A DNA stretch of 63,563 nt, the filler included, from an uncultured bacterium (GTDB lineage: Bacteria > CAYJOG01), in assembly GCA_964371695.1 (NCBI GenBank). It is 16 parts of 16 records of this genome, joined end to end, with 100 filler letters (N's around TTAATTAATTAA, not from the genome) between each part and the next. Parts side by side here need not be neighbours in the genome. Positions count along the whole stretch, not along the records: positions 55,849 to 59,661 come from CAYJOG010000347.1; 15 more parts are not named here. One strand, written 5' to 3'. The position numbers were made by a program, and so were the translations under genes. Below the pieces are notes generated by a model. It saw nothing but the letters and a program-made list of their open reading frames with translations. It had not been told where the DNA came from and made no database searches. Below are positions 1-63,563 of this stretch, in pieces. Position 1 is the first letter of the stretch. Each line of letters begins with the position of its first letter.

Positions 1-240
1 CTTCAGGGCTGGTGCAGGTTTGGGGGGCGCGAGCAACGCCTGGGCAAAGGTGGTCTGGTCTTTCAGCGACAGACGGGTGACTTCGGCCTGCTCAATGGCG
101 CGGTGGGCGGCCTCCTGCACCGCGTCCACCACGAAGTCGGTCATGGTGCGGCCCTGGATTTCGGCGGCGCGTTTGAGCAATGCGTGAAGATCGGTGCTGA
201 TGCGGGCTTCGAGACGGGCGTTGGCAGTGGCGGTGGGCAT
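1..240 (-). CDS. DUF1778-family (TacA-like) RHH antitoxin, 3' truncated at the window edge
   Basis: Manual translation from ATG 240 (AAGGAG upstream): MPTATANARLEARISTDLHALLKRAAEIQGRTMTDFVVDAVQEAAHRAIEQAEVTRLSLKDQTTFAQALLAPPKPAPALK, the typical DUF1778 pattern. Not in the ORF track. Confidence 0.9.
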   Translation of the reverse strand, partial: MPTATANARLEARISTDLHALLKRAAEIQGRTMTDFVVDAVQEAAHRAIEQAEVTRLSLKDQTTFAQALLAPPKPAPALK

Positions 241-297
241 GAAATTCTCCTTGCCGAATTGTACGGCAAATTGCCGCACTGCGCAAGGGAGGTGGTG

Positions 298-939
298 TTA
301 CAGCCCCAAGGTCAGGTTGTCGCTGGGCCAGTCGGTCTGGTGGGTGTGGGCGGCCTGATAAGAAGGCCGCTGGCGCAGGCGCTCGCGGTAGCCCCGCAGG
401 TTTTTCATGCTGTCGTGGATTTCCACGCCCACGAAGCTGGTGGGGCCAAGAAAACCCATGTAAAGCAAATCGGCGAGGCTGAAGTCACCGGCCATGAATT
501 CGCGGTTTTCCAGGTAACCATCCAGCGCGGCGTGAAAGCCCCGCGCCTTGGCCTCCAGAAACATGCCCGCCGACACCCCCAGGGCGTGTTGGCGAGACAT
601 TTCAAAGGCCATGGCGATGCGTGCCGCGCCGTCGGTCACGAGCCAGTTCATGGCCTGACGCATCTGGGCGCGGTGCCAGGGGTCTTCGGGCGAAAGGGCT
701 GGCTCTGGGAAAACCTCGTCGAGGTATTCCAGAATCGCCACGGACTCGCAAATGGACTTGTTGTCGTGCAGCAACACGGGAATCTTGCCCATGGGGCTGT
801 AATGAAACAGGGCCTCTTCGCTGGTGGTACCCGGCTCAATTTTCTTGCTGGTGAACGCCAGACCCTTTTCTGTCAGCGCCGCACGCACCGCGCCACAATA
901 GGGAGAGTACAGGTGGTCTAAAAGAACCAGTTCGTTCAT
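298..939 (-). CDS. Glutathione S-transferase family protein
   Basis: SPYC N-terminal motif, SPMGKIPVL, ESVAILEYLDE, and FMAGDFSLADL in the C-terminal domain. Confidence 0.9.
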   Translation of the reverse strand: MNELVLLDHLYSPYCGAVRAALTEKGLAFTSKKIEPGTTSEEALFHYSPMGKIPVLLHDNKSICESVAILEYLDEVFPEPALSPEDPWHRAQMRQAMNWLVTDGAARIAMAFEMSRQHALGVSAGMFLEAKARGFHAALDGYLENREFMAGDFSLADLLYMGFLGPTSFVGVEIHDSMKNLRGYRERLRQRPSYQAAHTHQTDWPSDNLTLGL

Positions 940-1023
940 GGGTGCGCCGGTCAGGATAACTCACTGACCGGGGTGGAATTGTGACGGGTTTCACCCTTTG
1001 GCGTCAACCGGGAAAGAAACACC

Positions 1024-1908
1024 TCAATGCCCATGACCGCTGCATTCGCCTTGGCATTGGAACTCCATCACCGCCGGGGCGTCTTTGGCGGCCCAGTCAA
1101 AATATTTGCCCAGGCGGTCAAACGCCACGCCAAAACCTGCGCCTTCGTCTTTGTGGCCATACCAGATTTCCGGCACCACCACCCGGTCATACTCTTCCAG
1201 GCGGGCCATGACTTCTTCAAAGTTCACGTCGCCTTCGTCAATCTGCACGCCTTCGCCGTCGCCGCCCGTGGCGTCGGCAATGTGTATGTGGGCGGTTTTG
1301 GGGGCGATGATGCTGGTGTATTCCGCTAGGTCCACGCCCGCCTCGTTGCACCACAGCCCGGCGTGGCTGATGTCATAACACAGGTCCATGCCCGTGACCT
1401 CGCTCACCCACAGGCATTCTTCGGCGCGGCACAGGATGTTGCAGTGCCACTGCCCCCCAAAAAACCACGGAAACGGCGGCATGTTTTCGGGCAGCACGTC
1501 AAGGCCCTTCAGGTCCAGCCGCCCCAGGGTGTCCACCAAGTTGTCCAGCATCCAGCGGTTGTCCTTCACGGGTTGCAGCGACATGCCGCCGGGGTGCAGC
1601 ACGATTTTGGGGTTCCCCACAAAGTGAGGTTTCAGGTTGTGGGCGATTTCCACCACGCGGTGCAAAATGTCAATGGACTGGGCGCGGCGCGAGAAATCCT
1701 CGTTGGCCGGGTCAATCATCACGCCGTCCCAATATTCGGGCATGTGCAGGTAAATCTCGTGGTTGAACCGGCCCTCTGGCCGGTAAGGGTTGAGGGTGTC
1801 TTTGTCCGACAGGTGAAACTCCACCAGATCAGGGTCAAATTTTTCCACCACCACCAGATGGTCGTGCCACCGGGCCTTGCAGCCCTTTCGTTTGGGTTTC
1901 ATCGCCAT
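1024..1908 (-). CDS. Xylose-isomerase/AP-endonuclease-2-like TIM-barrel protein associated with NeuB
   Basis: Metal-ligand pattern PENMPP, YDISH, HIHIAD, VPEIW. Start ATG 1908 follows AAGGAG, which overlaps the neuB stop. Confidence 0.8.
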   Translation of the reverse strand: MAMKPKRKGCKARWHDHLVVVEKFDPDLVEFHLSDKDTLNPYRPEGRFNHEIYLHMPEYWDGVMIDPANEDFSRRAQSIDILHRVVEIAHNLKPHFVGNPKIVLHPGGMSLQPVKDNRWMLDNLVDTLGRLDLKGLDVLPENMPPFPWFFGGQWHCNILCRAEECLWVSEVTGMDLCYDISHAGLWCNEAGVDLAEYTSIIAPKTAHIHIADATGGDGEGVQIDEGDVNFEEVMARLEEYDRVVVPEIWYGHKDEGAGFGVAFDRLGKYFDWAAKDAPAVMEFQCQGECSGHGH

Positions 1909-1918
1909 GACATGCTCC

Positions 1919-3007
1919 TTAAGCAAAATCCTTTTCGGTCAAAGGGGTTTCTGCCTTGATATCCCGCGTGCTTTTTTTGCCAATCAGGTCAAAGAATAAC
2001 TGGGGGCTCAGGCCCCTGCCGGGGCTTTTTGCCGCCAGATGATGTTTTTCCACCACCGTGCCGGCGGGCAGGTCCACCAGCGCCACCAGACTCTTGCTGA
2101 GGGTTTCACGCTGCAGATCCTCGCCCCGGCTGTAACGCTTCACCGGCTTGCCCAGGGATTCTTCGATGGTGCGGATGTACTTGATCATTTTTTCCAGGCC
2201 GATGGGCTCCAGGCTGGCAGCGTGGTCGGGGCCGGGCAGGGTGCGGTCCAGCGTGAAATGCCGCTCCACAATGCTGGCCCCCAGGGCCACCGCCGCCGCG
2301 CTCACCGCCACGCCCCGTTCGTGTCCCGACCACCCCACGGGCACGCCGTGACGCTCGCCCAGGCGCACCATGTAATTCAGGTGTATGTCGCGGAAGTTGC
2401 AGGGATAGGTGCTGTTGCAGTGCAGCAGGGCAAACGAAGCTGCCTTTTCTTTGAGAAAAGCCACGGTGCGATCAATTTCTTCTTCGCGGCTCATGCCGGT
2501 GGAAACGATGAGGGGTTTTTGCAGATCGCAGAGGTAATCCAAAAGGGGGAAATTGGTGAGGTCCGCCGAGGCGGTCTTGAAGGCGGGCACACCCAGCAAT
2601 TGCAGAAAATCCACGCTGGGAATGTCCCAGGCGGTGCACAGAAACATCACGCCCAGGCTCTGGGCCTCGGCCTTGAGTTTTTCATAGGCGCCTTCGCCCA
2701 GTTCGCACCGTTTGAGCCAGGGCAGCAGATAGGCAAACGCCTGTCCCTCTACATTGGGGTCTTCCAGCACGTCTTTGCGATACAGACTGGCCAAATCACG
2801 TTTCTGGAACTTCACGGCGTCGGCACCGGCGTGGGCGGCCACCTTCATCATTTCCATGGCCATGCCCAGGTCGCCGTTGTGGTTGATGCCGATCTCGGCG
2901 ATGACAAAACAGGGGTGGCCGGGGCCAATGCGCCGCCCCTGGATTTCGATGCTGGGCGTGGCCTGTGGGGGGGCGCTTGTGTCTGGAATGGGGGTTGTGA
3001 TGGTCAT
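1919..3007 (-). CDS. neuB: N-acetylneuraminate/nonulosonate synthase with C-terminal SAF domain
   Basis: VIAEIGINHNGD, AVKFQ, LIVSTGMS, LLHCNSTYP, ERHFTLDR..GPDH, then SAF-like KSLVA..GLSP. Confidence 0.93.
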   Translation of the reverse strand: MTITTPIPDTSAPPQATPSIEIQGRRIGPGHPCFVIAEIGINHNGDLGMAMEMMKVAAHAGADAVKFQKRDLASLYRKDVLEDPNVEGQAFAYLLPWLKRCELGEGAYEKLKAEAQSLGVMFLCTAWDIPSVDFLQLLGVPAFKTASADLTNFPLLDYLCDLQKPLIVSTGMSREEEIDRTVAFLKEKAASFALLHCNSTYPCNFRDIHLNYMVRLGERHGVPVGWSGHERGVAVSAAAVALGASIVERHFTLDRTLPGPDHAASLEPIGLEKMIKYIRTIEESLGKPVKRYSRGEDLQRETLSKSLVALVDLPAGTVVEKHHLAAKSPGRGLSPQLFFDLIGKKSTRDIKAETPLTEKDFA

Positions 3008-3011
3008 GGGT

Positions 3012-3725
3012 TTATCCGGCGGGCGTGCTCACGGCGCTCAGGCTGCGCAGTGACACATAGCCCTCTTTCAACAGAAACTCGGCCAGGGCAAAATCCACCA
3101 CCGTGTCCACGTCCACGCTGCGGTCGCCCGCCATCACATATCCCACGGTGGCTTCGTTCATCATCATGCCGGTGAGGGCGGGGAACGTGTTCTGGTTGAA
3201 CATGTAAATCGCCCCGTTGGCGCGGTAAAGGCCGGGCATGTCCTGCCGCCGGTAGGCGGAGTTGGGGGCCAGGTGAGACAGCAGGGCGTTTTCGTCGCGC
3301 AGCACGCCCCCCCAGGGGGCGGTTTTAAGCTCGGTGATGCTGATGAGCGTGCCGCTGTTTTTTTCGCGGTAAAGCGCCCAGGCTTCGCGGATGTGAACGG
3401 CGTCGCGCAGGGGGGCCGTGGCATAGAGCAGCACCATGTGTTCGCTGGGGTGGTGCGCCCAGGCGTGCTCCACCACGTCGTTCATGCGGGTGGTGTCGGT
3501 GGCCAGCGTGGTAGGGCGGGGGAGGGGAGTGGCCCCCATTTTTTCGGCCAGTGCCAGAGAATCGTCGTCGTCGCTGGAGACCACCACGTTGGGCGACACG
3601 CCGCTGTTCTGGGCCGCCTCGATGGTGTATTGCAGCATGGGTTTGCCCATGAGGAGGCGCATGTTTTTCCCTGGCAACCCCTGGCTGCCACCACGAACGG
3701 GAATCAGGGCAAGAACCTCCTGCAC
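3012..3725 (-). CDS. neuA: Acylneuraminate (CMP-nonulosonate) cytidylyltransferase
   Basis: ALIPVRGGSQGLPGKN, RRQD, NGAIY and SVDVDT motifs; directly upstream of neuB. Confidence 0.9.
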   Translation of the reverse strand: MQEVLALIPVRGGSQGLPGKNMRLLMGKPMLQYTIEAAQNSGVSPNVVVSSDDDDSLALAEKMGATPLPRPTTLATDTTRMNDVVEHAWAHHPSEHMVLLYATAPLRDAVHIREAWALYREKNSGTLISITELKTAPWGGVLRDENALLSHLAPNSAYRRQDMPGLYRANGAIYMFNQNTFPALTGMMMNEATVGYVMAGDRSVDVDTVVDFALAEFLLKEGYVSLRSLSAVSTPAG

Positions 3726-3839
3726 GTTCCCATCATCGGCCCTGGGGCGGTGGGACTTTAAAAATTGGGGGGTGAATGGCGAAAAAGCGCAAACTTTTGT
3801 TCGATTTCAGGCTATTGGTTCATCTGGGTTAAAAAAAGT

Positions 3840-3905
3840 GGTGGCGCAGGCTTCCAGCCTGCGTTTTTTCATGAAGGCAGGCGGGGACACGCCTGCCCCA
3901 CTACC
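3840..3905. repeat. GTAG/GTGG-type REP doublet
   Basis: GGTGGCGCAGGCTTCCAGCCTGCG ... GCAGGCGGGGACACGCCTGCCCCACTACC; related hairpins at about 37552-37623. Confidence 0.6.
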
Positions 3906-3949
3906 GTTCAGCCCTCTTGACTCAACTCAGTGGGGTGGGCGTCCACGCC

Positions 3950-4049
3950 NNNNNNNNNNNNNNNNNNNNNNNNNNNNNNNNNNNNNNNNNNNNTTAATTA
4001 ATTAANNNNNNNNNNNNNNNNNNNNNNNNNNNNNNNNNNNNNNNNNNNN
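3950..4049. other. Artificial contig spacer (first of 15)
   Basis: N44-TTAATTAATTAA-N44, with stops in all six frames. Core positions near 3994, 8034, 12059, 16083, 20097, 24093, 28080, 32064, 36044, 40018, 43976, 47931, 51877, 55793 and 59706. Confidence 0.98.
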
Positions 4050-4120
4050 TTTCCCTGAAAAACCTCTGTCTGGCGACGCCTTCGGCGTTTTTTTTCTCCC
4101 GGCGGGACGCCGGGGCTACC
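4050..4120 (-). repeat. Partial copy of the GGTAGCCCCGGCGTC MITE/REP family
   Basis: Reverse complement closely matches 24931-25001 (ggtagccccggcgtcc..gccgggag.aaaaaaacgccgaaggcgtc.cca.acag). A further partial copy lies at 56778-56814. Confidence 0.8.
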
Positions 4121-4150
4121 AATATGACCGAACAGCCTTACGGGAGCCAA

Positions 4151-5287
4151 CTACAGCAGGCTGGCGAAATCAAACTCGCCGGGCAGGGCCTCTTTGATGT
4201 AGGTGAGCTGGTGCTCGCGCTGGTCCAGGTCCTGGATGACCTGTTTGTCAATGGCCTGGCCGTTCTGGTCGCTCAGCAGTTTGACCACGGGGCGGAAGGG
4301 TTTGTTCTTGTTGGTGTTCACCACCACGGCTTTTACGCCGTTGCTCAGTTGCACCATGCTGCCCACCGGATAAACGGCAAAGTCCCCCAGAAAACCCCGC
4401 AGCATGTTTTCGTCGAACAGGTGTTTGTGGGCGAAGATGACCTTGACGGCTTCGCTTTCGGGAATCCGCAGGGTGCGGTCGAAGGGTTGGGTGAGGTGAA
4501 TGAATACGTCCGCCAGCGAGAGCGCCCGGCAGATGCGGCTGAGTTCGTCCCCTTTTTTGCCGAGGGGGCCGGAGCCGTCGAGGTATTCGTGGTGAAAGCT
4601 GATGGCTTCCAGCGCTTCGGGCGCGAGGCGCTGGGTCTGTTTGGCCATGGCCACGCTGCGGTCAATGTGGCTGGTGTCGGTGAGGGTGAGTTTTCCCTCC
4701 AGCAGGCGCACGTGGTCAAAGGTGCTTTCGGGCATGCCCGACAGGCCCATGTCGTGCAGCAGGGCGGCCTGGCCGGTGAGTTTGGCTTCTTCATCGGTCA
4801 GGCCCACCGACTTGGAGAGCACCAGGGCGAAAATGGCCACCGACAGGCCGTGGCGCACCACAAAGTGGCTCTCGCGCATGGCGTGGGTGGCCCGCACCAG
4901 CACCTGTTTGTCCAGCGAGAGCACCTCCAGCAACTGGGCGGAAATGTCACCCAGTTCACCAGCGCTGATGACCCCGCCGCCTTTGAGGATTTCCATGCTG
5001 CTGGTGAGGCCGGTGAGCGCTTCGTCCTTGGCGTGGTCCGAGAGCAACCTCAGGCCGTCGTCGGCCAGTTGCTGCAACTGGGTGTGCCGTGTGCCGGGGT
5101 CCAGAAAAACATAAACCTCGTCAATGCCCCAGTCGTGCAGCTTGTTGATGTGGGACTGGTCCAGCAGCAGGCCTTCTTCAAGCAGTGTCTGACCCGTAGA
5201 GCCTGCGATGCCCACGGGCCGCGCCAGCACAAGGCCCGGCAGCAGTTCTTCTACTTTCATTCGTGAGCTTCGGGATGGTTCAGACAT
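4151..5287 (-). CDS. HD-GYP domain protein with a degenerate motif
   Basis: ALLHDMG, HHEYLDGSGPLG, and C-terminal YPVGSMVQLSNG..RPVVKL region. Confidence 0.85.
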   Translation of the reverse strand: MSEPSRSSRMKVEELLPGLVLARPVGIAGSTGQTLLEEGLLLDQSHINKLHDWGIDEVYVFLDPGTRHTQLQQLADDGLRLLSDHAKDEALTGLTSSMEILKGGGVISAGELGDISAQLLEVLSLDKQVLVRATHAMRESHFVVRHGLSVAIFALVLSKSVGLTDEEAKLTGQAALLHDMGLSGMPESTFDHVRLLEGKLTLTDTSHIDRSVAMAKQTQRLAPEALEAISFHHEYLDGSGPLGKKGDELSRICRALSLADVFIHLTQPFDRTLRIPESEAVKVIFAHKHLFDENMLRGFLGDFAVYPVGSMVQLSNGVKAVVVNTNKNKPFRPVVKLLSDQNGQAIDKQVIQDLDQREHQLTYIKEALPGEFDFASLL

Positions 5288-5432
5288 GCGTCAACCCTTC
5301 CGGAGAACCCTGTGCAACTGACAAACTGGCAAAACCCACAGGCCCATACATTAGCGCATGGGGCGTTGCTTTGGAATGGGGGCAAGCAGATTTTCTGCTG
5401 ACATTGCTTGCGCGGAAAGGTATTTTCTGGCC

Positions 5433-6065
5433 ATGCGAAAATTTGTTGGTTGGACAGGGTTTCTGGCGGCGCTGTGGGCGGTGGGCTGTTTTTTTCCGGC
5501 ACAGGCCAAAGAGCTGCTGAGCAGTCAGGTGGAAGTGGAAGTCAGCAATCAGCCCAATCCCATCTGGAGCAAGGAAAAACTGGTGGACGGCAAAGACAGC
5601 CCCACCAGCGGCTGGCTCTGCAATCGCCGCGACGGCTGCTGGCTGGAACTCACCCTGCCAGAGTCCGCCGCCGTGGACGAACTGTGGCTGCGTCAGGCGG
5701 CGTTTCCGCAAACCGGCCCCCACCGCTACGCCAGGGCCAAAGAGGTGCAGGTGTCGTTTGACGGGGCAAAGCCCCTGCGTTTTGAACTGGAAGACCGGGA
5801 GGAGAGTTTTCAGAAACTCACCTTTTCACCGGCCCAGGGCCAGAAGGTGCGTGTGGAGGCCGTGAGTTTTTATGAAGAAGCCACGGTCAAGGAACTGTCC
5901 GGTTTTCAGGAGGTCAAGGTGTTCCGCAGCGAACAGGCCGTGGCGGCGGGGGGCGGCAAAAACAAATCCTCTGGCGGCGGCAGCCTTGAAGAAAAGGAAA
6001 AACACATTCTGGAACTGCTGAATGAACTGATGGCGGAACTGGAAATGTATTTCATGGAGAACTAA
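5433..6065 (+). CDS. Secreted protein with a discoidin/galactose-binding-like domain
   Basis: Signal peptide ending AQA; LVDG..SGW, WLELTL and C-terminal FQEVKVF strand pattern; acidic helical tail. Confidence 0.6.
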   Translation: MRKFVGWTGFLAALWAVGCFFPAQAKELLSSQVEVEVSNQPNPIWSKEKLVDGKDSPTSGWLCNRRDGCWLELTLPESAAVDELWLRQAAFPQTGPHRYARAKEVQVSFDGAKPLRFELEDREESFQKLTFSPAQGQKVRVEAVSFYEEATVKELSGFQEVKVFRSEQAVAAGGGKNKSSGGGSLEEKEKHILELLNELMAELEMYFMEN

Positions 6066-6067
6066 GC

Positions 6068-7108
6068 TTATTCATCACCCAAACCAAAACCGTATTGCTC
6101 AATGTGCGGCAGGTTGGCGGTGGGCATGCGGCTGGCGGCCTCAAAACTGGCGGTGCGGCGGGCCACATAGGTGGCCACCGGCTCGTGGCCAATCAGTCCG
6201 CTGCGTTTTTCCACGCTCACCCAGCAGTCGGCCAGGCCGCTGAAATGGCAGAAACTTTTTTCGCCGTCGGGGTCTTCATAGTCTGCCACCAGCAGGCGAT
6301 CATAGGGACTGGTGAACTTGATTTGCAGCCGCCAGGGCCCCTGGCTGAGTTCCAGTTGATACAACCCCGGCCGGAAGGTGCAGCGGGGCGTGGCGGCCAC
6401 CAACAGGTTGCGAAAGTCAAAATCCACCTCTGGGCACGTGAAGCGCAGTGTGGTGAGCACGGGCAGCGTGAGTGCGCCTTTTTTGACCTGGGCGGACACG
6501 GTTTCCAGCACCACGCCGGGGGCGTTTTCAAAGGCGTTGCAGTGTCCCCAGCCCCAGGCCTCAGCGTGCTTCACGCCCCACAGGTGGGTCTGGCAAATGG
6601 GCGCGCCGCTCACGTCCACCCGTTTGCCCTCCCATTCCAGAAAACCGCTGGCGTGACCGTTCACCGTGGGACAGAGCACCTTGGTGCTGATGAACGGCGT
6701 GCCATAAAGCCACTCCGGAAAATGCAGATGCACCCGTTCGTCCGGCGTCCAGTCCAGTCGCCAGCGGGCCTGTTTTTCGCCCCGTGTGAGCTGGCCTTCA
6801 TAACTGCCCTGGGTCAGGCGGATGGTTTCCTTTTCACCTTTCAGTGAAACCTCAAAAGGGTTTTGCAGGGCAGAAAAAGCGTCCATGGGAAAACGTCGGC
6901 ACCATCCGGCGCGGCGGTTCTGGTTGGCGTCAAACACCGAGAACCACTGGGCGGCGTAAGGCTCGCCGTGGGTGGGGTGTTCCAGCGTGGTGCGTATCCA
7001 CCAGCCCAGGCCGTGTTCGGGGCTGTGGCCGGTGACGTACCACACTTCATAGTGGTTGTTCTGGCCGTCGTAGCGGCACAGGTTTCCCAGGGGCAAGGCG
7101 GCGGTCAT
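6068..7108 (-). CDS. Tocopherol-cyclase/CrtC-like beta-rich protein
   Basis: HYEVWY near the N-terminus and QTHLWG.KHAEAWGWGHCNAF motif. Confidence 0.55.
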   Translation of the reverse strand: MTAALPLGNLCRYDGQNNHYEVWYVTGHSPEHGLGWWIRTTLEHPTHGEPYAAQWFSVFDANQNRRAGWCRRFPMDAFSALQNPFEVSLKGEKETIRLTQGSYEGQLTRGEKQARWRLDWTPDERVHLHFPEWLYGTPFISTKVLCPTVNGHASGFLEWEGKRVDVSGAPICQTHLWGVKHAEAWGWGHCNAFENAPGVVLETVSAQVKKGALTLPVLTTLRFTCPEVDFDFRNLLVAATPRCTFRPGLYQLELSQGPWRLQIKFTSPYDRLLVADYEDPDGEKSFCHFSGLADCWVSVEKRSGLIGHEPVATYVARRTASFEAASRMPTANLPHIEQYGFGLGDE

Positions 7109-7219
7109 GTCTGAATTGTAGCCTTCCATCAAACGAAATATTTCCGTTGACGATACAACTCTGCCCTATGAGGGCAATTGGGTTTTGACCCTTTCCTGCG
7201 GATACGACATAATGACGCA

Positions 7220-7989
7220 ATGGATGAGCCTGAAGCTCGTGGCATGTTGCTGGTGGTGGATGACGACCCGGTGTTCCGTGCCATGTTGGTGCATCACCTG
7301 AAAACAAGAGGTTATGAGGTGGCCGAGGCGGAAAACACCCAGGGTGTGTTTCACGCGCTGGATCAACGCGGGCCGGACATCATGGCGGTGCTGCTGGACT
7401 GGCAACTGGGAGATGAAAACGGCATTGAGATTCTCGAAAAACTGAGCTTGGTGTTTCCGTTTGTGCCGGTGGTGATGGTGACCTCGCTGGAAAGCGTGGA
7501 GGCCGCCGTGACCGCCGTGCGCAAGGGGGCCATTGATTTTCTCACCAAGCCCCTGGACCTCACCCGCCTGGACGTGGCGCTGTTGTCGCTGGAGCGCACG
7601 CGGCGCATGAACCTCAAGCTGGCGCAGTTGCAGAACAGGGGCCGGGTGCGGGCGTCGTTTTATTAGCTGGTGGGTGAGAGCCAGACCATGCAGAGCCTTT
7701 ACCGCTTCATAGAAATTGTTGCGGATTCTCCTTGCAGTGTGATGGTGTATGGCGAGAGCGGCAGCGGCAAGGAACTGGTGGCCCAGGCACTGCACCAGGC
7801 TTCCACGCGGGCGGCAGGGCCGTTTGTGGACATCAACTGCGCCGCCATTGCCCGCGAACTGATGGAAAGCGAACTGTTCGGCCACGAAAAAGGAGCCTTC
7901 ACCGGCGCGGATAATCCGCACCGGGGTGTGTTTGAACGGGCGCGGGGGGGCACGCTGTTTCTCGATGAGATCGGTGAAATGGAACTGCG
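7220..7989 (+). CDS. NtrC-family sigma-54-dependent response regulator (REC-AAA+), 3' truncated, in-frame TAG at 7664-7666
   Basis: VVDDD, LLDW and KP receiver motifs; the same frame continues to [29 protein letters not shown] and LFLDEIGE. Confidence 0.9.
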
Positions 7990-8089
7990 NNNNNNNNNNN
8001 NNNNNNNNNNNNNNNNNNNNNNNNNNNNNNNNNTTAATTAATTAANNNNNNNNNNNNNNNNNNNNNNNNNNNNNNNNNNNNNNNNNNNN

Positions 8090-8317
8090 GACCTGGACTA
8101 TGCCCTGGACTCCTCTGCCGACATGGACCTGAATGTGGTGGCGCTGCACGGCGGGCATCTGGTGGAGGTGCAGGGCACCGCCGAAGGCGTGGCGGTGAGC
8201 CGTCAGGATTTCCACCGCCTGCTGGACTTGGCCATGACGGGCCTTGAGCAGGTGGAGCAGGCTCAGAAAAAGTTCATCAAGGCCCACAAGTTGCCAGCAC
8301 CCTTTGAAATTCCCTGA
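8090..8317 (+). CDS. rph: Ribonuclease PH, C-terminal fragment
   Basis: DLDYALDSSADMDLNVV..VEVQGTAEG..LLDLA. Confidence 0.9.
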   Translation, partial: DLDYALDSSADMDLNVVALHGGHLVEVQGTAEGVAVSRQDFHRLLDLAMTGLEQVEQAQKKFIKAHKLPAPFEIP

Positions 8318-8356
8318 ATTGGCCGAACCCGGCCCATCAGCGCCTACACTGCGCCG

Positions 8357-9286
8357 GTGAGTGAAACTGATTTTCCCTGGCCCTGGGTGCCACAGGCCGA
8401 ACGCCACCGGGGCCTGCTGGCCTATCACCTGAACAGCGGCAGCAGCGGCAACTGCACGCTTTACAGCGATGGTCACACCCATGTGTTGATTGATCTGGGC
8501 CTGAGCCTGCGCCAGTTGCGCCTGCGTCTGAAACCCGTGGGGCTTACGCCCGCCGACATTCACGGCCTTTTTCTCACCCACCTGCACGCCGATCACTGCA
8601 CCCCCGCCGTGGCCGACATTCCCTTTCCTGTTTTTCTGCAACCCGCCCAGCAACGGGCACTGCCCCACCCCATGGTGGCCGCGCCCCTGTGCGCGCCAAA
8701 CGACCGCTGGGTCACGGCAGACCCCATGGTCGAAATCGGCACGCTGCGCGTCACCTCGTTTGAAGTGAGCCACGACGCACCGGGTAACACGGTGGGGTTT
8801 CAGATCACCTCCGCCGCCCCCCACGGCCCCACGGTGTTTTATTGCACGGACACAGGTCAGGTCACGCCCGCCATGTCCCAGGCCATGTCGCAAAGCCATT
8901 TCGTGGCGCTGGAAAGCAACCACAGTCCCCGGCTGCTGCTGGGCACGCGCCGCCCGCCCCATCTCATCAGGCGCATTCTCGGCCCCAGGGGACACCTCAG
9001 CAACGCCCAGGCCGCCACCGCACTCAGGGATTGTCTCAAGAACGGTCACCGGCCCGTGGGCCTCATGGCGCTGCACTTAAGCGGCGAGGCCAACCACCCC
9101 CAGGTGGTGGACAACATGCTGCGGGGTCTCACGCGGCAGCACCGTGTTCCGGTCTACACCGCCAGCCGCCGCAGCCCCCACCCGCCTCTTTGGATAACCC
9201 CCCATCGGGTTTTTTGTCAGGAGACAGTGGCGGACTTTCCGCCCCCCGTATTTTCGACACCAGAGCGCGTTGCACTTCCTTTTTAA
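8357..9286 (+). CDS. Metallo-beta-lactamase-fold hydrolase, YycJ/WalJ-like
   Basis: SGSSGN, THLHADH, VSHDA, TDTG, LESNH, GHLSN and HLS motifs. Confidence 0.88.
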   Translation: MSETDFPWPWVPQAERHRGLLAYHLNSGSSGNCTLYSDGHTHVLIDLGLSLRQLRLRLKPVGLTPADIHGLFLTHLHADHCTPAVADIPFPVFLQPAQQRALPHPMVAAPLCAPNDRWVTADPMVEIGTLRVTSFEVSHDAPGNTVGFQITSAAPHGPTVFYCTDTGQVTPAMSQAMSQSHFVALESNHSPRLLLGTRRPPHLIRRILGPRGHLSNAQAATALRDCLKNGHRPVGLMALHLSGEANHPQVVDNMLRGLTRQHRVPVYTASRRSPHPPLWITPHRVFCQETVADFPPPVFSTPERVALPF

Positions 9287-9531
9287 TACCATGCGATAAA
9301 CTCGGTTCATTGGTTTTATTGGCCTTGCCATTCGTCATGAATGCCTGCGGCCCGGCGCGGCGCAGGCAAAGCCCGCTAGCGCCGCGAACACCTCCGGCGC
9401 TTGTCGCGCCTCGGTGTTCGGGGCGAATTCATCCATGAATTCATACCAATTCGCCCCAGACAATTCCTTTTTGGCCCTACGTTTTCCCAAACCTCTTTCC
9501 ACCTGCCTGTCTATGCTGTTTTAATGGCGAA

Positions 9532-10887
9532 TTGGTACACCCCATGACCGTTTCCCCGTCCCCGCCAGCCCGCCGCACCAACTGGTGGGTGCTGTCGGTG
9601 CTCAACGGTTCCTATTCCATGGTGTGGATGCTGCTGCTTCTCAGCGTGCTGCAAACCATGGTGACGGGTCTGGTGCCCGACAAAGAGAAAGATTCCACCC
9701 TGGCCAAGGTGCTCACCTATGGCCTGCTGGTGGGGCTGTTTTCTTACCCGCTTTCCGGCTACATCAGCGACAACCTGAAGGGCCGCTGGCTGAGGCGTCA
9801 CGGCCAGATTCTGCTGGGCATCACCGGCGGACTGGTGAGCCTTTTTCTGTTGCCAGGCATTGGCACGGTGGTGGGCCTGACGGTTTTTTTTGTGGCGGTG
9901 CAGGCCACGGGCACACTCGCCAGCGCGCCCTATTTCGCCCTGATGCCCGACCTGATTCCCCAACAGGACAGGGGCAAAGCCAGCGCCGCCATGGGATTCA
10001 TGGAAATCATCGGGCGCGTGGCGGCCATTGCCGTGATGGGCGTGGTGATGAGCCATCAGGGGGCCATGCAGAAACTTCTGAAGGGGATGGGTCTTTCGCT
10101 GCCACCCCTCAAAGCCGCCGTGGCGGTGGCCGCCGGGCTGATGATGGCGGCGCTGCTTCTGGGGAACCTGCTGATTCAGTTTTTCATTCCCGTGCCCGCC
10201 AAAAAAGAAGGCCCGCAACAACACGCCCCCCATCCGCAACGCGTGGTGATGACCGAAGAGGAGCGCAAAAAAGGGCTTACGTTCCTCATCCTCAGCCGCA
10301 TCTTCAATCAGGCGGCGATTTTTTCCATCACCAGTTTTCTGGCGTTTTACCTCAAAGACTTTCTGGGAGCGGGCACCATGGAGCGCGCCAACGCCTGGAT
10401 GGCCACGCTGCTGATGGTGGCGACGGCCTTCACCGTGCCCACGGTGCTGCTGACGGGCGGCTGGGTAGACCGCAACGGCCGCAAGGGGCCCCTGGTGCTC
10501 AGTTCGCTGGTGATGATGCTGGTGTGCGGCGGCTTCATGCTGATCAACAACCTCACGCAGGCCTATGTGGTGGGAGCGGTGTTTGGCCTGGCGCTGGGCA
10601 TGTTCACCACGTCGGACTGGGCCTTGGCGGTGGACCTGGTGCCCCAGCACGAAGACAGCGCTTTTTCGCTGGGCACGTGGCAGGCCAGTCTGGTGCTGGG
10701 GCAGATTGTGGGCCTGCCCATCGCCGAGCGGGTGCTCACCTGGGGCCACCACGCCTGGGGCAAACCCAATGGTTATCTGGCGCTGTTTTCTTATGTGGCG
10801 GTGTGCCTGCTGTGGGCGCTGGTGTTTCTGCGCTGGGTGCCGGAGACACTCAAAAAACAGGAGGCCCTGTCCTCGGAAACTGCGTGA
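9532..10887 (+). CDS. MFS transporter
   Basis: About 12 hydrophobic segments; GYISD..GRW and GGWVDRNGRK motif-A loops; PDLIP..RGKAS. Confidence 0.88.
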   Translation: MVHPMTVSPSPPARRTNWWVLSVLNGSYSMVWMLLLLSVLQTMVTGLVPDKEKDSTLAKVLTYGLLVGLFSYPLSGYISDNLKGRWLRRHGQILLGITGGLVSLFLLPGIGTVVGLTVFFVAVQATGTLASAPYFALMPDLIPQQDRGKASAAMGFMEIIGRVAAIAVMGVVMSHQGAMQKLLKGMGLSLPPLKAAVAVAAGLMMAALLLGNLLIQFFIPVPAKKEGPQQHAPHPQRVVMTEEERKKGLTFLILSRIFNQAAIFSITSFLAFYLKDFLGAGTMERANAWMATLLMVATAFTVPTVLLTGGWVDRNGRKGPLVLSSLVMMLVCGGFMLINNLTQAYVVGAVFGLALGMFTTSDWALAVDLVPQHEDSAFSLGTWQASLVLGQIVGLPIAERVLTWGHHAWGKPNGYLALFSYVAVCLLWALVFLRWVPETLKKQEALSSETA

Positions 10888-10947
10888 TCCTTTTTTCTGG
10901 AACAATGGCCTATCAGGGGGTTGATCAACACCCTGCTATCATGCCCT

Positions 10948-11856
10948 GTGCGTAAACGGCTCCTGCAATCCCTCCGCGCTTTCATGGTGACTTTTGCGGG
11001 CTACCTGCCCCGGCCCCTTGCGCCGCCGCTGGCCGCTGTTTTGGGCGCACTGGCCTTCAAGTTTGACAAAAAGGGCCGCAAGCGCGCCATCTGGCAAATG
11101 GCGCTTGCCCAGGTGGGCCAGGATGATCAGGATCGCCTGCAAATCACAAAAGCCATGTACAACCACCTGGCCCTCACCGTGCTGGAAATCCTGTGGGTGG
11201 GCAAACACATTCACCGCGCCCTGGACTTTGTCACCTGGGAAAACATGGAAGTGGCCGAGGCCGCTTTTGCCCATGGCAAGGGCGTCTGTTTCATCACCAG
11301 CCACCAGGGCAACTGGGAGCTGGCTGGCGCCTTGGTGGGGCTAAAGTTCCCCGGCACCGGGGCCATCGTCCGTGAACAGCGAGACCAGGGCCTGGACGCC
11401 CTCGTCAGCCAAAGCCGCTCCCGCGCTGGTGTCACCCAGTTTCCCAACACAAAGGGTCAGGGGCCAGTGCTGGGCGCACATCTTCTGCAGAACAAACCCC
11501 TGGGCATTTTGCTGGACGTGTACGCCTCGCGCAGGCACCCGCCCATTCCCTTTCTGGGTGTGCCCACCCCCACCTTTGTGGGGCCAGCCGACCTCATGCG
11601 CACCGTGGGTTCTCAAGCCATCTTTATTTACCTGGACCGCCTTGGCCCCTACAGACACGTGATGCACATCGCCCCCATTTCCATCGAATGGACACAGGAC
11701 CGGGAGGCCGACCTGATCCGCGCCACCACCCATTTCAACGACCTGATTTCCGAAGCCATCCGCAAAAAGCCCGAACAGTGGTTGTGGATAATGAAACGCT
11801 GGCGCGCCCCTGAAAAGGAACCGGCTCCGCCTGTTCCCGAACCTGCGCCGGTGTAG
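10948..11856 (+). CDS. Lipid A late acyltransferase (LpxL/HtrB) / lysophospholipid acyltransferase family
   Basis: SHQGNWE, PFLG and IRKKPEQWLW..KRWR motifs. Start GTG 10948 inferred from the upstream -10 element. Confidence 0.85.
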   Translation: MRKRLLQSLRAFMVTFAGYLPRPLAPPLAAVLGALAFKFDKKGRKRAIWQMALAQVGQDDQDRLQITKAMYNHLALTVLEILWVGKHIHRALDFVTWENMEVAEAAFAHGKGVCFITSHQGNWELAGALVGLKFPGTGAIVREQRDQGLDALVSQSRSRAGVTQFPNTKGQGPVLGAHLLQNKPLGILLDVYASRRHPPIPFLGVPTPTFVGPADLMRTVGSQAIFIYLDRLGPYRHVMHIAPISIEWTQDREADLIRATTHFNDLISEAIRKKPEQWLWIMKRWRAPEKEPAPPVPEPAPV

Positions 11857-11924
11857 TTCATTTTGCAAAAATTGGTGCATCGTTTTTCGCCTGGATGCGC
11901 CCGTTAAATGGAACCCGAGATCCC

Positions 11925-11995
11925 TCTTCCCCCTCTCCCCTTTAATGGGGAGAGGGTTGGGGTGAGGGGTTTATTCAAAAGCAAAAAACCAAATT
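11925..11995. repeat. CCCTCTCCC/GGGAGAGGG palindromic element
   Basis: Hairpin followed by gggtgaggggttt.ttcaaa..caaaaaaccaaatt, which matches the reverse complement of about 56899-56934. Confidence 0.75.
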
Positions 11996-12136
11996 AGATT
12001 TTTGTTCTTTTTTTNNNNNNNNNNNNNNNNNNNNNNNNNNNNNNNNNNNNNNNNNNNNTTAATTAATTAANNNNNNNNNNNNNNNNNNNNNNNNNNNNNN
12101 NNNNNNNNNNNNNNGCTGGTTAATTTCCGGGATTTG

Positions 12137-12218
12137 GGGCGGTGTCCTCACCGCGGCTAAGGGAAAAAACTGTTTTTTTTCTTTTGATTTGTGCGCGGTG
12201 GGGACACCGCGCCTACTC
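12137..12218. repeat. GTAG-type REP doublet (REPIN-like)
   Basis: The 43 nt at 12176-12218 are identical to 33829-33871. Related copies at 45062-45149, 24694-24722 and 48043-48157. Confidence 0.85.
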
Positions 12219-12239
12219 CTGTAAAGGGCGGAAAACCCG

Positions 12240-15200
12240 TCACCGCTTCAGCAGCAGCGTGAGGTTGCCCTGGCTGAGCAAAAAGTAACCCGCCCAGGTT
12301 TGCAGGGTGCTGGTGGTTTCATAACCGGCTCCCTCCTGGCTCTGCTGATAAAGCGGTGATTTGATCCAGCCGTTTTCCACCGCCACCGAGAGCGGCACAA
12401 TCTGCTGGCTGGCGTTGTGCCGCACCTGGATGTTGTCGCCCCACGCGAGTGGCCCGTCAAAGGGATTGCCGATGAGGTTCCAGCCTTCCACCAGCGGCAG
12501 CTCAATGGCCTGGGCGGGGTCTGGCAACACGCCTTCCAGGTCCAGTTCCGCCGCCTCTGGCAGGCGCAGCCAGAAACCCAGGCCCGCCTGCAGGTCCACG
12601 TCCTCGCCCTTACCCACCTGGGTGAAGACGCTTTCGTAATACTGATAAATCTCCGGGTCTTTCACGTCGTCGCCCAGTTGCAGCGCCGCCTTGGTGGGCA
12701 CGGCGTCGATGGGGAAACTCACCAGCCGCCAGCCCGTCTCAAAGGAATGGCTCACCGCACTCAGCGCACCCCCCAGGCGGGTGGCCTTGACGAGGAAGGT
12801 TTTTTCTTCGACCTGACCCTCGGCGGGGTTGGCGGCGTAATCAAACCGCAGGGGCGCGCCCGCCGAAAGCACCAGCACCTCGCCGCTGGAAAGGTCTGTG
12901 ACGTGGGTGAGGAACGCGTCGTTCTCGTTGTTGAGCAGGCTGAAGTTCACGCTCACCGGCCCCTGCTGGTTGGTGCGGGTGCTCACGGTCCACAAGGTTT
13001 CCTTGCCCCGCTCCAGGCTGGCGGCTTTGTAGTTGGACGCCAGACGCGCCTGTTTGCCCCCTGTGTCCACCCCTTCTGCGAACACCATGAGGTAATCCTC
13101 GGTGGGGGGCGGCTCTTCGGCATCGGCCACGTCGCGGCCCTCAACGGCGGTGTGCATGAGGCCCACGTGGTTGTCCACGTCGGCATAAACCCGGCCGTTC
13201 ACACCCTGCTGTGTGGCCGACACACCCACCCGGTGCACGGGCAGCGGTTTGCGCACGATACGCGCCACGCCGCTGGGGTCGCCCCCGGCGGGGTTCACAA
13301 TCATGTCCAGGTTTTCGTTGAGCTTGAGGAAATAGGCCGAGTAAGGGGCCAGTGTGCCGGTGTCGGTCACCTGCACATAGGTGCCCCCCGCATAACCCCA
13401 CATCACGCTGTCCAGCCAGCCCGCCAGCACCGCTGAGGAGAACGAGCGCACCTCGTTGGTGGCCCGGTTGCGGAACTGAAGGCTGGACACCGGCATGGAG
13501 CGGTTAAACGGCGTGCCGATCATGTTCCAGCCGTTGTAGAGCGTGAGGCTGTAGTTCTGTGTGCTGTCCTGCGCGTTGTAGGCAAAAGAAAGCGTCACGT
13601 CCTGATCGTAAGTCCGCACCCAGAAACCCTGTCCCGGCCCGGCGGTGAACTCGGTGCTGTAGTTATACAGCGGGGCCACGCCGGGGGTGAGCGGGTTCCA
13701 GCGCCGCACGTTGTATTTGCCGCTGATGAATTTTTTGGGATCGCTGGGCACGGGCTGGCCCGGCACGCTGAACAGGTGCCAGGCGTTTTTCACCAGCGTC
13801 ATGCCCACCGGCGGGGCCAACTGGTTGGTGATGTAAATCTGCCGGGTGAGCACCCGCGTGTTGCCCGCCGTGTCGGCCCCCGTGAGGCGCAGGGTGTAGA
13901 GGCCCGTGAGGGTGGTGGTGTCCCACTGGGCGATGGTCTGGTTGTTCACTGCGCCGTTGGTAGTGGTGCCGATCTGCTTATAGGCGGTGGGGGTCGCGCC
14001 GGGGCCATATTCCACCTTCACCGTGGCCACGGCCACGTCGTCGCTCACCGTGGCCAGTATGTTGAGGATGCCCCCGATGGGCGTGGTTTGTGTGTTGGCC
14101 GCCGGACTGCCCAACGCCACCTGGGGCAGGGTGAGGTCCACGCGGATGCTGCGGGTGACCGTGGTGACGTTGCCGCTGGGGTCGGTGGCCACCACGGTGA
14201 ACACCTGAAGCCCCTCGCTCACCGTCACCGAGCCGCTCACGGCCCCCAGTGTCACGGGCACGTTCACGCCGTTACCCACCACCACCACGCCGGTGCCGGA
14301 TTCTGTGGTGCCCGTAACGGGAATGCTGGTGACGCGGGTGAGGTAACCGGCGGGTGGGCTGGTGAGCGTGAGCGGCGGGGGCGTCACGTCGGCCAGGATG
14401 CCGTCGCTGTGGCGCACGGGGCTGGTGACCATGGCCGGGTTGGTCACCCGCACACTCACGACATAAATCGTGCCATCCACCAACGTGAGGTTGGAGCGCG
14501 TCACCGTTTTGCTCAGGCCGTTGCTGGTCCAGGGCACCACGTTCGCGAGGCCGGGCGAGGTGCCGATGCTGTAGCTGTATTCGATCACCCCCGCCACGCC
14601 CGATGGCCCCACCACCGGATCAGCCCAGGTGGCCGAGAGCGTGGTGAGTTGGCGGGTGTAGTCCAGGTCATCCGCCGAGCCGGAAAGCGTGCCGTCGTTC
14701 ACAAAGGGAATGGTGGGCTGCACGCTGTCGATGAGTGTGCCGTCGGTGCTGCGCACCGGCCCCACAATGCCCGCGTTGGTCACCGACCGCACGTTCACGT
14801 AATACGTGCTGCCGTTCTGCAGGGGCAGCGAAGAACTCGTCCAGCTTGTGGCGATGCCGATGTTTGTCCAGGGAATGAAGTTGGTGGCCCCCGGCGAGGT
14901 GCCCACCGACAGGCTGTATTCGCGGATGCCGCCCGGCCCCGCCACCGCCGCCGCCCAGTTGGCGTTCAGCACTTCGGGGGATCCCTGATAATCAATGTCC
15001 GTGCCGGGGCCGTCGTTGACGAAGGAGATGGAAGGCACGGTGTTGTCCACCAGCACGCCGTTGGTGCTCATCACCGGCCCGGCGGTGATGGCGTTGTTGC
15101 CGCTGCGCACGTTGACGTAATAGGTGGCCCCCAGCGTGAGGGTGAGGCCCGTGCGCGTGACCGACGTGCTGGTGCTCACGTCGGTCCAGTTCACCACGTT

Positions 15201-16038
15201 GGTGAGGCCGGGCGACGTGCCGATGCTGTAGCTGTAAAACACCGTGCCGCTTTCGGCGTCGGCGCCCGGCTGCCAGTTGGCATAGAGCGTGTTGTTGCTG
15301 GAGGCGTAGAACTCGTCGGTGGCGGTGAGGCCATCCTTGAGCTGCGAGACGGCGGTGGGGGCCGAGGTGTCTACCTTGGTGATGTCGGTGGTGGTGCGGG
15401 TCACGTTATTGCCCACGTTGTCTTTCATCACAATCTGCCACGTGTAGCACTTGGCGCTGAGGCGGTCGTAGGGGTCAATCACCGAGCCGGCCTGGGCCGT
15501 CGCCGCGCTATAGCTGAGCACGAAGGTGTTGTCCATGGCAAAGGCCCCGCAGTTGCCCGCCGAGAGGGGGGCCACCAGCCGTTGCAGTGTGTGGCCGTTA
15601 CCGTTGCCCGCCGTGATGCCCGCGCCTGCGTCGGTGGCGATGACGTAGTTCACCGTTTGATCGGCCAGGTTGTTGTTTTGCCAGCCGTTGAAATGGGTGA
15701 CCGTGCCGCCGGTGGGGTCGGTGATGTCGCGGGTGAGGTTGAAGTGGGTGCTGGCCGAAAGCCCGTTGCCCGCCTTGTCCACGCAGGTGGGCCTGCTGGC
15801 CACGGGGCTGGCGTCTCCAAAACTGTTGGCGCCGGTGGTGTAGCTCACGGTATAGGCGGGGGCGTTGTCGGTGCCGCTGCCGCTGATGTTGGTGATGGGC
15901 GCGCCCAGTGTGGGGAAGATGATGTGGCTGAAGCTGTGTACGTCGGTGCCGGTGCTCTCGATCTGGAAAGACCCGGCCCCCTGGTTGCTGTAAAACACCG
16001 TTCTGCCGTTCACCCAGGTGTTGAGCGAGGTTTTGGTG
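12240..16038 (-). CDS. Large Thr/Ser-rich surface protein (>1260 aa, 5' truncated) with FN3/Ig-like repeats
   Basis: Three ~110-aa repeats (DG..D.DY..L.A.W..YS.S(I/V)GTSPG..N..WT..G.TY.V.VR..DG.L.D.T.P), Ig-like VDLTLP units and four (G/A)W..(I/F/V)..P modules. Confidence 0.8.
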
Positions 16039-16146
16039 NNNNNNNNNNNNNNNNNNNNNNNNNNNNNNNNNNNNNNNNNNNNTTAATTAATTAANNNNNN
16101 NNNNNNNNNNNNNNNNNNNNNNNNNNNNNNNNNNNNNNGAGAAACA

Positions 16147-16893
16147 ATGCTGAAATTTGAAAACTTGTTCGCCAGGGTAGAATGAGCCGAAAGCGAAATC
16201 CTGTAGGGGATTTCGCTGATGGTGAACCCCGGCGAGGTGCATGCCATCATGGGGCCAAACGGATCGGGCAAAAGCACTCTGGCCAAAATCGTCACAGGGC
16301 ACCCCGGATATGAAACCCTGGGGGGCAGCGTGCTGTTTGAGGGAGAAGACCTGCTGGCGCTGGAGCCGGAAGAGCGCGCCCTGCGGGGCGTGTTCATGAG
16401 TTTTCAGTATACGGTGGAAATCGCTGGGGTGAACAACGCTGAGTTCATGCGCATGGCCTATAACGCACGGCAAAAACACCTGGGCCTTGAAGAACTGGAC
16501 GCATTTGATTTCGACACGTTGCTGGACGAAAAAATGAAAGTGCTGGAAATGGGCGAGAAGTTCAAGGAGCGGGGCCTGAACAGCGGTTTTTCAGGTGGCG
16601 AGAAAAAACGCAACGAAATATTGCAACTGCTGGTGCTTGGCCCGAAGCTGGCGTTTCTGGATGAAACCGATTCGGGCCTGGACATTGACGCCCTCAGGGT
16701 GGTTTCCCACGGCATCAACAGTTTTCGCAATCCCGAAAACGCCGTGATTCTGGTGACCCACTATCAGCGGCTGCTCAACTATGTGGAGCCTGATTTTGTC
16801 CACGTGCTCAGCAACGGAAAAATCATCCGCTCCGGCGGCAAGGACCTGGCGCTGGAACTGGAAGAGCAGGGTTATGAGGCGGTGGCCCGCTGA
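16147..16893 (+). CDS. sufC: Fe-S cluster assembly ATPase, with in-frame TGA 16183 and TAG 16204 that are probable sequence errors
   Basis: MLKFENLFARVE*AESEIL*GISLMVNPGEVHAIMGPNGSGKSTL; FSGGEKKRNEI; LDETDSGLDID. Confidence 0.93.
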
Positions 16894-16894
16894 A

Positions 16895-18121
16895 ATGGCC
16901 GCCACGCTTGTGCAAAAAAATGGCCCGGCCGGTCACGCGCCTGTGACCGGTTTGCCCTATCCCCACACGGGACTGGAAGAGTGGCTGCATGTGCGCCTGC
17001 CCGCCCAGCCCACCGCCTGGACGCTGGCTCAAAATGGTTTGGGAGACGAGGGGTTGCACCGGGCGCTTGCGCCTTTTTTGGCCAGCCTGGGCGATGCCCC
17101 TCGACTGGTGCTGGAAAACGGCGGCCTGCACACGGCCCTCAGTGATTGGCAGGGGGTGACGGGGCTGGATGTCCAGGCGGTTTCCTGGCACGAAGAAAAC
17201 GTGCCGCCGGAATCGGCAACAGATTATTTCGCCAGCCTGAGCGCCCGTTTTGCGCCGCAGGAAGTTGTCTTGCGGATGAAAAAAGGGGCCGCCCCGGCAG
17301 CGTCGCTCACGATTCTCTCGCTGGCCAGCCAGGCGGTGGAAGGGGAATGGGTGTTGCCCCGGTTGCGAATTCACGTGGAGCGGGAAGCCGAGTTGTCGGT
17401 GGCGTTGATGTGGCTGGAGGCGGACGGTGGATGGTGTCTGCCTGAAATGGACGTGTCGCTGGAGCAGGGAGCCTGCCTGCGGATAGAAGAAGCCCGGCCC
17501 GCCGCCGCCGGTTGTGTGTTGAGCGGCTGGACCGTGCATCAGGGGCGGGACAGCCGGTTTCATCACAACGGCGTGAACCTGGGGGCCGGGCCGGGGCGGT
17601 GCCGCATGGCCCTGTCGCTGGATGATGAAAACGCCGAGGTCCACCTGGCCGCGCTGAATCTGGTGGCCCAGGACAGGCAGATGCATCATTTTTTGCGGGT
17701 GCATCACCGCGCACCCCATTGCCTCAGTCGCCAGGTGTTCAAGTCGGTGCTCATGGACACGGCCCGCACCAGTTTTGACGGTCTGGTGCATGTGTACCCT
17801 GGCGCGGCGGGCACCGACGCCCACCAGCTCAACCAGAATCTGATGCTTTCTCCCACGGCCCGCGCCGACGCCAATCCGCGCCTGGAGATTTTTGCCGACG
17901 ACGTGAAGTGCGCCCACGGGGCCACGGTGGGGCGGCTCAATGAAGAAGAAGTTTTTTATCTGCAAACCCGTGGCCTTGGCCGGGCGCAGGCCCAGCAGTT
18001 GCTCACACTGGGCTTTGCGCGGGAGATGCTGGGCCAGTTCACTTCGCCGGTGATCCGCGACTGGGCCGAACGGCAGGTGTTGCCCCTGCTGGGGGCGGGC
18101 GGAAAGGATGAGAACCCATGA
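16895..18121 (+). CDS. sufD: Fe-S cluster assembly protein SufD
   Basis: EEW N-terminal motif, NLMLS..ADANPRLEIFADDVKCAHGATVG, FYLQTRG. Confidence 0.9.
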   Translation: MAATLVQKNGPAGHAPVTGLPYPHTGLEEWLHVRLPAQPTAWTLAQNGLGDEGLHRALAPFLASLGDAPRLVLENGGLHTALSDWQGVTGLDVQAVSWHEENVPPESATDYFASLSARFAPQEVVLRMKKGAAPAASLTILSLASQAVEGEWVLPRLRIHVEREAELSVALMWLEADGGWCLPEMDVSLEQGACLRIEEARPAAAGCVLSGWTVHQGRDSRFHHNGVNLGAGPGRCRMALSLDDENAEVHLAALNLVAQDRQMHHFLRVHHRAPHCLSRQVFKSVLMDTARTSFDGLVHVYPGAAGTDAHQLNQNLMLSPTARADANPRLEIFADDVKCAHGATVGRLNEEEVFYLQTRGLGRAQAQQLLTLGFAREMLGQFTSPVIRDWAERQVLPLLGAGGKDENP

Positions 18122-19362
18122 GCGCCGCCACTTCCACCGCTGCCGCCTATGACGTGCTGGCGCTGCGCGACCAGTTCCCTGTTCTCAAAACCCTCAGCCG
18201 GGGCAAGCCGCTGATCTACCTGGATAACGGGGCCACCACGCAAAAACCCCTGTGTGTGTTGGACACGCTGGATCATTTTCTGCGCCACCGCTATGGCACG
18301 GTGCACCGGGGGGTGTACGAACTCAGCGAGCAGGCCACCGCCGCTTTTGAGAACGCCCGCAAGACTGCCCAGCGGTTTGTGGGGGCGGCTGATGCACACG
18401 AAATCATCTTCACCAGCGGCTGCACCGATGGTCTGAATCTGGTGGCCGCCACCTGGGGTCGGGCCAACCTGAAGGCCGGTGACGAAGTGCTGCTCACCCG
18501 CATGGAGCACCACAGCAACATCGTGCCCTGGCAAATGCTGCGGGACGAAAAAGGCATCGTGATTCGCGTGGTGGATTTTTCGCCCGAGGGGGAACTGGAT
18601 GAAAACCAGTTCGCCAGCCTGCTCAGCGAAAAAACAAAACTGGTGAGCCTGACCCACGTGAGCAACGCTCTGGGCACGGTGAATCCGGTGGCGCGCCTCG
18701 CGGCCCTGGCCAAAGGGGTGGGGGCCGTGGTGGTGGTGGACGGGGCGCAGTCGGCTGCGCACCTGGACGTGGATGTGTTGGCCATGGGCATTGATTTTTT
18801 CGCCTTCAGCGGCCACAAGATTTATGGCCCCACCGGCACCGGGGTGCTGTGGGGGCGTCTGCCGCTGCTGGAGGAAATGCCGCCATATCGGGGCGGCGGC
18901 GACATGATTTTGAGTGTGAGTTTTGAGAAAACGGTTTACGCCAAATCCCCGGCGCGGTTTGAGGCAGGCACACCCGCCATCGCCGAGGTGATTGGCCTGG
19001 GCGCGGCCATGGAATTTTTGATGACGGTGGGCCGCAGCCGCATCGCCGCGCACGAAAACCAGCTGGTGCGCCAGTGCATGGCGAGCCTGGGTGAAATCCC
19101 CGGTGTGACGCTGGTGGGCACCGCCAGAGAAAAAGCCGGTGTGGTGAGTTTTGTCATGGAACAGGCCCACCCCCACGACATCGCCACGGTGCTGGACGCC
19201 GAGGGCGTGGCCATCCGGGCGGGGCACCACTGCGCCCAGCCGGTGATGGATTTTCTGGGCCACTCCGCCACGGCGCGGGCCTCGGTGGGGTTATACAACA
19301 CACCCGAAGACATCGAGATTTTTCTGTCCGCCGTGCGCAAGGTGCATGAGATTTTTGGTTGA
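18118..19362 (+). CDS. sufS: Cysteine desulfurase, SufS family
   Basis: YLDNGATTQKP, SGHKIYGPTG (PLP lysine), RAGHHCAQP. Confidence 0.95.
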   Translation: MSAATSTAAAYDVLALRDQFPVLKTLSRGKPLIYLDNGATTQKPLCVLDTLDHFLRHRYGTVHRGVYELSEQATAAFENARKTAQRFVGAADAHEIIFTSGCTDGLNLVAATWGRANLKAGDEVLLTRMEHHSNIVPWQMLRDEKGIVIRVVDFSPEGELDENQFASLLSEKTKLVSLTHVSNALGTVNPVARLAALAKGVGAVVVVDGAQSAAHLDVDVLAMGIDFFAFSGHKIYGPTGTGVLWGRLPLLEEMPPYRGGGDMILSVSFEKTVYAKSPARFEAGTPAIAEVIGLGAAMEFLMTVGRSRIAAHENQLVRQCMASLGEIPGVTLVGTAREKAGVVSFVMEQAHPHDIATVLDAEGVAIRAGHHCAQPVMDFLGHSATARASVGLYNTPEDIEIFLSAVRKVHEIFG

Positions 19363-19439
19363 ACCATTTGTGCCAGAGACTACCCAACGGACGTTTCATG
19401 GGGCAGGATGGGTGAGCGTTTTTTTTGAAGGGGCCTGAC

Positions 19440-19889
19440 ATGTCTTATGCCAACCAGCTCTATCAGCAGATGATTCTGGATCACAACAAAAAACCCAGGA
19501 ACTTCCGCCCCATGGAAAACGCCACCCACGTCTGTCCGGGTCGCAACCCCCTGTGCGGAGACGAAATCACCGTTTATGCCAGGGTGGAAAACGATGGCAT
19601 CGAAGACGTGAGTTTTCAGGGCAAGGGTTGTTCCATCTGCATGTCCAGCGCCTCGATGATGACCGAGTTTGTCAAAGGCAAAACCACCCGGCAGGCCCAG
19701 GATTCTTTTGAAGAGTTTCACCGCATGATATTGGGTGAACTGGACCCAAACACCACGCCCAACACGCTGGGCAAACTCAAGGTGTTCGAGGGGGTCAAGG
19801 AATATCCCGCCCGCACCAAATGCGCCTCGTTGCCCTGGCATACGCTGAAGGGGGCGTTGTCGCTCATCCGCGAGGTGAGCACGGAATAA
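19440..19889 (+). CDS. sufU: SUF system NifU-family scaffold/sulfur-transfer protein
   Basis: LYQQMILDHNKKPRN, NPLCGDEI, GCSICMSSASMM, RTKCASL.W. Confidence 0.92.
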   Translation: MSYANQLYQQMILDHNKKPRNFRPMENATHVCPGRNPLCGDEITVYARVENDGIEDVSFQGKGCSICMSSASMMTEFVKGKTTRQAQDSFEEFHRMILGELDPNTTPNTLGKLKVFEGVKEYPARTKCASLPWHTLKGALSLIREVSTE

Positions 19890-20051
19890 TCACAGCCCCA
19901 GGCGTTTGAGTGCTTCGGCCACCAGTTCTTCGGCGCTCAGGTCTTCTTCTATTTCGCCCAGGGTTTTGCTGATTTCCAGGGCGGTGAAACCCAACTGGCG
20001 CAGCACGGCTTCGGCGTCTTCGTGGCGGGGTGAGGCCCGCAGGGGTGTGGT
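19890..20051 (-). CDS. ruvA: Holliday junction protein RuvA, C-terminal domain fragment
   Basis: Manual translation: HEDAEAVLRQLGFTALEISKTLGEIEEDLSAEELVAEALKRLGL*. Confidence 0.75.
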   Translation of the reverse strand, partial: TTPLRASPRHEDAEAVLRQLGFTALEISKTLGEIEEDLSAEELVAEALKRLGL

Positions 20052-20152
20052 GNNNNNNNNNNNNNNNNNNNNNNNNNNNNNNNNNNNNNNNNNNNNTTAA
20101 TTAATTAANNNNNNNNNNNNNNNNNNNNNNNNNNNNNNNNNNNNNNNNNNNN

Positions 20153-23100
20153 GCCGCCGTGGTGCTGGGTTTCAGCAAGCAGGAAATCCGCCTGGGCGTG
20201 GGAGGCGTGGAAGAAGTGATCGTGAGCGTCAAGAAGTTCCCGTCGGGTGAAGGGGTGGGGGGTGTGGGTCTGAAGATGAACTTCGACCCCCGCGCCGTGA
20301 AACTGGTGGACCGGGGCGGCGTGCTGGCGGACAAGGTGCTGGTGAACCCGGTGTATGACCTGGTGCTGGGAAACACCATCGACAACAACGCGGGCACGCT
20401 GGAAGTCAACGTGGTGCCTCTTTCTTTTGGCGTGGTGATTCCCGCGCCGGTGGAGTTGTTCCGTTTTTATGTGCGGGGTGAGACCCTCACGCCGGTGGGG
20501 GCCATTCGCATCAACCCCAACGAGGTGGTGATGCCCGGCCTTGCGGCCAGCCGCACCGTGGCGGTGGAGCCTCTGAACGTGCTGGTGACGCAGGGCGGCA
20601 CCAAAAGCAGTGTGGCGGGGAGCCAGGGATTTCGCATCACGGGCAAAAAAGAAGTCACATTTGGCACTGCCACCTATGACGTGGCGCCTGAAACCAAAAC
20701 CGTCACCTTCGCCACCGGCCCCCGCAGCGCAGAGCCGGACCAGAACTTTGATTATCTGGCGGACAAGGGTTATCTCAACCCCATCGCCAGCAGCGAGGCC
20801 CTGGTGATTTCGGGCGGCGAGACTCTGCCCCGCGGGCGTTCGCGCACCCGCGACGGCGGCGGGTTTGTGGTGGAAGGCGGCGACTGGGACATCACCTCGG
20901 TGCGGGGCCTGAGCGGCAGCGCCACCACCGACGCCAATGTGCAGACCTTTCTCTCCGTCATCGCCTGGCGCGACCCGGCGGCCCTGCGAGGCAAGGAACT
21001 GGTGCTCACCTACAAACAGCGCACCCAAAGCCCCACCGCCCAGACCGCCTTTGGCGTGGTGGGGGCCAGCATTCGCCAGAGCACCAATCTGGCCATCAGC
21101 GGCGGCGTGGGGGGCAAGGCCCAGGTAGAGGGACAGGTGACAGAAAACCCCGGCACCCAGGCGGTGACGCGCATCAAGCTCACCACGCGCCCGGCGGTGT
21201 TTGAGTTTGGCGACGTGAACTTCACCATGCCCGGCGGGGCCTATACCAACCTGCCCCTCAGGCAGGGCGAAGGCATGCAGATGAGCCTGCGGCCCGGCGG
21301 CAGCCTGCGGGACAAACTCACCCTCGACGCCGTGCTCATGAAGGCCCGCAGCTAGCAGGCGATTTCACCCGAAATCCAGGCCAACCTCACCAACCCCAAG
21401 GGGCCGTTTCCGTTTGCGGCCAACCAGCCGGTGGTGCCCGGCAGCGTGCAGGTCAACATAGACGGTGAGCCGGTGCCCGCCAGCGATTTTGAGGTGGACT
21501 ATGGCAGGGGCGAGTTCACGCTGATTGGCCGCAAGCTGGAGCCTCACCAGAAGGCCCGTGTGGTGTATGAAAAAAGTTCGCTGCTGTTTTTCACCGGCGG
21601 TGTCACCGGCTGGCGCATGGGTTATAAACCCAGCCCCAAATTTGGCGTGAACCTGACACGCCTTGAGAGCCAGGCCAGCCAGGCCGACAGCGACCCCACC
21701 CTCACGGCCAACGAAACGGCCCTGCGGGTGTGTCGCCAGGGCATTGTGAACGACCCCTGCGGCAGCGAGGTGGGCGAAAACCAGTTCCGCACCGCCCGCG
21801 CCCGCGTGGATGTCCGCAAACCCGAAGACATTCTCATCACCTTCAAAAATACGCTGGCCGACGCTGCGGTGCTGGGCCAGCTCACGGCCTCGGGGGCCAT
21901 CACCGAGGGCGAACACCAACTGCTGAGCCAGCCCGGCGCGTTGTTCACCCTCACGTTTGGCAAGGACGTGTTTTTCAAAACACCCCAGGATCAGTACAAG
22001 GGGGTGTGGTCGCTGGCCGAGGACAGCCTGCTGGCGCGCATCGGGGGCCGTGGTGAGGTGACGGTGCTGTATCCCTTCTTCAACCCCACCTATGTGCAGG
22101 AGCAGGAAATCGTCATCGCCAGTTATGACGGACGCACCGACATTCCCCTGCCTTCAGACGCGTTCCCCGGCAGCGAGGAAGTATGGGTGGGCGAGTTATA
22201 TCAGCTTGAGCCGACGGGCAGGCCCAACAGCCTGAACGAATACACCCTGGAGAACAAACCCCAGCCCACCATTGTGTTGCAGGGGGGCACCCGCCTGCGC
22301 AACGGCGACAGGCTGCGCATCACCTATGACTCGGTGCCGCTTTTCAGCGGCGTGGGCGGCACCTTTGACAAAATCGTGCAGGGTTTTGATTTTCGTTACG
22401 CCCCCAACAGCAAACTCACCATCACGGGCGAAACCGCCGAGAGCACCGGCGACCTGGGCGAAATCACCACTCCCATCACCGACCGCATCGAAAACTTCGA
22501 CACCGTGTGCCGCAACCTGACGTGCAAGCTGAGCAACAAGCCGGTGTTTGGTGTGGACCCGGTGGTGGAAATCGTGAAACCCGACGGCAACGCGGTGCGG
22601 ATTACGGTGTTCACGGTGGATTACGCCGCCAGCACCATCAGCCTGGGGCGCAGCGAGAGTCAGCACCCCTATCAGAGCCTCAATGTGCTGGAGGCCGGGC
22701 TGGCCAAACCCACGGTGCGTCTCACCAATGAGCCGATGGACATGAGCCTGTGCCGGGATTACAACGTGCCCGGCAAACCCTATAACTACCGCTGCTTTTT
22801 GCCCTTTGGCAACGTGGTGAACGAAGGCAATCTGGTGCTCACCGAGCAGACCGACGCCGGGCCGGTGGTGCTCACGACGGATCGTTACGAACTCTTTGCC
22901 CAGGCGGGGGTGGTGCTGCTGAGTCGGTCTCAGGCGCTGCCCATGCTGGCGACGTTTGACTATGTGCCCACCCATCTGGTGCTCAGGGTGGCTTATACCG
23001 TGGCCACCGGCGCGGCGCGCACGGGTGAAATCGCCAAGGGGCGAGTGTCCACCGTCACCGTGGGTTATAAAGAAAAAAAATGGGACTATGCGCTGAACAC

Positions 23101-24048
23101 CACCCGCCGGGACCGCACCTTTCTGGAGTTTTCCAGCAACACCAAGGGGGTGGGGGCCGCCGACACCACCAACGAAAATCACACGCTGAACCTGCGGCCC
23201 GTCAAGGGCATGGACGTGGCGCTGAAACTGACCGAAAACCGCAGCGAGCCTATTGGCGCGGCGGGCAGTCACAACGCCGTGCAGGATTTGTCGGTGAACT
23301 TTCCGCGGGGGGCCGTGAAGACTTTCCGGTTTGGCCGCAACCGCACCCGGAACGAAGTGCTGGCCGCGGCGGGCGGCGCGGTGGGCCAGGGCGCGCAAAA
23401 CACCGAAACCACCAAGGACTTTCTGAACCTAGCCTATGCCGTGCGCAACCGCGACCGCCTGAAACTCTCGCTGGATTACGAATCCACCGACACCAGCAAC
23501 GAAGCACTCAGCAACAGCTTGGCGATTGGGGCGGGCAAGGTCAAAACCGGCCTGCTCAAAAAAACCACCTCACTCAGGGCCGATTACAAACTCAATGCGC
23601 GGGGCGCCCTGGGCACGCGGCTGACACACGCCTATGAGGGCAGTGGTTATGGTTATGACCTGAATTATTCCCTGCTCAAAAACGGCCGGGCCAATTTCAC
23701 CAGCAACTATGACAACAGCCGCAACAGCGTGGTGATGGGCAACCGCTTTACCCTGCTGCCCACCCGCGACCTGCGCTTTGACGTCAACCTGAGCCGCAAC
23801 CAGAACCGCGCCCTCACGGGTCTCGCCAGCCGCAACGACACCGTGACGGTGGACATCAGCAAAGCCCGCTGGGGGCCTCTGGTGTTGCCCAAACTGGTGA
23901 TTTCACGCAGAACCGACCCCAACGTGGTGCAGGGGGGCCAGCGCACCGAGACATTTGCCCTGGACACCAGCGTGCGCCTGCTCAGGCAGATTGACATAAG
24001 GCCCCACTTTGACCAGAACAGCACCACCGACGCGCTTAAGGATTCTTC
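20153..24048 (+). CDS. Very large outer-membrane/secreted protein fragment (about 1300 codons, both ends missing), in-frame TAG at 21353-21355
   Basis: ORFs 20159-21355 and 21431-24100 share one frame, separated by a single TAG. SprA-like PGSVQVNIDG..FEVDYGRGEF repeats; alternating beta-strand C-terminal half. Confidence 0.6.
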
Positions 24049-24148
24049 NNNNNNNNNNNNNNNNNNNNNNNNNNNNNNNNNNNNNNNNNNNNTTAATTAA
24101 TTAANNNNNNNNNNNNNNNNNNNNNNNNNNNNNNNNNNNNNNNNNNNN

Positions 24149-24662
24149 CATGCAGTCCGTCCGGTACATGCAGCCACTGCAACCAGTTTTTGCCCTGTTG
24201 TGTCTGACGGGGTTGGTGGGCGCTTTCGCCGCCAGGGGTCAAAAAATCGCACTGGCGCTGCTGGTGATTTTCTGGGCTGCGGCGCAACTGGCCCAGGTGT
24301 TTTTTCAGGCGCGGCAACTGGCCACACCCGCCGCCACGGCGCACCCCGCCGAACTGGTGGTGATGTATCTGCGGCAACACCCCGGCAGGCCTCATCTGGT
24401 TTTCGACGACAACAAGGTGCTCTATGACATTTATGGTTTTCCGGTAGCGGCGGCTTATCCTCCGGCTGCACAAATCCCCAAGCTGCACACCAGCCAGCGG
24501 CTGTACGTTTATGTGGTGGTGTATGACCAGGGGGCAACGTCCGGTTTTGCCGGGCGGCGTCAGGCAGCAATGGCCCTGACCCAAAAACTCCGCCTCAGGC
24601 CGCTGGGATTCAGAAACCATCCGCACACCGGCGGCACGGTGTATGGCGGATGGGTGCGGTGA
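24149..24662 (+). CDS. C-terminal fragment of a membrane protein, possibly a GT-C glycosyltransferase-like protein
   Basis: RYMQPLQP followed by two transmembrane segments and a soluble tail; 5' truncated. Confidence 0.45.
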
Positions 24663-24797
24663 TTCTGGTGGTTCATTTGGTTAAAAATGAGGAGTAGGTG
24701 CGATATCCCCACCGCTGCTACTCATTTTGAGTCGAATGAACCAGTAGTGCCCATCCAATGTCGGATGCAGGACGGAACCCGCCCCCTCTCCCCTTGA

Positions 24798-25187
24798 GGG
24801 CTTGTCATTACCCACATCTTTTGGGCTTGGGTGGGGTCAGGCGGCAATACCAGCAGAAACAGGGGGGACTCCGGCGTCATTCCCGCGAAAGCGGGAATCC
24901 AGTCAAACGAAAGAACAACGCCAAACAAAAGGTAGCCCCGGCGTCCGCGCCGGGAGCAAAAAAACGCCGAAGGCGTCACCAAACAGCTCTTTTCATGTAA
25001 ATACAGAGAAAAAACTGAACGGTGTGCGCCTGCGGCGCGGCCCAGACTCCCGGCGTGGACGCCGGGGCTACCATAAAAAACTTCTCCTCTCCTTCGGAGG
25101 GGAAGAAGAACAAGTGGTTTTTGCTCATATTTGAACTGGATTCCCGCTATCGCGGGAATGACGGCAACTTGTGGGAATGACAAGCCC
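24798..25187. mobile_element. Non-autonomous MITE with nested REP-like elements
   Basis: Terminal inverted repeats GGGCTTGTCATTACCCACA / TGTGGGAATGACAAGCCC; direct repeat CTTGA at 24793-24797 and 25188-25192; no transposase inside. Confidence 0.8.
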
Positions 25188-25251
25188 CTTGAGGGAGAGG
25201 TGAAAGGCGGCTTCGCTTTTTGTGCCACCAACTCTGAAAACACTCTAAATC

Positions 25252-27798
25252 TCACGGCCTGAGCAGCGGCGTGAATTTGCCATCGCCGCCCGTGTCAATC
25301 CAGAAGGGGTTGGTGAAACCAAAGGGCCGCGCACCGGGATAAACGGGGTAGAGGTCTTTGTCGCCGTGGGCGATAACCACATACCACGCGTCCCGTTTGG
25401 GCTTCAGCGGCAACACGCCCTGAAACTTCACCACGCCTTCCCTTGCCGGGGGCGTGAGACTCTGGATTTTCACGCCGTTCTCGTACAGGTCCAGGCGTTT
25501 GAGATCCGTCCAGGTGGTTCCCTGCACCTTCACGCCCAGTTTGTAAACACCGTTTTTTGTGTGAAAGGTTTTGCCCAACACTTCTTTTTGTCCGTTCATG
25601 GAAAGGCTGAGGAACAGGCCGCCGTTCACCACCACCTGCTGTTTTTTCAGGCTGGCCAGAAACTCCGTCACGTTCATCTTCGCCGGGTCATCGGTGCTCA
25701 CGCGCACCATGTTGCGCGGATAACCCACCTCCAGGTGATAGGCGTCGTGGCTGTCGCTGTTGCCGTGGGCGGTCATCTTGCGCCCCATGTTCAAGAAGCT
25801 CGACCAGTCGGCGAAGATTTCCCAAAAGTGCCCCAAGCCCTTGCCGTTCAGCACTTCAATGCCGTCAAAATCCAGCGTGAGTTGCGCGGGGATTTTCGCC
25901 TTGCCCGTTTTGGGGTCATACCCCAGGTTTTCCAGATAACCCTGGCCCCCCACAATGCCGGGTTTGCTGCGGGGGTGATTCATCTGCACCACCACCGCGC
26001 CTTTGTCCTGGCGCAGTTCGCGGATGATTTCGGGCACGTTTTTGCCATACCAGTCCACCGCGCCGTTGTCGGGTTTTTTTTCGTCGCGCTTGACGGGAAA
26101 ACCGTTGAAGTGCCCCCAGCGCACGGTGGTCAGCTCTACGCCGTTGATGGTTTTCATCCAGGGCGTCACGTTCAGTTTTTTCACATAAGGCGCGTAGTCG
26201 CTGTGGTGATCGTGGTCGGTGGCGATGGGTATTTCCAGCCCTGTGGCGGCGAAAGAGGCGATTTTGTCTTCGTAGGTGTCGTCGGTGTCGGTGCTGCCGA
26301 GCGCGTGAATGTGAAAGTCGCCGCCCTGAAAACCCGTGGTGTCCACACTGTGACGAAGCGTGGCGACGAGCACGAGCGGTGCGCCCGGTTTGAGTGAAAT
26401 ATCCTGTTTGAAGATTTCGTATTCCAGGCCACGGGAGATATACAAGGTGTAATCCCCCGGCGGCACGGCGGTGAGGCCCTTGCCTTGTGTGGCGAAAACG
26501 ATTTTTTCGAACCCGCCGTGAAACCCCTGGGTGGCGGCGGTGATGGGATTGCCGTTCACCGCGCCTTTGGGGGCAAAAGCCAGCGTGGCGGGAATCACCC
26601 GGCCCTTTTCGTCTTTCACGGTGTAATTCACCCAGGCGGTTTCGCTCAGGGTCAGGTCTTTCACCTGCGTGCTGTCGGGCTGTATCTCCACGGTCACGGC
26701 CTCGCCCAGGGGGGTGTCGGGCGCGCCGGTTTTGAGCAGCCACTTGCCCGGCGGCAACGAAAGGGACCAGGCCCCCGTGGCGTCGGTGCGGGCCAGAGAG
26801 TAGGGCTGGGCCGCCCCCTCGGCAAAAGCATAAACCTCGGCATGGGGTGTTTTGGCCCGGTCACAGGCCACGCGCCCCAACACCGTGCCGCCCTGCGTGA
26901 GAAAGGGCGCGAGCACGCTGGCCACGTCGCCCGTGCCCACGCTGAGGCGGGTTTTCAGTGTCACGCTCTGGCCCGGCTCCAGGGTGAACACCTCACCCGC
27001 CGCGCCCTTGATGGCCCCGCCGTCGATGGCGATTTTCAGCGGGTTGTCGTCATATTGCAGGCCATAACTGATGTTGGGCCCCGTGAGCCCCAGAAACGAA
27101 TAGGGCTTCTGTTTCATCACCTCGCGGTCATAACCGCCGCCGGGGGTGAAAAACTGCAGGCCGTCGCCCAGAAAATAAACCACGCCGGTGTGAAAACTTT
27201 TTTTGAACTCGCCGGGGTTGGAAACAGTGAGGCGCACGGTGAGAAACGTGTCTTCGGGGGCCAGTTCGTAGTCATACACCATCTTGAGTTTCATGGGCTT
27301 GGTGTGGCCCTTCAGCACGTCCACGATATAGGGCAGGTCGCCGTCTTCGCCGCTCACGCGCACCACCGCCGCGCCGCCGTCCTGACCGTTTTTGAGCACT
27401 TCTATTTTTTGCGGCACAAACACCCGCAGGTTGGTGTAGACCTGACCGGGGGGATAAATGATGGGAATCATCTCGTCCATCAGGTTGTAATCCATGCGGC
27501 CCGAAGGGGCCAGACGCCCCACGTCGCTCAACAGTCCGCCAAAGCGGTAGATGTTGCTGGAGGGGCGGATGTCTTCGATCACCGCCGCGATTTTTCCGTT
27601 GAGCAGTTGATAGTCACCCACACGCCCCTCGCCCTTGACGCCGCCGATGCGCTGATCAGGCGAGTTGAGGCGAAAGGCCATCGCCAGCGGATGCAGCGTG
27701 CCCGGCGCGTGGCCAGGATGGGCCGACGCAGTGCGGGGGGCGGCCGCCATCACCAGCAGGCCGCAAAAGAGAGAAGTTAAGAAATGGTTAAGGCGCAT
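25252..27798 (-). CDS. Secreted CehA/McbA-like PHP-domain metallohydrolase
   Basis: Signal peptide; GDFHIH, ATDHD, GVELT..GHFNGFP, NHPR, GNSDSH and GYPRN motifs. Confidence 0.85.
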   Translation of the reverse strand: MRLNHFLTSLFCGLLVMAAAPRTASAHPGHAPGTLHPLAMAFRLNSPDQRIGGVKGEGRVGDYQLLNGKIAAVIEDIRPSSNIYRFGGLLSDVGRLAPSGRMDYNLMDEMIPIIYPPGQVYTNLRVFVPQKIEVLKNGQDGGAAVVRVSGEDGDLPYIVDVLKGHTKPMKLKMVYDYELAPEDTFLTVRLTVSNPGEFKKSFHTGVVYFLGDGLQFFTPGGGYDREVMKQKPYSFLGLTGPNISYGLQYDDNPLKIAIDGGAIKGAAGEVFTLEPGQSVTLKTRLSVGTGDVASVLAPFLTQGGTVLGRVACDRAKTPHAEVYAFAEGAAQPYSLARTDATGAWSLSLPPGKWLLKTGAPDTPLGEAVTVEIQPDSTQVKDLTLSETAWVNYTVKDEKGRVIPATLAFAPKGAVNGNPITAATQGFHGGFEKIVFATQGKGLTAVPPGDYTLYISRGLEYEIFKQDISLKPGAPLVLVATLRHSVDTTGFQGGDFHIHALGSTDTDDTYEDKIASFAATGLEIPIATDHDHHSDYAPYVKKLNVTPWMKTINGVELTTVRWGHFNGFPVKRDEKKPDNGAVDWYGKNVPEIIRELRQDKGAVVVQMNHPRSKPGIVGGQGYLENLGYDPKTGKAKIPAQLTLDFDGIEVLNGKGLGHFWEIFADWSSFLNMGRKMTAHGNSDSHDAYHLEVGYPRNMVRVSTDDPAKMNVTEFLASLKKQQVVVNGGLFLSLSMNGQKEVLGKTFHTKNGVYKLGVKVQGTTWTDLKRLDLYENGVKIQSLTPPAREGVVKFQGVLPLKPKRDAWYVVIAHGDKDLYPVYPGARPFGFTNPFWIDTGGDGKFTPLLRP

Positions 27799-27994
27799 CG
27801 GGCCAGTTTGTCGTTTGACAGGGTTTGCTGCAAGAAATTGGTCAGGTGACCAATGGCGTTCATGTAAGTCGCTTTAATGCCCCAGGTGGGAATATTTTAT
27901 TAAAAGGCGCTGATTTCTCTCGGCATCATCCCCGCAGGAAGATGGAAGTTGGCGGTTGGAAAAGAGAAAAGAAAAATGCCCAGTTGCCCCCGCC

Positions 27995-28026
27995 GTCATT
28001 CCCGCGAAAGCGGGAATCCAGTCAAA
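27995..28026 (+). repeat. CGTCATTCCCGCGAAAGCGGGAATCCAG palindrome (dRS3-like core)
   Basis: Copies at 24875-24903, 25135-25163 (-) and 56996-57024 (-); degenerate copy at 63486-63513. Confidence 0.9.
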
Positions 28027-28135
28027 GCAATAAAANNNNNNNNNNNNNNNNNNNNNNNNNNNNNNNNNNNNNNNNNNNNTTAATTAATTAANNNNNNNNN
28101 NNNNNNNNNNNNNNNNNNNNNNNNNNNNNNNNNNN

Positions 28136-29055
28136 TGGACGTGGTGAAAGAAAACATACAGAACCTCAAGGGCACCATCGAGGTGCAGATCTAGGTGGTC
28201 AAGGGCACGTCCTTCATCATGCGCCTGCCACTCACGCTGGCGATCATCCAGGCCCTGCTGGTGACCGCCAGCGGGCGCACCTTTGTGATTCCCCTCAGCA
28301 ACGTCAAAGAGAATCTTTCTGCCGATGACCGCCTGATTGAAACCGTGGAAGGCGCACGGGTGCTGCGCCTGCGCGAAGAAGTGCTGAGCATTGTGCNNNN
28401 NNNNNNCTCGGACGTATTTCATTACCCCCCCGCGCAGCAACTGGATCAACCCCCTCTGGTGATTCTGGAACACGGAACAGACCGCGTGGCGCTTCAGGTG
28501 GACCGCCTGCTGGGCAAACAGGAAGTGGTGGTGAAATCCCTGGGGTCGCTCTTGCGCAACGTGCGCAACATCAGCGGGGCCACGATTCTTGATCAGGGCA
28601 AGGCGGCGCTCATTCTGGACGTGCCCGCCGTGATGGAAACGGTCAAGAAACTCAAGAACCTGCCCCTGGATGAAAACGCCCTGACGGTGGTGGTGGCCGA
28701 TGATTCCCTCAGCACCCGGCGGCACCACAAGATGATGCTGGAGCGCGCACGCTATACCGTGCTGGAAGCTTCCAGCGGCAGGGAAGCCCTGGAACTGCTG
28801 CTGCAGAACAACACCCAGGTGCTGGTGACCGACGTGAACATGCCGCTGATGGATGGTTTTGAACTGACCCGCCGCGTGCGTCTGGACCCGCGCCTGCGCC
28901 ACCTGCGGGTGGTTGTGATCACCGCCCTGGACGATGAAGACACCCGCCAGCGCGCCCAGCAGGTGGGTGTGGACTTTTTGCTGAACAAACCCGTTCCGGA
29001 AAGCGACCTGCTGCGCAAGGTGGCCGGGGAAGGGGGGATTCTGCGTGGAGCATGA
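28136..29055 (+). CDS. cheA: Hybrid CheA-REC histidine kinase, C-terminal fragment, in-frame TAG at 28192
   Basis: LKGTIEV..KGTSFIMRLPLTLAI; P5 domain QEVVVKSLG..ISGATIL.QG..LILDV; receiver VVADDS..TDVNMP.MDG..KP. Confidence 0.9.
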
Positions 29056-29509
29056 AGCCGAATCATCTCCGTTGAAGGAGAATTACACCCGCTTCAAGCT
29101 GCACCACGAGCATTACGCCGTGAAGGTGGACATGGTGAAGGAAATCCTGATGGAGCGCCATGTCACCGAGGTGCCGGGCACGCCGCCCTTCTTGCAGGGG
29201 GTCATCAACCTGCGGGGCGAAATCCTGCCCTTGTTCGACCTGAAGGTGCTGTTCAATTTTCCGGGCGTGGACGCGGGAGAAGGCACCTTTCTTATTGTGC
29301 TGAACGTGGGTGAGGAGCTGCTGGCCATTCAGGTGGATGGCGTGAAGGAAGTGGTGGAGATTCCGCCCGAACAGGTGGTGCTGGGGCAGCGGGCCATGAG
29401 TTCGATTCACCCCGATTTCATTCTGGGCGTGGCCCGCACCGAGCCGCAGCTCACCACCCTGCTGGACATGGGAAAAATCGTGGAGCACATCGAGGAGATG
29501 CTGGGATGA
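29045..29509 (+). CDS. cheW: Chemotaxis coupling protein CheW
   Basis: VTEVPGTPPFLQGVINLRGEILPLFDL. Confidence 0.92.
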   Translation: MEHEAESSPLKENYTRFKLHHEHYAVKVDMVKEILMERHVTEVPGTPPFLQGVINLRGEILPLFDLKVLFNFPGVDAGEGTFLIVLNVGEELLAIQVDGVKEVVEIPPEQVVLGQRAMSSIHPDFILGVARTEPQLTTLLDMGKIVEHIEEMLG

Positions 29510-29555
29510 TAAAAAAATGGTTTTTTGCTGAAGCTCAACAGCTTTTGAGCCAAGG

Positions 29556-31823
29556 GTGGCTCAGAAACGAGGTGTATTTTTGAAAATCTTCTGGAAAATC
29601 TGGGGCGTGCTGATGGCGGGGGGCCTGTTTGTGATGGTGGTGTTCGGTTTCACCGTCATGGCCTCCATGCAGGAAGTCAACCGCTCACAATCCGACTCTT
29701 TGGCCGTGATGCAACGGCTGGTGAAGGAAGGCCCCCAAGACGGCAAACCCTCGGCCAAAACCGAAAAGGCCCAAAGCGCCCTGCGCGACATTGACGCCCA
29801 AACCCGCCAGCGGGTCATCCGCAAGTTCATCATGTTTTTCACCCCGGCCCTGCTGGCGGTGACGCTGATGGGCCTGATGACAAGCTGGTATGTCTGCCAC
29901 AGCCTCAACAAACCCCTCTCTGGCGTGGGGGCCACGCTCAAGGCCATTGCCCACGGCGATCTCACACAGTCGGTGGAATACGAGTTTCCGCCCTATGGTC
30001 TGGTGCGCGAAACCGACGAAATCGGCCGCATGATCGGCCAGTTGGACGACATGCGCGAGGGCCTGGCCCGCGTGGTGCGCGACACCAAGGGCAACGTGGG
30101 CGGCGTGGAAAGCGCCAGCGACGACTTCATGAAATCCGCCACCGGCCTGAGCGAATCCATGGCGTCGTTGTGGCAGTTGCTCAAAGAGGTGGAAGGCAGC
30201 GTGGAGCGCATCAGCTCGCACCTCATGTTTGTGGCGGGGCACATTCCCCAGGCCCTGCGGCGCACCGGTGAAACGGTGAACGACATCGGTCACATCCAGA
30301 CCTCTTTGCAGGAGGTGAGCGGGGCGGTGAAGGCGCTCGATGAGTTTGTGGACGACACCGCCGGTGTGGTGGCCGAGTTCGGCACCACCATGGAGAACAT
30401 CAACCAGAACACCCTGAGCCTCAAGGGACAGGTGGAGGAATCCGCCCAGGTCATCACCGACATGGTGGAGTCCATCAACAATGCGTCTGGCCGGTCAGAC
30501 CACCTCTCCCGCAGCGTGAGCAAAACCGTGTCTGCCATTGAAGAAATGGTGATGAGCCTCACCAGCCTGCGGCAGATGGCCGAGGGCATGGACGAAAGCC
30601 TGCGCTCCACCGAGAGCGCCATGTCTTTTCTGGTGCAGAGCAGCAAGGACGTGGAAGAAAGCGCCAAAAGCCTGGGCCAGACCGCTCGCCAGAGCAAACG
30701 TCTGGCCGAAGAAGGCGGCGACGCCGTACACCGCACCATGGAGGGCATGAACAACATCCAGCGGGCCGTGCTCTCGGCCACACGCACCGTGCGCAGCCTG
30801 GGCGACGAAGGCAAAAAGATTGGTGAAATCGTGGACACCGTGGCGGCCATCGCCGAGCAGACCAACCTGCTGGCGCTCAATGCCGCCATCGAGGCCGCCC
30901 GCGCCGGCGAACAGGGCAAGGGCTTTGCCGTGGTGGCAGACGAAGTGCGCCAGCTCGCAGAAAAAAGCCAGCGGTCCACTAAAGAGATCGCGGCCATGAT
31001 CACCAAAATCCGCCAGGGCACCGAAGAGGCCGTGCGCAGCATGGAAGAAGGCAACAACGAAGTGCGCCACGGCCACGAACTGGCCACCGAGGCGGGCGAA
31101 ACCCTGGGGCGGATTGTGGAGGGCGTGCGCCAGACCAGCACGCTGATCGACCAGATCGTGGAAAAAACCACCGAACAGAACGCCCAGGGCGAAAACCTGC
31201 GCCGCGTGATGGGCGAGGTGCTGCGTTATGGCGAAAACGTGCGGGAGTTCACCCGCAAGCAAGAGGGCGGCACCAAGTCCATGAAGCGCACCATGGGAGA
31301 GCTGAAGGACATCGCGCTTGACCTGAAAGACCACACCGCCCTGCAGTTGCAGGGCACCGGGCGCATACAGGGCACGGTGGAAAAACTGCGCGCCATCACC
31401 CAGCACATCGCCGTGAGCACCGACCAGCAGCACGAAGGCGCCACCCAGATGCAGCACTCCATTCAGGCCATCAAGACCAAAACCGCCGCCATCAAAAGCG
31501 CCACCGAACAACAGGCCCGCGACGGAGACCGCATTCTGGAGGCCAGCAACGACATGAAGCGCACGCTGGAACAGGTGGGCATCCGCGTGAAAGACCTGGA
31601 GGGCGACAGCCACGGGTTGGTGGACCGCACCCAGCGGGCCTTTGGCGTGGTGGAGAACACCCGCGAAGAAGCCGAAAAGGTGCACGAAAAAACCCAGGAC
31701 CTGCAAAAGGTGGTGGTGTCGCTGAGAAAAAGCGTGCAGCGCTTCACCATCAGCCCCAGCCCCATCACGGGCGGGCCAAGGGTGACAGGCATGCGGTTGC
31801 TCGACGAAGGGGGTGAGGGCTGA
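29556..31823 (+). CDS. Methyl-accepting chemotaxis protein with a long cytoplasmic hairpin
   Basis: Two TM segments, HAMP (GDLT..DEIG) and [34 protein letters not shown]. Confidence 0.95.
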
Positions 31824-32019
31824 TGCGCCGGAGGGACAAGGACAGCTCCAGCCTCTTTGGGGGCCTCACCACCGTTTCGCTGGTGTGTTACGTGTTCATG
31901 ATCAGCGCGTTTCTGGTATCGGCGTTTTTCCCCACCCGTGATGCACGGTAAATCCTTTATGAAGTTTTCCGCCACCGGGCGGAGACGGCGCTGTCGCAGG
32001 TGTCCCGCGCCAACCAGGG
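31823..32019 (+). CDS. N-terminus of a membrane protein coupled to the MCP gene, truncated, in-frame TAA at 31949
   Basis: TGATG overlap with the MCP stop; hydrophobic stretch LTTVSLVCYVFMISAFLVSAFF. Confidence 0.5.
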
Positions 32020-32119
32020 NNNNNNNNNNNNNNNNNNNNNNNNNNNNNNNNNNNNNNNNNNNNTTAATTAATTAANNNNNNNNNNNNNNNNNNNNNNNNN
32101 NNNNNNNNNNNNNNNNNNN

Positions 32120-33936
32120 CCATAGGCCCCCTTCGCCAGAGGCGCTTCCTGCGGTTTGATGACCAGACGGGGCCGCTGGGGCGGCACGGTGATGACCGCC
32201 TGCTGGCTCACCGGCGGCACGTCGGGCGCGGTGACGGAAAGGCCATAGGCCAGCTCGCCGTCGGCCCTGCCTGTGGCCTGAAGGTGAAAATCCAGGGTTT
32301 CTTCGGCCCCCGGCGCAAGGCGCAGGGTGCGGTCGGTTTTTTCATAACGGGCCGCCACCAGGCCGGGCGCGGAGGCCGAGAGCGTGACCATCACGTTTTC
32401 GATGGGCCACACCGTGGGGTTTTTCACCCGCACCAGGGCCTGGAAGGGATTGTTGTCGTATTGGTTGAAACGGTTGAGGGTCAGGCCGGGGGGGCCGGTG
32501 AGGGTGGCCTNNNNNNNNNNCACGGGGCGGGTCCAGAATGGTGATGGGCCGCTGCACGGCGTTTTCCTCAAAGTTTTCGCTGCTCACCACGGCCTTGATC
32601 CACTGGGGCTGAAACGAACTGCCGTTGGCCCGCACCTGAAAAAAGGCGTCGGCCTGGGCGCTGGGTGAGAGCGCCCCCAGGGCCTTGGGGGCCGGGTCCA
32701 GCACGGTCAGGCCGGGGCTGGTGAGCAGGCTCACGGTCACGCCCCTGGCCTCGAAGCCGCTGGTGTTTTCGATATAGGCCACCACCGGCACCGTCTGGGG
32801 CTGGCGGGGGTGATAGGCCATCTCGCTTTTGGCCGTCAGGCCCAGGCTGAGGTTGCCGGGTTTGGTGGTGATGCCCCCCACACCCACCTGGGTGGTGATG
32901 GTGCGGGTCTGGCCGGGGCCAATGGGGGTGGTCTCAAAATAAAGGGCGGCGGCGCTGTCCATGTCCGCTTCGCCTTCGCGCTGAAAACTGCGCCCCGGCG
33001 TGGGGGAGAAGTTCCACAGGTTGTCGGCCAGCGTGCCCCAGTTGGCCACGGCCACGAGCGAGGGGGTGCTCAGGTGCTCCTCTTGCAACACGCCCTCGAT
33101 GATCACCGCCGGGTTGCTCAGGTTGTCAAAGGCCTGCCAAAAGGGGGGAACCTGGCCTTTTTCAAACAGGGTTTCGGCGCGCACGCCCCGGCCAGCGGCG
33201 CGAAAAGGCGCGCCGTCGTTGCTGCCCAGCAGGGTGTCCAGCAACACCCGCAGGCCCACCTCCACCGGCGCGCCGCTGGTGTTGGTGAGGTCGTAGCGAA
33301 TGAGGGCGGCGTCTTTCATGCGGGTGGTCTGGCTGCGCACCAGGGTGAGTTGCTGGCTCACCTTGAGGGGCCCCNNNNNNNNNNTTGCCACACGCTCACC
33401 ACCCCCTGAGCTGCCAGCACGGGGGCCTGCAACCGCTGGCCCACCTGCCCCCCCAATCCCGCCCGCCGCCGGGTGGGGCCGCCAAACACCCAGTCCTGGC
33501 CGCCCAGGCGCACGGTGGTGTAGCTGGTCCAGGGCAGGGGGCGGCCATAGAGCAGGGGCTGGTTGTTATCAGCGGTGCTTTCCGGGTTGCCGCCGGTGGT
33601 CTCGATGGCGAAGCGGCCTTCCTCAGACGGCCCGCCGTTCACAATCACCTTGATGAACTCGTTTTGCAGCACCACCGGGGGGGTGTCCTCGGCGCGGGCC
33701 TGGGGGGTGAGGGTCAGGAGGAGCGGAAGGATGAGGAAAAAGCGGTGGATTGAGCATCTTGCCCATTGACGCCGATTTTCCCGGAGTAGCGGCGGTGTCC
33801 CCACCGCCGTGAAAGACAAAAACCCTGGTTTTTCTTTTGATTTGTGCGCGGTGGGGACACCGCGCCTACTCTTTTCGGGCCGACAAGACCTCTGTCCTGG
33901 CAAGGGAATGGGGTTGCTTCTCATGGCGCTTTTCAT
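32120..33936 (-). CDS. Secreted multi-domain beta-sandwich protein, 3' truncated, with internal N gaps
   Basis: ATGA overlap with the upstream stop; signal peptide ending QARA; NEFIKVIVN..GRFAIETTGGNP..LLYGRP.PWTSYTT; LRVLLDTLLGSNDGAPF; CARDB/Ig-like units. Confidence 0.7.
33784..33871. repeat. GTAG-type REP doublet (REPIN-like)
   Basis: GAGTAGCGGCGGTGTCCCCACCGCCG ... CGCGGTGGGGACACCGCGCCTACTC, an inverted pair. Confidence 0.85.
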
Positions 33937-34754
33937 TGCACCGCCGGGAAATCGCAGGTGACCGCCACAGCCCCTTCCACCGGCGCGCCGTGATCCAGCG
34001 CGGGCACAAAGGCGCTGGCGGGGGCGGACATCACGCGGCGGATGCAATCGGCGTCCAGACCACCAATGCCGCTGGAGCCGACCACCGAGGCCCCCAGGGG
34101 CTGGCCGCCTGGGCCAATGCGCACGTTCACGCGCACCGATCCGTGCCAGCCTTCGTTCTCGGCTTGTTTGCTGCGGGCGGGGCCGTTGAAACCGGGGCCG
34201 CCATAACCCGCCCCCCGGCTGGGGCCGCCGCCTGCGGCCTGTTCGCCGCTGGTGTTGGCGTCTTTGCCGTTGGGTGCGCCGCTCATGCCGTTTTCGGCCC
34301 CTTTGGCGCGGCCCGGCTCGTCGGTGGGTTGATCGGTGGGGGGGCCAGAGGTGGCGGCCCGCTCCACCGGCACGGTGCCGGGGCGGTGCTCCACGGCGGG
34401 GTCGGCGATGGGGCTGGGGATTGGCTCTGGTGAGCCGTGGGGTTGTGTGCGGTCGGGTTCGGGGGGCGGGGTGGGGGTGTTTTCGCCCCCCGGCGCACCC
34501 TTGGCCAGGGCGGGGGTTTCCTGCACCCGTTTGCCGCCTGCCGCGCCGGGCACGCCTTCTTGTCCGTCCTGCGTAAACACCCAGGTGATGGGGATGGGTT
34601 CCATTTCGGCCTCGGCGCGGTCGCGGTGGCGGCTGGCCCAGGCCAGTTCCGGCCCGGCCACCGACAGCACCAGCAACAACGCCCCGTGCAGCCCCAGGCT
34701 CACCAGCAGGGTTTTGGTATAACGCTTCTTCGGATTTTCGGTTTCCTCGTCCAT
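33933..34754 (-). CDS. TonB-family energy transducer
   Basis: SLGLHG anchor (SxxxH), Pro-rich linker, TonB_C-like GWHGSVRVNVRIG..VVGSSG..LD..FVPA..G.PV. Confidence 0.8.
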   Translation of the reverse strand: MDEETENPKKRYTKTLLVSLGLHGALLLVLSVAGPELAWASRHRDRAEAEMEPIPITWVFTQDGQEGVPGAAGGKRVQETPALAKGAPGGENTPTPPPEPDRTQPHGSPEPIPSPIADPAVEHRPGTVPVERAATSGPPTDQPTDEPGRAKGAENGMSGAPNGKDANTSGEQAAGGGPSRGAGYGGPGFNGPARSKQAENEGWHGSVRVNVRIGPGGQPLGASVVGSSGIGGLDADCIRRVMSAPASAFVPALDHGAPVEGAVAVTCDFPAVQ

Positions 34755-34795
34755 TGGCCTTTGTTTTCGTGAAAAGGCCCCCTGCGGCAAGTGCT

Positions 34796-35911
34796 TCACC
34801 CGCCGCGATGGACCCCCAAGTACGTATAATCATCCAACAGGTCGCATTTGTTGCGGAAATTTTCAAGGGTCTGGTGAAGTTTCTGTGCCGCCACCGCCAC
34901 CGGCTCGCCCCGGTGGTCATGAAAAAACGCTTTCAGGCGGTCTTCGCTGAAGTCTTCCCCCGCCGGATTCACGGTGTCCACCACGCCATCGGTGTAGAGC
35001 CACAGGGTGTCGCCGGTGAGAAAAGGCGTGATCTGGTCTGCATACTGCCCCGTCTCGAAAATGCCCAGGGGCACGCTGGGGTGATAGAGCTTTTGGGGCA
35101 GTCCCAGGCGGTTGACGATAAACGCCGGGGGCAAGCCGCTGTTGGCCCACACCAGTTCGTTGCGGTCCAGGTCCAGCACCCCCAGAAAAAGGGTGACATA
35201 AAGGGCCTGTGAAATGTCGTGGTGCAACTGGGCGGTGAGGCGCTCCAGCACCTGACTGGGGCGCAGGGGTTCCTGCAAAAGCTGGTGGGCCAGGGTGCGC
35301 ACCATCACCATCACCAGTGCGCTGGCGATGTCATGCCCGCTCACATCGCCCATCAGCACCGCCCAGCGGCCCCCGCCCAGTTCCATGAGGTCGTAATAGT
35401 CGCCCCCCAGGCCGTGGCTGTAGGCATAACAGGCCGCCGCCGACAGGGGCAGGCCGTGGGGCAGCACCTTGGGCAACAGCAGGGTCTGCACCGCGCTGGC
35501 GGCAACTTTTTCGCGGGCGGCGAATTCAAGGTGGCGTTTCATGCGGCGCGACTGGATATTGCGCTTGATGGTGTGGATGAATTCGTCGAGGTCGAAGGGT
35601 TTGTAGATGTAGTCGTCCACCCCCACCTTGATGGCTTTCACGGGGGTTTCGGCGCTGGCGTAGCCGGTGATGACGATGCTGAGGATGGCGGGGTTCAGGG
35701 CCTTGACGGCGCGGATGGTTTCAATGCCCGACATGCCGGGCATCATCACGTCGCTGATGATCACGTCGAATTCCCGAGTTTTGGCCAGTTCCACCGCCAT
35801 GGGGCCGCTGGTGGCGGTTTCCACGTCAAACCCTTCCAGCGAAATGCAGGTTTTGAGCGTGTCGAGCATGAGGTCGTCGTCGTCCACAACCAGAAACCGC
35901 TCGTCCGTCAT
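34796..35911 (-). CDS. Response regulator fused to a PP2C/SpoIIE (RsbU-like) phosphatase
   Basis: Receiver VVDDD..SDVMMP..KPF; GGDYYD, GDVSGH, YTDGVVD and DDYT. Confidence 0.92.
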   Translation of the reverse strand: MTDERFLVVDDDDLMLDTLKTCISLEGFDVETATSGPMAVELAKTREFDVIISDVMMPGMSGIETIRAVKALNPAILSIVITGYASAETPVKAIKVGVDDYIYKPFDLDEFIHTIKRNIQSRRMKRHLEFAAREKVAASAVQTLLLPKVLPHGLPLSAAACYAYSHGLGGDYYDLMELGGGRWAVLMGDVSGHDIASALVMVMVRTLAHQLLQEPLRPSQVLERLTAQLHHDISQALYVTLFLGVLDLDRNELVWANSGLPPAFIVNRLGLPQKLYHPSVPLGIFETGQYADQITPFLTGDTLWLYTDGVVDTVNPAGEDFSEDRLKAFFHDHRGEPVAVAAQKLHQTLENFRNKCDLLDDYTYLGVHRGG

Positions 35912-35930
35912 GGCGGGAGTCTATTGCATA

Positions 35931-35999
35931 ATGGCCGAAGTTTTGGGGAGTCTTGCTGGCAAAACGGTTTTCATCAGCGGCGCGGCGGGGGGTCTGGGC
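35931..35999 (+). CDS. SDR oxidoreductase, N-terminal fragment
   Basis: LAGKTVFISGAAGGLG Rossmann motif at the contig end. Confidence 0.7.
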
Positions 36000-36099
36000 N
36001 NNNNNNNNNNNNNNNNNNNNNNNNNNNNNNNNNNNNNNNNNNNTTAATTAATTAANNNNNNNNNNNNNNNNNNNNNNNNNNNNNNNNNNNNNNNNNNNN

Positions 36100-36654
36100 C
36101 CCTACATCGAAAAAGCCCGCAAAGAGGGCCTGCTGTCTCTGTAAAGCCAGCGCAACGAAGACGACCCGTAACTGCTGCAAAAGGGCCTGCAACTGGTGAT
36201 TGACGGCACCGACCCCGACATGACCCGCGAGATTCTCGAAAACATGGTGGAGCGCGAAAAAAGTGAATCCAAACGCTCGGCCAACATGTTTGAAACCGTC
36301 GGTGGTTTCAGCCCCACCCTGGGCGTGCTGGCGGCCATCATGGGCCTGGTGTCGGCCATTGGCTCACTGGCGTCGGGCACGGGGCAAGAGGCCATCAGCA
36401 AGGCCCTGAGCGGCATCTCCGTGGCGTTTCTGGGGTCGTTCTGGGGTGTGTTTCTGGCCAACGTGATCCTGATTCCCCTCGCCAACAAAGCGCGCAACGA
36501 GTTCGGCGCCATTCAGCTTGAAATGGAACTGGTGGTGCGCGGTGTGCTCAGCATTCAGGCGGGTGACAACCCGCGCCTGCTGCGCGAACAGCTCATGGCC
36601 CTGCTGCCCAAGGATTTGGCCGGAGAAGAAACCGCCGAGGCCGCCGCCGGTTAA
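36100..36654 (+). CDS. motA: Flagellar stator protein MotA, 5' truncated, in-frame TAA at 36142 and 36169
   Basis: ARKEGLLSL, LQLVIDG, GGFSPTLGVLAAIMGL, GVLSIQAGDNP. Confidence 0.9.
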
Positions 36655-36669
36655 GCCAGAGGCAACCGC

Positions 36670-37527
36670 ATGTCCAAAAAAAAGCATGAAGAGGAACACC
36701 GCAGCGCCGAGGCCGGCGGTCTGCGCTGGCTGCTGACCTACGCCGACCTCGTGACCCTGCTGCTGGCCAGCTTTGTGGTGCTCTTCGCCACACGCGAAGC
36801 CCCCTCGCCCAAAACCATCCAGATCATCATCGAGGCAGCGAAAAAAACTTTTCGCGTGGTGGGGGGCGGGCCCTATGGCCAGGGTGAGAAACCCTTTCAG
36901 GGGGGCCGGGGCGTGCTGCCCAACGAAGAAACCATCCGCCGGGAAATCAAACAGGAAACCCCCCAAACCCCCGACCCTCACAAAGCTGCTGAAGAAGAAC
37001 TGGAAAGCATGGCTGCAAGCATGGGCAAGGAAGTCACCTCCATGGGCAAATACGCCTGCCCGCAGGGCATGAAATGTGTGGAGTTGCCCAGCGGCATGCA
37101 GGTGTCCATTCCCGGCGACCTGCTGTTTGACAGCGGTTCATCGGGACTGCGCGCCAGCGCGCTTGAAAAACTGGACGGACTGGGAAAATACATTTCGGCT
37201 TCCAGCGGCGAAGTGCGTTTTGAGGGCCACACCGACAGCGACCCCATTTCCAGCGCGGTGTTTCCCAGCAACTGGGAGCTTTCTGCCGCCCGGGCCGCCG
37301 CCGTGGCGCGGCACTTCACCAGCAAGTGGGCTTTTCCCAGCAGGCGTGTGGTGATTGTGGGACACGGCGAGTTCAAACCCCGCAACTGCAACTGGAATAC
37401 CTCACCCAAAGAGTGCAACAAGAATCCCCAGCAGAAACAGGTCAACCGCCGCGTCACCGTCACCGTTCACTCGGGTGATGTGTCCAAAGCCGGGGCAGGC
37501 GCCACCACCGGCGGCGTGTTGCCGTAG
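36670..37527 (+). CDS. motB: Flagellar stator protein MotB
   Basis: WLLTYADLVTLLLASFVVLF; OmpA-like EGHTD..NWELSAARA..NRRV. Confidence 0.93.
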   Translation: MSKKKHEEEHRSAEAGGLRWLLTYADLVTLLLASFVVLFATREAPSPKTIQIIIEAAKKTFRVVGGGPYGQGEKPFQGGRGVLPNEETIRREIKQETPQTPDPHKAAEEELESMAASMGKEVTSMGKYACPQGMKCVELPSGMQVSIPGDLLFDSGSSGLRASALEKLDGLGKYISASSGEVRFEGHTDSDPISSAVFPSNWELSAARAAAVARHFTSKWAFPSRRVVIVGHGEFKPRNCNWNTSPKECNKNPQQKQVNRRVTVTVHSGDVSKAGAGATTGGVLP

Positions 37528-37942
37528 GGCCAGAACCATTTGGCGTTTGATACAGGCAGGGATGCCTGTTCTACCGGTTTTCCCGCGAGATGGGATTTGG
37601 TAGCGCAGGCATCTTGCCTGCGAAAAATAAAAAGGCCAGAAACCTGTTTCTTTTTATGGCGGGGGGGGGGGGGGGGCCCGCGGGGGGGGGGGGGGGGTGT
37701 TGGGGGGGGGGGGGGGGGGCCCCCCCCCCGGGGCACAAGGACCNNNNNNNNNNTGGCGGGGGGGGACGCCCGCCCCACTGAGTGATAGAGGTATTCTTGT
37801 TGTGGGGTGGGCGTCCCCGCCCGCCTGAAACAATAGAACCACCTTATTCCCCCCACCTTGCCACCCACCCCTGGTGTTTTTACGATAGGCCGGTGGGGAT
37901 GGCCCGTGGCCAGTCGCCCTATTTATAGACAGACTCTTCCCC

Positions 37943-39973
37943 ATGGCGAAAAACCAACCCCCTGCAACGCCCCCAAAACGCCCCTGGCTGAAAATCCTGG
38001 CGGGCGTACTGGCGGGCGGCTTGCTGGGCACGCTGCTGCTGCTGGCCTTTGCCCTGTGGCAGATGGAGCGCTTGGCCAAAACCCTGCCCACGCCCCAGCA
38101 GATCAAAACCGAGCAGATGGGCGAAAACACCCAGCTCTTTGACCGCCACGGCAACCGCCTGGGGGCCTTGTTTATTGAAAACCGCGAATATGTCCCGCTG
38201 GAAAAAATCAACCCCCAGCTCATTCAGGCTTTTTTGGCGGTGGAAGACAGCGAGTTCATGCACCACCGGGGTGTGCGGTTCAGTTCGCTGATACGCGCCG
38301 TGCTGGCCACCACGGTGCTCAGGGGCCGCTGGGGCACCCAGGGGGGCAGCACCATCACTATGCAGTTGGTGCGCACGCTTTATCTGGGACGCGAAAAAAC
38401 CATTTCGCGCAAAAGCCGCGAGATTCTCATTTCGCTCATGCTCGAGCAGCGTTACAGCAAAGAGGAACTGCTGGAGATGTACCTGAACAGCATTTATTTT
38501 GGCGAGAACGCCTATGGTGTGCGGGCCGCCAGCGACGTGTATTTCAGCAAGTCGCTGAACAAACTCTCGCTGGCCGAGAGCGCGCTGGTGGCGGGCCTGG
38601 TGCAAAGCCCCAGCCGCCTCAGCCCCTATCGCAACAAAGAGGGCGCGCTCCAGCGGCGGGCCACCGTGTTGGGGCGGATGCGGGCCGTGGGATATGTGAC
38701 CGAAGAGAATTACCAGAAGGCCCTCAAGGAACCCCTGCGTCTCAAATACCAGGGCATTCCCCCCGCGCCGGGCCTCAAGGCGCTGAAGTTTCCTTATTTC
38801 ACCAGTTATGTGATGCACCAGCTCGTAGAGGCCTATGGTCACGGCGCGGTGTTCACCGGCGGTCTCAAGGTGTACACCACGCTGGACCCGGCGCTTCAGT
38901 CCGCCGCCGAGCAGGCGCTGAAAAACGGCCTGTGGAAATATGGCAAGGGCCACGACGTGGGGCAGGGGGCGCTGGTTTCGGTGGAGGTGGACACCGGCCA
39001 CGTGCCGCCCATGGGGGGGGGGCGGGATTTTGCACAGAGCGAGTTCAACCGTGCGTGGCAGGCCCGGCGGCAACCGGGCAGCAGCTTCAAGCCGTTTGTC
39101 TACGCCACCGCCTGCGAACAAGGCCACCCCATGGGCAGCGTGGTGGTGGACGCGCCCATTCGCATTCACCTGGGGGGCGGGCGTTATTACAGCCCCAAAA
39201 ACAGCGGCGGGGGTTATCACGGGGCCATCACCTATCGTCAGGCGCTGGCGCAGTCGGTGAACGTGGCGGCGGTGAAGGTGATGGCGAAGGTGGGGCCGCG
39301 GGACGTAATCAGCACCGCCCGCAAAATGGGCATCAGCACACCGCTCAAGGCCAACCTGTCGCTGGCGCTGGGGGCGGGCGAGGTGATTCCGCTGGAGATG
39401 GCCTCGGCCTTTGCGGTGTTTGCCCAGCGGGGTGAATACGTCTCGCCTGTCGCCATCACCAAGGTGGTGGACCCCCAGGGCCGTCTGCTGGAACTGCCCG
39501 CGCCCCAGCGGTATGAAAGCGCCATGAGCGAAAAATGCGCGGCTTCGCTCACCGACGCCATGAAAGACGTGGTGACCCGTGGCACCGCCCGGCGTGCCGC
39601 AGTGCGCGGCGCGGTGATAGCAGGCAAAACCGGCACCACCAGCGACTATAAGGACGCGTGGTTTGTGGGGTTTTCTCCCCGCGTGGCCACGGCGGTGTGG
39701 GTGGGCAACGACACGGGCAAGCTGATGAAGCGGGTGTTTGGCGGCACGGTGCCCGCGCCGGTTTTCAGCGACTACATGCGGGTGGCCACGCGGCAATATC
39801 CGGCGGAGCGCTTCCCCGAACCCAGCGACCTCACCAACACCGACAGGGGCCTGGAACAATCGGGCGAACCAGAGGAAGGTTTGTCTGATTCACTGGAACT
39901 GGAAAGCCCCGGCGATGACCCGTCACTGCTGGAAGGAGCCTCTGAAGACGGCGCAGAGGGTGGTGAGTTGCCC
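37943..39973 (+). CDS. Class A penicillin-binding protein (PBP1A family), 3' truncated
   Basis: AVEDSEF..H.G, QGGSTITMQL, RKSRE, YLNSIYFG; transpeptidase SSFK, SVN and KTGT. Confidence 0.95.
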
Positions 39974-40334
39974 NNNNNNNNNNNNNNNNNNNNNNNNNNN
40001 NNNNNNNNNNNNNNNNNTTAATTAATTAANNNNNNNNNNNNNNNNNNNNNNNNNNNNNNNNNNNNNNNNNNNNGCACCACACCCAGCAACAGGAGCAAAA
40101 GGGAATTTCTCCACGCGCTCATGGCCCCGCTCCTTTTTTACGCGCCGACGCCAAGCGAACCCCTTTGGCGGGTTTGGCCGAAACCGTCACGCTGGCCGAG
40201 GTGGCGGGCGGCGCGCCCGGCGGCCCCGGCGCTGCGCCCGGCGCGGCAGGGGCTTTTTCTTTCCGTGAGAAAAACTTGAACAGCAGAATGGCGCGGATGC
40301 CGGCGTCCTTTTAGGAGGGCACCAGTTCGTTTTT

Positions 40335-41057
40335 TTATTCACCCACCTCTACCTTGAAACCAATTTCGTCCAGCACCACCACCTTGGGAAACACCGCCAG
40401 TTCCTGCGTAAACAGCAGCAGGTCGTTGAACCCGCCGCCAAGCTGAAGCTCCACGGCGTCCTCTGCAAACTCATCCTGATTGTTGAAGGATTTGGCGGCG
40501 GCCGCACCCGGCGCGGCCCCCGGCGGCGGCGGCATGCCCGGCGCGGGCGCAGGCGCAGGTGCGCCACCGGCGGCCTCCCCCTCTGGCGCGGCAGGCGCAG
40601 GAGGAGGCGGCGCGGCCTGTTTCTGGGTGGGTGTAAAACTCAGAACCTCCAGGTTGAAACCGGTGGCCATCTGTTCAATCTGCACCATGAAATCAGGAAT
40701 GAACTTGAAATCGGGCAGGGCGCGTTCGAGATAGGCGATGTTTTCTTCTTTTTCGGCGATCAGCGCCTGGGTTTTTTCGCGCTCGATGCGTGTGTTTTCG
40801 ATATTCCGCAGTTTGTCTTCCATGCTGGCGATTTCGTTATTGAGGGCATCCAGCTGCTGCTGCTGTTTGGTGTACTGGAGAAAATAATAAGTGGGCGCAG
40901 ACGCCACGCCCAACACCATCAGCACCACACCAATGTGCCACTTGAGCACCTTGATGGGGCCCTTGCTCACCTGCATGCCAAACAGCGTGGCGCCGCCCTG
41001 AGAAGCGCCCTTTTTGCCCTTGTCCTTGCCCTTGGCTTTGGTGTCTTTTTCCGCCAC
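40335..41057 (-). CDS. pilO: Type IV pilus assembly protein PilO; probably extends past TAA 40335 and TAA 40311
   Basis: TM, coiled coil, LP..IPDFMVQI, GGFNDLLLF..L..FPKVV; third gene of pilMNO. Confidence 0.8.
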   Translation of the reverse strand: MAEKDTKAKGKDKGKKGASQGGATLFGMQVSKGPIKVLKWHIGVVLMVLGVASAPTYYFLQYTKQQQQLDALNNEIASMEDKLRNIENTRIEREKTQALIAEKEENIAYLERALPDFKFIPDFMVQIEQMATGFNLEVLSFTPTQKQAAPPPPAPAAPEGEAAGGAPAPAPAPGMPPPPGAAPGAAAAKSFNNQDEFAEDAVELQLGGGFNDLLLFTQELAVFPKVVVLDEIGFKVEVGE

Positions 41058-41059
41058 GC

Positions 41060-41800
41060 TCAGAGCCCCTTCCCCAGACGAATGCTGGCCGAGGCGGCGG
41101 GCGGCGCGCCCGGCGGCGGCGGCGGTTTGGGACCGCCAGCCGTGGGTTGCACCTTGAAGGTGCCTTTGAGGTTAAAATCCATGGCTTCAAAAACTTTGGC
41201 GGCAAAACCCAGGCTGGGAAGTTCTTCGGGAACCTCCACCACGTCGCCCGTGTTCTTCTGGCGCTCCTGGGCCTCTTTGCGTTCTTTGTCATTCAGTTCT
41301 TTTGCCGTGGTGGAGCGCATGGCTTTTTCAACCCTGAGTGCTGAAATCGCATTGACGAGATCATATTTGACGGCGACATGGCCAATCGCCGCCAGGGTAT
41401 AGGCCCGGCCGGTGAACTCCACCGTGCCCGCCGTGTTGTTGGCTTTCATTTCGGTGAGCCAGGTGTCGGCGGGGGTGAGGTCCTTGATCTCCTGCAAAAA
41501 CGTGGCCCACTCCCGCTGCGTGGTGGTCTGGCCCAATATCCACGATTCCTTTTCTTCGATATAACGCAGTTCCTCTTTGGCCTTGTCCGCAGACTCAATC
41601 TCGCCGCGCTCGCGGTCATAACGCTCTTTCACGCCCGCCAGACGGCTGTTCGCCTCGGTGAGTTCGTTGGTTTTGGACTTGTAGAGATAACCCGTCACGC
41701 CCAGGCCGATCCCCAGCACCAAGATGCCTCCATAAAGCACTTCGGGCCGGTCGGCGGGGCCGGCCAGCATCATTTTTGGGAGCAGGTTGACCTTGATCAT
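41060..41800 (-). CDS. pilN: Type IV pilus assembly protein PilN
   Basis: MIKVNLLP N-terminal motif, TM, coiled coil, P.DTWLT. Confidence 0.88.
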   Translation of the reverse strand: MIKVNLLPKMMLAGPADRPEVLYGGILVLGIGLGVTGYLYKSKTNELTEANSRLAGVKERYDRERGEIESADKAKEELRYIEEKESWILGQTTTQREWATFLQEIKDLTPADTWLTEMKANNTAGTVEFTGRAYTLAAIGHVAVKYDLVNAISALRVEKAMRSTTAKELNDKERKEAQERQKNTGDVVEVPEELPSLGFAAKVFEAMDFNLKGTFKVQPTAGGPKPPPPPGAPPAASASIRLGKGL

Positions 41801-41807
41801 TCAGGCA

Positions 41808-43037
41808 TCACCTTTCCCCCATCGGTCCGCCGGCAGAGCTGGACTCGTAATCGGTTTCGGGCAACACGGGGGCCAGCACCTTGGCCGCCACGCGGGGGCT
41901 GAGGTCGCGCATCGCCAGACCCATGGCCACCGCCAGATAGGGCACGCTCAGGCGCAGCATTTCCGCCGTGGCGGCGTCTTTGCCCACCAGGGCCACACCG
42001 CCGCCCGCGCCCCCCAGCAGGTCGGCCACGCGGGTGGGCACCCCCAGTTCTCGCTCAAAAAAGGCCGCCATGCCGCGCATGAGCGCGCCGCCGCCCGTGA
42101 GCAGAATCTTGTTCACCGTTTCGTTGCGCCATTTGCTGCCATAAAACGCCAGACTGCGGCGCATGTCGTCCATCATGTTCTGCAAGGGGTCTTCGATGGC
42201 GGTGTGAATCTGCCGGGCCAGGGTGTCTTCGGCCACTTCGTCGGGCAACAGGGCAAACCCCAGCTTGCGCTTGGCCAGCTCGGCCTCGACCCAGCCGCAG
42301 CCAAAGGCGTTCTGCACGGCCTCGGTGAGCTGGTCGCCCCCCGCCGCCGTGATGCGCGTAAACCGCAGCTTGCCCTCTTTGAGCACACTGATGCAGGTGC
42401 TGCCGGCCCCCAGGTCCACCAGCAGGGTGGCCTCGTGAAAACTCTCCGGGTCGTTTTTGAAGGGCCGTTCGATGAGGCTGCGGATCATCACCAGCGGCTC
42501 GGCGTCAATGGCCACCGGCTCCAGGCCCGCCTCAATCACCGCGTCGGCCCGTTTGCGCACGATTTCCTTCTGGCAGCCCACAAACAGCAGGGCTTCTTTT
42601 TTGTCTTTGGGGTTCTCGCCCTCAATGTGCCCCACGCTCACGATATCGGTGTACATCTCCCCCAGGGGCACCGGCAGAAAACGCTCCACGGCGTTGGAAA
42701 TGGCGGCTTTTTTGTCGGCGTCGGAATATTTGCCCGGCGGCAGGGTTTCGGGCCGCACCACCAGATTGCGCCCTGGCACCGAGAGCACCACGCGCTTCAC
42801 TGTCTTGGGCACCTTGGCCATTTCCAGGAGCTGGCGAATGGCGTCGGCCACCTTGCTGACTTCCAGAATCAGGCCGCCGCTGATGCTTTCCTCTGGCGTG
42901 GCCGTCACGGCAAAACCCAGCATGTCCACGCCCTTGCCGCTCTCTTGCAGGTGCACCAGCTTGATGGCCCGCGTACCAATATCCAGGCCCAGCAAAGCCG
43001 AGGGCTTGCCCCCCTTTAAAGAGTCCAGAAAACCCAT
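41808..43037 (-). CDS. pilM: Type IV pilus assembly protein PilM
   Basis: LGLDIGTRAIK, LVDLGAGST, ILLTGGGA, AVAMGLAMR. Confidence 0.93.
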   Translation of the reverse strand: MGFLDSLKGGKPSALLGLDIGTRAIKLVHLQESGKGVDMLGFAVTATPEESISGGLILEVSKVADAIRQLLEMAKVPKTVKRVVLSVPGRNLVVRPETLPPGKYSDADKKAAISNAVERFLPVPLGEMYTDIVSVGHIEGENPKDKKEALLFVGCQKEIVRKRADAVIEAGLEPVAIDAEPLVMIRSLIERPFKNDPESFHEATLLVDLGAGSTCISVLKEGKLRFTRITAAGGDQLTEAVQNAFGCGWVEAELAKRKLGFALLPDEVAEDTLARQIHTAIEDPLQNMMDDMRRSLAFYGSKWRNETVNKILLTGGGALMRGMAAFFERELGVPTRVADLLGGAGGGVALVGKDAATAEMLRLSVPYLAVAMGLAMRDLSPRVAAKVLAPVLPETDYESSSAGGPMGER

Positions 43038-43122
43038 GCGCCGGGGCATTATAAACGCACAGGCCCCCCGTCACCGCCAGTGAAACCCAAAGCCACGAAC
43101 ATTTGTTTGTCCTGGCTGCTTG

Positions 43123-43305
43123 GAGCCTGTTTCTAAATTGCGCCATGTGCAACATGGTGTAATGGAAACAGGCTCTTGCGGGCCAAGGATGGCCCGCCTC
43201 AAAAGCCGAAGTGTTGAAAACACTGAGGTTTTTGCCCGCCAAGGGGGCTTTGCCCCCGCTGGCGGTGAGTTTATAAAGTCCAGGACGGACTTTATAGACA
43301 GGTTC
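43123..43305. mobile_element. Putative MITE between the divergent pilM and purF genes
   Basis: Imperfect TIR GAGCCTGTTTCTAAA / TTTATAGACAGGTTC; internal hairpins CGGGCCA-AGGA-TGGCCCG and GGGGGC-TTT-GCCCCC. Confidence 0.5.
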
Positions 43306-43351
43306 TTGGACCGACCCACGGCGGGTGTATGCTGCCCCAGAAGGTGAAACC

Positions 43352-43931
43352 ATGACACCCCCCAGGCCCCTGCACAATCCTTTCATTCCCCAGGGCGAAG
43401 CCGCCCTGGCGGGGGGTTATGAAATCGCCGAACAGAAGGTGAAGGACGAGTGCGGTGTGTTTGGCGTGTACGCGCCGGGCAAGGACGTGGCCCGCATGAC
43501 CTATTTCGGCATTTTTTCGTTGCAGCACCGGGGGCAGGAGTCGGCGGGCATCGCCGTGAGCACGGGCCGGGACATCGTGAGCCACAAGAACATGGGCCTC
43601 GTGACCCAGGTGTTCAAGGACGACACCCTCAAGCTCATGCGGGGTGATCTGGCGGTGGGGCACGTGCGTTACAGCACCACCGGCTCCAGCATTCCGGCCA
43701 ACGCCCAGCCGCTGATTCTCAAAAGCCCCCACGGCCCCGTGGCCCTCACCCACAACGGCAACCTCATCAACCACCAGATGCTGCGCCGCGAACTGGAGCA
43801 GGCGGGCACCCAGTTTGTCACCACCACCGACAGCGAAGTCATCGCCCAGTTGCTGGCCCTCAGCCACGCGGCGGGCGATGTTGAAGAAGCCATCACCCAC
43901 ACCATGCGCCGCCTGCAGGGGGCCTACACCC
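43352..43931 (+). CDS. purF: Amidophosphoribosyltransferase, 3' truncated
   Basis: Propeptide then ECGVFG; LQHRGQESAGI, GHVRYSTTG, HNGNLIN, TDSEVI. Confidence 0.95.
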
Positions 43932-44031
43932 NNNNNNNNNNNNNNNNNNNNNNNNNNNNNNNNNNNNNNNNNNNNTTAATTAATTAANNNNNNNNNNNNN
44001 NNNNNNNNNNNNNNNNNNNNNNNNNNNNNNN

Positions 44032-44944
44032 GGCGGCCCAGGGGGTTGAGCACCAGCCGCGAGAGCAGTCCGAACAACACCAGCAAGCCCACGCCGGTCA
44101 CCACCAGCAGCGCCATCAGAAACAGTGTCATCGAGCGTCGCCCCTCTGCCAGCACGTTGCGGTCCAGCGTGATTTCCAGCACCGAAGAGGCTTTTTTGCG
44201 CAGGTCATGCAACACCGCCTGGGCTTGCACCCGTTTGGGGCCAAGGGGGCGGATGCGTGTGTTTGACCGGAACTTCGCTGCCTTCAGGCTGGCATCTGTT
44301 TTTGCAGAAAAGGGCCGGATGGTGAGCGGCAACTGGGTGGCGGTGGAAAGCTCCCACAGGGCGCTGTCATCCAGCAGGCGGCCCAGCAGCACCGTGCCCA
44401 TGGGGGGGCCGGTCTGGTCGCTTTTCAGAATGGGCCGGGCGGCCACCAGCAGCAGTTGATTGCCTTCACGCAGAAAACCGTTCACCGAGGCAGGCATGGC
44501 GGGAAAGCTCTGCCAGTTCAGAAAGAGGCCGCCGGGTTTCAGGGACCGGGTGAGGATTTTTGGAACCGGCAGCAGTGTGGATTTTTTGTGGTGAAGGCCC
44601 TTGGCATAAAGGATTTCGCCATTGGTGTCGGCCACCACCAGATAATCCACCCGCAGGGTGGTGAAGTTGCTGTCCAGCAGGTTGCCCTCCTGTAAGGCCA
44701 GGTCGTGAATCTGGGCGTAGGTGTACATGTCGTCCCAGCCGGCCCAGTCTCCGGCAGCGGCGTCCAGGCGTTTGACCTCGGCCAGGAGGGCGTTTTTTCC
44801 CCGCTCGGCGTTTTGCAGCATCAGGTTTTTTTCAAGGGATTCAAACGAGGCGATGACCAGTCTGCTGGAGGCAAACCACAACGTGCCCGCCAGAACACAC
44901 AGCACGGCGGCCATGATGAGCAGTGTCTTTTTTCTGAGTTGGAT
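44032..44944 (-). CDS. CHASE4-domain membrane sensor, N-terminal part
   Basis: TM, DWAGWDDMY.Y, ARPIL.SD..GP..G.VLLGR.LD, second TM and start of HAMP. Confidence 0.88.
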
Positions 44945-45206
44945 GATTGGCTCCCTTGGGAGGCAAATCTTATTTCAAAACATACCCCTCTGCGGGACAG
45001 GGCAAAAATCACATGGGTGCTAACTTTTGATAAGAAAGCAAGGTTTCATTCCCTTTACAGGTGTAGGGGCGGGGCCCCCACCGCTAAAAAACCTTTAAAA
45101 ATCATGTGTCTTTGCCCTTCACGGCGGTGTGGACACCGCCGCTACTCCGAAAAAATTAGCCTCTACAGGGCAAAAATCCGGTGGTGGATTCCCTCATAAT
45201 GGTGTT

Positions 45207-47813
45207 ATGCCCCGTGATGAAAAAGAGGTTTCAGAAGAAGTTCAAACCCCGGCTCAGGGCTGGCCGCTGATGGACAAGGCTGCGGCGCTGGCGTTCCGGG
45301 CGTTTCTCAAAAATCCCCGCAGGCTGGGCCAGGGCGACGTGGTGGCCGTGGGCCAGTCGCATCTGGACGCCGCTTGGCGCTGGCGCGCGGGGCAGACCCA
45401 CGACAAGGCATACACCACCTTTCGCCAGGCGGTGCGGCACATCCGCCACTGCGAGGGTTTCAGCTTCAGCCAGTCTCAGCCGCAATATTACGAGTGGATT
45501 CGACAGGAACACCCCGCGTTGTTCAAGGCGGTGCAGGAGCAGGTGGCGGCGGGGCGCTGGGAACTGGTGGGGGGCATGTGGATTGAGCCGGACTGCAACC
45601 TGTCGGGGGGCGAATCGCTGGTGCGTCAGCGGCTTCATGGCCAGCGGTTTTACCTCCGGCACTTTGGCCGTTTGGCCCAGATTGAATGGCTGCCCGACAC
45701 GTTCGGGTTTTGCCACACGCTGCCCCAGATTCTGGCCAGAAGCGGCGCAAAATATTTCTGGACCTCCAAGATTTTCTGGAACGACAGCACCCGTTTTCCG
45801 GCGGACGCTTTCTGGTGGCAGTCGCCCGACGGCAGCCGCGTGTTGTCGCTGTTCAGCCCCACCTATCTGCTGATGCTGCCACTGTCTGGCGGCGCGCACC
45901 TGCGGCCCATTCCGCTGCTCAAACAGGGAGAAGCCCTGTCGCTGGACTATGGCGGCGGCAGCGCGGAACTGAAAGAGGCGTGGTCCAAGGATGAAATTCC
46001 GGCGGTGATGCTGGCTTATGGTTATGGCGATGGCGGCGCGGGGCCGCTGGACACGGAAATTGACACGGTGCAGCGGTTTGAGGCAGACGGCCTGCTGCGG
46101 CAGGGCAAGGCCACAGAAGTGTTCGCGCAGCTTGAAACAGTAAGTGGCCGCCTGCCGGTGTGGAACGACGAGTTGTATCTGGAGTTTCACCGGGGTTGTT
46201 ACACCACACAGGCGGCCATCAAACGCATGAACCGCCTTACGGAAACCCGCCTGCTGCAAACCGAAACCCTGGCGGTGCTGTCGGGCCTGGACGCCAGCGC
46301 GGCGCTGGAGGGGTTGTGGAAAAAACACCTGTTTCAGCAGTTCCACGACATCCTGCCGGGCAGCGGAATCCCTGAAGTGGTGCTGGACACATTGGAAGAC
46401 TACCGGCAGGTGCATCACGAACTGGACGAACTGCAAAAAAGCGGCTTTGCCGCCCTGGCAGAAGAAACGGACGGCAAGCCGGGGCAGGTGGTGGTGAACA
46501 CGCTGGCCGCCCCGCGTCAGGCCGTGGTGGTGAAGCCTTTGTCGGACTTGCCGGTGACGTGGGTATCAGACGAGCGGGTGCAGGTGTGGGAAGAAAACGG
46601 CCAGTCCCAGGGGGCGTTTTTTTCGGGAAGCCTGCCGCCGGTGGGCTGGCTGGGACGCAGTGCGCCGGGAGACATCACAGACCAGACGCCAGTGCGTGTG
46701 CGTGAAGAAGATCACCACATTCTGCTCAGCAACGGCTTGGTGCAGGTGGGGGTGGATCGCCGCACCGGCTGCGTCACCAGCCTGCGGCATTTGCCCAGTG
46801 GCCCCGAAACCCTGTCGGGGCCGTGCCGTCTGCTGCTGTTCCGCGAAGACCCGGGGCTTTTTCCCGCCTGGAACCTGGACCACCATTACGAAGACAAACC
46901 GCTTTTTGTAGAAGACGTGGCGGGGCGTGTGCAGGTGCTCGCGTCGGGGCCGCTCACGGCGGTGGTGGCAATCACCCGCCAGGTGGCCGGGGCCGTGGTG
47001 CATCAGCGGGTGCGGCTGGACATGGGCAGCCCGTGGGTGGACATGACGCTGAACACCAACTGGGTCAAAAAAAAGACCCTGCTCAAGGCGGCTTTTCCGG
47101 TGGCGGTGCAGGCCCCCGCCATGCACTACGAAATTCCCTTTGGCGTGCTGCGCAGGCCCGTGACGCCGGTGAATCCTTTTTATGCCGCCCAGTGGGAGCG
47201 GCCCATGCAGCGGTGGGTGGATTTCAGCGACGGGCATCAGGGCCTGGCGGTGCTCTCAGACGGCCCTCATGGCTTCAACGTGAAAAATGGCGAGTGCCGC
47301 CTGAGCCTGTTGCGGTCGGCCCGCTACCCCACCGCCTGGCTGGGCGCCAAAAACCTGCTGCCCAAACATCAACGCCCCCGTTTCACCGACCTCACCGAAC
47401 ATACCTTTCGATACGGCCTGCTGCCCCACGGCGGCGACTGGCAAAGCGCGGGACTCATGGAAGCCGCGCAGGATTTTTCCACGCCGGTGCTGACTGGCCG
47501 GGCGCAGGTGGGGGGCGCGGCCTGGGGGTCGCTGTTTTCGCTGGAAGGTGAAGGTGTGACGGTGGTGGCGGTGAAACCGCTTCACGAAGAAGACGGCGCT
47601 GTCGGGGAGTGTGTGGTGATCCGTCTGCTGGAGACACGGGGAGAAGCCGCGGAGGTGGCGTTGCACTGGCATGGCAACGGTCAGTCGCCCGCTGGCGTGC
47701 AGGAGGTGGACCTGCTGGAGCTGAACCCCTCGCCGCTGGTTTTTGAGGACAAAGCCTTGCCCCTGCGCCTGGGCCCCTGGGAGCTGAAAACGCTGGTGGT
47801 GAAAATGAAATAG
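45207..47813 (+). CDS. Alpha-mannosidase, glycoside hydrolase family 38
   Basis: SHLDAAWRW, GGESLVRQ, WLPDTFG, YGYGDGGAGP, ELYLEFHRG.YTTQ, QFHDILPGS. Confidence 0.93.
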   Translation: MPRDEKEVSEEVQTPAQGWPLMDKAAALAFRAFLKNPRRLGQGDVVAVGQSHLDAAWRWRAGQTHDKAYTTFRQAVRHIRHCEGFSFSQSQPQYYEWIRQEHPALFKAVQEQVAAGRWELVGGMWIEPDCNLSGGESLVRQRLHGQRFYLRHFGRLAQIEWLPDTFGFCHTLPQILARSGAKYFWTSKIFWNDSTRFPADAFWWQSPDGSRVLSLFSPTYLLMLPLSGGAHLRPIPLLKQGEALSLDYGGGSAELKEAWSKDEIPAVMLAYGYGDGGAGPLDTEIDTVQRFEADGLLRQGKATEVFAQLETVSGRLPVWNDELYLEFHRGCYTTQAAIKRMNRLTETRLLQTETLAVLSGLDASAALEGLWKKHLFQQFHDILPGSGIPEVVLDTLEDYRQVHHELDELQKSGFAALAEETDGKPGQVVVNTLAAPRQAVVVKPLSDLPVTWVSDERVQVWEENGQSQGAFFSGSLPPVGWLGRSAPGDITDQTPVRVREEDHHILLSNGLVQVGVDRRTGCVTSLRHLPSGPETLSGPCRLLLFREDPGLFPAWNLDHHYEDKPLFVEDVAGRVQVLASGPLTAVVAITRQVAGAVVHQRVRLDMGSPWVDMTLNTNWVKKKTLLKAAFPVAVQAPAMHYEIPFGVLRRPVTPVNPFYAAQWERPMQRWVDFSDGHQGLAVLSDGPHGFNVKNGECRLSLLRSARYPTAWLGAKNLLPKHQRPRFTDLTEHTFRYGLLPHGGDWQSAGLMEAAQDFSTPVLTGRAQVGGAAWGSLFSLEGEGVTVVAVKPLHEEDGAVGECVVIRLLETRGEAAEVALHWHGNGQSPAGVQEVDLLELNPSPLVFEDKALPLRLGPWELKTLVVKMK

Positions 47814-48187
47814 GCCGGGCTTGCAAAGTTTGAAGATGGGGGGCTTTGCCCCCCAAACCCCCCACTGGGAGGGCGGCGGCCCTCCCNNNNNNNNNNNNNN
47901 NNNNNNNNNNNNNNNNNNNNNNNNNNNNNNTTAATTAATTAANNNNNNNNNNNNNNNNNNNNNNNNNNNNNNNNNNNNNNNNNNNNAGAGGGCAAGAAAA
48001 AATGCTCTTATTTCGTCCACGTCTACTCCGAAAATGCTCTAGCGTAGGTGCGGTGTCGCTATCGCCTTTGCTCGGCCAGATGCCCCAATGGGCATCTGGG
48101 AAAGACTCCTCGCGAACTACCGCACCACTACAGCAGCGATGAGGACATCGTTGCGACTCATTTTTGATCCAGTTGGACCACCAAGCT

Positions 48188-50743
48188 CTAAAAAACCATC
48201 TTCCTTACGATGAAGTCAAAGCCGTCGGTGAAATAGATGCTGCCGTCGCTGGCCACCGTAAAACCGTTGGCCGCATGCACCGTGGCTGTGCCCGGCCCGC
48301 CATCTACCGAGAGCTGCTGAAAGGTGGCCTGGGTGATGTTGAACAGCGTGGTGACCGTGCCCGTGGGGGTGAGTTTGAAACCGCCAAAGGTGGTGCTGCT
48401 GGTGTAGCTGCCCACATAGATGTTCCCCTGGGCGTCCAGCCCCAGCGGGCGGATGGAGTCGAAGCTGGCGTTGGTGAAGTTGGCCACAAGGTTCCCCGCG
48501 CTGTTGAACTTGATGATGCTGTTGGAGCAGTGACACAGCACATACACGCTGCCGTCCACCGAGGCCTCGACTTCAATGGGACAGTTGTTCACCGTGCTGT
48601 TGTTGATGGTGTTAAAAACACTCCCCACACCCTGGGGCGTGATTTTGTGCACGGTGGTGCTGGCGCTCTGCACAAAGGGGCTGGGCTGCGACAGGGTATA
48701 AAGATTTCCACTGCTGTCGATGGTCAGACCCGAAAAGGTTTCGGTGCTGGGCGGATTCATGAAAATGGTGTCGGTGCCCGCGGTGTCGATTTTGTGAATG
48801 GTGAAGGGGGGCTGAAAACCGGATCCATAAGCCAGGTAGAAATAATTGCCCGCGCTGTCCACGGCAAAGTCTTCGGCGTTGGTGGCCGTGCGGGCGTTCA
48901 CAAAACTGCCGGTGGTGGTGATTTCCACCAGACGGTTGTTTTCGCTGTCATGCACCAGCAGGTTGCCATTGGGCAGTGATTCCACGTCTCCCAGCAACCG
49001 GAAGGTGGGGCTGGGGGTGGTGGCCGAGCCAGACACGCCGCGGGTGCCCGCGATGGTGCTGATGTTGGTGAAGGCGCCCGTTCCGCCGGTGGAAGTCGCG
49101 GCGGCGATGGTGCCGCTCACGCTGCCGGTGGTGTTGCTGCTGCCGTCGCTGGCGATGATGCCGAAGCTGAAGCTGCCCGCCGAGGTGGGAGTGCCCGTGA
49201 CCGTGGCCCCGCTGGCGCTGGCCCAGGTGGGCAGGCCGCTGAAGGAGAAAGTGACGGTGTCGCCGTTGGCGTCGGTGGCGGTGGCGGTGTAGGAGAATGC
49301 CTGTCCCACCGTGCCGCTGGCGCTGGTGGCGCTGGTGATGACCGGCGGCGTGTTGCTGCCCATCAGCTTGAGACCCACTTCACCGGGAATGCTGTCGTTG
49401 GCCTTGTTGGCGGCCACATAGGTGCTCACCTGTTTGAGGATGACCGGCCCCACCGAGCCTTTTTTGTAGCAGTAATAGGTGCTGCCAAAGCTGATGTTGC
49501 TGGTGACGCTGAGGCTGGACTGATAACTCACGCTGCTGCATGCGCTCGCCTGGGGCGCGCCGGTGGTGCTGGTGACCGTCGCCAGACCTTCGCCCGTGGC
49601 AGCCCCCGTAACACTGATGAGCAGCGCCGCGCCGTTGTCGCTCACGGCGATGTCGCCGGTGGAGCCGCTCACCGCCGAAAGCGCCGTGGCGCTCACGTTC
49701 ACGCTGTTGCCACTGCGGATGTACAGGTCCGCGCCCTGATAGTCAGAGGCAAACACCGTCACCCCCGCCTGGGCGGTGTAGCTGCTGGTGCTGCTGGCGT
49801 CGCGGCCCACCAGAGAGCTGGTGTAGCTGCCGGTGGCGGTGAGACGGTAATAACCATAAGACGAATAGGTGTGGGCCACGCGCTGGCCGGGCACAACGGT
49901 GTCGGTCGCGCCATCTCCCCAGCTCAGGGTGTGGGTGACGCCGGTGCCGGAGCCAAGCGTGCTGAACACGATGGCCTCGGCGGTCTGACCGGGCCTGAGG
50001 CCGCCCCGGAACACACCAATGCCGATGGGCTGGCTGGCGGTGGTGCTCTGCACGTTGCCGCTCACGGCGGTGGTACTGCCCAGTGTGATGGCATAACTGG
50101 CCCCGCCCGCCGGGCAGGCCAGATAACCCTTGTAGCCCAGGGTCATGGCGCAGCTCTGGCCGCTGCTGAGGGTGGTGACGGTGTAATCGGTGCCGCCGTG
50201 ATCCAGCGCGATGAGGTCGCCGCTGCTGTAGGTGATGGCGTTGGCGCTGCCGGGCTGAATCGAGCCGAAGTTCTCGGTATAACCCAGCTCGGCCAGCACG
50301 TCCACGGTTTTCCCGGCGGTGACATAAAGATAAGTGGTGCGGGCGGCCACCGTCTGGTTGTTGGCGTCGCGGGCATACAGATAGGCCGCATAGGGGCTGG
50401 GGGGCAGGCTGCTGAAAACGATGTCCTGCGGCACACTGGTGAGGGTGACGCTTTTGGTGAGGTTCACCAGACTGGTCTCAGACTGGCTGGAACTGCTGCT
50501 GGTGTCGCTCATCTGATAGATCTGGATGTAAATGGAAGTGGCCGTGCCGGGCACCTTGGCCGCCCCGCGTTCCTGGCCAGCCCTTGCGGGCAACCGCAGG
50601 GCCACAGCGCCCGTGCCAGCCGCGAGCGACTGGTTCTGGCCAGACAGGCTGACCTGTCCGCCGCCGCCGCCACACCCCACCGACAACACCGTCAGGGTGA
50701 TACTGGTGATCGCCAGGGAAAGAAAACGCCACAGCTTGTTCAC
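48188..50743 (-). CDS. Large lipoprotein with PKD-like, Ig-like (He_PIG/cadherin) and NHL-like propeller domains
   Basis: GTG start after AAAGGAG; lipobox LSVGC-GGGG; SWGDG; NTPPVITS..GLPTWAS; repeated AVDSAGN/IDSSGNLY/LDAQGNIYV. Confidence 0.8.
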   Translation of the reverse strand: MNKLWRFLSLAITSITLTVLSVGCGGGGGQVSLSGQNQSLAAGTGAVALRLPARAGQERGAAKVPGTATSIYIQIYQMSDTSSSSSQSETSLVNLTKSVTLTSVPQDIVFSSLPPSPYAAYLYARDANNQTVAARTTYLYVTAGKTVDVLAELGYTENFGSIQPGSANAITYSSGDLIALDHGGTDYTVTTLSSGQSCAMTLGYKGYLACPAGGASYAITLGSTTAVSGNVQSTTASQPIGIGVFRGGLRPGQTAEAIVFSTLGSGTGVTHTLSWGDGATDTVVPGQRVAHTYSSYGYYRLTATGSYTSSLVGRDASSTSSYTAQAGVTVFASDYQGADLYIRSGNSVNVSATALSAVSGSTGDIAVSDNGAALLISVTGAATGEGLATVTSTTGAPQASACSSVSYQSSLSVTSNISFGSTYYCYKKGSVGPVILKQVSTYVAANKANDSIPGEVGLKLMGSNTPPVITSATSASGTVGQAFSYTATATDANGDTVTFSFSGLPTWASASGATVTGTPTSAGSFSFGIIASDGSSNTTGSVSGTIAAATSTGGTGAFTNISTIAGTRGVSGSATTPSPTFRLLGDVESLPNGNLLVHDSENNRLVEITTTGSFVNARTATNAEDFAVDSAGNYFYLAYGSGFQPPFTIHKIDTAGTDTIFMNPPSTETFSGLTIDSSGNLYTLSQPSPFVQSASTTVHKITPQGVGSVFNTINNSTVNNCPIEVEASVDGSVYVLCHCSNSIIKFNSAGNLVANFTNASFDSIRPLGLDAQGNIYVGSYTSSTTFGGFKLTPTGTVTTLFNITQATFQQLSVDGGPGTATVHAANGFTVASDGSIYFTDGFDFIVRKMVF

Positions 50744-50891
50744 GGTTGCTCCTTTGATTCCGCACCAATGCGGACTGTAATGACTTGAACGCCCCCCATT
50801 TTGTCCAAGTAAATTGAAGCCGTCAAACGGGTTGGCCAATGAGGCGTTTCCCGTGGCGCACCGCAGCGGCCAGCGCAGCACCGTTATCCAG

Positions 50892-50946
50892 CAGGGTGTT
50901 GACAAACACCTTGAAAAATCCAGGAGGGACTTTTCTCAACAACCTG
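50892..50946. mobile_element. Short MITE of the CAGGGTGTTGA family
   Basis: Both halves match the ends of 61362-61512 in reverse orientation. Confidence 0.7.
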
Positions 50947-51014
50947 CCAGAGAAAGCCTTCCACCTCGCCCCTCTGGCAACCGGCTTTGCACCCGTGTTA
51001 GGGTGTCGCCCGCC

Positions 51015-51832
51015 GTGCGAAGGTTTGTTCATGCATTGCTGCCAATGACGCTGACGCTGGTGCTTTCTGCGGCCCCGGTGCGGGCCGTGGAAATCCCGGA
51101 CAGCCTCAAGGGGGCCATTCCCCAGGATCTGCTGAATCAGGTGGAAAGTTTCACCGGCGGCGGGGGCGGCGAGGCCGCGAGCCCCACCATTCCCAGCCTG
51201 CCCAGCATGCCCAGCACCCGACAGGTGGACGTGGGCGAGGGTTTCCAGAGCAAATACATGAAGCGCCTCATCATGAAGGAACTGGCCCTGAACGTGACTT
51301 CGGCAGAGATGCTTTTCAGCCAGAAAAAAGAAACCTTCACGCGGCTTTCGTCGCTGCTCAAAGGCGATTTCGTTTCTCCCCAGGAGGTGAACGACGCCGA
51401 AAAAGAGTTCAAAAGCGCTGAAGAAGCCCTGGAGGACGCGGTTCACCTGAGCATTCTCGAGGCCCGCAAGGTGAGCCAGCGCGACGGCCGCACCCGCGTG
51501 GAGTTCACACTGAAAAACGACAGCGATTTTGCCCAGGTGGTGTTTCTTACCCGTGGGGCCATCCACGAGGCCCAGGCCCGGTCGCTGCTGCGCATCACCG
51601 ACCTCATCGCCCGCGTGGAAAGCGGCGCGATTGGCGTGGGCGACCCCTATGAAATGCGTGTCAGTCCCCTTTCGGTGGGGCAAACCACCACGCTGACGTT
51701 TTTTTTGCAGGTGGACGCCGACACCGTGACCCTGGTGCTGGATCGGGGCGCGAGCACCGAGCGCCGCACGCTTTTTCTGGAGCGCACCAGCGAAGAAGGC
51801 GGCCTGCGGCTGACGGCGGCGAACTTCAGCCT
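51015..51832 (+). CDS. Secreted hypothetical protein, 3' truncated
   Basis: Signal peptide ending VRA, helical region, then a beta-sandwich-like region; start uncertain. Confidence 0.6.
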
Positions 51833-51932
51833 NNNNNNNNNNNNNNNNNNNNNNNNNNNNNNNNNNNNNNNNNNNNTTAATTAATTAANNNNNNNNNNNN
51901 NNNNNNNNNNNNNNNNNNNNNNNNNNNNNNNN

Positions 51933-53907
51933 GGGTGAGGACTTCATGGCCTGGGTACAACCGACGGACAAAACAGACGTGAAAAAGGTGCTGGCCCGCA
52001 CCCGGCAGAAACCCGATCACACCTATACCCTGCCGCACTTTCGCCTCAAGAGCCGGGGCGAGGGATATATCAATCTGGAGGGGGCTTTCACGGGCATTCC
52101 GGGCCAGCCCGACGTGGGGGCGGTGGTGGTGAACGCACGGGAAATCACCGAACGCCTGCGGGCCGAAGAAGCTCTGCGCAAAAGCGAAGAGCGTTACGCC
52201 CTGGCGATTCGCGGCGCCAACGACGGCCTGTGGGACTGGGACCTGGTGAGCCACCGCCTGTTTCTCTCGCCCCGGTTCCAGGCCATGCTGGGTCTGCCCG
52301 AACGCCCCGTCACCACCACCCCCATGCACTGGCTCTCACGCATTCACGACGACGACCGCGAGCGGATGCAGGAGCAGACCCAGGCCCACCTGAGCGGCGC
52401 ACGGCCCTATCTGGAGGTGGAATATCGCATCCGCCACGAAGACGGAAGCTGGCGCTGGGTGCTCACACGCGGCCTGGCGGTGCGGGGGCCAGAGGGCCAG
52501 CCCGTGCGCATGGCCGGTTCGCAAACCGACATTCACGAGCGCAAACGGGCCGAGCGGCAATTGTTTTTCGACGCATTTCACGACCCCCTCACCCAGTTGC
52601 CCAACCGGTCGCTGTTCATGGACCGTCTCAACAATTCGCTCAAACGCAGCAAGCGGCGCAAGGATTACCAGTTTGCCGTGCTGTTTCTGGACCTGGACCG
52701 TTTCAAGGTGATCAACGACAGCCTGGGCCACATGGCGGGCGACCAGTTGCTCATCACCATCGCCGGGCGGCTCAAGGACTGCCTGCGCACCGAGGACACA
52801 CTCGCGCGCCTGGGGGGCGACGAGTTTGTGGTGCTGCTTGAGGAAATCGGCGACGTGAAGGGGGCGGTCATCGCCGCCGAGCGGTTGCAGGATTCCCTGA
52901 GCGAGCCGGTGGACATTGGCGGCCAGGAGGTGTTCAGCACGGTGAGCATCGGCATTGCGGTGTCGCGGCCCGATTATCAGCGGGCCGAAGACCTGCTGCG
53001 CGACGCGGACATCGCCCTTTACCGCGCCAAGCGGGCGGGCAAGGCGCGCCACGCCATATTCGACAAAACCATGCACGAAAAAGCCCTGGCCCAGTTGCAG
53101 ATGGAAACCGCCCTGCGCCGGGGCATGGCGCGGGAGGAGTTCCGGGTTTATTTCCAGCCCATCGTGCGGCTCGGTGACGGCGCGCTGGTGGGTTTCGAAG
53201 CCCTGGTGCGCTGGGAGCGCCCCGGCCAGGGCCTGACCCTGCCCGGCCAGTTCATTCCGCTCACCGAAGAAACCGGTCTGGTGAGCGCGCTGGGGCTGTG
53301 GGTGATGAAGGAAGCCCTCACGCAGCTCAGGTCGTGGCGCATGACGCTGCCCCAGGCCGAGCCTTTGTATGTGAGTGTGAACCTCTCTGGCCGCCAGTTG
53401 CTGCAACAGGAACTTTCCCGCACGGTAGAGGAAATGCTGATTCACACCGGCGTGCCCGCCGGGTGCCTGCGGCTGGAGATCACCGAAAGCGCCGTGATGG
53501 GCGTGCAGCCAGAGATCACCGAAAACCTGCACGCGCTCAAGGACCTGGGTGTGCGGCTTTTCATGGACGACTTCGGCACGGGTTTTTCCAGCCTCAGTTA
53601 TCTGCACCAGTTGCCCATTGACACCATCAAGATCGACCGCTCGTTTGTGGCGCGGCTGAACCAGAAAGAGCAGGGGCAGGAGATCGTGCGCGCCATCATC
53701 GAAATGGCCCGCAGCCTGCGCCTGGGGGTGGTGGCCGAGGGTGTGGAAACCGAAACCCAACGCGACCAGCTGATGAAGATGGGCTGCGAAAACGCCCAGG
53801 GGTACTGGTTCAGCGAGCCGCTGCCCGCAGGCACCGCCGTGGAACTGGTGAAACACCGCGGCCCGCTGAAACCCCGCCGTTATGTCGAAGGCGCGGGCGG
53901 GGCGTAG
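51933..53907 (+). CDS. PAS-GGDEF-EAL diguanylate cyclase/phosphodiesterase, 5' truncated
   Basis: GANDGLWDWD PAS; HDPLTQLPNR, RLGGDEF; EALVRW, EITES, DDFGTGFSSL, EGVE, QGY. Confidence 0.96.
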
Positions 53908-53939
53908 AAGCTAACTCATAAATACCTGTGAGATGGGTT

Positions 53940-54764
53940 CTACGCCATCCCCTTTCGCCACAGGTTCACCTGACGCAGCACGTCTTCGCGGTGGGTGCGC
54001 TGGTCTTTAAAGCGGCAGCCCCGGCTCACCATGAAGTGGCTCTGGGCATTGCCCCCCAGGCTTTCTATCAGCGTGTCCACCACTTTTTGCGTGTTGAAAA
54101 ACTTGCAACTGAACAGGTCAAAAAACGCCTCGCCGGTTTGGGGAAAAACGTGCAGGCTGATGTGACTCTCGGCGATCATGGTCAGCGCGCTCAGCACCGT
54201 GCCGCCCGCGCCGTCGGGGCTTCTCACCAGAAAGGGCCGCATGATGGGCGTCATGTTCACCCGTTCGGGCAGCTTGTCGAACAGGTCAAACAGGTCGTCC
54301 ATGGTGGTGGGGCCTGTGTAGGGCGAAAAATGCACAAACAGATGTGGACCAAAATCTGCGCCGGGGTCAATCTCGTCTTCTTGCATGAACGCCGGGCCGC
54401 CGCCCGCACCCCGCGACACCGTGTGCGTGGTGACAAACTTGCAGGGGAACATGCCCTCGATTTCGGCCTTGGCCATGTCGGCGCTGAAGTCGCCGGGAGA
54501 AACCAGATCGGCAAACAGGCACTCGGCAAAGCTGAAGGTATGCACCGTGAAATGTCCACCCCTGAGCAGCACAAAGGCGCTGATGCCGCAGTCTTCGGGC
54601 ACCATGCCGTTGTAATAGGGAAACATCACCGGCGGCATCACGGGTTGCAGCCCAAGCTGGCTGGGCAGTTCCTCCATCAGTTCCTGCACCAGCTTGAGAT
54701 CGTCAAACCGGCTGCGGTGGCCATGAAAACCGTCGAATGTGAAATGGGTGAGGGACTGGGACAT
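53940..54764 (-). CDS. Tandem two-domain S-adenosylmethionine-decarboxylase (SpeD/SpeH-fold) family protein
   Basis: C-terminal repeat IAESHISLHVFP..FDLFSC; N-terminal repeat GISAFVLLRGGHFTVHTF..ADLVSP. Confidence 0.8.
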   Translation of the reverse strand: MSQSLTHFTFDGFHGHRSRFDDLKLVQELMEELPSQLGLQPVMPPVMFPYYNGMVPEDCGISAFVLLRGGHFTVHTFSFAECLFADLVSPGDFSADMAKAEIEGMFPCKFVTTHTVSRGAGGGPAFMQEDEIDPGADFGPHLFVHFSPYTGPTTMDDLFDLFDKLPERVNMTPIMRPFLVRSPDGAGGTVLSALTMIAESHISLHVFPQTGEAFFDLFSCKFFNTQKVVDTLIESLGGNAQSHFMVSRGCRFKDQRTHREDVLRQVNLWRKGMA

Positions 54765-54869
54765 GAAGACCTCCTGCGGGGTGAAAAAACAACGCCCGAT
54801 TTTCAGGTCTGCCGGTTAAGGCAAGGTTGCTATGATAAAACGATTCCACCGCTGTACCGGAGGTTCCCC

Positions 54870-55748
54870 ATGACCCGTTTGAGCCGACTTTTCCGCCCCC
54901 TTGTGCCTGCGCTGGCGCTGCCCCTGCTGCTTGTCGCCTGTCAGAAGAAATCGCCCCAGGGCGGCGGGGCGGGCAAGGACACGTTCAAGATCGCCGTGAT
55001 TGTGCCGCTCACCGGCCCCAACGCCGCCACGGGCACCGAAATGAAAAACGCCGTGGAACTGGCGGTGGAAGAGTTCAACCAGGGCGGCGGGGCCGACGGC
55101 GTGAAGGCCGAACTCGTGGCCCGCGACGACAAGGGCGACGCCAAAGAGGGCGTCATCGCCGCCAAGTCGGTGGCGCAGGACACCGCCGTGGCGGGCGTGG
55201 TGGCCCACCTGAACAGCGGCGTGTTTTTTCCTGCTTCCAAGACCTATCACCAGAACGGTCTGGCAGCGGTCAGCCCCGCCACCACCAACCCCGACATCAC
55301 CAAACAGGGGTTCAAGGAAATCTTTCGCGTATGCACCACCGACGCCGTGCAGGGTTCGCTGGCGGCCAAGTTCATCGCCGAAGAACTGAAGGGCAAAAAG
55401 GTGAGCATCCTGCACGACAGCACCCAATACGGTCAGGGGCTGGCCGAGCAGCTCAAGGCGAGCGCCGAGGAACTGGGCCTGACGGTGACGGGTTTTTCGG
55501 GCGTCACGGTGGGCGAGGCGGACTACCGCGGCCCGCTCACGGACATCGCCCGCAATCAGGCCCCGGACGTGCTCTATTTCGGCGGCCTGTATGACGAAGG
55601 GGGCAAGCTGGTGCGGCAATATCGTGAGTTGGGCGGCAAGGCCGTGTTCATGGGGGGAGACGGCATCATGGGCAAGGACTTCACCGACGCCGGGGGCGAG
55701 TCCACCGAGGGGGCCGTGGTGTCGCTGCCGGGCGAACCCATCGAGTCC
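54870..55748 (+). CDS. Branched-chain amino acid ABC transporter substrate-binding lipoprotein (LivJ/LivK-like), 3' truncated
   Basis: Lipobox LVAC; IAVIVPLTG, HLNSG, SPATTNP.IT, YGQGLA, FMGGDG. Confidence 0.92.
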
Positions 55749-55848
55749 NNNNNNNNNNNNNNNNNNNNNNNNNNNNNNNNNNNNNNNNNNNNTTAATTAA
55801 TTAANNNNNNNNNNNNNNNNNNNNNNNNNNNNNNNNNNNNNNNNNNNN

Positions 55849-56781
55849 GTGGTGCGCTGGCGCACGCCGGAACTGGCGGGTGTGCGTTATGACACGGGCA
55901 TCGAAACCGGCAGCGCCATCAGTGTGTTTTATGACCCCATGATCGCCAAGGTGGTGGCCCACGGGGCAAGCCGCGAAGAAGCCACCCGGCGCATGAGCCG
56001 CGCGCTGGAGAATCTCATCTGCGAGGGCCTCACCACCAACCAGGATTTTCTCATTCAGGTGCTGGGCCACGACGAATACGCCGCAGGCAACATCGACACC
56101 CATTTTGTAGACCGCCACTTTCCGCCCCAGGCCCGCCGCCGCGCCGCGCACCCCGACCGCGATTTTGTCCACGCCGCCGCCGCTGCGGTGTTTCTGCACG
56201 AGAACACCCGCACGGCCCGTGCGCTTTTGCCGGGGCTGGCGCCTGCGTTCCGCAACAACCCCTGGCGCTGTCAGGATGTTTCCTTCACCTGGGAAACAGG
56301 CGGCGAAAGCCAGACCCTGCGGGTGGAGTACGACCCCGCGCCGGGGGGCCTGTTTGCCGTGAAGGTGGCGGAGCGCGAGGCCGCCGTGCGGCTGCTGGGC
56401 CGCGAGGGCGAATGTCTGCGCCTGTCGGTGGATGGCCTGAGCCGCACCGTGAGTCTGGCCCACGATGCTGGCCGGGTTTATGTACACAGCGGCCTGGGCA
56501 ACTCCCTCTTCAAAATCGTGCCGCGTTTCCCCGAAGCCGAAGAGGTGGAAGACACCGGCAGTTGCAAGTCGCCCATGCCCGGCAAAATCCTGAGCATTCT
56601 GGTGAAGGAAGGCCAGGCCGTGAAAAAAGGCGACAGCCTGGTGGTGATGGAAGCCATGAAAATGGAGCACACCCTCACCGCCCCGGCAGACGCCACGGTG
56701 AGCGCCGTGCTGGCCCAGGAGGGCCATGTGGTGGAGGCGGGCGTGGACCTGGTGACGCTGGAAGTGGCCGAAGCTTTGTAG
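55849..56781 (+). CDS. Acyl-CoA carboxylase biotin carboxylase/biotin carrier subunit, C-terminal part
   Basis: VRYDTG..YDPMIAK, SPMPGKI and EAMKME biotinylation motif. Confidence 0.92.
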   Translation: MVRWRTPELAGVRYDTGIETGSAISVFYDPMIAKVVAHGASREEATRRMSRALENLICEGLTTNQDFLIQVLGHDEYAAGNIDTHFVDRHFPPQARRRAAHPDRDFVHAAAAAVFLHENTRTARALLPGLAPAFRNNPWRCQDVSFTWETGGESQTLRVEYDPAPGGLFAVKVAEREAAVRLLGREGECLRLSVDGLSRTVSLAHDAGRVYVHSGLGNSLFKIVPRFPEAEEVEDTGSCKSPMPGKILSILVKEGQAVKKGDSLVVMEAMKMEHTLTAPADATVSAVLAQEGHVVEAGVDLVTLEVAEAL

Positions 56782-57024
56782 CCCCGGCGGGCCGCCGGGA
56801 GCCAAAAAGACGCCACCTTTTACCCTCTCCCCGTAAAGGGGAGAGGGTGATGCGAAGCATCGGGTGAGGGGTTCAACATGGAAAAAAATCCAAACAGAAA
56901 TTTGGTTTTTTGACTTTGAACAAACCCCTCACCCGGCCTTCGGCCACCCTCTCCCCGTAAAGGGGAGAGGGTAAAAGGGTGATTTTTTTATTTGGCTGGA
57001 TTCCCGCTTTCGCGGGAATGACGG
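56778..57024. repeat. Mosaic of three palindromic repeat families
   Basis: GTAGCCCCGGCG half (contains the carboxylase TAG stop), two CCCTCTCCCCGTAAAGGG(G)AGAGGG hairpins and a dRS3-like palindrome. Confidence 0.8.
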
Positions 57025-57124
57025 CAGGCGGGCTTTTTTGCCTCGTTGGGGCACCTTTTTCTCCTTTTCTGCATTAATCCTCGTGCGAGTCAGGACGATA
57101 TACCGATGGAGGAGACCGCCACCG

Positions 57125-58168
57125 GTGAAAGTTCTGCCACGCCAACAGTTTGTCCGCTTCGCCAAAGACAGGCATATCCCCGTCGAGGCCCAGTTCGAGG
57201 TCACCAGCCAGTGCCACCTGCACTGCGTCATGTGCATCCGCACCGTGCTGGACAAGCAGCAGGAACTGAGCACCACCGAGGTGAAACAGGCCCTGCGGGA
57301 CATGCGGGACATGGGGGTTTTGCGCATCGGTTACACCGGCGGCGAAATCTTCACCCGCCCCGACATGCTGGAATTGCTGGNNNNNNNNNNTGAACTGGGC
57401 TTCAAGATTGGCCTCATCACCACCGGCACCATGCTGCGCCAGCACCACTATGACCGCCTGGGGGCGCTGCGGGGTCTGGACCGCGTGGGCATCAGTGTCT
57501 ACGCCCTGCGGCCAAAAGTTCACGCCCAGGTGACACAACACGACACCCTGCGCAAAAGTCTTAAAGCTTTGTTCACCTTCAAGGCCATGGGCATTCCCGT
57601 GCGGGTCAACGCCCCGGTCATGACCATTACCCACCGCGACGTGGTGACGCTGAAGCACTTCCTCAAAGAGCGGGGCATCCCGTTTTTTGCCGACATGTCC
57701 GTCACCGCCACCGACCAGGGCGAAAAGTTCCCCCTGCAATATCAGGTGCGGGCCGAGCACTATCCCCGCCTGCTGCCCCTGCTGCAAACCCCGGAGCCTG
57801 GCCCCACCGCCTGCCAGAGCGGCGTGGAAAGCCTGCTGGACCCCCATCCTTTTTGCGGCACGGGGCGCAACCAGTTCGCCATCAGCGCCCACGGCGACCT
57901 TTACCCGTGTAGTATTCTGCGGGTCAAATTCGGCAATCTGCGCGAAACACCCCTCAAAGAGGCCTGGACCAGCTCACCGGCGCTCAAAACGGTGCGCGAA
58001 CACAAGACCACGGAGGTTCTGAACTGCAAAAACTGTGAATATCTCAACAGTTGCCAACTGTGTCTGGGCTTGACCCACCGCCGCACCGGCGACTTCACCG
58101 CGCCTCCTTCTCCTTTTTGTGAAAAAAATCGGGTCCAAGTGGCCGAAATAGAAACAGTCAACGTATAA
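57125..58168 (+). CDS. Radical SAM enzyme with SPASM domain (copy 1)
   Basis: GTG start after GGAGGAG; CHLHCVMC, TGGE; CX12GX4C and CX2CX5CX2CX18C; 10-N gap at 57381-57390. Confidence 0.92.
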   Translation: MKVLPRQQFVRFAKDRHIPVEAQFEVTSQCHLHCVMCIRTVLDKQQELSTTEVKQALRDMRDMGVLRIGYTGGEIFTRPDMLELLXXXXELGFKIGLITTGTMLRQHHYDRLGALRGLDRVGISVYALRPKVHAQVTQHDTLRKSLKALFTFKAMGIPVRVNAPVMTITHRDVVTLKHFLKERGIPFFADMSVTATDQGEKFPLQYQVRAEHYPRLLPLLQTPEPGPTACQSGVESLLDPHPFCGTGRNQFAISAHGDLYPCSILRVKFGNLRETPLKEAWTSSPALKTVREHKTTEVLNCKNCEYLNSCQLCLGLTHRRTGDFTAPPSPFCEKNRVQVAEIETVNV

Positions 58169-58170
58169 CC

Positions 58171-58617
58171 ATGCCTGCCGCCACCACCCATCCCGTGCTT
58201 TGCCCCCCCACCCTGGCGGACAGGCTGCAAGTGGTGTGCCTGAAGGCCACCATGGTGGTGCTGCAGGGGGTTTTGCCCCTCAAGGCCATTTTGTGGCTGC
58301 TGGACAGAGTGCCCCAAAAACGTGAAAAAACCGTGAATTTTCGTGTGCTGGCCCGCAAGGTGAGTTATGTTCAGGGCCTGAAAGACACCCGCCATTACAA
58401 CCGTCTGGTGCGTCTGAACTGCCTCAAGCGCAGCCTCATCACCCTTTATCTGCTGCGCCGCCACGGCGTGCCCGCCCGGTTTCACCTGGGGGTGAACCCC
58501 CGCAAGGCCAAGTTCGCCCACGCCTGGATCGAACGCCCCGTCACGGAGCTGACGCCCCTGTTGGCCCGCTCACAGCGCATTGGCTCGATTTATGCGACCC
58601 TGATGGTCCACGGTTAA
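58171..58617 (+). CDS. Lasso-peptide B2-type leader peptidase (transglutaminase-like, Transglut_core3)
   Basis: NCLKRSL..LLRRHG.P..FHLGV..FAHAWIE signature; 148 aa; no RRE domain. Confidence 0.85.
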   Translation: MPAATTHPVLCPPTLADRLQVVCLKATMVVLQGVLPLKAILWLLDRVPQKREKTVNFRVLARKVSYVQGLKDTRHYNRLVRLNCLKRSLITLYLLRRHGVPARFHLGVNPRKAKFAHAWIERPVTELTPLLARSQRIGSIYATLMVHG

Positions 58618-58621
58618 GGCC

Positions 58622-59656
58622 ATGAAAATCATCGGCGCCGAAAACCTGCCGTCGTTCCTCAAGAGCCGCCGTGTGCCTTCCACCGCCCAGCTTGAGCTGA
58701 CCAGCCAGTGCCACCTCACCTGCCCCCACTGCAAATCGGTGGTACACGACAAACACGAGGAACTCGACACGGAACAATGGATCAACCTGTTTGGCCAGTT
58801 GCGCCAACTGGGCACCACGGCGCTCACCCTCACGGGGGGGGAAATCTTTCTGCGCCCCGACCTGCTGGACCTGTGCGACGCCGCCGACGGCATGGGCTTC
58901 AAGCTCACCCTGTTCAGCACCGCCACGCTCATGAATCCCCAGCGGGTGGAACGCCTGAAGCGCCTGAAAAACCTGCGGCGGTTTGCGGTGAGTTTTTATG
59001 CCCTGCGCCCCCACGCCCATCAGGCCGTCACCCAGGCGGACACCTTCAAGAAGTCCCTCAGCAACTTGCTGTGGATGCGCCGCGAGGGCCTGCCCGCCGA
59101 AGCCCAGACCATTCTGCTGAACCCGACCTGGCGCGACATCATGGTGCTCAAGTCGTTTTTCACCGAGCGGGACATCCCCTTTCGTCAAAGTCTGGTGGTG
59201 TATCCCCGCGACGACGGCAACCTGGCCACCCGCGACATGGCGGCCCCCACCAGCGTCATCGCCCACCTCTCGCGCAGCCTCAAACCCTGGCAGGAACAGG
59301 CCTTTGACTGCGGCGGAACCGACCCGGACGGCCCCATCTGCTCGGTGGGCCGCACGGTGGTGGCCATCACGGCGCGGGGTGAGTATCTGCCCTGCCCCTC
59401 GTTCCGCCACCCTTTTGGTGACATTTTTGAAGGGGATTTGCCAACCCTGTGGAAGAATGGAACAGAGATGCAGCGCATTTTGGGATTGAGAAAAAACCAG
59501 ACCGTGTGCCACACCTGCAACGAAAGCAGCGCCTGTTTTCATTGTCCGGGTCTGGCGCTGGCCGAGGCGGGCAACCAACTGGACGCGATCACCTATCCCA
59601 AAGCCGCCTGCGAAGTCACCTATGCCAGAAAGAGAGGAGCGACCATTGGCCGGTAA
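58622..59656 (+). CDS. Radical SAM enzyme with SPASM domain (copy 2)
   Basis: CHLTCPHC, TGGE; CX12GX4C and CX2CX5CX2CX21C. Confidence 0.92.
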   Translation: MKIIGAENLPSFLKSRRVPSTAQLELTSQCHLTCPHCKSVVHDKHEELDTEQWINLFGQLRQLGTTALTLTGGEIFLRPDLLDLCDAADGMGFKLTLFSTATLMNPQRVERLKRLKNLRRFAVSFYALRPHAHQAVTQADTFKKSLSNLLWMRREGLPAEAQTILLNPTWRDIMVLKSFFTERDIPFRQSLVVYPRDDGNLATRDMAAPTSVIAHLSRSLKPWQEQAFDCGGTDPDGPICSVGRTVVAITARGEYLPCPSFRHPFGDIFEGDLPTLWKNGTEMQRILGLRKNQTVCHTCNESSACFHCPGLALAEAGNQLDAITYPKAACEVTYARKRGATIGR

Positions 59657-59761
59657 AAAACNNNNNNNNNNNNNNNNNNNNNNNNNNNNNNNNNNNNNNN
59701 NNNNNTTAATTAATTAANNNNNNNNNNNNNNNNNNNNNNNNNNNNNNNNNNNNNNNNNNNN

Positions 59762-60587
59762 GGCCCAGACCGTCTTTCAGGGCGGTAATGTGTTCCTGCC
59801 GAAGCGCCCCCGAAAGGTGGGTGAACAACCCTTTGGTGCGGTCGATGAGGGGAAAAAACGGGTTGGCCGGGTCATCCGTCACCACAAAAGGTCGGCCCGA
59901 GAGCCGCAGCACAGCGCGGTCCTCAGACGGATTTTTCACCTCCGCCGCAAAAGCCACCCGCACGGGTTCGTCCAGCGCCAGGGCCTCGCTTTCCCAAAAC
60001 TCGCCGGGCTTCAGCCAGCGGTCCAGGCGCTCGCGGGGGCGCTCCCCCGCGCTGGGGTGGCCCAGGCTCACCCAGCGCAGCAGCACCGGCGCATTGTCGC
60101 GCCACAGATTGCGTTTTTCGGGGGCCTCCAGCCGCAGATCGCTGAAGTGGGCCACGGTGGCCTCGAGGGCGGTTTCGGTGTCCATGCCGGGCGGGGGTTT
60201 CCAGCCGCCATAGGCAGGCGTGGTGGCGGCCCCCAGGTTGAACTCCGCCAGCGGCTCAAAAGCCTGCTGGGGGTCGCGGGCAAGGGTGGCGTATTGATAA
60301 ATTCCCTCGCCCTCTGGCCCCCGCAGGGCAAACAGCACCTCGCGCAAAAGCCCCTGGGCCTCGCGGAAGTCCAGATTCACGGACTCCATCGTCAGGCGCT
60401 TTTCCAGCGCGCCCATGGCCCGGCGGGCACTGCGCAAAATGGCCCGGTCCTGAGGGGTGGCGGCCACGATGACGGGCAGCGGCCCGCCGGTGGAACCGGC
60501 TCCCGGCGGCGGCGGCAGAGCGGTGTGGGCGGGGGTGACGAGCACGACGCAGAGCAACGCCGACAACGGCCAGATTTTAGGTTTCAT
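59762..60587 (-). CDS. Secreted hypothetical protein, 3' truncated
   Basis: Signal peptide MKPKIW..AHTA; frame open to the contig end. Confidence 0.6.
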
Positions 60588-60652
60588 TCACCAATTGTTG
60601 GCAAGGGAGACCAATGTGTAAAGGTGTTTCAGCACGTTATTACAATGGTCTG

Positions 60653-61306
60653 ATGCCTTTCTCCATCGTGGACTACCACCCCCGTTACCGGGACGGTGTG
60701 CATCACGTGGCCTGCGAAACAGCCCACTTCGGCAAACCCATGTCCACTGGGTTTGGCCAGGACCGCCTGCTGGTGGCCACCTATGCCGTGGACCTTTACC
60801 TGAGCCGCCACCCCGACCTGACGCGAGTGGTGGTGGACGAGCAGGATGGCGTGTTCGGTTACATCACGGGCACCCCCGACACCAGCGCCTACGACGCCTT
60901 CAACAGTCGCACGTTTCCCCAGCGGGTGTGGAAAGGCGTGCGCACCGGCAACATGAACCTGGGGCCGGAAGACCTCAAGCTGGGCCTGGGGTTTTTGGGA
61001 TTCCTGCTGCTGGGGCCGGTGATAAAACCTGCTGAAATCAGCGAGTACCCGGCCCACCTGCACATCAACCTGCTGGCCCCCACACGGGGTCAGGGCCTGG
61101 GGCGCAGGCTCATCAATATTTACGAAGACCTTTTGCGACAGCGGGGCGTGAAGGGACTGCATCTGGTGACCAGTTCGCTCAACGAAGGCGCGGACGCTTT
61201 TTATGCCGCCACGGGGTTTGACCTGCTGCGCCGTTTTCCCGTGCCCGCCGTGCCCTGGCTGAACCCCAAAGCCATGGACATGCTGGTGTATGCCAAAAGG
61301 CTGTAA
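60653..61306 (+). CDS. GNAT-family N-acetyltransferase
   Basis: YPAHLHINLL..RGQGLGRRL, GLHL..N.GA.AFY..GF. Confidence 0.9.
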   Translation: MPFSIVDYHPRYRDGVHHVACETAHFGKPMSTGFGQDRLLVATYAVDLYLSRHPDLTRVVVDEQDGVFGYITGTPDTSAYDAFNSRTFPQRVWKGVRTGNMNLGPEDLKLGLGFLGFLLLGPVIKPAEISEYPAHLHINLLAPTRGQGLGRRLINIYEDLLRQRGVKGLHLVTSSLNEGADAFYAATGFDLLRRFPVPAVPWLNPKAMDMLVYAKRL

Positions 61307-61361
61307 CCCGCCCACGGGAAGCAAGCGTTTTCCTTCAGCTTCGAACGCTTTAGTCTTCTGT

Positions 61362-61512
61362 CAGGTTGTTGAAAAAGTCCCTCCTGAACTTTTTCAACCG
61401 GTTTCGCTTGGGCAAAGCCCGCGCAAAACCACGCTTTTGCTGGGGGGTTAAAAAACCCCCAGCAAGCGGAAAATCCGTCCTTGGATTTTTCAGGGCGTTT
61501 ATCAACACCCTG
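61362..61512. mobile_element. MITE of the CAGG(G/T)TGTTGA family, upstream of metG
   Basis: TIR CAGGTTGTTGAAAAA / TTTATCAACACCCTG; internal hairpin TTGCTGGGGG..CCCCCAGCAA. Confidence 0.7.
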
Positions 61513-61513
61513 C

Positions 61514-61519
61514 TATGGT
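61514..61519 (+). promoter_or_regulatory. Extended -10 element (TG-C-TATGGT) 6 nt before the metG ATG; example of a leaderless promoter
   Basis: No SD sequence; the same geometry occurs at nine other gene starts. Confidence 0.6.
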
Positions 61520-61522
61520 TAG

Positions 61523-63469
<1,947 letters not shown>

Positions 63470-63563
63470 CGGGGCTGCTTATCCGCCGTCATTACCGCCA
63501 AAGCGGGGATCCAGGTGAAACAAAAGTATCACACTTTTTTATGTTTTATTTAAGTTGGGGGGG

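Follow-up and report, generated by a model that had tools for sequence, protein, structure and literature searches.

Three tightly packed genes lie on the plus strand at positions 57125-59656 of the window, the whole stretch of 63,563 nucleotides (filler included) that was analyzed. The first, rSAM1, encodes a 347-aa radical SAM/SPASM protein (57125-58168; GTG start, TAA stop), the second a 148-aa lasso-B2-type, transglutaminase-like cysteine peptidase, hereafter B2 (58171-58617; ATG start, TAA stop), and the third, rSAM2, a 344-aa radical SAM/SPASM protein (58622-59656; ATG start, TAA stop). They are carried by contig C347 of the source genome, a 3,813-b contig that occupies window positions 55849-59661; this metagenome-assembled genome (MAG) is 83% complete and consists of 672 contigs broken at repeats. 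Checked against the sequence, the coordinates agreed with an earlier note on this DNA, which had described three co-directional genes spaced by 2 nt (rSAM1/B2) and 4 nt (B2/rSAM2) and a contig that ends 5 nt past the stop of the second rSAM gene. Gaps of this size are compatible with translational coupling. Beyond the contig end, the window continues with the N/TTAATTAATTAA linker and then a different contig. The rSAM1 start is preceded by GGAGGAG 10 nt upstream of the GTG at 57125, and the N-termini of rSAM1 and rSAM2 align residue 1 to residue 1. Ten N at 57381-57390 mask 4 residues of rSAM1.

Upstream of rSAM1, the 343-nt intergenic stretch 56782-57124 follows the stop of a biotin-carboxylase/BCCP-type gene and holds dispersed REP-like palindromic repeats, in line with the earlier description of this side as repeats only. 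Genome-wide, two 25-mers from the stretch have 48 and 114 copies, of which 17 and 51 lie no more than 300 b from the end of a contig. A six-frame read of 56782-57124 gave no credible small ORF or peptide candidate, and a promoter/terminator scan found sites no more frequently than in shuffled sequences and no promoter-like site in this stretch. When a join of C347 was sought through its end k-mers, the sole match was a chance 15-mer inside an ABC-transporter gene.

That both flanking proteins are full radical SAM/SPASM enzymes, as had been proposed from the sequence, was supported by Pfam matches to PF04055 and PF13186 in rSAM1 (73.5 bits, 3e-20; 46.3 bits, 5.4e-12) and in rSAM2 (59.1 bits, 7.9e-16; 32.0 bits, 1.6e-07). 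Each protein also contains the CxxxCxxC motif, the GGE motif and seven C-terminal SPASM cysteines, and thereby shows the general features of radical SAM/SPASM peptide maturases. Since the radical SAM domain match starts at about residue 25 in both, neither carries a fused N-terminal RRE. The two enzymes are 33% identical, and in a tree of 162 rows rSAM1 was sister to rSAM2 and its orthologs in one clade with support of 100; the pair is thus a lineage-specific duplication. Homologs of rSAM2 were found at 95, 57, 58, and 58% identity, after which identity fell to 30% or less, and the cysteine motifs were invariant among them. SkfB (E 6e-10) and PqqE (E 1e-8) were the only solved chains matched by rSAM2. 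All NCBIfam matches of both enzymes were far under the model cut-offs, including AhbD (106.5 versus 500), NirJ2 (100.9 versus 500), AhbC (78.6 versus 650), NirJ (76.5 versus 515), PqqE (91.6 and 86.7 bits for the two rSAMs versus 381), and MftC (83.6 and 45.5 versus 265). The earlier note had raised clustering with cofactor enzymes such as AhbC/AhbD, NirJ or PqqE as counter-evidence; by these equivalog scores, rSAM1 and rSAM2 do not qualify as members of the heme, heme d1, PQQ, or mycofactocin families.

The middle gene was likewise confirmed as encoding a lasso-B2-type peptidase, scoring above the curated cut-off of both Pfam PF13471 (42.8 bits, cut-off 26) and NCBIfam NF033537 lasso_biosyn_B2 (42.9 bits, cut-off 33). 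Its clade is very rare, with three homologs among 5.8 billion proteins at 53-66% identity. An alignment search of the genome contigs and metagenome contigs returned no related loci, one weak match was found in 60 related genomes, all of which share the domain level only (the phylum-level set is the source genome alone), and the B2 profile had no match among PDB sequences. A second PF13471-like match in the genome, on contig C30, was an ordinary PF01841 transglutaminase-domain protein. All four clade members and 89 of 89 B2 relatives outside the clade have C84, G107, H117, and W119. In the column of the third triad residue, where 70 of these 89 relatives have D or E, the clade members carry A, Q, R, and A, and three of the four also lack the Glu of the HAWVE motif. 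The clade is remote from ordinary lasso B2 proteins, with E < 1e-10 in only 1 of 91 matches. Because the homologs of B2 (53-66%) and rSAM2 (57-58%) keep their catalytic residues, we regard the three genes as real.

The earlier note had considered a PqqD/RRE protein unseen rather than proven absent, and the genome indeed contains exactly one PqqD gene, located on contig C86, away from C347. Its best NCBIfam match was the lasso B1 model lasso_PqqD_Strm (50.9 bits, under the cut-off of 70), followed by 37.8 bits against a second lasso B1 model (cut-off 80) and 14.5 bits against the PQQ-pathway PqqD model (cut-off 46). Only three homologs were found among 5.8 billion proteins, and in both of the two homologous contigs longer than 6 kb they share the contig with B2 and rSAM2 homologs, co-residence here meaning contigs of identical size and source (6,209 b, NCBI; 8,124 b, Logan). 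The genome also has one HprK-like kinase, on contig C566, and one NTP_transf_5 gene, on contig C7 (PF14907, 59 bits); a local HMM search of the genome gave no match to an S24/SpI-like peptidase. PqqD, the B2/rSAM genes, the kinase, and the nucleotidyltransferase (NTase) thus lie on four different contigs, and differ also in the longest contig that holds each of them in better assemblies of near-identical strains (64,555, 71,846, 24,585, and 63,291 b, respectively), so that their linkage is unproven in the source species.

Neither C347 nor regex motif scans of the genome, which gave noise, yielded a precursor peptide; the same holds for a lasso-type precursor with a YxxP leader, Thr at -2 and an Asp/Glu acceptor, the flanks of C347 being missing. 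A 37-codon ORF on contig C147 resembles related leaders and is a candidate without support. Beside PqqD, and predicted to be co-transcribed with it, is a gene for a 265-aa secreted protein that matched no Pfam or NCBIfam family and had no usable ESM Atlas match; its AlphaFold model was too low in confidence to use (pLDDT 36.7). It is not the HprK-like kinase that lies upstream of PqqD in related loci, as it is without a P-loop and BLASTP against six kinase-like proteins reached at best E 0.001.

A secreted PqqD neighbor without a known family and a precursor that was not found, together with a third catalytic acid that none of the four clade members has and a HAWVE Glu that only one of them retains, would fit a B2-like protein that is a degenerate transglutaminase-fold scaffold or adaptor for the rSAMs, or enzymes that target a protein instead of a RiPP precursor. 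However, neither the clade nor the wider family shows any variation at Cys84, His117, Gly107, or Trp119, for which reason catalysis is presumably retained, and a Cys-His dyad suffices in many papain-like folds; we judge the scaffold or protein-target explanation improbable. A decaying or orphan cassette remnant, scattered by repeat-mediated rearrangement and now making no product, would account for parts spread over four contigs and for the flanking REP-like repeats, but none of the three ORFs is disrupted and no motif is missing, homologs at about 55-65% identity keep the catalytic residues, and near-identical copies occur across several assemblies (B2 on 11 contigs, PqqD on 12). This explanation appears very improbable.

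To the co-occurrence scoring suggested in the earlier note, we brought the 160 loci in which the nearest rSAM relatives occur; because the relatives are only 23-32% identical, they give weak grounds for transferring function. Most of the relatives reside within peptide cassettes with PqqD and an HprK-like kinase: PqqD was found within 4 kb in 104 of the 160 loci, an HprK-like kinase in 80, an S24-like peptidase in 47, and NTP_transf_5 in 40. B2 was a neighbor in three loci, in each of them directly upstream of the rSAM gene. About 30 of the 160 contain small ORFs that combine a leader of the KKYxKPx[LVI] type with a Cys-bearing tail. Two unrelated loci, L104 and L108, share the order PqqD, B2, rSAM/SPASM, 51-aa peptide, HprK-like kinase, and neither has an AsnB-sized ORF within 10 kb.

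The combination of rSAM, PqqD, and peptidase also fits the architecture of PQQ and mycofactocin pathways, in which case the locus would belong to a peptide-derived redox cofactor pathway and not to a secreted natural product. PqqE and MftC are among the NCBIfam matches, the stronger MftC match being a single stretch that spans the whole length, of the only two solved chains with a match, one is PqqE, and no transporter was seen on C347. Yet the PqqE, MftC, and PQQ-type PqqD scores are all far under their cut-offs, the family is patchily distributed and very rare, as would not be expected of a housekeeping cofactor, and hypervariable Cys-bearing peptides adjoin the nearest rSAM relatives. We consider a cofactor pathway quite unlikely.

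In the genome, which is 83% complete, we found no lasso cyclase. The AsnB-like (PF00733) genes of the genome number five, four full-length and a fifth truncated, and for all five the glutamine-hydrolysing Asn synthase model was the best or second-best match, with the four full-length genes above its cut-off. Against the lasso-cyclase model NF033535 the five scored 27-267 bits (cut-off 525), and against NF033561 (cut-off 300) four of them scored 58-73 bits while the truncated fifth had no match. A cyclase could sit in the 17% of the genome that is not assembled, or on homologous contigs. A true lasso cluster with rSAM tailoring, its cyclase and precursor lying past the contig end or unassembled, would be consistent with a B2 that passes the curated lasso model, a PqqD for which a lasso B1 model scored highest, a contig that stops so soon after rSAM2 in an incomplete genome broken at repeats, and the presence of an HprK-like kinase and NTP_transf_5, which are described as paeninodin-type lasso accessory genes in PMC13381572. 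The AsnB homologs, which fit the Asn synthase model, the distance of the B2 clade from ordinary lasso B2, and the lack of a cyclase-sized gene within 10 kb in L104 and L108 argue against a lasso cluster, and we regard it as unlikely.

The reading we favor, with somewhat better than even confidence, is that the locus is part of a cyclase-free, RRE-dependent RiPP maturation module that uses lasso-type leader removal. The earlier proposal of a non-lasso RiPP is strengthened by the B1-like RRE, by the genome in which no cyclase was detected, by rSAM scores far under the cofactor-family cut-offs, and by the gene content of L104 and L108, and it is held back by the precursor, which was not found. 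In the proposed scheme, the small B1-like PqqD would bind a leader-bearing precursor and present it to the two paralogous radical SAM/SPASM enzymes, neither of which has its own RRE. Each enzyme would then make a radical-mediated modification of the core, and thioether or carbon-carbon cross-links seem likeliest because Cys-bearing cores adjoin related enzymes. Leader removal would then fall to the B2-type cysteine peptidase, probably dependent on PqqD, in the same way as in lasso pathways. As the scheme includes no ATP-dependent lasso cyclase, it would yield a peptide cross-linked by radical SAM chemistry and not a lasso. More tentatively, and at slightly less than even confidence, we propose that a portable pair of lasso B1 RRE and B2 was recruited to a duplicated rSAM/SPASM pair, giving an undescribed class of cross-linked non-lasso peptides in which B2 catalysis would rely on a Cys-His dyad and no third acid.

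If the recruitment of B1 and B2 is correct, a leader recognition and cleavage module of lasso pathways also serves other RiPP chemistries, which would be notable because C96 (B2-type) peptidases count as a lasso hallmark, being regarded as lasso-peptide-specific in a 2023 review (PMC10885120). Mining rules that demand a cyclase beside B1/B2 would then need revision, and the engineering of radical-SAM-modified peptides would gain in B1/B2 a pair for leader removal. The truncated contig, the precursor that was not found and the very small size of the family set limits to this case. The rSAM1/rSAM2 paralogs could serve as a model for the division of labor between duplicated maturases.

Several known systems share parts of this arrangement. 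First, the lasso split B1/B2 system has in common with it a B2 above the curated cut-off with catalytic Cys and His and a discrete PqqD that scores best against a lasso B1 model; it differs in that here two rSAM/SPASM genes flank B2, no cyclase was found, the B2 clade is without the third acidic residue, PqqD is under the lasso cut-offs, and no lasso-type precursor was seen. Second, the SynChlorMet cassette, represented in part by the NCBIfam/TIGRFAM models ScmC, ScmD, and ScmE, comprises two rSAM/SPASM enzymes, PqqD, and an HprK-like protein. To our knowledge it has no B2 peptidase and is uncharacterized, and our literature search found no paper on it. Both systems pair two PqqE-like rSAM/SPASM enzymes with a PqqD-family protein, ScmE was among the better matches of rSAM1, and ScmC was matched by the kinase of a related locus. 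However, this comparison with known two-rSAM cassettes, which the earlier note had called for, sets the locus apart from SynChlorMet, with ScmE at 90.4 and 58.7 bits versus 400, ScmD at 24 versus 100, and no ScmC match for the kinase of the genome. Third, the single HprK-like kinase and single NTP_transf_5 gene recall LPP-type (linear polyphosphorylated peptide) and paeninodin-type accessory genes, but in this genome PqqD has neither the kinase nor the NTase on its own contig, and the peptidase is B2-type instead of SpI-type, so the genes do not form an LPP-type kinase/RRE/NTase/SpI cluster; radical SAM, rSAM, and SPASM go unmentioned in the main text of Popov et al. 2026 (PMC13381572). Lastly, the RRE-dependent rSAM/SPASM maturases SkfB/AlbA of sactipeptides, those of ranthipeptides, PqqE, and MftC share the rSAM core and full SPASM domain and differ by mostly having a fused RRE or other leader peptidases. 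About 300 lasso-type discrete RREs co-occur with rSAM enzymes according to the RRE-Finder paper (PMC7470986). None of these maturases paired with a B2-type peptidase was described in the literature searched.

The stretch is a chain of contigs from a metagenome-assembled genome (MAG), joined by N/TTAATTAATTAA linkers, and all three genes lie on one 3,813-b contig (window 55849-59661). This contig carries the 3' portion of a gene for a biotin-dependent carboxylase (stop at 56781; Pfam Biotin_carb_C, BT_MCC_alpha and Biotin_lipoyl), a 343-nt REP-like repeat stretch (56782-57124) in which no credible small ORF upstream of rSAM1 was found, the radical SAM/SPASM gene rSAM1 (57125-58168, ten interior bases read as N), the lasso-B2-type peptidase gene B2 (58171-58617) and a second radical SAM/SPASM gene, rSAM2 (58622-59656), and ends 5 bases further on. 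The earlier note's domain calls were all upheld by Pfam and NCBIfam searches; CxxxCxxC, GGE and seven SPASM cysteines are present in each rSAM, and re-measurement returned the claimed intergenic gaps of 2 and 4 nt, confirming the observation as a whole. The genome comprises 3.4 Mb in 672 contigs. Two 25-mers of the upstream stretch, which contains two REP-like palindromic families, have 48 and 114 genome copies, with 17 of the 48 and 51 of the 114 (about 35-45%) lying ≤300 b from a contig end. Because many copies sit near contig ends, the assembly breaks at these repeats, which probably explain its 672-contig state, and the abrupt end past rSAM2 thus reflects the limits of the assembly and is no biological boundary.

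Over their full length from residue 1, the two rSAMs share 33% identity, and a FastTree tree of 162 rows places them with three rSAM2 orthologs in one clade (support 100); by sequence, they are a lineage-specific duplicate pair. Homologs of rSAM2 show 95, 57, 58 and 58% identity, the next ones at most 30%. One alternative is a cofactor pathway of the PQQ/mycofactocin kind, and PqqE is, with SkfB, one of the only two solved chains matching the rSAMs, both weakly. Against this, all curated NCBIfam rSAM families score far below their cut-offs (best bits versus cut-off: AhbD, 106.5 and 500; NirJ2, 100.9 and 500; PqqE, 91.6 and 381; ScmE, 90.4 and 400; MftC, 83.6 and 265), and the clustering with cofactor rSAMs (AhbC/AhbD, NirJ or PqqE) that the earlier note named as speaking against its proposal was not seen.

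An alignment search with the rSAMs gave 80 + 80 loci (23-32% identity), and local HMMs, made from proteins that Pfam had identified beforehand, were run on their neighbours. At most 4 kb from the rSAM, PqqD, a small RRE-type protein, was found in 104 of the 160 loci, an HprK-like P-loop kinase in 80, an S24/SpI-like peptidase in 47, NTP_transf_5 in 40 and B2 in 3, while 34, many of them short contigs, had no such neighbour; about 30 of the 160 contain small ORFs in which a KKYxKPx[LVI]-type leader precedes a Cys-bearing tail. By these comparisons, the rSAMs are closest to peptide maturases that depend on an RRE rather than to cofactor enzymes. We also observed among these loci (L020-L179; e.g. 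L101, L105, L110, L030, L020, L035) a large set of cassettes of kinase, PqqD and rSAM/SPASM, with the HprK-like kinase first, S24/SpI-like peptidase and NTP_transf_5 optional, and Cys-bearing small ORFs with KKYxKPx[LVI] leaders. No close relative was retrieved as DNA from genome and metagenome contigs, and a same-phylum genome search found only this genome, the 60 "relatives" returned sharing the domain level only.

A true lasso cluster with tailoring, its cyclase in an unassembled part, is a second alternative. The genome is 83% complete; none of its five Asn-synthase-like genes comes near the cut-off for a lasso cyclase, and the four that are full-length score above the cut-off of the model for glutamine-hydrolysing Asn synthase. 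Two related loci, L104 and L108, share the order PqqD, B2, rSAM/SPASM, conserved 51-aa peptide, HprK-like kinase and Wzy_C/TPR membrane protein. The 51-aa ORF (L104 10980-11135, +; L108 11031-11186, +), directly 3' of the rSAM gene, is conserved between two unrelated MAGs, has a lasso-like leader and a tail with two Cys, and is the probable precursor of this PqqD-B2-rSAM-kinase cassette. Since the 10 kb on each side at L104 and L108 contain no ORF of Asn-synthase size, B2-type peptidases occur in cyclase-free rSAM cassettes elsewhere, in keeping with the non-lasso pathway that the earlier note proposed.

B2 itself has only three homologs, with 66, 62 and 53% identity, in a set of 5.8 billion clustered proteins and, against 1.84 billion representatives, 91 matches at E up to 0.001, one alone below 1e-10; judged from these searches, its clade is very rare and divergent. 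Another alternative, a B2 without catalysis, would fit the Asp/Glu column (D/E in 70/89 relatives), which reads A, Q, R, A in the clade, and the HAWVE Glu, retained within the clade in this genome's B2 only. Cys84, Gly107, His117 and Trp119 are invariant across the clade and in 89/89 other relatives, consistent with a working peptidase.

The genome's one PqqD (C86 7617-7904, minus strand; 96 aa, ~1 kb from the contig end) has as its best NCBIfam matches two models of B1, the lasso leader-binding chaperone (50.9 and 37.8 bits, both below cut-offs). Three homologs exist in the 5.8-billion-protein collection, one (65%) on a 6,209-b NCBI contig and one (62%) on an 8,124-b Logan contig; these sizes and sources are also those of the contigs of B2 homologs P0002 and P0004 and of rSAM2 homologs P0008 and P0006. 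Our reading is that PqqD, B2 and rSAM2 reside together on 2/2 homologous contigs >6 kb, matched by size and source, not DNA. A further alternative is a scattered remnant of a cassette. In assemblies of near-identical strains, the longest contig is 71,846 b for B2 and rSAM2, 64,555 b for PqqD and an adjacent 265-aa protein, 24,585 b for the HprK-like kinase and 63,291 b for NTP_transf_5. These differences count against tight linkage in the species; either all these assemblies are interrupted at the same repeats, or the genes are scattered.

Several other features were recorded. The 265-aa protein upstream of PqqD (C86 7911-8705, -; locus L003 1783-2577; stop 3 nt before the PqqD start) is of secreted type, its N-terminus resembling a signal peptide, and lacks Cys; it matched no Pfam or NCBIfam family and nothing in the ESM Atlas, and its fold model was unusable. 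A convergent dapB-like gene 3' of PqqD (L003 558-1373, +) lies in two frames (558-1028 and 1116-1373), which suggests a frameshift or assembly error. The single HprK-like P-loop kinase (C566:189-1061, +; 290 aa, locus L180; HprK_rel_A 22 bits, cut-off 200; local kinase HMM E 1.7e-7), of the type that usually neighbours PqqD in related cassettes, is flanked by REP-like repeats and murA, not beside the operon. The only PF14907 NTase gene (NTP_transf_5; C7:3065-4042, +; 59 bits, locus L181) directly precedes one for a 663-aa multi-pass membrane protein without Pfam match (C7:4046-6037, +), and both genes come after coaX and a stretch of REP-like sequence, at a site apart from the rSAM operon. Lastly, a 37-codon ORF (C147:1397-1510, -; locus L183; TTG start, purine-rich stretch 5') lies antisense in an intergenic gap and has two Cys and a KYxKPx[LVI]-like N-terminal motif, its sole support, which could be a chance resemblance.

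Given the observed gene content, the paralogy of the rSAMs, the conserved residues and the shared contigs in relatives, we favour, with modest confidence, a cyclase-free RiPP module in which rSAM1-B2-rSAM2 act with a B1-like PqqD. We infer its substrate, chemistry, step order and B1-B2 dependence as follows: PqqD would bind the precursor leader and pass the peptide to the paralogous rSAM1 and rSAM2, both lacking their own RRE; this pair would cross-link or otherwise modify the core, and B2 would remove the leader. The earlier note's interpretation thus stands in part: a cyclase-free, RRE-dependent rSAM RiPP is favoured, and no precursor was found on the contig, which stops just past rSAM2. Points of note are the duplicated maturase pair, the rare divergent B2 clade and a genome alone of its phylum in the genome search.

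The closest curated concept to rSAM1-B2-rSAM2 is the SynChlorMet cassette, none of whose models was matched above cut-off in this genome. That cassette comprises two rSAM/SPASM enzymes, PqqD and an HprK-like protein. Literature searches for a B2-with-rSAM pathway (PF13471 with radical SAM; SPASM/lasso/HprK/RRE/nucleotidyltransferase; SynChlorMet) found no description. In the parts consulted, C96 transglutaminase-like peptidases appear in a 2023 review under lasso peptides only (PMC10885120), and RRE-Finder regards about 300 lasso-type discrete RREs co-occurring with rSAM as lasso false positives (PMC7470986). Clusters for linear polyphosphorylated peptides (LPP) consist of RRE, kinase, NTase and SpI, the terms radical SAM, rSAM and SPASM being absent from the main text (PMC13381572), and the L020-L179 cassettes look like their rSAM-containing counterpart. 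The use of a lasso-type B2 in an RRE-dependent rSAM RiPP pathway, a kind of pathway already known, is the partly supported novelty here.
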